DNA from: Octopus vulgaris | Taxonomy: Eukaryota | DNA length: 64,000 nucleotides | NCBI GenBank assembly: GCA_951406725.2 | Contig: OX597817.1 | Location: forward strand, 5,518,001-5,582,000 | Direction of reading: 5' to 3' | In this document: in pieces, positions 1 through 64,000 of the stretch | Layout: the number at the start of each line of letters is the position of its first letter | How positions within the stretch are numbered: position 1 is the stretch's first letter | Notes under the pieces: model-generated | Database searches by the model: none | What the model was told of the DNA's origin: nothing | The model's input: only the letters and a program-made list of their open reading frames with translations | Position numbers and translations under genes: made by a program

Positions 1-536
<536 letters not shown>

Positions 537-1604
537 GTCATACATGTATATGTACGTTTATTTATACATTGATGTTCTTACCTATAAGCACACACACCTA
601 TACACACACACATATTGTAGCGAAATGTGCCCATGAAATATCAAATAAAGTTTATTTTATCGACACCGCATATGTAATCAGAATGAACAACGATTCAATA
701 GGCAGGTGGTGTTTTAGCTGTCTATAAATATTAAACAAACGAGGAAAATTGACTTGAAATTTAGAAGTTAATGAAAATTTGTAATACTTGTATGGACAGG
801 TACTTTGTGATGCATTTACAATTGATTAATGGCCTATTGCTTTAAATTTTCTGCTCACCAGTTAGTCCGAATATATCTTGACAAATATAAGGAGATTTTC
901 TTTACTGCAGGGCAAACAGCTGTAGAATTATATATACTGTTGCTGTTGTTGTTGTTGACAACACGTGTCATTGGCTTATAACTACCAACAGGCAAACGAT
1001 TGAACTGATCATTTAATATATCATCAAAAAATAAAAACGGTCGTAGAAGGAACAGTAGGAGAAAATATATTTAAAAGGTTCTACGGGACGCAGGGATATA
1101 GGATGGGACGCTTAGATGTAAGGCAGATGCATGATTAGTTGATATAGAAACCTATACCCTACTATTTTAGTTCGACTACGCGAGATAATGATCATCAAGT
1201 GGCTATAGTGACTCGGCAGATGAATGGTGCTGCTAACAAAACAGAACTAATGGAAATAATTCAAAGAACCATAGGCAGGAATTTGAATAACTAACAGATG
1301 AGGTGAAGTGATTTTCGTGCAAATTACATTCTGAATATAGCTACTGAATTTAATTTATTGGGTTTTCCTTTGAGCTAGATACGGAATATACCAACCTGAC
1401 GACAACTGTTGGCGATACACAAGTATTTGATTAAGAGATTCTCAAGTGGATCTACCGAGTAAGGAAAAAACAATTTGATCTTCGCTTAAAAGCAGGATAC
1501 AACAGTGGAAATGTCTTTCGGGTTCTTAATTTACATATTCATCATAGTTCTGACCTACCTTGCCTGTCGATCACCTTTTACACACCTTGACAGAGAGAAA
1601 TAAT

Positions 1605-1818
1605 GCTTTCAAATTTTGGCACAAGGCCAGCAATTTCAGGAGAGAGGTAAGTCGATTACATCGACTCCAATGATCAACTGGTACTTACTTCATCGACTCC
1701 GAAAGGATGAAAGGAAAAGTCGACCATAGCGGAAAGAGAACTCAGAACGTAAAATCCGGGCAAAATGCTTAGCGGCATTTTGCCCGGCGTGCTAACGATT
1801 CTGCCATCTCGCCACCTT
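1605..1818 (-). mobile_element. SINE family A (head aaggcggcgagctggcag, Meta-like central domain)
   Basis: Reverse complement of the head and of gcctttcatcctttcggggtcga. Flanked by a near-identical direct repeat ga(c/g)agagagaaataat. Confidence 0.85.
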
Positions 1819-2531
1819 GAGAGAGAGAAATAATAAATTACATTTTTGGACAGGGATACTTTGGTAATAAGGAAAATTTCAATGTATCAAGAATTTATTC
1901 CCTACAACATTCAGTACAAGCTCAATTTGCAATCGAAATTCATGGATAAAGAACAAGGAAAGTACAGCTCAATAAAGGATTCAATACATTATATATCTAG
2001 TGTAATTTCATTTATTAAAGTGCTATAAACTTAACAGCTGCGCACGTACTTCAATGTATAATTAATTGTTTTCTATCAAAGGTCAGAGTAACTAGAGATT
2101 AAGATAAATAGCATATATTATGTAGGTCAAAACAAAAGACAACATAGTAACATAACAAGAAAAAACAATTTTGAAAAGCTGAATAAAAAGAAATATTATT
2201 TTCGTTAAGGCTTAGTTCAAACTGAGATGTTTTCTAGAACATTGTACAAAAATTTAACATCCAGCGGTCAAAAACGAAGACGAGTTTATTTGATATGTAA
2301 TTATGTTGGTATCAGTACAGAATCAAACAGAAAAAGATAAATGGAACGATAAATAAAGATGAAGTACAGAGTAATTAAACATGCTCTGTGCATTATCGCA
2401 GTTTCTACGTTTACCCATCTGCATCACTAAGCAAACTACAAAAATCGAAAAGCGAACTAGGGATACGAGGAGCTCAGCGTTTTATGCACAATTCAACACC
2501 TCCAGCCACCTCTATACACACTGACAGGTCT

Positions 2532-2568
<37 letters not shown>

Positions 2569-2967
2569 CACTACTACTGACACTATCACTCACTCCACAT
2601 AACTAAGGCGGAAACCTTCGAAAATTCTAAACAATGTTCTGGGATACATCCCTTTATTGATGATGCACATCCCAGTACACCACAAGTATTATTCATTCAA
2701 TTCTCAGTAGGATATAACAAGAGTTAAGAGGTTATATGATTAACTACCAGATGTAAGAAAATAAGTATCTCAAGTGATTTATAACGCATGTTTAGAAGAC
2801 TGATTATAGATGAATGCAGGATAAGATTATGAAAACGAATTATATAAAGTAATTATTTTCAAAATGGATCGTATGAACGTTAAATTACTAACTTCATATA
2901 CGCTTTTGATAAAAGTACTAGAATGAAAAACAAATTTTTTTAAAAATACAAAGCAGATAAGTAATCT

Positions 2968-3182
2968 TCCTTTCTATCATAGGTACAAGGCCTGAAACTT
3001 GTGAGGAGTGGGAGCTAGTCGATTATATCGATTCCAATGCGAAATTGGTGCTTATTTTATAGACTACGAAAGGATGAAAGGCAAAGTTGATCTCAGAGGA
3101 AATTCAGCTCAGAATGTAAAAACGGACGAAATGCCGCTAAGCATTTTGCTCGGCGCGGTAACAATTCTGCCAGTTTCCCTAT
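2968..3182 (-). mobile_element. SINE family A, diverged
   Basis: Contains gaaaggatgaaaggcaaagttga and aaatgccgctaagcattttgctcggc. Confidence 0.8.
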
Positions 3183-3269
3183 TAGGGGTACTCGTGGGAT
3201 TAACCATCTATTGCATATAAGAATCCAACAAAATATTAATTCATCAAAAATATAAAATAACACATAAAA

Positions 3270-3577
3270 GTGGAGGTGCAATGGCCCAGTGGTTAGGGCA
3301 GCAGACTCACATTCGGAGGATCGCGGTTTCGATTCCCAGACAGGGTGTTGTGTGTGTTTATTAAGCGAAAACACCTAAAGCTCCACGAGGCTCCGGCAGA
3401 GGGTGGTGGCGACCCCTGTTGTACTCTTTCGCCCCAACTTTCTCTCACTCTTTCTACCTGTTTCTTGAGTAACGCTGCGATGGACTGGCGTCCCGTCCAG
3501 CTGGGGGGAACACACACACGCCACAGAAACCGGGAAACCGGGCCCATAAGCCTGGCTAGACTTGAAAAGGGTGCATA
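3270..3577 (+). mobile_element. SINE family C (tRNA-derived head)
   Basis: A-box-like tggcccagtgg and B-box-like gtttcgattcc. TSD aacacataaaa on both sides. Confidence 0.85.
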
Positions 3578-3931
3578 AAAAACACATAAAAACATTAAAT
3601 ACACTTGATAGCTCCAAAGTTAATTAACATTGTTAATACTGCAAAGAAAATTATGTTTAAATATACATAAAAGTAACAACATGAGCAAAACAAAACAAAT
3701 ATCATGTAGACATGCAATGAACGTATTAATTACAATTTTATTAGGAAGTAATGCAACAGGTGGGTGTGACTGAACAGTTTGTTTATGTAGTTAAAATCTT
3801 GTTCGCTATGTTGTAAGGGTAGAAGCGAAATAATTAGTAATATCAAATTGCATGATGATAGTACTTACTTTGTTAGGAATATCATTAAACTAGTCTATCT
3901 CAGCTTGAATATTTTCGCCCACAGATATATA

Positions 3932-4289
3932 GGCGCAGGAGTGGCTGTGTGGTAAGAAGCTTGCTTCCCAACCACATGGTTCCAGATTCAGTCCCACTGC
4001 ACGATACCTTGGGTAAGTGTCTTCTACAATAGCCTCGGGCCGTCCAAAGCCTTGTGAGTGGATTAGGTAGACGAAAACTGAAAGAAACCCGTCGTATGTA
4101 TGCGTGTGTGCGAGTGCTTGTCTCCCACACCATCACTTGACAACGGATGTTGGTGTGTTTACGTCCCCGTAACTTAGTGGTTCAGCACAAGTGACCCGAT
4201 AGAGTAAGTACTAGGCTTAGGCTTACAAAGAATAAGTCCTGGGGTCGATTTGTTCGACTGCAGTCAAATGACTGAAACAAGTAAAAGAA
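3932..4289 (+). mobile_element. SINE family B (tRNA head, CORE-like domain, internal microsatellite)
   Basis: Head ggcgcaggagtggctgtgtggtaag, CORE-like ccttgggtaagtgtcttcta, tail gactgaaacaagtaaaaga. About 12 copies in the window. Confidence 0.9.
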
Positions 4290-4409
4290 TATATATATAT
4301 ATATATATATATATAATGGACTCGTCGAAGACTACGTATGAGTGTTCAACTTTTGCCGGAAGGCCTGCACAAATGATTCGTTTATAGTGATCAATTGTAT
4401 TCGCTGTTC

Positions 4410-4577
4410 ATTTGATTATATCAACCCCCGTGCGTAACTGGCACTTATTTAATCGACCCCTAAAGGATGAAAGGCAAAGTCGACCTCAGCGGAATTTGAA
4501 CTCAGAACGTAGCGGCAGACAAAATACCACTAAGCATTTTGCCCGGCGGGCTAACGATTCTGCCAGCTCGCCGCCTT
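4410..4577 (-). mobile_element. SINE family A
   Basis: aaaggatgaaaggcaaagtcgacc...ctgccagctcgccgcctt. Confidence 0.88.
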
Positions 4578-5810
4578 CGATTATCTAGTTATTAAAAATC
4601 AACAGTATTTCATAGGTAAATCAAAATAAAACAAAATATAGGAACATTATCGCTAAAGAAAATCACCTTCAAGAGAAACAAAAGAAAGCCTCGTGATTCA
4701 AACCGAACCTAAATTATTTTGTGTCTATCATTGGTATGTATGAATTATTTTAGAGGATCACAGAAAAGATATTCTATAAGATATTTACTTGACTTTTACT
4801 GATATTTCCTTCTCTTGTATTAATAGAAATCCGGGAAAAACAAATCCAATAAATAAAATATTATAAATCGTTCTAAAGAAATGCCCTTTCGTTTGATGAA
4901 ATGTTTACCTTTAAATTATTCAAAGAAAGTTTCTGCCATCGATAATATTGTGTTGGTTGTTTTATAAGACACGGGATAGAATGTAAAAAGGTATGACACA
5001 ATCCTTTTACTTGCTAGAGGAAAAGACATAGAAAAACATAACTCCTTGACGTCTTTAATAATGTATCTTAAAATTGTATGTGACAGTTTAAGACACTTGG
5101 TGTAATCATCATTCGGGAGAAGATAGAGCTTGAAATAATCGATTTCCATGAATATTACCATTACATTTAGCTCGATACTCATGGGATGAACAATGTATAT
5201 AAGTATAAGGAAATTGAAATTCTCAATTATTCAAGAAATGTAGATCGCTTTTACAGAAAAATCGAGCTTCTATAAATACCTGATGCTCAAACTGTTTTCT
5301 GTATCCTTTCCAACAGTTTATTTGAAAGTTTTAAAAGACTATTCCATCAATGTATAGGGGAAATTGCCCCTCTCATCTTCGCACTATTTCTAAGATCTTT
5401 CACTACCACTTAACTACTCAAATTTTACTTCTGTTTTGTTGTTTTTTTTCAAATTTATTTTATATTTCACTCACACATGCATATGCAAACGTACATATAC
5501 TCATACATACATGTATACATACATACATATATAACCAAGAAAAAAGCAACAAGAATGGATTGTTGCTTTTTTCTTGGTTATAATCACCCCACATAATTTT
5601 ATGGTTAATACCATAAAGAATTCTGGTGCATCTAAGTTAAGTACCATATTCATTTGAATCTTAATTGTTTTGCTGAAATTATAATTACATACATATATAT
5701 ATACAATTTAAAAATGGGATAAAATCTTTATAAGAAATTATCAAGTAGTTAGCGGGAAAAACCTCATAAGGGAAAAATTTATTAATTATTCTCTTTAAAT
5801 ATATTTATAT

Positions 5811-6013
5811 TAAGGGCATTACTATACATAATTGCCTCACGCTACGAGGGACTCTTAAAGTCAAAACTACCATAATAAACAGCTGAATCTCTTTTTAAAA
5901 GGCTCGCTTCGAGAGTTGCATTCCCTCGCGTTCGGTACAATGTGTTTATTATGGTAGTTTTGACTTTATGAGTCCCTCCTAGCGTGAGGTATTTATGTAT
6001 AGTAATGCCCTTA
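5811..6013. repeat. Long inverted repeat (about 70-bp arms) in a TA-flanked cassette
   Basis: taagggcattactatacata...gtcaaaactaccataataaaca is complementary to tgtttattatggtagttttgac...tatgtatagtaatgccctta. Confidence 0.85.
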
Positions 6014-6170
6014 ATATATAAGGGCGTTATTATACATATATACATAATATATATATAATCACATCTTGGCGAAGACGGAGAAAATTAAACCAGAATACCA
6101 TAGTTACAGGAAATTATAGTGTTTAATTGGAACTTAAGATCTTCACAAACAGTTACTTTTAATTTTGCCT

Positions 6171-6214
6171 AATTGATTAGTTTCACGTAATTTTACGTAA
6201 TTGATCATCAACTT
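6171..6214 (-). ncRNA. Degenerate type I hammerhead motif
   Basis: Minus strand reads tTGATGA-tcaattacgtaaaattacgt-GAAAC-taaTC. Core C3 is mutated. Confidence 0.4.
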
Positions 6215-6401
6215 ATGGAACAATACAATAATTTTAAAAGGAGTAGTGAGAATCAGGCTGCAAATGCTCAAATGAACATGTCATCTTGTTTGAACAGAGG
6301 GTTGTCGAATTTCAAAATCAATAGAATATATTGTATAGTTCGCCCGACCACTGGTAGAAATAATATACATATAGAGAGACAATGATACGGATAAACAAAT
6401 A

Positions 6402-6525
6402 AACTCCCTGAAGACGGGGATCGGATCTTTCTATTATTTATTTGCTGCCATTATTGATCGCATATTCTGGTGAACTGCCAAAACAATGAAATGACTCCGA
6501 GACCTCAGAAACAGCTGTCGGACTT
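6402..6525 (+). ncRNA. Type I hammerhead ribozyme motif with extended stem II
   Basis: tcc-CTGAAGA-(ggggatcgga...tccgagacct)-GAAAC-agct-GTC-gga, with palindromic stem III acagctgt. Confidence 0.6.
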
Positions 6526-6689
6526 GTAAGACCATATATTCTCCTCTTTACTTTTTGTGTCTTTGTACTCTGTGTAAGTTTGTTCTGTTAGTTTAAAATA
6601 ACTATATATTTATACTTGAAAATTCATCGACTGAAAATTTTCAGTCTTTACTTTCTCTCTATTTACATGCATACATGTATATATTCGCA

Positions 6690-7700
6690 GTTTACTTTGC
6701 TCAGGAAGTAAAAATAGATCGGGAAGGGAGACTTCATTTTTTGCAGAGGAGTTAAGTAGATATGACATTGATATTAAAACACCATCATAAACACGTTTTG
6801 CTAGAGAACGGCAGATCACCAAGTCAATGCAGGTTATACATTCTTTTGGAAAGGGAAAGCAGAGAAAGAGCACAAGGAGTATTGTGTAGGATTTGCTGTT
6901 AAGCCCAAGTTCAAAAACTACCTTTTGGCACACCAGATAGAATAAGTCCTTGACTACCATTGGATACAGAAATATACGCTACAATGATCAGGGTGCATGC
7001 TCCTATAATGACACATTCTGAGGAGGATAGATTACTGTTCTGTACTGATAAGAGAAAGGTGTTATTTGGTTGTCAGAAACATGACAAAATATTTCTCATG
7101 GGAAACTTTAATGCTAGAGTAAGCACTGATCATGATATTTGGTATTGCCTGGGAAAATATGGTCGTGGTAGACCAACAACAACTATAGACAGCATCTCGT
7201 GCTATTAAGCAATAGATATAACTTAGCTATTGGTAACTCTTTCGTAAAAAAAAAATCAAATACAAAGGGACATAGATGCACCCATGTTCAAAGCATTAGC
7301 TTATGGTTGACTTCGTTTTCACTAGAATGCTTCGTCTACAGTATATGGAAACAGTGGAAGTCATGAGAAGTATTGAGTGCTGGACTGAACATCGATTAGT
7401 CAGAGACAAGCTTAATGCTTACCATGTACTCTAAGTGTAAGCGCAAAACCATCACACTTAATAATCTTGATGTGGCCACACTCCAGTCAAAAGGAATGCA
7501 TAATTTGGTGATATCAGCCATTGACAGTCTCAAACCCTTAGACCATACGAATACCCGAGATGCTTTCAAATAAAATATGTACAACGCATCTTAGTAAATT
7601 ATGGACATTTGAAAACAGAAACGCTAAGAGTGGTTCAATTAGAAGAATGAGATTCACGAACCGCAAGAAGAATAACAAAAGCTTCACGAAGAATATGGCG
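6690..7700 (+). pseudogene. RTE-clade LINE, AP endonuclease remnant
   Basis: Frameshifted motifs LSRYDIDI, GYTFFWKGK, VGFAVK, IFLMGNFNARV, VMRSIECWTEHRLV. Confidence 0.8.
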
Positions 7701-8852
7701 GAGGTATTGCCATTTTCTAACTTTTTAAGCTTGTGAAAATTCATTGCTAAAAAAAAAGGGTTATATGAAGGCAAAGTTTAATTATGTTTCTCATTAATAT
7801 TAATGAAGTGAGCGAAATAGCAAAGTTAATAGATTGTTGGTTAAAATGTCTTGCAATATGTGTTCTAAATCTGAGTTTAAACCTCGCCGAGGTCAACTTT
7901 GCTTTCACTTTTCGAGGTGAATAAAAAAGTACCAAAAAAGTACCAGTCCATGACGAAGAATCGAACGAGATGCTCGTGTTATCTGTACCAACTCCATGCA
8001 ATCCCATACAGTCACTGAAAATGGTAACAATTCTATAATGAGTTTATATTGAATGATAGTATCAGAAATTTGTAACAAAAAATAAATAAATAAAACTCGA
8101 GTCGCAAAATGTAAAATTTTAAGTTCGATAATTTCTGCATATGTGATTTCCACGTGTGTATGCGTATGTGCGTGTGTGTTTGTGTGCGTGCGTACGTGAG
8201 TACCTGTGTGTGTGTGTGTGTATGTGAGAGGGTGAGAGAGAGAGGGAGAGAGAAATAGAGAGAGAGAGAGATAGAGAGAGAGAGAAATTATGTGTGATTA
8301 CAGGGGTCGTACTTCAGACAGTTATTGGCAGATGAAGATGGAATTACTGGTTGCTCTAAAGCATCTTGATCATTCTCACACAAAGACATAAACATGAAAA
8401 AAAAAGAAACAAATATATATTTCCACTGCAAGAAACAGGAATCTAATCGAATATTGGACTTTCTAATAAACTATTCTGCCTGAAGCAAACAAATATGAAT
8501 CTCTCACTTCTGTATTTATTGATTCCTGAAACTGTATTAAATTTTAAATCGTTGGCGTTTTGTTATAAAATCTAACATTAAAATTCTTCTTCCTACTAAT
8601 GTCTATTAACGACCCTTCTGTATTTACCCTTTTTTACTTCATCTTTGTTACTTTTCTCTCTTTCATTACAATTGCCCTGTATTTTATTTTCCCACAACTA
8701 TTTTCTCGCCAACCAATTGCAGAAATTATCAATACGTTATTGCGTAATCCACGTGTATATCCTTTGGTTTTCTCAGTTGAAGTTAAACACGAAATCCAAT
8801 CTTAACTAGACTGACAGTATTTAAAATAAATTAATTTAGCTGGTAATATTGG

Positions 8853-9032
8853 TTTCAAATTTTGGTACAAGGCCAGTATTTTGGAGGGAGGGGATAAATC
8901 GATGACATCCACCCCAGTAGCCAGCTAATACTATTTCATCGATTCCAAAAGAATGAATCTGAACTCACAACAAATGAAATGCCACAAAGATCTCTGCCCT
9001 GCGTACAAACGATTCTATCACCTCGCTGCCTT
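8853..9032 (-). mobile_element. SINE family A, diverged
   Basis: Tail tttcaaattttggtacaaggcc. Flanking repeat taattta(g/a)ctgg(t/c)aa. Confidence 0.75.
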
Positions 9033-9179
9033 AATTTAACTGGCAAGAAGTTGAATCGGACATTTATTCTATTAGATTTTAAACGTCTCTAGAGAGAGTT
9101 ATTAATCTTCTGGTTGTGAGAATAATTCTTTTTTATGAATTAGGAAATTTGGCCGGGGTAAGTTTCATTCGTCAATATA

Positions 9180-9760
9180 TAAGGAACTGGTGGCGTATTA
9201 AATCAGTGATATTCCCAGAGACACTGTTAGAGTTAATGAGGATAAACTGCCTCGTCTATTTAGGAGGACTTTCAGACTAAGGACTATTGTGGGCAACTTC
9301 AGGAAGTCCTTAGCCTGGCAGAGGTAGCGCGGTGCACAACCGGTTCAAGACAAATTCCTTAGGGACGGAAATGCCATTTGGCAGGACCGTCCAAGATGTG
9401 CGCAAAGTGATGAAGACGTTCTGCATAAACTCGTCTAGTGTCCGAACATAGGTAACTTCTTAATGAACTACTGTCACGCCGAGGACGGATTCAGGTATCG
9501 ACTAATTTCATCATGATAGTCGTCCAGCTACCAGTGTTTAGTAAGGCTGGCCACTAAACTAGGGTAGCTTCTGACAAGTGTCTATGCCGAAAAAGAGATT
9601 GTATGGTAGTTGAAGCTGAAAGAGTTGAGGACCATTTCTTCTGTCAAGCCCTCGTTTTTTTTAAGTTCCACATGTAAATGAAAGTGAGTACAGAGTGTAA
9701 AGTATTCTCCTTCATGAGTTTATCACAAAGTATGTGACTATGTAGAAAATAATTTGAATT
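9180..9760 (+). pseudogene. Tx1/L1-clade LINE ORF2 3' remnant (zf-RVT region)
   Basis: Translates SLAWQ...PVQDK...PRCAQSDEDVLHKLV*CP, a decayed CCHC finger of the L1/Tx1 ORF2 C-terminus. Confidence 0.6.
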
Positions 9761-10147
9761 GATAAAACAGCTCCAGACATGCGAGATGTCACGTACTCTT
9801 GCTGATCAGGCTGATCTTGTAAGGTTGCTTGATTGGCACAAGATACAAGCCTTCCTATACAAGGAGATCTACATCATACAGATATTTTGTATGCCATGTA
9901 TTCTTTTCATCCAATCATTTCTTTCTTCTGCTTCACCCGATTTGATGTAAGTAGCTACACAAGGTCTAACCTGTCTTTGTTTGTCCCCTTCGATGCTCCT
10001 GTAGCAAATAAGCAAAAAAACAAATCATTATCAGCAGCATTGCGGCCGTCACTACCGTCGTTGTCCTTTCTTCGCTGCTTTTTAAGATTTTCATTTTCAA
10101 CACACATACACACACACGCACTCTCTCTCTCTCTCTCTCTCTATCTA

Positions 10148-10181
<34 letters not shown>

Positions 10182-10387
10182 GCAAAACACACCTACTCCT
10201 CCACCTCCTCCTTCCCTTTCTTCTGGTTCTTTTCCTTTCGTGTTCTTCCATTTTCTTCTTATTGTTTTCTTTCTTCTACTATTGCTCTTACTCCTACTAC
10301 CACCGGTACAACTACTACTACTACTACTACTACTAATACTAATACTACTACTACACATGCACACATACACATTGATATATAATATTT

Positions 10388-10597
10388 TCAAATTTTGGCA
10401 TAAATCCGGGAATTTCAGGGGAACGTCTAAGTAAGTTACATCGAACCCTAACGTTCAACCGTTACTCATTTTGTCGACCCCGGAAGCATGAAAGACAAAA
10501 TCGACCTCGGCGGAATTTGAACTCAGATTGTAAAGGCAGACGAAACACCATAAAGTATTTTGGTAAGCGTGCTAAGGATTCTGCCAGTTCACCGCTT
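10388..10597 (-). mobile_element. SINE family A
   Basis: tcgacctcggcggaatttgaactcag. Flanking repeat acacatt(g/a)atatat. Confidence 0.82.
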
Positions 10598-11404
10598 CAA
10601 ACACATTAATATATATTAATAATTTCTTAATTCCCACCATCTCAAAAACCATCAGATTTCGCTGCTCCGCCCCATAGTTACTGTGAAGCTCATTACTGAA
10701 CAGTAAGCAATTCGAATGACCTACACAGAAAACAATGATTCGATATATTAGATAGCTATAAAAAAAAAGTGTTTCAAAGCAATGGGGTTTAATTACGTTC
10801 CTAAGATCGACCTTGAGAACGTTATACAAACACCTACGTCTCGGAAGATGTTGTTCCACATTTTGGTATTGAAAATTACATAAATCCCCGCCATTAATCA
10901 GATACAGAGTTCCTTCATTTAATGAAATGAAGACAAGTTACTGCAACAGCGTAGGTTTCAAGAACCCACAGCTCATCAATATTCTCTCGCAAAATGTATA
11001 TAGCTCTCTAGAGAATATTAACAATTTCAACATGATTCGGAGATCTTGCTGTGCATATTCTCTGACAACCACCCGTCGCTGCACGGCACCAACATGAAGA
11101 GAACATCGTTTAATTCCCTCATTCAATAAATTCTGAGCGGTTAATTGAAATACGTGTCAGACAGTTTCATGAAATCAATAAAAGAATAAAAGGTTGTGGA
11201 CTTGTACGAGTCTTGTAAGATCGATTGTTAAAATTGACGCAATTACATCGCAGAAGACCCATTTTATATAATTCACTTTTCATTTAACTTTTGAGGTGTC
11301 AAAATTTTCGTCGCACCACTGCATCCTGCATTCGTCGCACCACTGCATGCAGTTTCACTGTATATGATATAATAGATCAATATGGTGAGCATGTTTTCTT
11401 CAAC

Positions 11405-11430
11405 ATCATCATTATATTCTTCTTCTTCTT

Positions 11431-11484
<54 letters not shown>

Positions 11485-11832
11485 TAGTTTTGCTTCCGCT
11501 TCTGCTTCACTTCTCCTCCTTTCTTCTAGTTCTCCCTTTTTTGCTTCTTCTCTTCCACCGCCTCCTTCCCTCTCTTCTAGTACTTCCTTCTTTTCTTTCC
11601 TTTTCGTGTACATCCATTTTTCTTCTTCCTGTTTTCTTTACTATTGTTCTTCCTACACTTCCTTCTCCTCCTCCTCCTCCTCCTCTTACTACTACTACTA
11701 CTACTACAACTAATGCTGCTGCTGCTACTACTGCTGCTGCTGCTGCTACTACTACTACTACGACGACGACGACGACCGACCACCACCACCACCACCACCA
11801 CTTTTGTTGCGTTTGTTGTTATTGTTGTTGCC
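11405..11832. repeat. Compound trinucleotide microsatellite (CTT/CTA/CTG/CTC/CGA/CAC)
   Basis: Runs directly visible. They explain the homopolymer ORFs at 11291-11892. Confidence 0.95.
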
Positions 11833-12649
11833 TCTCCTTCTGCTTACTCACACGTACTTCACTCTGTTTTTCTTGAATTCCTTTATCGCTAATTCACACT
11901 CGAAATCCTTTTTTTATTGTTTCCCTCTTATCATTATTATTTGTCTCTCTCTCCCCGCCTCCTTTCTCTCCCTCTCCCCCTCTCTTTCTCTCTCAACCAA
12001 AAATGTATGTGATGAGGAAGGGTTGTGTGTGTGTGTGTGTGTGTGCGTGTATGTGTGTCACTCACCACTTGTCTTCCACTTCTTACGTCACTCACCCCAC
12101 CCCACCAGTGTGCTTTCGCTTCATAGAAGTCAGGTGAGAGAGAGAATGTCATTGCTCTCTCGATATAAATATATCAGTAAAATAAGATCGATTATGTTTG
12201 ACATGCAATTCTCCAATGAAAACTTCCCGCCAACGGCCACTTCACATATTTCAGCCAAATTTGCAGGTGATCAGAGATGTATGATGACATGACACACAAC
12301 TGAGCAATCAAGCTAATCTCACTGAACTATGGTGTCATGCTCAAAGTTCGTAGTCCACTGCACTCTCACTCTCTACCTCTCTCTCTCTGTCTCACCGATT
12401 ATTTATTGTTTTTTCTATAATCATTCCTTTTTCCTCCCTTTCTTTCATTTTTATCGTCTCTTTTCAGAGACTCTCTCATTTCCTCTACATTAGTCACTCA
12501 CTCTCACTATATACGTTTATTTATATGTACATATAATGTAATATGTATATCGTCAATATATGTGTGTATGTGTGTATGTGTGTGTAATTGAACAACAGGA
12601 ATATTGCTTGACATCTGTCGGTTTGTTGCAATATCAAAGAACACTGTTG

Positions 12650-13460
12650 CTCTAATTAGAGGCCTGCTGCAGGCAGTTGGCCGTAGTCTCATTATCGTTA
12701 TCGACAGTGAGATAGACTTAAAAATACTGATTGACTGTTTTGCTGAAGCTTGTGATTAGTCTATAACAGATTAACAATGTAAAGCTAAAAAAGCAATTGT
12801 TATGTGTCTAACCAGCACCCGGAAGGCCAAATTATTCACCTACCATTTATGTCAATAACGTGCAGGTCGTAGATACGTTTATTACCTCATAGTACTCTCC
12901 ATGTTAAGAAACCAGAATGAAAAAATCATTCACAGGATTTCAAAAGCTAATGATACGTATTGAAACCAGGGAGAGAAACAGAAAAACAGTACAAAACTTA
13001 GTGTGGCGGGATGTTCTTTTACAGCATTGCCAGATCTGGATATCATATAGCAGTCATCTTCAGAGTTTGGAATATTTCCACCAGCAGTGCTTGCAGCCTT
13101 TTATGGGAATCTCTCGAGAATCCTTTGTACGATATGCAGATATTGAAATGTTACAATGAGCTGTGTCAAATATGGAGAGTGTGATATTGGGAAAACGGTT
13201 TCAATGATCTGGTTACATAGTGCACCAGGAGGATAGCGGAATGTCAGACAGTGGTGTATGATGAGCTAAATCAGGTAAAGCACCGACAATGCAATCCAAG
13301 GAAGAGTTATAAAAATTCCCTGGTAGAAAGCTAGCATCGACATCAAGAAAATGGTGCATCAAACAAGAGCCGAGGAAAGGCTGATTGCCAGTGCAATTGA
13401 AGAGTTTTAGACCAAGCGCATTGCATGTGTTGAAGTGAAACCTTCCACAACACATGTGAA
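12650..13460 (+). pseudogene. RTE-clade LINE, RT C-terminal remnant
   Basis: LEYFHQQCLQPFMGIS matches the RTE motif LERFHQRCLRRILGIS. Followed by a decayed RW.GH..R..D and Y.EL..G region. Confidence 0.7.
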
Positions 13461-13509
13461 GGCTATTGCGTCACTCCTTAGAAAAGGGATCATGGCAACC
13501 TTTATAATG

Positions 13510-13650
13510 ATTTCAAATTTTGGTACAAGGCCAGCAATTTTAGGGGCGGAGGTAAGTCGATTAAATCGACCCCTGTTCTTAACTGGTACTTATTTTATCG
13601 ACCCAGCAAGTATGAAAGAGAGTCATCCTAGAGGGAATTTGAACTCGTAG
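13510..13650 (-). mobile_element. SINE family A, 5'-truncated
   Basis: tttcaaattttggtacaaggcc...ggtacttattttatcgaccc. Confidence 0.75.
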
Positions 13651-14044
13651 ATCGGAAAGAGCCAGAACTACAACTCCAATAATATGCAAGGCCTATGATA
13701 GCATGAGTTTCAAAAACTAGATTTGCTTAGCCATGAATAGTATCTTTATATATTTATGTTGCTGAGATACAATATAATACCCGCCGGATTTTCGATGTGA
13801 TCAGTGTTCCAAAGTATATTGTTCTGGAGACGTGTGAAAACGCCGTTTTAAAGCTAGCCATTCAAATGAACAAAGTTCATCTGACAAGATGAAATGTTCG
13901 ATGTCAAAAGACTTAACAAATACCTTTTCAGAAATCCGGTGAGTGCCAGAATTTTTTCAAGAATTTATAGAAATGACACGATGCTCCAAGTTACTCTGAG
14001 CGGTTGCTCAGATTCGCGTTAGAGGCTTTCGAGTGGGGTATCTT

Positions 14045-14382
14045 TATCTTTTATCTTTCATTTGTTTTAGTCATTAGACTGCGGCCATGCTGGGGTACTG
14101 CCTTGAAGAATTTTCACTCAAATGATTCGGCCCCACTACTTTTCTTTTTAAAACCTGGTACTTATTCTGTCGGTCGCTTTAGCCAAACCGCTAAGCTGCG
14201 GGGACGTAATCGCACCAACACCGGATGTCAAGCGGTGGTTGTGGACAAACACAGACGCAAAGATTCGCACGCGCACACGTGTGCGTGTGTGTGACCACAC
14301 TTATTACTGTGACTTTAGATATAACAATACAACGTCTACTACATTTGGGCACTCTGTTTGAAAGGTTTATATAAGGTGTATA

Positions 14383-14437
<55 letters not shown>

Positions 14438-14605
14438 CGGGCTCTTTTTTCAGTTTCCTTCCATCAGATCCACTAACAAGGCCTTGGCTTTGGTCGGCGT
14501 GAGGCTATAATAGAAGACACATGCTCAAGTTGCCACGCAGCGGAACTGAACCCGAAACTATGTGGTTAGGACGCAAGTTTCTTACCACACAGCCACGCTT
14601 GCGCT
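14045..14605 (-). mobile_element. SINE family B with an ~90-bp insert in its internal microsatellite
   Basis: Family B head and tail present. The insert at 14293-14380 recurs at 56668-56745. Confidence 0.85.
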
Positions 14606-14639
14606 TATATGTCTATGCTCTCTACTGAACAGAAATCTA

Positions 14640-15440
14640 ATTCTTCTGTTCTTTAATATACAGATTGCTTTGTAAGCCGCATTTTATACCGTGGTCTTGT
14701 GTTACTCTCTTTTAATTGCCAGCAGTATTTCGAAAATACCGTTACCAATCTGTATCTATGAAAAAAGCAGTGAGATTCGCATAAAGATGCCTGGATCTTC
14801 CATTAGGCATTCCTATATATTTATGATCCTAGTTCTACTATTTGTTGTTAGTGAAGCTAACGGCTGCTTCCTATATCATCCAGTTTATTTTACAAGCCTG
14901 GCTCAACGGGGATCATTGCTTATTTCTGCATGTGAATTCCTCAAACACGAGTATAACTTATTTGCTTGCAAGTATGTTATCTTTTATATTAGAGGTACAG
15001 CTGTACAGTTGTAGCTCACTTTCAGTCTCTGTGCAGGTTAGGGCAATGTGTATTTAGTCACATAGCAGGAGTCCTACGTATCTTCTGTTATCTAAATGCT
15101 TTGAATTTTCCTACTGCACCGATGCATATATTCCTTTTTCGCACTTTAATTTAATTTCCATTCTTTTATTCTATGCTATTACCTGTTGATAGGTTTTATA
15201 GTATATCAAGTACCAACATGATAAAATCTTCACCCGATCATAGCTGTCCAAATACTTCGTGATTGGTAAGAGACCACAAAGACAGTGATACGCGCTTCAT
15301 ATATAAAATCTACGGCAGAATAATGGAATGCAACTGCATGGATTTTTTTGTAAAAAGCATATTAGCCTCATCGAGTAAATATTATTTGCTAGGAATGCTG
15401 GTCGAAGAAGAGTCAATCATCAACGACGGGATGAAAAGCC
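14640..15440 (-). pseudogene. Possible hAT transposase remnant
   Basis: Minus strand gives LLDEA, then a decayed DGA-like and HCxxH-like motif, in hAT order. Very degraded. Confidence 0.3.
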
Positions 15441-15453
15441 CTCTTACCCCCAT

Positions 15454-15484
<31 letters not shown>

Positions 15485-16542
15485 CTCCCATGAAGGCACA
15501 GGCTTACATACACACACACACAAACAAAATTATCACAACTCTATAGAACTCAACAGCATACATTCAAGAGTTAACATCCTCATAACTTAACAGTGTGAGG
15601 TCTTTGAAGGCGACCTGTTACGCCACGGGATAGATATGAGATTCCAGAAGTGTACTAACCTAACGGAACTTAACGAGGATCAATATCAAGAAAATTAATA
15701 ATAATGCTTTTTCTTTCATATTGTCAAACAAAACTAGTTATACACACGCATATATACATACATGCGCGCGTGCACACACGCACACACAAACACGTACTCT
15801 CTCTCTCTCTCTCACATACACACACATACATATCTCCTTGTACACATATTGATATATGTGTTGTAAAAAGAGAAAGAGATAGCGAGAGAGCGGAAAATCG
15901 AGGGAAAGAGTAAATCTTGCAGCGGTGAGTAAAGCCTCCGACGATTCGAGGACAGAAATGTTTCAGGTTGAAACGACCTGGGGAGAAAAGGAGAAGTATT
16001 TTACATGTATTTGAGCGAGTTCCAGTCACTGATAGGGAAAGCAGTACCACGTGTCAATGCTTATTTAGATGAGTAGTAATAAAGAATAGAAAGTAATTGG
16101 GTAACTGAAGGTAAAGGAAAGAAATAAAAAGAAAAGTAGCTTTCTTCTTTAATTTTTATATCGAGAAAGAAACCAAGATTACTATATAAGTTAAGCAGTA
16201 AAAGGAAAATTTCAACTTAAGCCCATTGGTGCTATGTTTGGGGGTCTGAATATGAAACATTCTTCGTTCCACTTTCTTGTGTGGCTCCATCCTGTACAGA
16301 GACACCGGATACTAATAAACGAAGTGGCCGGCTCCGATGGGGGTGCGCAGTGACAAGTTGGTTTGGCATACACACTGCAAAACTATGAACGCGTTCGCGA
16401 AGACGACGGTCGTGATGACCTGTTTGACCAGAGTGAATGGAAGCGGAAATTTGCATAGAACGTAGTAAGATGTTGATGGCCGTGTAAAACTGTTTTTCGC
16501 AATGCCTTATAAGGATGTAAGATTTAGAAGTTACGGATACCC

Positions 16543-16938
16543 TCTTTTCTCTCTTTTTCTCTTTTATTTGTTTCAGTCATCTGTCTGCGGCCATGCTGAA
16601 GCACCGCCTTTAGTCGATCAAATCGACCCCAGGACTTATTCTTTGTAAGCCTAGTACTTATTCTATCGGTCTGTTTGCCGAACCGCTAAGTTACGGGAAC
16701 GTAAACACACCAGCATCGGTTGTCAAGCAATGTTGGGGGGACAAACACAAACATATATATACATATAAATATATACGACGAGCTTCTTTCAGTTTCCGTC
16801 TACCAAATCCACTGACAAGGCTTTGGCCGGTCCGAGGCTATAGTAGAAGACACTTACCCAAACTGCCACGCAGTGGGACTGAACCCGGAACCATGTGGTT
16901 GGGAAGCAAGCTACTTACCACACAGCCACTCCTGCGCC
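16543..16938 (-). mobile_element. SINE family B, full length
   Basis: Near-consensus copy ending cacagccactcctgcgcc. Confidence 0.92.
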
Positions 16939-17429
16939 TGCTTAAGGATGCTTCAGGATTTAAGTGAAAGGAGCGGGAATGGAAAGGTGTAGTGAAGGGA
17001 GAATGGAATTAGGCTGGTAGGTTTGTTTAAAGCGAGCAAGGGAGCAGTGGAGAGTTCAATAACTTCGGCATGGTGGAATACATGGTATATAAACAAGTAA
17101 AAGTGAAGCAGATCGACAATGGTATGCCATGAGTGTGGTAGAGATGACGAGAAAGTAACGGAGATATCGAATACGGTAAAGATGGATTCCAAACCGAAAT
17201 ATAATGGATCGATAATAGACGTGAACTTTTATTGATTCATTGTTGTTTACTTATATTACTGTCTATTCCTGTGAAACCCATTGAAATATCTGTGAACATT
17301 TGGACAGTTGATCGTTTACACATGTTTTCCTGAATTTTACCTTGTTGTTTTAAATTCTCCTAAGCTCTGTAAATTTGTCGAAACTGGTTTGGCATTTGAA
17401 TAAATCTATTACAAAATTATTGATTACAT

Positions 17430-19100
17430 TTTGAGTTGAGTTGTTGTTTAGAATTTATTCATGCATGTAGAAGTTTGTAAGTAGATGTTTATGTTTAGTT
17501 GTGCTCCCTGGGGTCATGCGATAGTTTTTAGTGGTTCACAACGTGGATGTAACTAGGTCTAGGATATGCCAGTAGTTTTAGTTATGTTTGGTTTTATTGG
17601 CTTCAACGTTTTGCTTTGACAATGGTTTTATTGGATTTAACACTGCTTCGACAAAGTAAAGAGGAAGAAAAGTGATACGTCACTAACCAAATATATATAG
17701 ACATTAAAAATAGGAAAAATACTCCGTTTAGCATCAACTGGAAATTACTCACACACGCACAACAATACCAATAAACCCTGCCAATTTTGCACTCATGAAT
17801 CCTACCATATTCTCATATTCAGGAATCAAATTCTATTCCGAAGCTCTGACAAAATCTTAAAACACTAAAACATTTCTAACCAATATTTTTTTCTAATCGT
17901 TAAACATGTAAATATTTCACCAACTTTTCTCCTTCCACCTACACCACAAACTATCGCCATAATATACATAGAAATATTTTTGCAGCTTTACACTGAACAA
18001 GTACTGTAGAGATTATGTAAAGTAAAAATTCCCACAATAGGTTTTCTAATATAAGTTCATAAACCTATGTACACACACATAAGTATATATTTGTATACAA
18101 AGTAGTGGGATAACCCTTTCCTTTTCATTTCTCTATTTTTCTCTTTAAAAAAAGTTTTAATAAATTTTTAAAATTAAATTGTATTCCCATTTTTATACAG
18201 GAGCATATACACACTTTTTGTAATGCTTCATTTTCGCATATATACAAAGGACAAAATAATATATGAAATAGAAAACCCACGTTTGAAATAGATCTGAAGA
18301 AATATTTATAAACACACAGCCCACAAACTCAACCTCCGTGAAACACTGAGCTTAGAATTTCTACATATTAATTAAATTGCTTATATAACAATGGACGCCC
18401 TAGAGAGAAACATAGAGACCAGCAAACTTTGCACCTACCCATATCCTCTCGTGAACATCAAAGATAAACAAATTTCTGACAACGTCAGAATACTGACAGC
18501 GTCATGACATGCCAGACTAATTATCTCCATCTTCCAAATACAAACAGAAATACTCTAAATAGCAGCTACAACAAGTAAAGAAATTGAGCAGCCAAGACGT
18601 ACGACACCCCGAATGCAAAGTTTTCAATTACTGGACTAACTTAGAACTTTGACAATTAAATTGTCAAGGAAAAGAATTAAATCCAATAAAACCGAGTATA
18701 ACTAAAACAACTGGCACACCCCAGCTCCTTTTTGTAAACCATTAAAAAATAGTTCCATGACCTGAGCGAACACACTTCAACATACACACCTGCTTATAAA
18801 TTTCTACACGCATGAATAAATTCTAAACAATTATACGAAGCAAAATTTAATCAATAAAGATGTTTCTAAAAACACCTCTCTACAACATCTCACTCTACAA
18901 CTTAAATACCACTCCACTGAAACACATGTACTCAAGGATATTTCAACTCAGCAGAGGCTATATAAAGCCAACATTAATTTCAATGTACAGCAGTCAGACG
19001 AGGGCTTTCCAGGCCGAAACTTCTCAGTCATTGTCAGTAATATTCTTTTTTAAGAGTAATAACTTTCTACTCTACAGTAGTATAGAGTAACCCATCAGAT
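17430..19100 (+). mobile_element. Decayed Penelope-like element with inverted pseudo-LTR and 3' hammerhead
   Basis: 17440-17640 is an inverted copy of 18670-18830 (ccaataaaacc..ataactaaaac.actggca; catgaataaattctaaacaa). Remnant motifs NNG.P, REHQR, NVRIL. HHR at 18991. Confidence 0.65.
18991..19033 (+). ncRNA. Minimal type I hammerhead motif (one core substitution)
   Basis: cagt-CaGACGA-gggctttccaggcc-GAAAC-ttctca-GTC-attg. Confidence 0.65.
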
Positions 19101-19901
19101 TAAGGCAAAGTTTATTTCATTATAACTGAACATAAAAACAAGCATTGACACATACATACATACATATATACATACATAAATACATACATACATACACACA
19201 TATACATACATGCATGCATACATGTGTGTGTGTTCTCTCTCTTTCACACAAACACATTATCTTTCATATACACAAGTACATAAACAGGCGGAGGTAAAGA
19301 ATACGCACACCAACCGTTTTCGGCGTAACCCTATCCTTAAACACCGGAAGTGCGTATTCTTGAACTTCGCGCATAAATACATATACATACATCTTTTTCG
19401 TGCGTGAAAGAGAGAGAGAGGGGGGGGCTTTATTTCCTCATAACATAGAAAAATGGATGTCTTTTAATGAAATTTCTTTGGTTGCGGCTTATCTTAATGC
19501 AATATTTATGTGTACATTTTCATAAATGTCTGTCTGAGTAGACTTTTACGCATGTGTGAAACATTGAACGAAAGTGATAGATTACAAGAAAATCAAAATA
19601 TTGTCCGAAAATGACGTCAAAATTGTGCGACCCAACCCAGTTGCCGAGGTTTTTAGTTCTAAAAAAGAGTTGCTGAGTCAAAAACAGTTTATTTAGTAGA
19701 TAGATAATAAGCAGCTTTTTTTATTATGATATTCATGTGACTAATTTTGGTTCAAATTGAAAGTGTGAAACTATTTTCATTTTGTAATGAAACCTGGTAG
19801 TTGTAGAGTCGTATTTGAAATAACAATAGCTGGTTATTGAGATAACGTAGAAAACATGAAAATGAAAATAATTGACATGTATAATTGCTTTCATTGTTCT
19901 G

Positions 19902-20515
19902 GAAGGCGGCGAGCTGGTAGAATCGTTAGCATGCCGGGCAATTTGTCCTACGAAGAAAGGCTGAGGACGCTCGACCTTTATTCTCTTGAAAAAGGCCGCC
20001 GCCGTGGTGATCTTATTCTCGCCCACAACATCATAAGCGAAAAGTGTAACCTCTCGAAAGAGCTGTTCTTCACTCCTGCTCCAGAGCGTCGGCTGCGGGG
20101 TCATTCCGAAAAGCTCTACCTGCGACGATTTCATCTCAATCGAAGGAGAGGAGCTTTCTCCGTCCGGGTTGCGGATCCGTGGAACAAGCTGCCAGACGAG
20201 ATGGTGAAGATGCCGACGACCGCTTTGTTCAAAGCCTCCCTTGACCTCAAGTGGCCTGAACTCTTTACATGAACACCACCCTGTACTTAACTCCATGTCC
20301 CCCTACATGGCCTTGCTTTTGAGCCAAATTAACTAACTAACTAACTAACATACTTGAGCGGTGTTTCGCCTGTCTTTACGTTCTGATTTCAAATGCCACC
20401 GGGGTCAAGTTTTCCTTTCATCCTTTCGGGGTCGATGAATTAAGTACCAGTGAGACACTGGGGTCGACTGATCACCTTCCCCGAAATTTCAGGCTTTGTG
20501 TCTATAGTAGAAAGA
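19902..20515 (+). mobile_element. SINE family A interrupted by a LINE fragment
   Basis: Head at 19902-19939. The body resumes at about 20349 (cttgagcggtgtttcg...cctttcatcctttcggggtcga). Confidence 0.85.
19940..20348 (+). mobile_element. 5'-truncated CR1/L2-group LINE (RT C-terminus, 3'UTR, (CTAA)n tail)
   Basis: Uninterrupted LSYEERLRTLDLYSLEKGRRRGDLI...LRGHSEKL...FSVRVADPWNKLP, then aactaactaactaac. Confidence 0.9.
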
Positions 20516-21454
20516 ATTTGATTGTTCTAGTCTTAACATCAGTTGGTAAGAATAGAAGTCATTTGACGACAACCTTTTGTTTTTAATTGGCTATCCTGTT
20601 ATAGGTTCAATTCGAGGAATATTGAAGCAATACCCATGTTGTCCATTCCACAGAATAAGATTATACTGGAGAGCATCATAAGAGGGATGATTCTATGAGA
20701 CGTGTTTAAAGTTGTTATCTTGAACCCGAATGAGAATATCATGGTTTTCAATGGGATCACCAACCATAAGGATGGCTACTTCATTAGATGTGGGCTCGTT
20801 AAAACAGCGTAAAATGCTCTTTACTATGGTTTACTATAGACGTAACGAATGCAGAAACACACACACACACACACATACACTCATAGGATTGATAATACTG
20901 AAAACAGCAAAACGTTCACACACGAAGTTCAAGCAGAACGAAATGTAGTCACTATAGCTTCAAGACATACATTCTGTAGCATAGTTATGTTATAAAAAAT
21001 GGAAAGTCACCAATTTAGCAAAAGTTAGTATTAATCACCGATGTTAGAAAGTACAGAAAGTCAGCATTCATTTGGAACATGTACTAAAGGTTATAAAATT
21101 TATGATTGAATGAAAGTCCAAGAAAATTCAGAAAGCATAATTCAATTTTTCGTAGTAAAATAATTTATTTTACAATTTTGAAACGAACTCTGAACCAAGT
21201 GTATAAAAACGAAGATACTTTTTTTGAACTGTGTAAAATTATAGGCTGTAGAATAAATACTGACTAACGCAGTAAAAAGGTTGTTCGACGTTGATACTCA
21301 GAGTGATGAAGAATACAAGGACTGTTAAAAAAGCATTATCTTGAAACTGGTTAAAAGGAGTGGAATAACATTTCTGTAATTATATTGAAAGAGCCGCTGA
21401 GGTTTTCTATTTCGCCAAGTTTCTGAATTTCTTATAATAACCAGAAAAATTTAA

Positions 21455-21848
21455 GTCCATGTCTGTGTAGTTAGTAGCTTGCTTACCAACCATATGGTTT
21501 CGGGTTCAGTCACACTGCGTGACACCTTGGGCAAGAGTCTTCTACTATATTCTCTTGTGTGTAGATTTGGTAGACGGAAACTGAAAGCAACCCATCGTAT
21601 ATATATGTATGTGTGTGTGCGTGCGTGTGTGTGTGTCTGTTTGTGTGTCTGTGTTTGTCCCCCACTATCTTTTGACAACAAATGTTAGTGTGTAAACGTA
21701 CCCGTAACCTAGCGGTTCAGAAAAAGAGACCAAAGGAATACGTACTAGGCTTAGAAAGAATAAGTACTGGGGTCGAATAGTTCGACTAAAGGCAGTGCTC
21801 TAGCATGGCCGCAGTCAGATAACTGAAACAAGTAAAAGAACAAACGAA
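21455..21848 (+). mobile_element. SINE family B
   Basis: gacaccttgggcaagagtcttctac...ctgaaacaagtaaaaga. Confidence 0.88.
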
Positions 21849-21854
21849 TATATG

Positions 21855-21897
<43 letters not shown>

Positions 21898-21962
21898 CTG
21901 AAATAAAAATAAGAAAAATGTGCATAATGTATATATTTTTATGAGATAAAAATATTTATACT

Positions 21963-21992
21963 GTCAACAGGTTTCGCTTTGCTAATCATGAC
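21963..21992 (-). ncRNA. Degenerate minimal hammerhead motif
   Basis: Minus strand: gtc-aTGATtA-gcaaagc-GAAAC-ct-GTT-gac. Confidence 0.4.
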
Positions 21993-22274
21993 TAAAACTT
22001 TTGAGAAAATATTACAATTTTAAGGTATCATGCGAAGTTTACAGTTCATGTTAGTAGCAGAAAAGTTGTTTCATAAAACTGTGTGTTTTGGTGTGTGTAT
22101 TTGCATATAGAGACACGAACATACGAGCATGAGGGCACATCCTTATAGACACGTACACATATATGCATACATGAGTATATACATTTTTATGTATATGTGT
22201 GTAAATATATATATATATACAAATAAATGAAAGAATGGAGTTGAACGACGAATTAACAAAATTCCTTTATTTTA

Positions 22275-22357
22275 TTTTCGACATATGTTTCGAAGGCTGC
22301 GTATTCCTAATTTCGAAGGAATAAGGGGTGCATTATGCCGCCTTCTCATCAGGAAAA
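22275..22357 (-). ncRNA. Canonical type I hammerhead ribozyme
   Basis: Minus strand: ttttc-CTGATGA-gaaggc...gccttc-GAAAC-atat-GTC-gaaaa. Intact core, 5-bp stem I, 6-bp base of stem II, palindromic stem III acatatgt. Confidence 0.88.
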
Positions 22358-22483
22358 GCAAGGAACTTATGTCAGCATCAAGATGCACAAAAACTTATAT
22401 ATATATATTGGTAAAAACGGTAAGATAACAAAAGAAAGAAAGAGACCTCAATATTATGTAAATAGAGGAAATTTATCTATAAA

Positions 22484-22658
22484 ATAATATGTTACAATTA
22501 CTCAATAGTCAAGATAAAACTCAGTTTCAGATGCAGAGTGAAATCCACAGCACCATCTCTTCGGTTATCTGGCCAGATAACCGAAGAGATGGTGCTGTGG
22601 ATTTCCACTTCGGCATCTGAAACTCAGAGTTTTATCTTGACTATTGAGTAATTGTAAC

Positions 22659-22665
<7 letters not shown>
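22484..22665. repeat. Near-perfect palindrome (about 90-bp arms) carrying two divergent HHR-like motifs
   Basis: Centre ctgg|ccag with no spacer. Right arm: gataa-CcGAAGA-gatg...catc-t-GAAAC-tcaga-GTT-ttatc. Confidence 0.8.
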
Positions 22666-22697
<32 letters not shown>

Positions 22698-22707
22698 CAG
22701 AGAGAGA

Positions 22708-22759
<52 letters not shown>

Positions 22760-22787
22760 CTCTCTCTCTGTTTATTTTCTCTTATTC

Positions 22788-22823
22788 CTTTATGTTGAAG
22801 AGCATAGGCTCGAATCGTAAAAG
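22788..22823 (+). ncRNA. Degenerate minimal hammerhead motif
   Basis: cttt-aTGtTGA-a-gagc atag gctc-GAAtC-GTA-aaag. Confidence 0.5.
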
Positions 22824-22912
22824 TCTTTCTCACTGTCCCGAGCGTCAAACTAATACGCCTGCTTTTTTGTTCATTCACCAGTCTTCGCCTTTTGTTTTTC
22901 TATAAAATTCAA

Positions 22913-22982
<70 letters not shown>

Positions 22983-23536
22983 AAGAGAGAGACGCACGGA
23001 TAGATTGAGTGAGAGAGGGGGAGGAAATTAAAAGAAAAAAGAAACTCACAGAAATAGAGTGCCGTTGTAATAGTTTCTATGCTCTAAAATTACTCTTTAA
23101 GAAATAACTCACTTCAACATACTTTTCATATGCCTCAGTATGTGTGATGTGCATGTGTGTGAGTGTACGCCTATCTATCTATCTATCTTTCTATCTATCT
23201 TTGTATATGTATACGTATGTATGTACTTGCGCACATACGCACACACACACATGCTCTCACGCGCACATGCATATGTCTGTCAGATTGTATGGAGAGAGAG
23301 TGGGACGTATTAGATGGGGCGAGATTGTAAACTAGATTGATAATATCTACCACAAGAACGCATACATAAAATTTTAACTGGCTGGCTCTTTAATGTCAAT
23401 TGAACAGAGACCAGAGGCAAGAGAAACTTAAAACCAAACATTTAAACCAAACTTTACCCCAACTAAATTACCATGAACTAAATAAATAAACCCCGAGAAA
23501 GTAACGATAACAGCAACATTAATAATAACAATTAAA

Positions 23537-23924
23537 GTGGAGGCGCAATGGCCCAGTGGTTAGGGCAGCGGACTCGCGGTCGTAGGATCGCGGTTTCGAT
23601 TCCCAGACCGGGCCTTGTGAGTGTTTATTGAGCGAAAACACCTAAAGGTCCACCAGCCCCCGACAGGGGATGGTGGTGATCCCTGCTGTACTCTTTCACC
23701 ACAACTTTCTCTCACTCTTACTTCCTGTTTCTGTTGTACCTGTATTTCAAGGGACCGGCCTTGTCACTCTCCGTGTCATGCTGAATATCCCCGAGAACTA
23801 CGTTAAGGGTACACGTGTCTGTGGAGTGCTCAGCCACTTACACGTTAATTTCACGAGCAGGCTGTTCCGTTGACTCGGATCAACCGGAACCCTCGTCGTC
23901 GTAACCGACGGAGTGCTTCCAACC
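23537..23924 (+). mobile_element. SINE family C with alternative tail
   Basis: Same tRNA head and body as 3270. TSD aataacaattaaa. Confidence 0.88.
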
Positions 23925-24119
23925 AATAACAATTAAAAGAATCAAATAAAAAGAGAAACAGTTGTAAACAAAGCAGGAGAAAAATTGCAGAGGCAATGAA
24001 TCAGTCAACTTCTTAAGACGTTAAATAAAATAGCACGAAATATTTGTCTTGGCGTTGTGGTTTCAAATTTCGCCGAGGTCCAAACTGCGTTCTATCCTCC
24101 CAGTATCGATAACTATAGT

Positions 24120-24240
24120 AATTTGTGGTTCGGTTGAGAAAGACAGTAAGCACTCTGTCTGTAACACCAAGGCCGAGCTGATTAAGGAGTTGTTCGAAAA
24201 TCTTCCCAGAGGCACAGTGAGGAGCTGTTTTTAGGTCGTG
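24120..24240 (+). mobile_element. DD37D Tc1/mariner transposase fragment
   Basis: GSVEKDSKHSVCNTKAELI, homologous to 38837..39091. Confidence 0.6.
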
Positions 24241-24843
24241 GTGTAAACTGTTAATCTTCCACCCATAATCTAGCTGATACATTTATTTTTGGATGTGGTG
24301 TTGTGTTTTTGCAACAAGCAAAAATGCTAGCTCTAAAACTTCTCTAAGAGATCAACGCAATAGTTGACAAGTAATATTCGTAGCCACTTTAACATGGCTG
24401 TCCGTTCATCGGATTCTACTGCGATTTTTTAACCCGAAGAGGACATCTCCCCTATCTGGTCAACGATGCACAAATGCATCCGATAAAATTGCAAGCAGTC
24501 TTTTCCTTTTGTGCATGTTGTAACATTTAGTCCGAACATCCTGTAAAAGTCTGAGTGACTCGAGAGATTAACAGGTTTCTATAAATGCACCCACTGATAT
24601 TTTGAATTCTTTCTTTATAGACTTTTTCCTTTCACATATATGTGTGTATGTGTATGCGTATGTGTGTGTATGTGTCAGCCGGAATTTGAGTGGTACAGGG
24701 TTCGATTCTCTGTAGAGCCTTGCTGGCCACTCTTTTCGGTCTTCCAAAAGGGTATTTACTTGATTTTCTAAGCTGTCTTCATAGTAATCCTGCGTTCCAG
24801 AATCCCATTATTTTTGTACAATATACACGCACACACACACACG

Positions 24844-24907
<64 letters not shown>

Positions 24908-25908
24908 ACTAGCTCACTATCCTCTCCTTGACTGTATTTTCACAATAGAAGACGATAACTTTTCAATTTTTTCTACTACACCCTTGCAAATGATGGTGGA
25001 GGGGAAAATTTTTATGAAAAGAGATTCCTGGATCGATTTTGTTGATTTTTTTTTGTTTTTTTTGAAAATTTATGAAGTTTTTCAAATCGTCCCCCGCCCC
25101 GACTCACTACCGATTCTGGACAAGTTTTTTTTACACTATGCATTCAGAAACAATGGGAAGAAGACTTGAAGGTTCAAAAAAAAAAAAAGAAAAAGAAAAA
25201 AGTCTAGGAAATGATGATCACCATTACAATGTCCACTTCCTTTATTTCCAAACGGAAAATTAAACGTAATTTAAAAATGGTGAAAACTTTTTCATTTTTT
25301 CATTAACCCCGCCTCTCGATAAATCCTAAAATTCCTCTTTTATTGCGAAATTTTTTAAAACCATAGTTTTAAAATGTGGACAGTCCAAATCTGAAATATA
25401 TTTCTGTTTATAATTTGAAAATAATTTCAGACAGAAAGGTGATTTAAAGGTCTAACACATCTCACAAACACCTTACGCGTTTCTTTGTCACTCGAACAAA
25501 TATTGATGTTTTTCACTATTTGCTCCCCATAATAATATTTTCTGGAATGATGATGCGGTGGTCCATAGTCTGAATATAAGCAACAACAACTAAATACTTT
25601 GAATTTAAATGTTTAATCCCACACCACACATCAAGCAAGGCTGTGTGTGTGTGTGTGTGTGTATAAGAAAAAACATTTACTAACAGTATGCTATTTAAAT
25701 AAATATTCATTTACATACCTTGTTTTAAATCACTAATGAAATTCCTTACAAACATTCATACACACACATTGACAAACACACAAACACTCACTGTGAGCTA
25801 TATAACTGTTATAGAGAATGAGAGAGAATGTGGTAACAATGTATAGAGAGGAAGAAAGTATGCCATGAGAAAAGCGAAAAATTGAAAGGGACAGAGACAG
25901 TGAGATCC

Positions 25909-25971
25909 TTTCACTTAATTTTAAAATTTCAAAATCTGTGACAGATTTTGAAATTTTAAAATTAAGTGAAA
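25909..25971. repeat. Perfect palindrome, 31-bp arms, 1-nt spacer
   Basis: tttcacttaattttaaaatttcaaaatctgt-g-acagattttgaaattttaaaattaagtgaaa. Confidence 0.95.
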
Positions 25972-26472
25972 ATTTTCAAATTTGGTTTACGTTTTCAGGA
26001 TGAATCCAAATTTGCGATTCTTTTATTCCAGAAAATTTTCAGAAGTTACAGAAGTTTAAAGTTTGATCAACTTATATAGAATCAGAAAACAGGGTTTGTG
26101 CCTAATAGCTGTCGGAAAAAGTAAGCATTATAAGATGAGGTTTTAAACAAAATGAAAACAATGTGTGAGAGCTAATACATATAGAATGAGAGTGAGTGTC
26201 AAAGAGTATGGTAGCTATATAGAGAGAGGCACATTGGTGGTAAAAGATAGAGAGTGGGAGAGTTGTCGCCCTAAAAGTTAGGTTATTTCTCGTAAAAAAG
26301 TATATCTTTTATTAATACTTATTTTTCATTGGGACGTAGATTTCGAAAATCAAATTCAGTTTTCTCGTGGCTGCACCGTACCTGAGATTTTTGGAGATAA
26401 ATACCAGATATGCACATTTATTGAGTAGATATTATAATATAATATAATATAATATAATATAATATAGTATAA

Positions 26473-38789: not shown

Positions 38790-39150
38790 ATAGTTTACTC
38801 AAAGTAGCCACCCTCTGCTTCCACCATGGCCTCAAGTCAGCTCCGGCACCTGGCACATGCATGCCTCACTGTGTCCCTCGGAAGATCTTCAAACATCTCA
38901 ATCCTGGCCACCAGTTTGGCCTTGGTGTTGCAGGTAGAGTGGTTGGTGTCTTTCTCAACTGTGCCCCATACATAGTAATCCATAGGATTGCAATCAAGGA
39001 CATTAGGAGGCCAGAAATTGGGGCTGGTGGAATCATAGAATTTCTCTGATAACCTCTTCTGACTCTTTCCTGAGGTAAAGCCAAGAGTCAAATCCCGTTG
39101 TCAGACTTATGGCCTTCCAGCAACAATCCTTTCAGCCAGGGTTTGAGTAG
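38790..39150 (-). mobile_element. DD37D transposase 3' fragment
   Basis: FWPPNVLDCNPMDYYVWGTVEK. Confidence 0.82.
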
Positions 39151-39591
39151 CACCACTTACTCTTTAGAGATGGCAGATATGGAAAACATCTATATATCGT
39201 CTTCATTTTGATGTTCACCTTCCTAAGTTCACATGGGTCAGACAAAATTTTGTTGAAGTGTATTATGTTCTGCTTGACACCTTTCCCATTGCTGACTGTG
39301 ACATGTTTCTAAGTAATGTAATATTTTCCCCAATAGCTGACATGTTTCCACAGAAGACTGAGAAGGAAGGACACTGGTTGCATGACAGAGACATTCTTTC
39401 ACAACTATTATGCAGTGTCATGTCAGGGAGACAGTAACACATATTTGTGGGCATACACTTTGTATGTACACAACAACCTTCTTTCAGTTTCTTTACCAAA
39501 TCCAGTCACAAGGTATTGATCAGCCAGGGCTATAGTGGAAGATACTTGCTCAAAGTGCCACACAATGGTATTGTAACTGTATGCACAGATG

Positions 39592-40222
39592 TCATCATCA
39601 TCATCATCATCGTTTAACATCCGCTTTCCATGCTAGAATGGGTTGGACGATTTTGACTGAGGACTGGTGAACCAGATGGCTGCACCAGGCTCCAATCTAG
39701 ATCTGGTAGAGTTTCTACAGCTGGATGCCTTTCCTAATGCCAACCACTCCAAGAGTGTAGTGGGTGCTTTTTACGTGCCACTGGCATGGGAGCCAGTCAG
39801 GCGGTACTGGCAACGACCTCGCTCAAATCTTTTTACACATGCCACCAGCACAGGTTCCAGTAAGGCGATGCTGGCAACGATCACGCTCAGATGGTGCTCT
39901 TGGTACCTTGCTAGTACGGGCACAAGTGTCAGTAAGGCGACGCTGGTAACGATCACACTCAAATGGTGCCTTTTATGTGCCACTGGCACGGATGCCGGTT
40001 AGCCACTCTGTCAATGATCACACATGTATGGTACTGTTTGTACCCTGTTAGCACGGATGCCAATCATCGAATTTGATTTTGATTTCGATTTCACTTGCTT
40101 CAATAGGTCTTCGCAAGCAGAGTTTACTTTCCAAAGAAGGAAAAGGTATGCATAAGGGGGCAGGTTACGCTCCTTGCATAGGCCACGAGATTATGGTCTC
40201 ATTTGGTGTGCCGGGTCTTCTC
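39592..40222 (-). mobile_element. Retroelement 3' region with (GAT)n tail and internal ~65-bp tandem array
   Basis: catcatcatcgtttaacatccgctttccatgctag is the reverse complement of 40980-41043. The array lies at 39775-40070. Confidence 0.7.
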
Positions 40223-40939
40223 ATATGTATATGTACGTATTTATATTTGCTGTCTAGAAAATGATTGTTATTGTCTCATTACATAGGAGTTTAACAAATA
40301 GATTAAGTCCTAGAATCAAAGAAATATTTTTCTGTTAAGATTAACTATAGCAATATTTTGTAATCTTTTCAGTCTTTTGGAATTCTTGAAAGATCTTTGA
40401 TGGCTTGAGCAAGCCACTGCATAAAAATTACAGTATCTTAATCGTTCCTGTCCTTTCTCTTTCATAACGTTAAATTTCATAAGAGATTAAATAAATCATA
40501 AAAAGTCTTTGAAAGGTTAGGTAGTGCTAAATCTACGGACGTTTTAAGAAATTTTGTTCAACTTAAAGCTTATTTAAATCAAATTTCCCCCAATTTAGAG
40601 TTAATTCTTCCCATTGGGGATCCTTGCTTCTACAAATGCCAGTGTGTCAAATATGTTGTGCATGTATAATAAAATTAAGAACAAAGGGTTAAATACAAAC
40701 ATAACTCAAAAATTTGCATATAATGAGCCTATTTATAAATATTTTTTCAGAACCTCTAGTGACTTTTATGGAACCCTAGGATTTCAGGACCTCCAGTTAG
40801 GAAATTTTGGATTAAATGTTTGAAAGCTGTGGTTCTGTAAATGAATTAGAGCACATGCGCATGCTCGCACACACACACATACACTCTCTCTCTTCTCTAT
40901 ATCTTTCTTTGTGCTTCATGCTTCTTATGGGGGTGGGGT

Positions 40940-41043
40940 AACAAAACTGGTGCAGCCCCTGGCTTCCCAGACCCCGGTCGAACCGTCCAACCCATCCTAG
41001 CATGGAAAACAGACGTTAAACGATGATGATGATGATGATGATG
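40940..41043 (+). mobile_element. 3' fragment of the same (GAT)n-tailed retroelement
   Basis: ccgtccaacccatcctagcatggaaaacagacgttaaacgatgatgat. Confidence 0.75.
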
Positions 41044-41536
41044 TTATCCACATCTATAATCAATTTCCTAAATATACATGAACAATATAAATAATATTGT
41101 TCCCACATGCATGGACACATGCATATGTTAACCATGTACATATTACATGTTACTTGCACATATACATACAATGCACGTTGTTTCAAATCTACATCATCCA
41201 CTTAAGTTATTTTCAGTTTCTTATGAGAACTGCTAAAATCCACAGCGACCGAGATATTTATTGTTATAGAACTAGGTGAAATGGCGAGGAGAAAAAACAA
41301 GGTACTTGTTTAAAAAGTCACATGAGACGATGCAGTCTGCACCTGTGATGCAAGACAATTGATTGTACAGCATCTCATCTGTGAGGCACAGGTGTGGGAG
41401 GAGCCGAAACGGTTGTAGTGGGTTTCAATAAATAAACTTGTAAATTCCATTTTCTATTTCTGATCCATCATCCACTTACATATGTTGCTCATACATGCAA
41501 ATTACATACATCAGCCACCTACATAATATATCTTGT

Positions 41537-41820
41537 GCACACACACACATGCAGACACACACACACACACACACACACACAGAGACACACAGACATACAC
41601 ACACACACACAGACATACACAAACACACAGACATACACACACACACAGACACACACCCACACACACACACACACAGACACACACACACAGAGACACACAC
41701 ACATACACACACAGACAGACACACGCACACAGACACACACACACAGACACACACACACACACACAAACACACATGCACAGACACACACACAGACACACAC
41801 ACACACCCACATCCACACAC
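41537..41820. repeat. (CA)n/(GACA) microsatellite
   Basis: Directly visible. Confidence 0.95.
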
Positions 41821-44044
41821 ATGTAATACATGTTACTTAAGCACATTTGAAATTGTTTTTTTTTTCTGTTTCTTTTCTTTTTCGCTTCCTTCATTACCAT
41901 TTCTTCTGACGCATTTTTTGTCATTTCTTCCTCGTTCCAATTTCTTCCTGATGTTTGTTTGGCTTTCAGTCTTCGACTTTAGTTTTCTTTTCTTTTTTTT
42001 TATTGTATTTTTTCTTCACTTTCTGTTATTACATTCGCTTCTGTTCAGACTCTTTGATTCCTGTTTTTCTTTTGTCTTTTTAATCTTTCCTTTACATATT
42101 CTCTTCGTATATTTTAAATCCTCTACATTTTTCCCCTCCACTTCTTTTTCATTCTCTTCTTGTCATACAATCTTATCACCCTCTCTCTTCATCTTTTCAT
42201 TCTTATGACATATTTCCTACTTCTTTCACTTTTACCATTTCCACTGTCCTTCTTTTGCACTCTCATCTTTGCTCCTTCCTCACCTTTTGCTACATGCTTC
42301 TCTCTGATATCTCAATTATTGCCCATACTAAAGGCTTTAGGACTTTCTTGACAAACTACTTGGTCTGCTATTATGTCTTTGTTAGTGTACAAACTGATAT
42401 TCCACATTATCTTCATGGTATGCATTTCTGTGATATGCCCGCATTTCAGTTCATACCATTACTGGATAGCTCTTAGAACTGGTCAACTTCAAAGTGTTGT
42501 GATGTTGCTAAGTTCCAATTCTTGCATGGAACAAAGCAGAGAGATAAATAAATAAGTAAAGTGCGTCGATAAATATGGATATGTATGTAAATAAATATCG
42601 CATGCATGCTCACACACTCACACACATGTGGGGTAACATTTTGCTCTCCTACACACTCGCACTTTGCTCATAAATGTGCATATATACAACATACATTACT
42701 CTCACACACACTCATGAATGTGCACACATTCACACACATACACACCGATAGCATGGCTCACTCACACATATACAATCACATTGCGTGTGCATGGATCCTT
42801 CATTCACATAGACAAGCAAACACACACTGCCATATACCCATTGCACATATACATTTATGGACATATGCACATCTACACTCACATGTATGCATGTGTATAC
42901 ACTCACTATGTCAGTTATGCTTGCATCTTCGCAATGGTGCTCACAAGATGCACAATATGTTCTCTGACACATGCACATATGCACTCATACTTTGATCACA
43001 CCTGCACTCTCACCTTTGCTTACACACACACATACACACACATTTTCACATTTATGATAGGTTTAAATCAGTTACATTTTGCCTCCAACTTATGTATTCA
43101 TACACATGTATACATTTGTAAAAGCACACATGCATGTACTTCATACACACACATTTGTACATCCACACACCCCCATACACACACTCATACATGCTCACTC
43201 TTTCTTCTGCTGCCTTTCATGTTTTCGCTTGATGACTCTTTCTCTCTCATGTCCTCATTATCTTCTTTCATTGCTATCATTTTCTTTCTCTGTCAGTGAT
43301 TAGAAACATTCTGTAAAGGAATGGCCTATGTTAATGGCCTAGTTTTTGAAGTTTTCAGCTCTCACTCTTAATTTTCTTTATCTCCTTTTAACTTACTTAT
43401 CATAACCATGCAATGGAAATTATTGAAATATTTTTTTTTCCCATGAATTCATATCTAAAACATCTCTTATGGTTTTTCTTTTCATTTTCAGATTCATATA
43501 TATATTTTTTTCACTTGCTTGCCCATTTGCATGTACCAGTAATTTATTTTGTCACACATAAGTTGTTATCAATAGTGATGGTCTTAAAGACTTCTAATTG
43601 ATTAGTGTCTTTCACTTTCAGTAAAAAACACCCAACAGTGACTCCATATTTAAAATTCATTCTCACATTCCTTCTCATGTCTACTCAAATCCATTAATTG
43701 GCTTTGTTTCTTGATTCAAGCCTGATCCATTCAAATTCATTGATTCAGTCACTTTTCTTTCTGAGCTTACTCATCACCCCAATCCTACTGGGCTTGCTCA
43801 AGATGCCAATTCCACTTGGCTTGTTCAATACTTTGACTCCTCGGTTCAGATGGAGCTCAAAATTCTGATCTGATCCATCCAACCTCAACACCCTGAGCCC
43901 AACACTCTGACTTGTCTAAACTAAATGCCTTGACTTAACCAGTCTTCAAAGCTATGATCTATCTTAACTCAATGCCTCAGTCCTCCTAGACTTCAACAAT
44001 TTAATTCATTCAAACCCACTTTCTTGGTCTACCCAGAATTCAAT

Positions 44045-44460
44045 AAGGTGGTGAGCTGGCAGAATTGTTAGCAAACCGGGCGAAATGCTTAGCGGTATTT
44101 CGTCTGTCGTTATGTTCTGAGTTCAAATTCTGCCGAGGTCGACTTTGCCTTTCATCCTTTTGGGGTCGATAAATTAAGTACCAGTTATGCACTGGGTTTG
44201 ATACAATCGACTTAATCCGTTTGTATGTCCTTGTTTGTTATCTCTATGTTTAGCCCCTTGTGGGTAATAAAGAAATAGGTATTTCATCTGCCGTTACATT
44301 CTGAGTTCAAATTCCGCCGAGGTCGACTTTGCCTTTCATCCTTTCGGGGCTGATAAATTAAGTACCAGTTAGGCACTGAGGTCGATGTAATCGACTTAAT
44401 CCCTTTGTCTGTCCTTGTTTGTCCCCTCTGTTTAGCCCCTTGTGGGCAATAAAGAAATAC
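44045..44460 (+). mobile_element. SINE family A dimer
   Basis: Head plus two tandem body and tail units. TSD gaattcaata at 44036-44045 and 44461-44470. Confidence 0.9.
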
Positions 44461-44916
44461 GAATTCAATACTTTGATCCATCCAAACCCATCAACTCAAT
44501 CTACTCAAGGCTCAACACTGATCCACTCTCCAAGGATCTAACACTCCAGTCCACTAGGGCTCCACTTCCCACTCCATTTGGTGTGCATTCTCTAAATCAC
44601 AGACCCACCCTTTTCCCACCTGAACCACTATCTTACCCAACTTTCCTCCCCTTTATCTTCAATGACTCCGACTTACACTACTGTTTTGTTTTCCACCTCA
44701 CCCTCTTCCTATTACCTTTAACTACACCTGTACCCCACTCCATACCCTTACTTCCCCCCCATCATACCCAGATGATTTCAACAACTGTCGACATGCTCTG
44801 CCAGTCAATTGTTTTCAGTTTAATGTTTTTGCCACATGTGCATGTCTATATATATTGTGTGTGCTCGCATACATGTGTATATACATGCCTCTGTGTTTGT
44901 GTGTGTGCATGTGTGT

Positions 44917-44969
<53 letters not shown>

Positions 44970-45098
44970 TACAAACGTGTATACATTTATGTACACACAC
45001 ATTTTATAAACACGTATACACATGTATTTAAATAGTCCACATGTAGGTGGATGTTTGTGATATGTATTGAGAAACTCGCACACAGCTTACATGAACAT

Positions 45099-45144
<46 letters not shown>

Positions 45145-45678
45145 AGTGTGTGTAATACATATTGAGTTGCTGATTGAGTTAGTTGGAAAGATTTGTAAAC
45201 CCACAAAAACATCTACCCCTTTCATACACACACACACACACACACACACCCACCATACATTCACCTTTCTCCACAGTTTATGATCAACGTTGCTTATTCT
45301 GTTTGATGCTGATCTTTTAAACAGAACGCCTTGTTTGTTTTGTTTTATTTTTGTCTTTTTTTGGTTTTTTTGCTTTTATATGCACGCCCTCCTTAAATGC
45401 ACACACATACATAATCACACACACTCTCATGCACACAGACACTCATGCACACACATACCCTCATGTACATACACTCACTCTGTTTAATACTCCCAGCACC
45501 ACCTTTATTCTAACTTCCTTCAACAGTCCTGTGGGCCAGCGAGGATGATATTCATTTAAGTAGCAGACACAAGCACACTTTCTCTACACACAACATAAAA
45601 TATGCACATACATACATACATGCATATACACACATACATATATAAATGCATATACATACATACATATACATACATAAA

Positions 45679-45738
<60 letters not shown>

Positions 45739-45740
<2 letters not shown>

Positions 45741-46127
45741 TGCAGGAGTGGCTGTGTGGTAAGTAGCTTGTTTACCAACCACATGGTTCCGGGTTCAGTC
45801 CCACTGCGTGGCACCTTGGGCAAGTGTCTTCTACTATAGCCTCGGGCCAACCAAAGCCTTGTGAGTGGATTTGGTAGACGGAAACTGAAAGAAGCCCATT
45901 GTATATATGTATATATATATATATGTGTGTGTCTGTATTTGTCCCCCTAGCATTGCTTGACAACCAATGCTGGTGTGTTCATGTCCCCGTTACTTAGCGG
46001 TTCGGCCAAAAGAGACCGATAGAATAAGTACTGGGCTTACAAAAGAATAAGTTCCGGGGTCGAGTTGCTCGATGAAAGGCGGTGCTCCAGCATGGCCGCA
46101 GTCAAATGACTGAAACAAGTAAAAGAG
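45739..46127 (+). mobile_element. SINE family B, full length
   Basis: Consensus-like, with several CpG-to-TpG/CpA changes. Confidence 0.92.
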
Positions 46128-46158
<31 letters not shown>

Positions 46159-46655
46159 TATATTTGTGTATGTATTTATTGTGTACATCTCACTCCTACA
46201 CAATTTAAACCAATTATGCACATAATTTAGTTTCCACGTGCACCCCAATTCATAAATGCATTCTAAGTTGCACATTCATGGACACAATTTAATTCACACT
46301 CAAACATTCTATTTGCTTCTTTTTTTTTTCCATCTCTCTATTGTTTTATTTTCTTATTGTCTTCCTAGTCTTCATTCTCTCTCTGTTTCTATTCCTCTCT
46401 TCTTTACCTTTATTTTTTTTCTTTCCTGCTCTCCTTTGCTACCCCCCCCCCCCTTTCTGTCCTTCTTAGCTGGCTCCTTCATCTTTGTTTATTTTTCTCT
46501 GATATCTCAACTTCTGTTCACACTACAAGGTTTCAATTTTTTTTTCTTGACTTTCCATTTAGTCGGTCATTGTGTCCTAGTGTACAATATTACATACCAC
46601 ACTATACCATCATGACTTGCATCATTATGATTTTTTTTCACTGTGGTTTTTTGTT

Positions 46656-46796
46656 CAGGAATAGGCAACCTTTATTATGAAGTGGGTTGCATGAGGCATG
46701 GCACAACGACAGGCTAATATACTACTAATATATTTAAGGTAATTTTTCATTAAGCGTGTCATTTAGAAAGTCCCGTGGGCTTCAGCGTTTGCCATG
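46656..46796. mobile_element. Probable hAT-type MITE
   Basis: Starts caggaataggcaacc and ends tttgccatg. Absent from the paralogous segment at about 42430-42445. Confidence 0.5.
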
Positions 46797-48790
46797 TTTT
46801 AGTTCATATCATTACTAGGCATCTTTTATAACAAGCCAACTTCAAAGAGCTGTTATCTAATTAATTAATATCTTTGAGTAATAATGGCAAATTGATTTTT
46901 AAAATTAGCAAAGGCATTTAGGATTTGATGTTAATTTTTCAAATTTTTCATAATGTTTTTGAAAAATGCTTATCTCTATACGTGTCTGTGTGTATACACA
47001 CATAAACATATTTGCACTTACGGGGGAACATGCATACCATATGAAAGGTAAAAGACTCAGGAAAACATAACACTCACACAGCCACTGATGTACACCTACA
47101 TAAACATTAGGCACATTGTACTAGCAGCCCCACTTTTTTTTTTTTAACTGAATCAGAGAAGAAAGGGAAGTGCTCATGGCCCTTATATTTTCAGGGCCTT
47201 TGCGGTTGATCTGAGAGAAGAAAGTTCTAAACCTGAGATTTGAACCAAATTGCTTGCAACAGAGTAAACTCCACTAAAGGTATTCATGGACGAAGTAGTG
47301 GTGTTGAACTGGGTTTACAGATTAAGTATTCCACCCATAAAAATTATATACACATACAGCAGGCAAAATTACGCATTATATACACACTGCATATGCATGG
47401 GCATATGACACATGCTTATATATATATTTATAACATACATATATGTACCTACATATTACATGCACATATGAATCTACATATTACTGACATACAAAAACTG
47501 ACATTTTATTGAAATATACAAACCTAAGCTTTACACCTACATATTACATACACCCACATAAACATAACTACACAGATATTATTACACACATTGTCTTGGA
47601 TTAACGAGGTAAAATTATTGGGATTGGCATTCCCTTGAGACTACCATTAAGCCCTGTACGCATTTGCTACATGATCTAATCAGATGAGAGGTATGTCACT
47701 ATTGGTCATATTTATTCATTTATCTTAACACCTATACATCAGATATCATCATCATCATATTTCTGCCTTGCACCACGACCACCACCACTATATCTCTAAT
47801 ATCTTTTGCAGTTTTACAGCCATGACATCTACTAACAGGTCTGCCACTGCCTTGATTGTTAGACCAATGCTGTTGCCATCACTACCATCTCCAAATGACC
47901 TGCTAGAAACAGCAGTTAAATCTCCCTCAAACCACACTCCCATCATAAATAAGAATCACATTCAGCAATGTGATGTCGCATTTACCCCCACCTCAAATGA
48001 TAGGGTGGTCATCGTTGGAATGTCCGTGATTATAGGTTTGCTTATTCATGATATATTTACATTAATGACTAGAAACAGTAGTATGATTTCCCTCAAAATG
48101 CTCTGCCAACATTGATAAGGACCACATTAGATTATATGATGCCACGTCTTCCCCTGCCACCAATGATAGGGTAGTCATGACTGGAGTGTCCTTGATCATA
48201 GGTCTGCTTGATCAGGATCTACTCATTATTGACTAAATATTGACTGTCACTAGGACCAACAATACTCTTCCACCCATTATCATATATCAATGATAAACCA
48301 GCACCACTACAACCTCTACTGCTACCTCTTTCAGGCCTGGAACATCAGAGCACTACCATCACTCGCCACCACCACCACCACTACATCGTTTCTACCATGA
48401 CTCCCATTAACTACTGCCACCACTCTCTGATATCAGCTTTATGTCTTTTCCCACCTCCATCTCTTCATAAACAAACACACCAACACACCATTACTATCAC
48501 CAGCACAGATAGCTTCAGTCAGTTCTACTACCACCACTATCTACCACAACAACGCTGAAGCTTTTGTGGGGTGTCTTTTAGAGATGATACAGCTGATAAG
48601 TTGATTGCCAACCCCTGGAGGGATGAAAGGCAATGTCGACCCAGGTGGGATTTGAGATGTGAAGAGAGATTATGATTCCCTTCAAAAACACCAGCATCAT
48701 GTTTGTGTGTTGTATATTTTATAGTTTTTATAATAGCGTATGCTATATGTAATGGTATATACTATGATGTTTGTGTGTGCATATATTTTT

Positions 48791-49201
48791 CTCTTTACTC
48801 TTTCTACTTGTTTCAGTCATTTGACTGCGGCCATGCTGGAGCACCGCCTATAGTCGAGCAACTCGACCTCGGGACTTATTCTTTGTAAGCCCAGTACTTA
48901 TTCTATCGGTCTCTTTTAGCCGAACCGCTAAGTGACGGGGACGTAAACACACCAGCATCGGTTATCGAGCAATGCTAGAGGGACAAACACAGACATACAA
49001 ACACACATACATATACATATATATATATGTACATATATACGACGGGCTTCTTTCAGTTTCCGTCTACCAAATCCACTCACAAGGCATTGGTCGGCCCGGG
49101 GCTATAGTAGAAGACACTTGCCCAAGATGCCACGCAGTGGGACTGAACCCGGAACCATGTGGTTGGTAAGCAAGCTACTTACCACACAGCCACTCCTGCG
49201 C
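48791..49201 (-). mobile_element. SINE family B, full length
   Basis: Near-consensus copy. Confidence 0.92.
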
Positions 49202-49329
49202 TATATATATATTTTCATTTTTTTTTTCATTTTCATCTAGTTTCAGCTCATGCTGGGGCACCGCCATATATATATATATATATTGTTATATATCTTTTGA
49301 TGATATATTGTAATATATGTTACGTATCG

Positions 49330-49675
49330 TGTGTGGTAAGAAGCTTGCTTCCTAATCAAATGCTTCTGGGTTCAGTCTCAGTGCATGGCACCTTGGACCG
49401 ACCTATGTCTTGTGAGTGGATATTTAGGCAGAAACTGAAAGAAGCCCGTCGTGTGTGTGTGTGTGTGTGTGTGTGTTTGTCCCCCCTCCCCCACCGCTTC
49501 ACAACCGGTGTTGGTTTGTTTACATTATTGTAGCTTAGAAGTTTTGCAAAAGAGACCGATAGAATAAACACCAGGCTTGAAAAGAAATAAGTCCTGGGAT
49601 CGACTTGTTCAGCAAAAACTGGTCAAGGTTGTGCCCTAGCATGGCCATCGTCCTGTGACTGAAATGGGTAAAAGG
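49330..49675 (+). mobile_element. SINE family B, diverged
   Basis: gtgtggtaagaagcttgc...aaagagaccgatagaataa...gactgaaatgggtaaaa. Confidence 0.8.
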
Positions 49676-50072
49676 TATCTATACATATTACTATGTTATA
49701 TATACGGATTAGAAGCACTGTGATATGAAATATAAACTTGTTACCAGTTAATATATGGTTGAGACATATTCGAACCCGTTGGGAGGCCATCCACTGCGTT
49801 TTGTCATGTAGAAATATTCATGCTCTTGACACAAGGGCGTTAACACACTCAGGTCAGATATACTCAAAGTTGCTTCAAACTTATTGATCTGGGTAGAGGG
49901 CGCTTTAAATTGACTTGAAATTCTCCAGAACAAGAACATTCTCCATGACAAAATGTTATGACTGACCTCCTTATGTGTTCGAATATACCTCGGACATATT
50001 TACACTGATAACTTTGTTATATATATTTTATATGTATTATGTACACACACACACATTCTTATATATTATAGC

Positions 50073-50345
50073 CGGACTGGACTGTGTGTTGTGTTCTTGA
50101 GCAAGACACTTTATTTCACATTGCTCCACTCCACTCATCTGTAGAAATGAGTTGCGACGTCACTGGCGCCAAGCTGTACCGGCCTTTGGCTTTGCTTTGA
50201 ATAACATCTTTAGTGTGGAGAGAGATGAGGCTGCTATGCATGTGTACGATTACAAGTCTTCCATAAACAACCTTGTTCAGACTTGTTCCTCGAAGAGTAA
50301 CCCTGTAGGTGCAATCCCGAAGGGTGTCTTCACCCTTTACCCTTT
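50073..50345 (+). mobile_element. SINE fragment sharing the central domain of 38444
   Basis: gttgtgttcttgagcaagacactttatttcacattgctcca. Confidence 0.7.
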
Positions 50346-50364
50346 TATGTTATATGTAACTCTT

Positions 50365-50740
50365 ACTCTCTTTTATTCTTTTACATGTTTCAGTCATTTG
50401 ACTGCGGCCATGCTGGAGCACCGCCTTTAGTCGAGCAAATTGACCCGGGACTTATTCTTTGTAAGCCCAGTACTTATTCTATCGGTCTCTTTTGCCGAAC
50501 CGCTAAGTGACGGGGACGTAAACACACCAGCATCGGTTATCAAGCAATGCTAAGGGTACAAACACAAACACACAAACACATACACATATACATATATACG
50601 ACAGGCTTCTTTCAGTTTCCGTCTACCAAATCTACTCACAAGGCATAGGTCGGCCCGAGGCTATAGTAGAAGACACTTGCCCAAGGTGCCACGCAGTGGG
50701 ACTGAACCCGGACAAGCTACTTACCACACAGCCACTCCTG
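50365..50740 (-). mobile_element. SINE family B
   Basis: Near-consensus copy with a short deletion in the head. Confidence 0.9.
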
Positions 50741-51428
50741 TAAGATGTTATATATGATATATATTATGGTGTAGACTTCTGACCCGTCTACGCTGACAAT
50801 AACTGCCAATATGAACTAATTCAGACCGTAACAACTCGTGCACACCCAATAAGAATTCATGAATTTTGAATTTTGAATTTGTTGAATATTGCAAAAACCC
50901 TATCACTTTTTCTTCTGGGTTCAAGCCTCGGGCTCAGCATGAAACTTAAATGGTAATTTATTTCTTATGTATAAAGATCATGTGTATATTCATGTGTGTG
51001 TGTGTGTGTGTGCATTTATGCCTATGTATGGTTATGTTTTATTTGCATGTATCAGATTCCGTGTCTATATTAGTTTATATCACTCAAAGAGCCTGTGTCG
51101 TATGTAGTAATTTTTTTATGTCCAGCCTCTAGCGATTCGACACTTAAAGACCGATAAAATATCTTACTGTACTGGATCGATATTACCCACCGAACGGTTG
51201 AATGCTATTTCACAGTTCAGCAGCTGTTCATTGGTTAGGCCAAGTAAATGAACTTATAAAAGAGTTCTTTATCATTTGTAGATGTGGTGAAGCAGTTTCT
51301 CACAGCTATTGAACTTGCCGAAATCTGCTATGAATTCTTCAGTGAAAATTCGTTCATGAACGAATTCACGAATCGCTATAATTTCTTCCACCGGTATGGA
51401 ATCATTTTATGAAGCCGTGATGTTTGAA

Positions 51429-51810
51429 TCTCTCTCTATATAAACGGCAGTTTGTCTGTGCGTTTTCTGTGTGTCTGTTTTCTCGTACCCTCACTCTGAC
51501 CACGGCTTTCAACCGATTCTGATGAAACTTGACACACACATAGCCCAATGTCATAATTCAAAACTAACGCAGCGAAAATTTTGAAAAGTTCTCTCAGTTC
51601 TGAAAAAATCGATAAATTCGACATGGGGTCGAGAATCAGAAACCCAAACCACAGACCGTCTAGGGGACGCAACTCCACCTTTTTTAACTCTCAAAAAAAT
51701 TTACCATCATTTTTTTTCCATTTTTTTGCTATTTTTTGGCTATAACTCTCTAAAAATGCTTTATAGTTATTTCCCTTACAAACCTGAGCAACGCCGGGCG
51801 ATACTGCTAG
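51429..51810 (+). mobile_element. Non-autonomous Helitron (second copy)
   Basis: A|TC...gcaacgccgggcgatactgCTAG|T, near-identical to 26473-26846. Confidence 0.88.
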
Positions 51811-52974
51811 TATGAAATAAAGAGAAATGTGAGAGCATGACGTCTGTGCCTTTCCAGTTACATTGGATGAGCTGTGTAAGAAAGAAGGTAAATACCTTTC
51901 TAAATTGATGTCTGAAACTGGTCCGTGGATTTGGCTTGTTGTTGAATATTGGCCCTACGTAGTCTTCATAACAGTAATAATTAAACGCTTTGAAGAGAAC
52001 ATGTACATAGAAACTCGACCTGTTAAAAGTAACAACTAAATAACCATCAGATCGCAAACAACAAAAACAAACGGCATTGTCCTAAGAGAATTAGCTGCTA
52101 TAAGGAGAGAAAAAAAAAACTGTTACACTATCTTAAATCACGTACAAAGCACATTTTTTGCAATTATGGTATGAGAATTGGATATTCAAACCCATTAACA
52201 ATAGCGTATTGCTGGCGTTTCCCCACCGAGATCTTTGAGTAATGGTGATTGCAGTGATAGTTGGCGACAGACGTTGATGATGATAAAGTTGGTGAGAACG
52301 GTCGCACTGGAGTTACAGTGAAGAAACAATGATGACACTAATGAAATAAGATAATTATTATATTAGTTAGGGTGAAGATAATGACTCTGATATTAGTAAT
52401 GTTATGTAATGTGTTGTCGATGAGGCTGGGGACGTCGAAGTTATTAGCGGTGGAAGAGCTAGTGATGATTAATGACTGGTGGTGCTGGACTTTTTGATGA
52501 TATAATTGTTCGTTCTACCTGAGCCATTTTTGTTTATATATATATATACGCACACACATACACACCAGTAAGCATGTAGATGCCTATAATCAAAAGCTTT
52601 CCAGTTATGACCATCCCGTCTTTATCAGACAACGTACAATTAATTTATTTAATGTGTGATTTTTTTTAAAGATGGTGGTATGTGATTTAAGTGGTATATG
52701 TACGATTAATGAAAGCTGAAAAAAATTCTTCCCAAACTCTTACTCAGTTTCACGTGACCGTTCGCCAGACAGATGTGATTGTCACAGCTATCTGACGAAC
52801 AGTCACGTGAAACTCTGAGTAAGCTTTCAAAAATTCTTTTCAGCCTTAGTAAATAGTATAATATTACTTTACTGTTAGCTCGTATTCGAGTACTATTTTT
52901 CAACCTTGTTTTGCATCTACGAGCTTACTGGTGTGTATGTGTGTGTATGTATGTATGTATATATATATATATAT

Positions 52975-53990
52975 ATGAACACAACATTGACGACAGCGGC
53001 AGAAACACCAGCACTACGGCCGGAGATCCGGAGATGACGACCAGCCTATACCAGCAGGATCCGTGAAGCTACCGGTCCCACTCCCAGTATTACCAACGAC
53101 GGAAGTCACATCGCCATCGGTGATAGTAGCAGCACAACCACTACGGCTAGGGATGACTATTACAATGACAACAGTCACAACGATATCGCCAGACCCACTC
53201 TGCAGCAACATCTACAGGCCCGGAGCTTACAGAAATGTTCCCAAGATGTGAACAGAACCAACACTCAAGTCCGGAACTATATCAGGCCAGCCGGAATTGC
53301 CTTCAAGCGGTCCCTTTACAACCACTAGTCCTCTTTCAGGATTCTGGAAAGACGATTCGTCAAGTCCCTGGTTAACCACGTGTAGCGCCTTAAAGATGAA
53401 GGAACCCTATACAATATCAAGTGGAGAATCATAGATCGACCATGATGCTGTATCAACAGGAGCGGACGCTGCAAGCTTTGCACAGCTGAGCAAGCTAAGA
53501 TCATCAAAGACTTCCTAGAATCAAGATTATTAAATTCCCGACATGCGATTTATATTCCCTGCTCCATTGCAAACGCTACCTGCTGCAAACACGGGATTCC
53601 CCATTCATTGATTAGATCTGAAAATGTCCTTACGAGCTAAAGACAACCTAAGGGCAGACGTTCCCCGTTTGCCATTTTAGCCTATATGGACTGTCGACTG
53701 AACTGATCTGAGATAACTCGTCTTCGCCGACCCGGATTGTTTATATTTTGTTTACTAACTAACTGTAACGGAATTCTATCTTCACAGTTTGAAGAGGTAT
53801 TTGACCATCGCCAATAGTCTGGCGAGTCGTTCATAGAGCTAAACGCTTTATGGATGCGAAACCATTGCTCACTCTATGATCGGACATATACATAACTGCA
53901 TATAAATCCATTACTGCACTATGCTTTAGAGTGCGCTTCTTTATCGGATATATGATACACTGACGATATTTATAAACTTAAATATGTTTC
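52975..53990 (+). mobile_element. Penelope-like element 3' part (GIY-YIG endonuclease remnant and HHR)
   Basis: NYIRPAGIAFKRSLYNH*SSFR and SLVNHV*RLKDEGTLYNIKWRII...CKLCTAEQAKII...LNSR. Begins after a (TA)n tract. Confidence 0.82.
53786..53873 (+). ncRNA. Degenerate hammerhead motif with branched stem II
   Basis: agt-tTGAAGA-...tcgcca/tggcga...catagagc/gctttatg...-GAAAC-cattg-CTC-act. Confidence 0.5.
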
Positions 53991-54029
53991 AAGTAAAGAT
54001 TGGCTGAGGCCATGTCTAACATAATAGCA

Positions 54030-54660
54030 CGACTTGATACGATTCGTTAAGTTAAATTTTGTGATACCATGACCCATTTAAGTAGGGAGGTGGTGTTTAA
54101 CTGAGATGTATTCAGGAATAGGTAGCTTATCTGGTATTCCCTGAAGAAATTTGTTCAGTTTTCGTTTGAAGGCAATGGGATCTTTTCTGTGGCTTGTTTT
54201 GTGATAATGTTAAATAGAGCAGGGCCCGTTGAGGAAAAGAAATGGTGTTACAGTGAATTTATGTATTGTGAGCCTGAATTGTGTATGGGGTATATAGCAC
54301 ATGGTACCAGTTTTGGATGAATCTGATGTTAACGTTGTTTGGACAATGCTGGTATATTCTCCACATTGTGCAAATGATGTAATACTTGCGGCGGCGCTGG
54401 AGAGAATAAAGTTTCCATGTTTTAAGATCAGTCATGTTTTTACTTTTTTAGTAACTGCTCTCTGGAGTGAATTAATTCTCGCAATGTTTTGTTTGGCGTG
54501 GGGAAACTTAGGGGGCAGCAGTATTTTAGGTGTTCCCGTACGGAGGAGGTGAAAAGGGGAATGAGATCTTACTCTCTGGACTGGAAACGTCTGAGGATTC
54601 AGAATTCATCCTACGGGCCATATCGACTTTACTGTTGATGTAAGCCGAGATTGCAAGCGT
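54030..54660 (-). pseudogene. CR1/L2/Jockey-group LINE RT C-terminal remnant
   Basis: Minus strand gives LYSLQRRRKYYIICTMWRI, FSSTGPALFN and FKRKLNKFLQGIPD. Confidence 0.75.
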
Positions 54661-55029
54661 CTGTGGCGCGACCACATAGTCGCTCTCTCTCACTCTCCTT
54701 CTCTCTCTCCCTCTCTCCCCCTCCCCCCTCTCTCTCTCAGGAAATACTTCGGTACGGTGCCAGTCGTTAACTGACTACTTATCACTTCCCAAACTTTACC
54801 CATTGTAAAAGATCCGGTATAGTGAAGCAGATATTCGGGACATAGAGATTCTACTAAACATTCTAAATATATTTTCAAATTACATTTTGTGACCGGATCT
54901 GAGATCGTGTTGATACTGAATCGGTTATATTGTAGAAATTCAATTTTATCCGGTTCAGAACACAACACAAAATCCGCTTAAATACATTTTCAGTTTATTT
55001 TATGAGGCGCCAAAATTTTCATCGCATAA

Positions 55030-55412
55030 GCGCAGGAGTGGCTGTGTGGTAAGTAGCTTGCTTCCCAACCACATGGTTCCGCGTTTAGTCCCACTGCGCG
55101 GCACCTTGGGCAAGTGTCTTCTACTATAGCCTCGGGCCGAACAAAGCCTTGTAAATGGATTTGGTAGACGGAAACTGAAAGAAGCTCGTCGTATATATGT
55201 ATATGTATATATATGTGTGTGTGTGCGTCTGTGTTTGTTCCCCCCAACATCGCTTGACAACCGATGCTGGTGTGTTTACGTCCCCGTAACTTAGCGGTTC
55301 GGCAAAAGAGACCGATAGAATAAGTACTAGGTTTACAAAGAATAAGTCCCGGGGTAGATTTGCTCGACTAAAGGCGGTGCTCCAGCATGGCCGCAGTCAA
55401 ATGACTGAAACA
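55030..55412 (+). mobile_element. SINE family B, full length
   Basis: Near-consensus copy with CpGs retained. Confidence 0.92.
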
Positions 55413-55559
55413 AGTAAAAGAGAGTAAAAGAGCTCAACTGTGAGTACGACTTGGTCACTGGCTCGGTTCTTCCACCACTCTGTGGAATTGTTTTCCTTGC
55501 TCAGGTCGCAGATGGACGACAAAAATGTTAACAGCTAAAAAAATAAGTGAAAAGCGAAT

Positions 55560-56600
55560 TTAAATAGCTTTTGTGTTTTTGAGATTGCTAAAATAGTTCT
55601 TCCACAATGTAAATTGATTCTAAATTTAGTCTTGCATATTTCAATAGCAACGTAAAAAGGAAAAGAAAATATTTTCATTTTAAGGATACAACTGGATGCG
55701 TGAAGGACTGCAGTAATAAGTTCTATGTCACTACTTTTCTCGCCTAAGATAGCTGACATATGCCATCTTTCTCATCTTCGTCTTTGCACTACCAAACAAA
55801 CGTTGCGTGCTATGGCATGTAATTAAACCGAATACGTTTTCTGTGAAACATTGAAAAAGTTAGACTTTTTAAAAGCAGAAATAATATATCTAGCCAAGTC
55901 AGTCATTGATTGTTTATTTTCAAATGCCAGCTACCTAACTTCAGAATTGTCTGACAGATGAGATAACATTATTAAATGGAAGACTAACAGATAATTTTAG
56001 ATGATGGGAAACAATAGGGAGATTTTTTTCCCGTCCAGTTCTCCATATACTTTCAACATTTTTCTATAACTCTTCTGAGCTTTTTAGAAGTCAATCTATT
56101 ATTACCCTGAAAATGGAAATATTCTCCAAACATATGTTTGAGCCAAATTCTTTTCAGTTGCGTGATAGTTATTTGTAGACAGAAGGGAAACACGAAAAAG
56201 TGGGCAGGGGTTTAAAGTATGAGATAATCAGCTCATAGGTCTTTAGCTAAATCCGTTAGCCAACTCTCTATGCACGAGTTCATGAAAAAAGTCAGTGCCC
56301 TATACTTTAAAGATTTGAATTGAGCTATTTTATACCACGCCATGAAATGAGGACTAAGCGCCTACTCATGAAAGCATATGCGAACTTAAAAGTTCTATGT
56401 GTGTGTATGTTCGTAGTATAATACAACCTCCAGGATACACTACGAATCGTTTTGTGATTATACCATAGCTGCGTAACTTATTTTTCAGTTGCAAAAGTAA
56501 CCGTTTATGCACCCGAAGAGCATATTGTGATAACATAATGTCAGGAAACGTTTTGCAGTGTCCTGTTGATTGTATTATATACCATAGTAAACTAAAACCA
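55560..56600 (-). pseudogene. hAT (Buster/Charlie-like) transposase remnant
   Basis: ...AVLHASSCI...KTKFRINL resembles the hAT C-terminal dimerisation motif. Upstream SAFKK segment. Confidence 0.4.
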
Positions 56601-56745
56601 AGCTGGTGTTCTCGTCTCATATATAATCACACACACACACACACACACTCACGTGCGCGCGAATGTGGTCACTTTTATTTCTGTGCACTTTAGATATAAA
56701 CAACACAGATTCTACATTTGGGTACTCTGAAAGGTTTATAGAAGG

Positions 56746-56807
56746 CAGTGGTTCCCAACCCTTTTATTTAAATTAGCTTCCCCACGGACCCCTTTTAATA
56801 TGATTAT

Positions 56808-56872
<65 letters not shown>

Positions 56873-56933
56873 TTTAAATTTAGTTCACAGAATCTCAGTA
56901 CTACATTTGCGGACCCCAGGTTAGGAACCACTG
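56746..56933. mobile_element. hAT-Charlie-type MITE
   Basis: TIRs cagtggttcccaacc / ggttaggaaccactg. 8-bp flanks atagaagg / atgtaagg. Confidence 0.85.
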
Positions 56934-59900
56934 ATGTAAGGTGTATATTTTGCATGTTAAAAGTTTATAATTTTGTCACGAAACCTATGACCCTTAGGCT
57001 ACATGTAGTTCTTTATGACGTTTTGTATTGCCCATAAAATGTCGTGATTATGTAAACATAACGTTTTATTAACATTTTATATATCCTGTATACGAGAGCT
57101 GCTGAAAAGTTCCTGGCTTTGAGTAAAAGAAAATACAAAAGGAAAAGTTAATTATGATTTTATGTAATGTATTCCCCTCTCAGATTCATACACTTAATCC
57201 AGCGGTCCTTCAGGTTTTCTAATATCATAGAACAACTTGGAAGATTGGGCTTCCAGCCAGGCCTTTTGCGATAGCGTTTAAGCTAGGAAATATATAGGTG
57301 GGGGTGCTGAAAATTTCAGTCAGAGAACTTTTTTTTTCCCGCTATTTTCGTCCCCCTTCTCTCGCTCTCACTTTCTCTTGTACAAATATTTATAATTTGT
57401 TTAATACAACATACAGTGAGTGTACTCCTCACTACATACCATCTTTGTTAAATTTATGCACAGCATTATCTCATTTTGGAAGGTGCATTGTGATTTTTCA
57501 GGTTTTCAGAAAACTGACATATCTAGAACAACAGATCAATGCACTTGGTGAAATATGACCTGGGGTTGCCACAATGTCATAGTAAACTCAGTATTAAACA
57601 TTGCTCTCTAAAGATTTAATTTACAACAATTATTATAATCATTGAACCAGAAAATGGATGTTTGTCATTTCCAACGATAAGACTTAAGTTGATGGAATAA
57701 CAAAGTTATCTTGTATTCAATCAATTGGTGTATAAAACGGTTTCATAAGCATGTGTACCATTAACATAATCTTCTTGCAGAACCAGTGTGACACACAATC
57801 TGTAAATTACTAATATAATCCATTTGATAGGCTTCTACACAGTTTCCGTCCATCCAGTTTCAATTGCAAAGCGTGGATCAATCCAAGGCAGCAGTAAAAG
57901 ACATTCGCCCAAGATACGAAACTGTAGGATTGAGCCTGAGAGTTTTGGAAATTGCGAAGCGAACTTTTTAAACACGTGGCCAAGCACCGTTCAACTTATT
58001 GAACAACGCTCGTATTGCCTCCAAAAAATGTTAACCACTCGACTAAAGCTACCAATTGAGACGATAAATAACGTTGATTTAAATACTTGCAGCTGTAACT
58101 ATAGAATGTGGATGATGCGTTGACAATTTGGATTGTGTCAGACCGGGGCAGAGCACGTCACAGTGTCGAAGCTCAGGTCACATGTGTGATAGATTATGCC
58201 ACAGGTGCATTAGATTAAATCACCTGTTTGGCGTAATGTATATTACATCCCTAACATAGGAAAACAAAAAAGGCATCTTTGTTACACTGTTACATTGTGT
58301 CCATCAAGCAAAACAATATAGAAAATCACCTTAATGATGATGATGGTGACAATTAAAAGACGGATTTGATAGATAATGATGGTTATCGCTGTTTTTGGTA
58401 GCCTTGGTTCTAATGATGTATCTTTGCTGACATTCTGTCCATCTATAAGGTTTGTCAGTCTGGCTGTCTATCATTTTCTCAGTAAGTTTGTCTATCAAGC
58501 TGTTTATATGAGCTTCAAAACGCTTTCTACCTGTGTGGTCTACTCACTCAGCCACCCGTATTTTGAATCAGTGACTTTTACGGGTCTGTTTTCCTCTTCG
58601 TCTCCCTTCCCTGCTCTACCCCCTTCTTGTCTCTTTCTCTTCTCACCCAATAGTGTATGTAAATATATTAGCACACATGCAGTTTCCAGAATAAAAACAA
58701 ATAAACACACACACACACACACACACACAAACTTAGAAAACTCAAAAGGACTCTTCTTCCCCACTCCTCACTTAACGTAACAAAAACTGTTTTTAAAAAA
58801 TTGCTTTTATGTCAATGCCACCATGTACAAGTAAATGTGAGATCGTTTTATATGTATATATATAGTGTGATGTTGTTCACTTTGTGTACATCGCGTATAT
58901 ATATATGTATACACACACACACAGACACGAGCGATGTAGAACGGCAGTAAACCTCGGTTGTACGTGTTTTCATAAATCTGATTCTCAACCCTGGCTATTT
59001 CATTCACTTCGCTTCACTTTTCGTTGCTGTGGTTTTCCAGACGCTTGGAGGAGGTGGATTTCACAGTGAGAAAAATATTTTATATACATATAATATAGAT
59101 AAGTTCTTGTCATTATTGATTTAGGCTACGCCTGACATAACACCGCATGAAACATTCCTTTAAGTCATGTTCTCGGACATCGCAGCTCACTCAAGTAGGG
59201 AGTTATTGTTACGCGCAGTGCTAGCGTTGTGCCTTGTGCTTTTGCAAGGTAGAAACTCGGAGCGGATTTGAAATCCTAGTTACTTCCAACATACGAACAT
59301 TTTTTACGTATAATTCCTCCAAGAAATACCAAAAACTACCGATACCAACGTTGGCACTGCGCGTAATTATTGTATGTAGCAGGGAGACCGCTGGGCGCAA
59401 CCACGTCGTATTACTCTTTAAATGTGTTACTCGAAGATGTTATGCCATGAGTTACCTATAACATACACACACATACACACTTGTTGATTAAGATATGTCA
59501 CTGGAACCTACTCAAAGGTGATGGAGAAAGTGGCATAAGTATAGTTCAAGCTTTTGTCACTTAAATCCACTGACGTACAAATGTCCCACTATCGTTTCAT
59601 TTCTTGATCCGTATTGTATTTTATTGTATCCATAGTGTTGGATATCCTTGCATTTCAATTTCATTATACTGTGTAATTTCATCCGATTTCATTATATTTG
59701 ATTTTTTAACAAGGGTATAACCCCAGCCCCTAAATGTTTTGTTATGTACTTGTGCTGTCCCCTCTGTGTCATGGCCTGTGTGCCAAATAAAAGAAACTGG
59801 ATATCCTTGCACATGTAAGGACGGAGATAATTCAGAACAATCACGCACACTATGGCCGACGTTCTGAGTTCGATCCGTCTGCGTGACATATTAGACAAAT

Positions 59901-60068
59901 ATCATTCCCTATTATCTCAGGCTGAGCTATACCTTGCGAGTGAAATCTGGTTGACAGAAATGGCATCGAAGCTTGTCACATAGATTGCAATTGTAACTGA
60001 AAAGGTGGAACTTTGTCACACTGGTTCTGCCTGAGAATTATATTAACGGTACGTGCTTATTCAGGAGC

Positions 60069-60302
60069 GAAGGCGGTGAGCTGGCAGAAACGTTAGCGCG
60101 CCGGGCGAAATGCGTAGCCGTATTTCGTCTGTCGTTACGTTCTGAGTTCAAATTCCGCCGAGGTCGACTTTGCCTTTCATCCTTTCGGGGTCGATTAAAT
60201 AAGTACCAGTTACGCACTGGGATCGATGTAATTGACTTAATCCGTTTGTCTGTCCTTGTTTGTCCTCTCTGTGTTTAGCCCCTTGTGGGCAATAAAGAAA
60301 TG
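60069..60302 (+). mobile_element. SINE family A, young
   Basis: Perfect 21-bp TSD ggtacgtgcttattcaggagc at 60048-60068 and 60303-60323. Confidence 0.93.
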
Positions 60303-61000
60303 GGTACGTGCTTATTCAGGAGCAGGTAAAGTTAATCGAACAAAGGAATCCTCATCATCTACTGCACGCACTCTCTCTCTCTCTCTCTCTCTCTCTCATC
60401 CTTTTCAAGGTATTGCGAGTGATGAAGTAATGAAGCAATACTGTTAGATTTCGGCATAGCGTAGTTCAGAATACACGCAGTGGTTTGTCATCACTCTCTA
60501 CAAGATGAACTCAGGGTTACAAGCTACCAAAAACATTCTTTAACTGTACAGTGTCCTCGCTGCCTCCGGTTGTAGAATGTATTCCTGCGTATCGTCTATT
60601 TGCATTTAAATATGCCGTGCAAAGGAAGTAAGTGTTTTCAGAATACAGAATGGGGAATCGATAAGAACGTTTCTACTTTTGTTTTCTGGGGATAAAATAT
60701 TTAACGCTAAAAATCTGAATACATCGCGTGTTACAGACTAGACAACAGTTAGTATCAACAGCAGTGTCCTTCGATTGACTAGCATCTTATTCTGTCTCAG
60801 AATCTAGCTTTTATGAAAGATTTTCGAGTTAATTTATACAATGATGAGAATAACAAGAGATGCTACGTTTGTAGTCGCTTCTATTTGACAGAGAACCTCC
60901 AGACAAAGGCCCCCACCTGTTGAAAGTATTGATAGACGAAAAACGTCGACGTATTTTAATTACGATCGTTTATCGGCGAAAATTTAGGAAAAAGTAAACA

Positions 61001-61390
61001 GCACAGGAGTGGCTGTGTGGTAAGTAGCTTGCTTACCAACCACAGGGTTCCGGGTTCATTCCCACTGCGTGGCACCTTGGAAAAGTGTCTCCTACTATAG
61101 CCTCGGGCCGACCAAAGCCTTGTGAGTGGATTTGGTAGACGGAAACTGAAAGAAGCCCGTCGTATATATGTATGTGTGTGTATATGTTTGTGTGTTTGTT
61201 TGTCCCCCCAGCATCACTTGACAACCGATGCTGATGTGTTTACGTCCCCGTAACTTAGCGGTTCGACAAAAGAGACCGATAGAATAAATACTAGGCTTCC
61301 AAAGAATAAGTCCTGGGGTCGATTTGCTCGACTAAAGGCGGTGCTCCAGGATGGCCGCAGTCAAGTGACTGAAACAAGTAAAAGAGTAAA
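61001..61390 (+). mobile_element. SINE family B, full length
   Basis: Near-consensus copy. Confidence 0.92.
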
Positions 61391-61964
61391 GATTAGAGAG
61401 AGCAGATATCACTTGGTTGGAGACGTCCAAAATATTGCTAATCTGTCTATTACTGATTGGTACCCTGTTCCGGCGATCAGATATCGAACCGCCTACGATG
61501 ATGACAAAAGTCTGTATCGGTAAAAATAAGTGTCTATTTAATTTACTAAACACATTTGAACATAAAATTAACACGACCTGGTTTATAGAACTAAAATATA
61601 TTTTCAGATAAACCACTAAAATTTAAAAGTAACCAGTGAAAAAAACAAAGAAAACAATAACATCATTATCTCTTATCTCTGTTACTTACTTTAGAATTCA
61701 AACATTATTAGAGTAGAAAAGAGATTGCCGAATATTTCCATCATAGGCCTTTAATAATCTTTCTGGGGAAAAAGTCTGTTTTATTTTACCTTAGGTTACC
61801 TAGCTGTAACGGATTAGAGACCTAATCTGTATGAAATGTCTGCAATGCACAAGCATCATGTCTAGGAAAAGGATTAATTTTTCTTTTGCTTAAAGCCTTG
61901 GGGCAGGAGCTAAGCATTTGCTCTCAGTGGGAATCCTACTGCCATCATGAAACACTAAATATTC

Positions 61965-62178
61965 TTTTCTACTCTAGGCACAAAGCCCGAAGTTTTGGGG
62001 GAAGGAGCCAGTCGATTAGATTAACCCCAGTACGCAACTAGTACTTAATTTGTCAACCCCGAAAGGATGAAAGGCAAAGTCGACCTCGGCGGAATTTGAA
62101 CTCAGAACGTAACGGCAGATGAAATACGGCTACGCATTTCGCCCGGCGTGCTAACGTTTCTTCCAGCTCGCCGCCTTA
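61965..62178 (-). mobile_element. SINE family A, young
   Basis: Perfect 16-bp TSD gaaacactaaatattc at 61949-61964 and 62179-62194. Confidence 0.93.
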
Positions 62179-63517
62179 GAAACACTAAATATTCCATTAC
62201 CTATGGATACCCTGATGAATGTAGCTTTACGGTGAAAGCCTCATCTACCTGGTGCACCCATTCGGAAGTTGGGGAGTAAAAGTTTTGTTTACGTTGAGTG
62301 GCCTTGTTTTAACACGGAATCTGGATTGTCTTTTTGGCGCCTAAAAAGTAACGAAAGATATGAAACAAAACTCCAGCCCCGGTAAAGAAAATCAAATCAA
62401 ATCACGAACTCTGAATCACCAAGCAAAAATAAGAAAATATAAAAGTAACAACAAATACATGAACGAAACTTTAGTACTGGTGGATCTTTATAATCACTAT
62501 GTAGTACTTTTGTAGCTTTAACTTAACCGAGCAGGTGTAGCTAATCGGTTGGACTACGGTATGCGATTTCCAAATAAATGTCTCTTTGTAACTAAGGTTC
62601 ATATTGCATTATCCAGTCGACAGAGGTTAATCGCACAGAGTACCGAGTGACAGTCTCGACTTATGCTGTTAATGTCAGTGTGATTGAATGTCACAGCGGA
62701 GGCGAGGAAAAATGATTCGGTCAAAGTGCGATAGTTACTGTTTCTATACATTTATTATAGGTCGTGTGCATCCCAGCACACTGAGATTCATAATGTTATT
62801 GATGCTCTTGATATCTTTGGGTTTTCATGTTTGTCTGGAGTGAGGAATAAGAATAATAAGTTTAGGTTGGTGTTTTAGTGAGTTTATAGTTGTGTAGTGG
62901 CAGGAAAGGTACAAGTTAAAAATTGTGGACTCATGCATGAACAAATGTCCTTTATTATTTTTTTTTATTGTTATCAGTTTTGCTTTTGAAAGTGGAGATG
63001 GCCATATTTTTGTCAGTGTTGTGTAGTTTCATATCAACCCCAAATAGACTATATCGAGCAATAAGTAATGGGGACAATCGACCGAGTACGATTCACAGAC
63101 CCAGTATTTCAAATATGCCATGCATCCGCTTTGCTGAGGATCATATTGTGCAATCCTATATGCAGACTTTTGTTGCTGTTGTCGAAGCTGTTGTGTTGTA
63201 CCATTCTTGCTGTTAGCATTTCCAAATATAGCTTAACAATATTCATATGATGTGGAGGAGGATCATGATAATACAGCTCATTTCAAATGTAAAGAGAAAT
63301 GTGTGTGTGTGTATGTAAAAATGAAGCGTTTTTTAAAGGTGTAATTCGAATTACCTTAAAGTTATGACTAATAGCGTGTAAATAAATGTTGCATTAAAAA
63401 AACCGTTAGATGGTAAAAGTATTTTAACACAAAACTCACACGCTGATTATTTATAGTTCTAACTAATTCAAGTTAAAAACGATTTATTTTATGCCCTTCG
63501 AAATTTCAAAATGCTTA

Positions 63518-63582
<65 letters not shown>

Positions 63583-63726
63583 AAATGGATAAATGAATTA
63601 TCTTGTTACGGATTATTCAAATTATAACCGATACCTGGGTAGCAAAAATCACAACAGAAAAATCACGGTTGAGGTTACGACCATGGGGTATCGCAACCGT
63701 GCCTTAGTGCGGATAATTGAAGTTTT

Positions 63727-63893
63727 ATATATTTAGTGAGGGAACAAATGGAGCTGAACGAAGATTTTACAAAATTCCTTTTTATTATTTTCTACATATG
63801 TTTCAAAGGGAATTTGCAGCCTTTGAAACATATGTAGAAAATAATAAAAAGGAATTTTGTAAAATCTTCGTTCAGCTCCATTTCTTCCCTCAC

Positions 63894-63902
<9 letters not shown>
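63727..63902. repeat. Fold-back (about 82-bp arms) made from the 3' half of the 22275 HHR family
   Basis: Arms include atggagctgaacgaagattttacaaaattcctt and acatatgtttc, homologous to 22232-22298. No CTGATGA present. Confidence 0.85.
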
Positions 63903-63931
<29 letters not shown>

Positions 63932-64000
63932 AATATATATATATATATACATAAATATAAATTAAATTAGAGATAAAACCACTATTAGGCAACTCAAACA

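Follow-up and report, generated by a model that had tools for sequence, protein, structure and literature searches.

A TA-bounded stack of hammerhead-bearing repeat ends of probable Penelope-like origin in Octopus vulgaris

The window analyzed here, a stretch of 64,000 nucleotides from contig OX597817.1 of Octopus vulgaris, is AT-rich animal DNA in which microsatellites and repeats are dense. Between positions 21850 and 22945, four short segments (C1 to C4) with hammerhead-like motifs are separated by TA runs, which raises the question of whether they represent an uncatalogued retrozyme-like system, as an initial annotation proposed, or the remains of a known type of mobile element. The parts of the stack and its flanks are as follows:

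21460-21847, no strand assigned: repeat that we take to be SINE-like, with six more copies of 340-400 nt (70-78%) and partial ones
21848-21896, no strand: (TA)n run A, from the repeat scan
21897-22140, minus strand: C1, apparently old, low-abundance family (family contigs), its 3' end adjoining run A
22143-22219, no strand: degenerate TA/CA repeat, then (TA)7
22220-22395, minus strand: C2, apparently young, very abundant family, 5'-truncated (family contigs and second copy in the window)
22396-22408, no strand: (TA)6
22409-22572, minus strand: C3 left arm with a full 109-nt tail (family contigs)
22570-22575, no strand: palindromic hexamer at the C3 head-to-head junction
22573-22665, plus strand: C3 right arm, an inverted copy with a 31-nt tail only (family contigs)
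22659-22756, no strand: two TA runs around a 12-bp inverted piece (22697-22708) of the C4 start
22757-22915, plus strand: C4 with a 96-nt T-rich tail (motif model)
22916-22992, no strand: (TA)15, then (AG)23

The TA runs, located at 21859-21896, 22205-22219, 22396-22408, 22663-22756, and 22916-22946, confirm the division into four cassettes at approximately the places first proposed. However, the extension of C1 to 22200 was not upheld, as 22143-22203 is a degenerate TA/CA repeat outside the cassette. Family contigs identify 22408-22483 as the tail of the C3 family rather than a spacer, and C4 is interrupted by (TA)24, with the 12-bp inverted piece on its 5' side. The cassettes also differ in sequence as claimed, being mutually unrelated, with a maximum local alignment z of 3.1 over 21 segment pairs, the pair of C3 arms aside. 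Full cassettes end in a T-rich tail adjoining TA, 60-109 nt past the predicted cut in the hammerhead sense; the T-rich tail of C1 reaches 69 nt beyond it. In two of nine other copies of the SINE-like repeat, (TA)n directly follows the 3' end, and this repeat is a possible source of the first TA run.

A hammerhead-like motif was present at every site named beforehand, although their quality varies:

21961-21994, minus strand: C1 hammerhead variant with an A3-U8 core pair and a 2-bp stem II
22275-22357, minus strand: C2 hammerhead, perfect type I by the descriptor, predicted cut after 22280
22512-22570, minus strand: C3 left-arm hammerhead, stem III with a 2-nt deletion
22575-22637, plus strand: C3 right-arm hammerhead with U4C in the core and one additional base ahead of GAAA
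22788-22823, plus strand: C4 hammerhead, PLE (Penelope-like element) minimal form, substituted at 3, 6, and 15.1

The suggestion that each cassette carries its own type I fold therefore stands as regards the presence of a motif at each site, but only C2 is perfect among the five. The C2 hammerhead, with a stem I of 5 bp, a stem II of 6 bp, and an 8-nt palindrome as stem III, is the sole perfect match to a strict type I descriptor in the 64 kb, and no match occurred in 30 shuffles. With two relaxations the descriptor gave five matches (C2, both C3 arms, and two elsewhere) versus a mean of 0.67 in six shuffles, and both C3 arms need these two relaxations, namely U4C and one extra base ahead of GAAA. 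A permissive hammerhead model, tuned after the motifs had been seen, produced nine matches in the window, with five of the six best falling within the 1.1 kb of the stack. The hammerhead scan that had been recommended was run on the window with a divided outcome. The descriptor finds C2, whereas nothing in the window reaches the gathering score of an Rfam model, and the 52 weak Rfam matches of the region include no hammerhead. Minimum-energy folding of monomers returned the hammerhead fold in none of the five motifs, a result that is not decisive for dimer-type motifs, and the self-complementary, palindromic stem III gives a stable self-duplex, estimated at -7.0 kcal/mol for C2 and -7.4 kcal/mol for the C3 right arm. 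The stack is a real pile-up of hammerhead-bearing repeat ends and probably no working unit.

The stretch 21897-22660, comprising C1 to C3, was matched to public contig sets X1, X13, and X14 and to raw-read set X22. Matches comprised 6117 contigs in X1 (organism A), 1297 in X13 (organism E), and 576 in X14, which was taken as RNA by guess, together with one read in X22. These contig counts and depths bear out the expectation of multi-copy rather than single-copy families for C1 to C3, and with it the claim that several ribozyme-bearing families are present. Expressed as a multiple of the depth of the contig from the locus itself (15.6), summed depth was 15-83x for C1, 2.4-5.1x10^4 for C2, and up to 9x10^4 for C3, values that indicate only the order of magnitude because summed contig depth is no copy number. 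C2 and C3 are very abundant families, at roughly 10^4-10^5 times the depth of the locus, a ratio distinct from a true copy number. For C2 the ratio declines sharply immediately 5' of the hammerhead and is down to 0.6x10^4 in the last bin on the 5' side. Organism E shows a similarly low depth for C1, an abundant C3 tail, and almost no C2 at 80% likeness; this pattern suggests that C1 is the oldest family and C2 the youngest.

Family variants were called at a threshold of 15%, and 40 of 47 were listed. Among those listed, the core, stem III, and GAAA of C2 show no change at or above 15%; the C2 family has one fixed difference in loop II, variation at the outer end of stem I, and, in stem II, one change at 19%. 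No change is listed at position 4 of C3, so U4C appears to be the state of that family, while C occupies the position ahead of GAAA in 33%, 69%, and 34% of depth across the three contig sets. In the C1 family, the 7-nt core (A3...U8) shows no change among the variants listed. The implied conservation of the hammerhead core in family consensuses holds for C2, whose core is intact in the family at the 15% level among the variants listed, but not for C3, with U4C, or C1, with A3-U8.

It is improbable that only C2 and C3 bear ribozymes, with C1 and C4 being unrelated TA-associated repeats whose motifs arose by chance or are long dead. Such a view would accommodate the failure of both motifs with the strict descriptor and their scores of 1.5 (C1) and 0 (C4) in the post hoc permissive model, close to the background tail and with chance expectations of about 0.02 and 0.04 per 1.1 kb. 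It would also agree with stem III self-duplexes that are unstable as they stand, with the damage to stems I and III of C1 at the locus, and with changes at 21975/21976 that resemble CpG decay and strike the C1 core in many family copies. However, three family letters shift C1 toward a better fold in X1: the two at 21961 and 21962 bring stem I back to 5 bp (166/260 and 147/260 of depth), and the one at 21969 restores a 4-bp palindrome (142/260), these stem-restoring letters being carried by just three or four contigs per set. In addition, C4 has the published PLE consensus layout bar three positions (CUGANGA-H / GAAA-C-G-U-H, the form typical of PLE hammerheads), and the tail spacing of C1 and C4 is the same as that of C2 and C3.

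The flanks of these families were (TA)n-enriched as anticipated, for C3 across three contig sets and for C2 at its second copy. Contigs passing the end of the C3 tail enter TA in 74, 32, and 14 cases, with agreements of 0.49, 0.51, and 0.87, and both C2 loci in the window are TA-flanked, the second being:

63725-63897, no strand assigned: second C2 locus, a head-to-head inverted pair beside (TA)n, truncated inside stem II

A short unrelated segment (63581-63725) lies between this second locus and another TA run. Both abundant families continue 5' of the copies in the stack, with loose ends at 22393/22396 and at least 97 nt further in another copy for C2, and at 22570 (28 contigs in X1) for C3. 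Family contigs upstream of 22570 are pyrimidine-rich and end in AG right before stem I of C3, a candidate splice acceptor comparable to that of the Drosophila virilis Penelope intron, whose end lies at helix I. Of the 15 joints listed out of 22, 11 link an antisense C3 piece to a sense one at other breakpoints, some of which may stem from indels of the locus copy itself; X14, the presumed RNA set, had no joint listed. Four joints near the predicted C3 cut were discounted, as two match a deletion of the locus and about two would be expected by chance on a rough count. At the 3' end, the length difference between the two C3 arms of the stack is 78 nt, and the optional tail of PLEs is 30-40 nt.

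The same contigs bear on whether the stack could be partly an assembly chimera of unrelated repeat contigs joined via TA runs. The scaffold contains an N gap, none of the listed contigs spans 21897-22660 or bridges the joins between cassettes, and 22188-22237 was passed over as repeat in the matching. However, a single-locus contig covers 21897-22187, and the C3 arms differ at several places and are therefore no mirrored artefact, which leaves a chimera very improbable. The families and their TA flanks hold either way.

The stack shows four of six listed features of PLE pseudo-LTRs: a type I hammerhead with palindromic stem III close to the 3' end (perfect in C2, variant or decayed in C3, C1, and C4), 5' truncation at variable points (C2, C3, and the second C2 copy), an adjacent inverted truncated copy at the 5' end (C3, the second C2 copy, and the C4 stub), and a (TA)n insertion bias (C3 in three contig sets, C2 at both window loci). 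This combination is documented for PLEs in PMC8557442, where (TA)n targets are described along with 5' truncation, an adjacent inverted copy, and a hammerhead close to the 3' end; palindromes at inverted PLE junctions (PMC3846280) and insertion of PLEs in or beside earlier copies (PMC6765202) have also been reported. We therefore consider it probable that C1 to C4 are 3' ends (pseudo-LTR pieces) of four unrelated PLE families inserted successively in one TA run, with parentage and order of insertion both being inferred. As truncation, inversion, and TA targeting correspond to the published PLE pattern and head-to-tail tandems do not occur at the locus, the proposal of an uncatalogued retrozyme-like system is unsupported.

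Under the PLE reading, an element-encoded GIY-YIG endonuclease would nick TA-rich DNA, and reverse transcriptase would start 60-110 nt downstream of the hammerhead, in most cases halting a short way upstream of it. Occasional fold-back would account for the inverted head-to-head arrangement seen in C3, at the second C2 locus, and in the C4 stub. TA would be left on either side of every insertion, and because of this the target would persist and several families could accumulate. The hammerheads would be inherited from the parent element, cleave only as dimers via the palindromic stem III, and decay once inserted.

No reverse transcriptase or endonuclease frame was found in the translations of C1 to C4, and no cassette was linked to one. 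Pattern scans for C3 in metagenome and genome contigs and for C2 in viral contigs gave no matches, Pfam applied to 25 of the 83 ORFs in the window identified only a mariner transposase, and a six-frame family scan of 50500-63500 found no families. A search for an ORF that begins downstream of the hammerhead, the arrangement of an anole PLE, gave no convincing case. As none of the cassettes has been connected with a PLE frame, C2 and C3, and perhaps C1 and C4 as well, could instead be dedicated non-autonomous families. These would be short non-coding elements of fixed length that arose from PLE pseudo-LTRs, depend on PLE proteins for movement in trans, and are present as dispersed retrozyme-like monomers. 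We regard this as rather unlikely. The great abundance of a 150-250 nt piece, the steep fall in depth 5' of the C2 hammerhead, and the 576 contigs from the presumed RNA set, whose RNA status is guessed, would be in keeping with it, as would the argument that retrozymes are pLTR-derived, their monomer fractions from 0 to 1 (bioRxiv 10.64898/2026.07.22.740005), and the finding that, in a rotifer, a pLTR is sufficient for mobilisation in trans (PMC3846280). However, other C2 copies extend at least 97 nt longer at the 5' end, C3 5' breakpoints are varied, the locus has no tandem unit, and no tail-to-head (go-back) joint was found among the 15 of 22 joints listed.

Elsewhere in the window, 53272-53583 on the plus strand, read through three stops, gave 513 protein matches at E <=0.001 (best 4.7e-19); the similarity lies in the C-terminal portion of proteins that contain RT-like and GIY-YIG motifs. 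Among ten matched proteins that were scanned, one was above the GIY-YIG cut-off and one gave a weak match, and two long ones contain, by eye, what we take to be RT-like, cysteine-linker, and GIY-YIG motifs. The permissive model places a degenerate hammerhead 206 nt downstream of this match. The relic belongs to a different family and therefore illustrates the layout in this genome, not the parents of C1 to C4. The decayed PLE-type endonuclease and hammerhead together occupy 53272-53870 (plus strand), beginning after (TA)n at 52958-52976; their two closest relatives are low-complexity proteins with the endonuclease end only, a hint of an RT-less PLE derivative.

Other repeats were also observed in the window, such as a decayed Mos1-type mariner transposase at 27180-27821 on the plus strand, running on to about 28200 (Pfam HTH_48, E 5.5e-20), a second repeat with a tRNA-like head by eye at 23540-23925 that matches 3273-3465 at 87%, and a 184-bp repeat in two tandem copies at 44094-44459. 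A short segment at 34732-34789, T-rich on the minus strand and adjoining (TA)n, runs into an N gap and may be a similar tail.

Most likely, the cassettes are uncatalogued families of a known PLE type, in which only the variant cores stand out as a lead. The stack is mostly a tidy case of known PLE behaviour in a lineage where such hammerheads seem undescribed. Insertions of this kind may also account in part for the frequent interruption of this genome's TA runs by short unique pieces. A more speculative and doubtful possibility is that the bulged U4C core of C3 and the A3-U8 core of C1 are working variants missed by descriptor searches, aided by dimerization or protein, within TA-targeting mobile RNAs that consist only of a pseudo-LTR and whose copies number tens of thousands. 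If these cores hold up, a U4C family at 10^4-10^5 copies bears on the need of PLE hammerheads to cleave. Work by Lunse and colleagues from 2017 reportedly describes PLE hammerhead variants and may already cover cores of the C1 and C3 type. U4C is known from viroids as a variant of much reduced activity, a 2-bp stem II is common, and U3-A8 is natural (PMC3088659), while A3-U8 is not named in the sections of that paper drawn on here. AT-rich cleavage and a protein-assisted hammerhead have been described, with hammerhead cleavage being dispensable for insertion in vitro (PMC11167929).

A literature search for hammerheads in cephalopods or in molluscan non-autonomous PLEs returned no paper. PLEs, divided into 190 families, make up 6.83% of the assembly of Octopus vulgaris, with ribozymes unmentioned in the consulted sections of that report (PMC13282606), and the corresponding sections of the squid genome paper contain only a count of 235 Rfam hammerhead hits (PMC6962438). 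The consulted portion of supplement file 2 of PMC4209133 has no octopus or squid row.

Compared with known systems, the cassettes share the type I motif and the palindromic stem III with the canonical hammerheads of PLE pseudo-LTRs, such as those of Neptune, Nematis, and Penelope/Poseidon (PMC4209133). Dispersed single hammerheads from truncated PLEs, opposite-strand pairs, and dimer cleavage were reported in 2014 (Cervera and de la Pena, PMC4209133), and those hammerheads are, like the cassettes, mostly single and dispersed, with some opposite-strand pairs and an AU-rich flank. The same source describes a U3-A8 variant and a Penelope intron of Drosophila virilis that ends at helix I. C4 shares the PLE minimal consensus layout given in its supplement. 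In contrast, C2 is without the additional base that PLE minimal hammerheads typically have after A9, C3 departs from the canonical form by U4C and its 3' bulge, and C1 by A3-U8 and its 2-bp stem II.

The non-LTR retrozymes of animals (PMC7229834; bioRxiv 10.64898/2026.07.22.740005) are likewise short, non-coding, PLE-related, and very abundant, with a type I hammerhead. However, the head-to-tail hammerhead tandem that defines them is absent at the locus: retrozymes are described as tandem units with circular RNAs, whereas the stack contains single or inverted copies of four families. The cephalopod Naiad PLEs (Craig et al. 2021, PMC8557442) are similar to the cassettes in their (TA)n targets, 5' truncation, and adjacent inverted copies. 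Three octopus Naiad 3' ends showed no resemblance to the cassettes by eye, and none of five short cassette motifs was found in the part of the PMC8557442 supplement that was searched. Naiad elements are described there as being without canonical hammerheads, whereas the cassettes of this stack bear hammerhead motifs.
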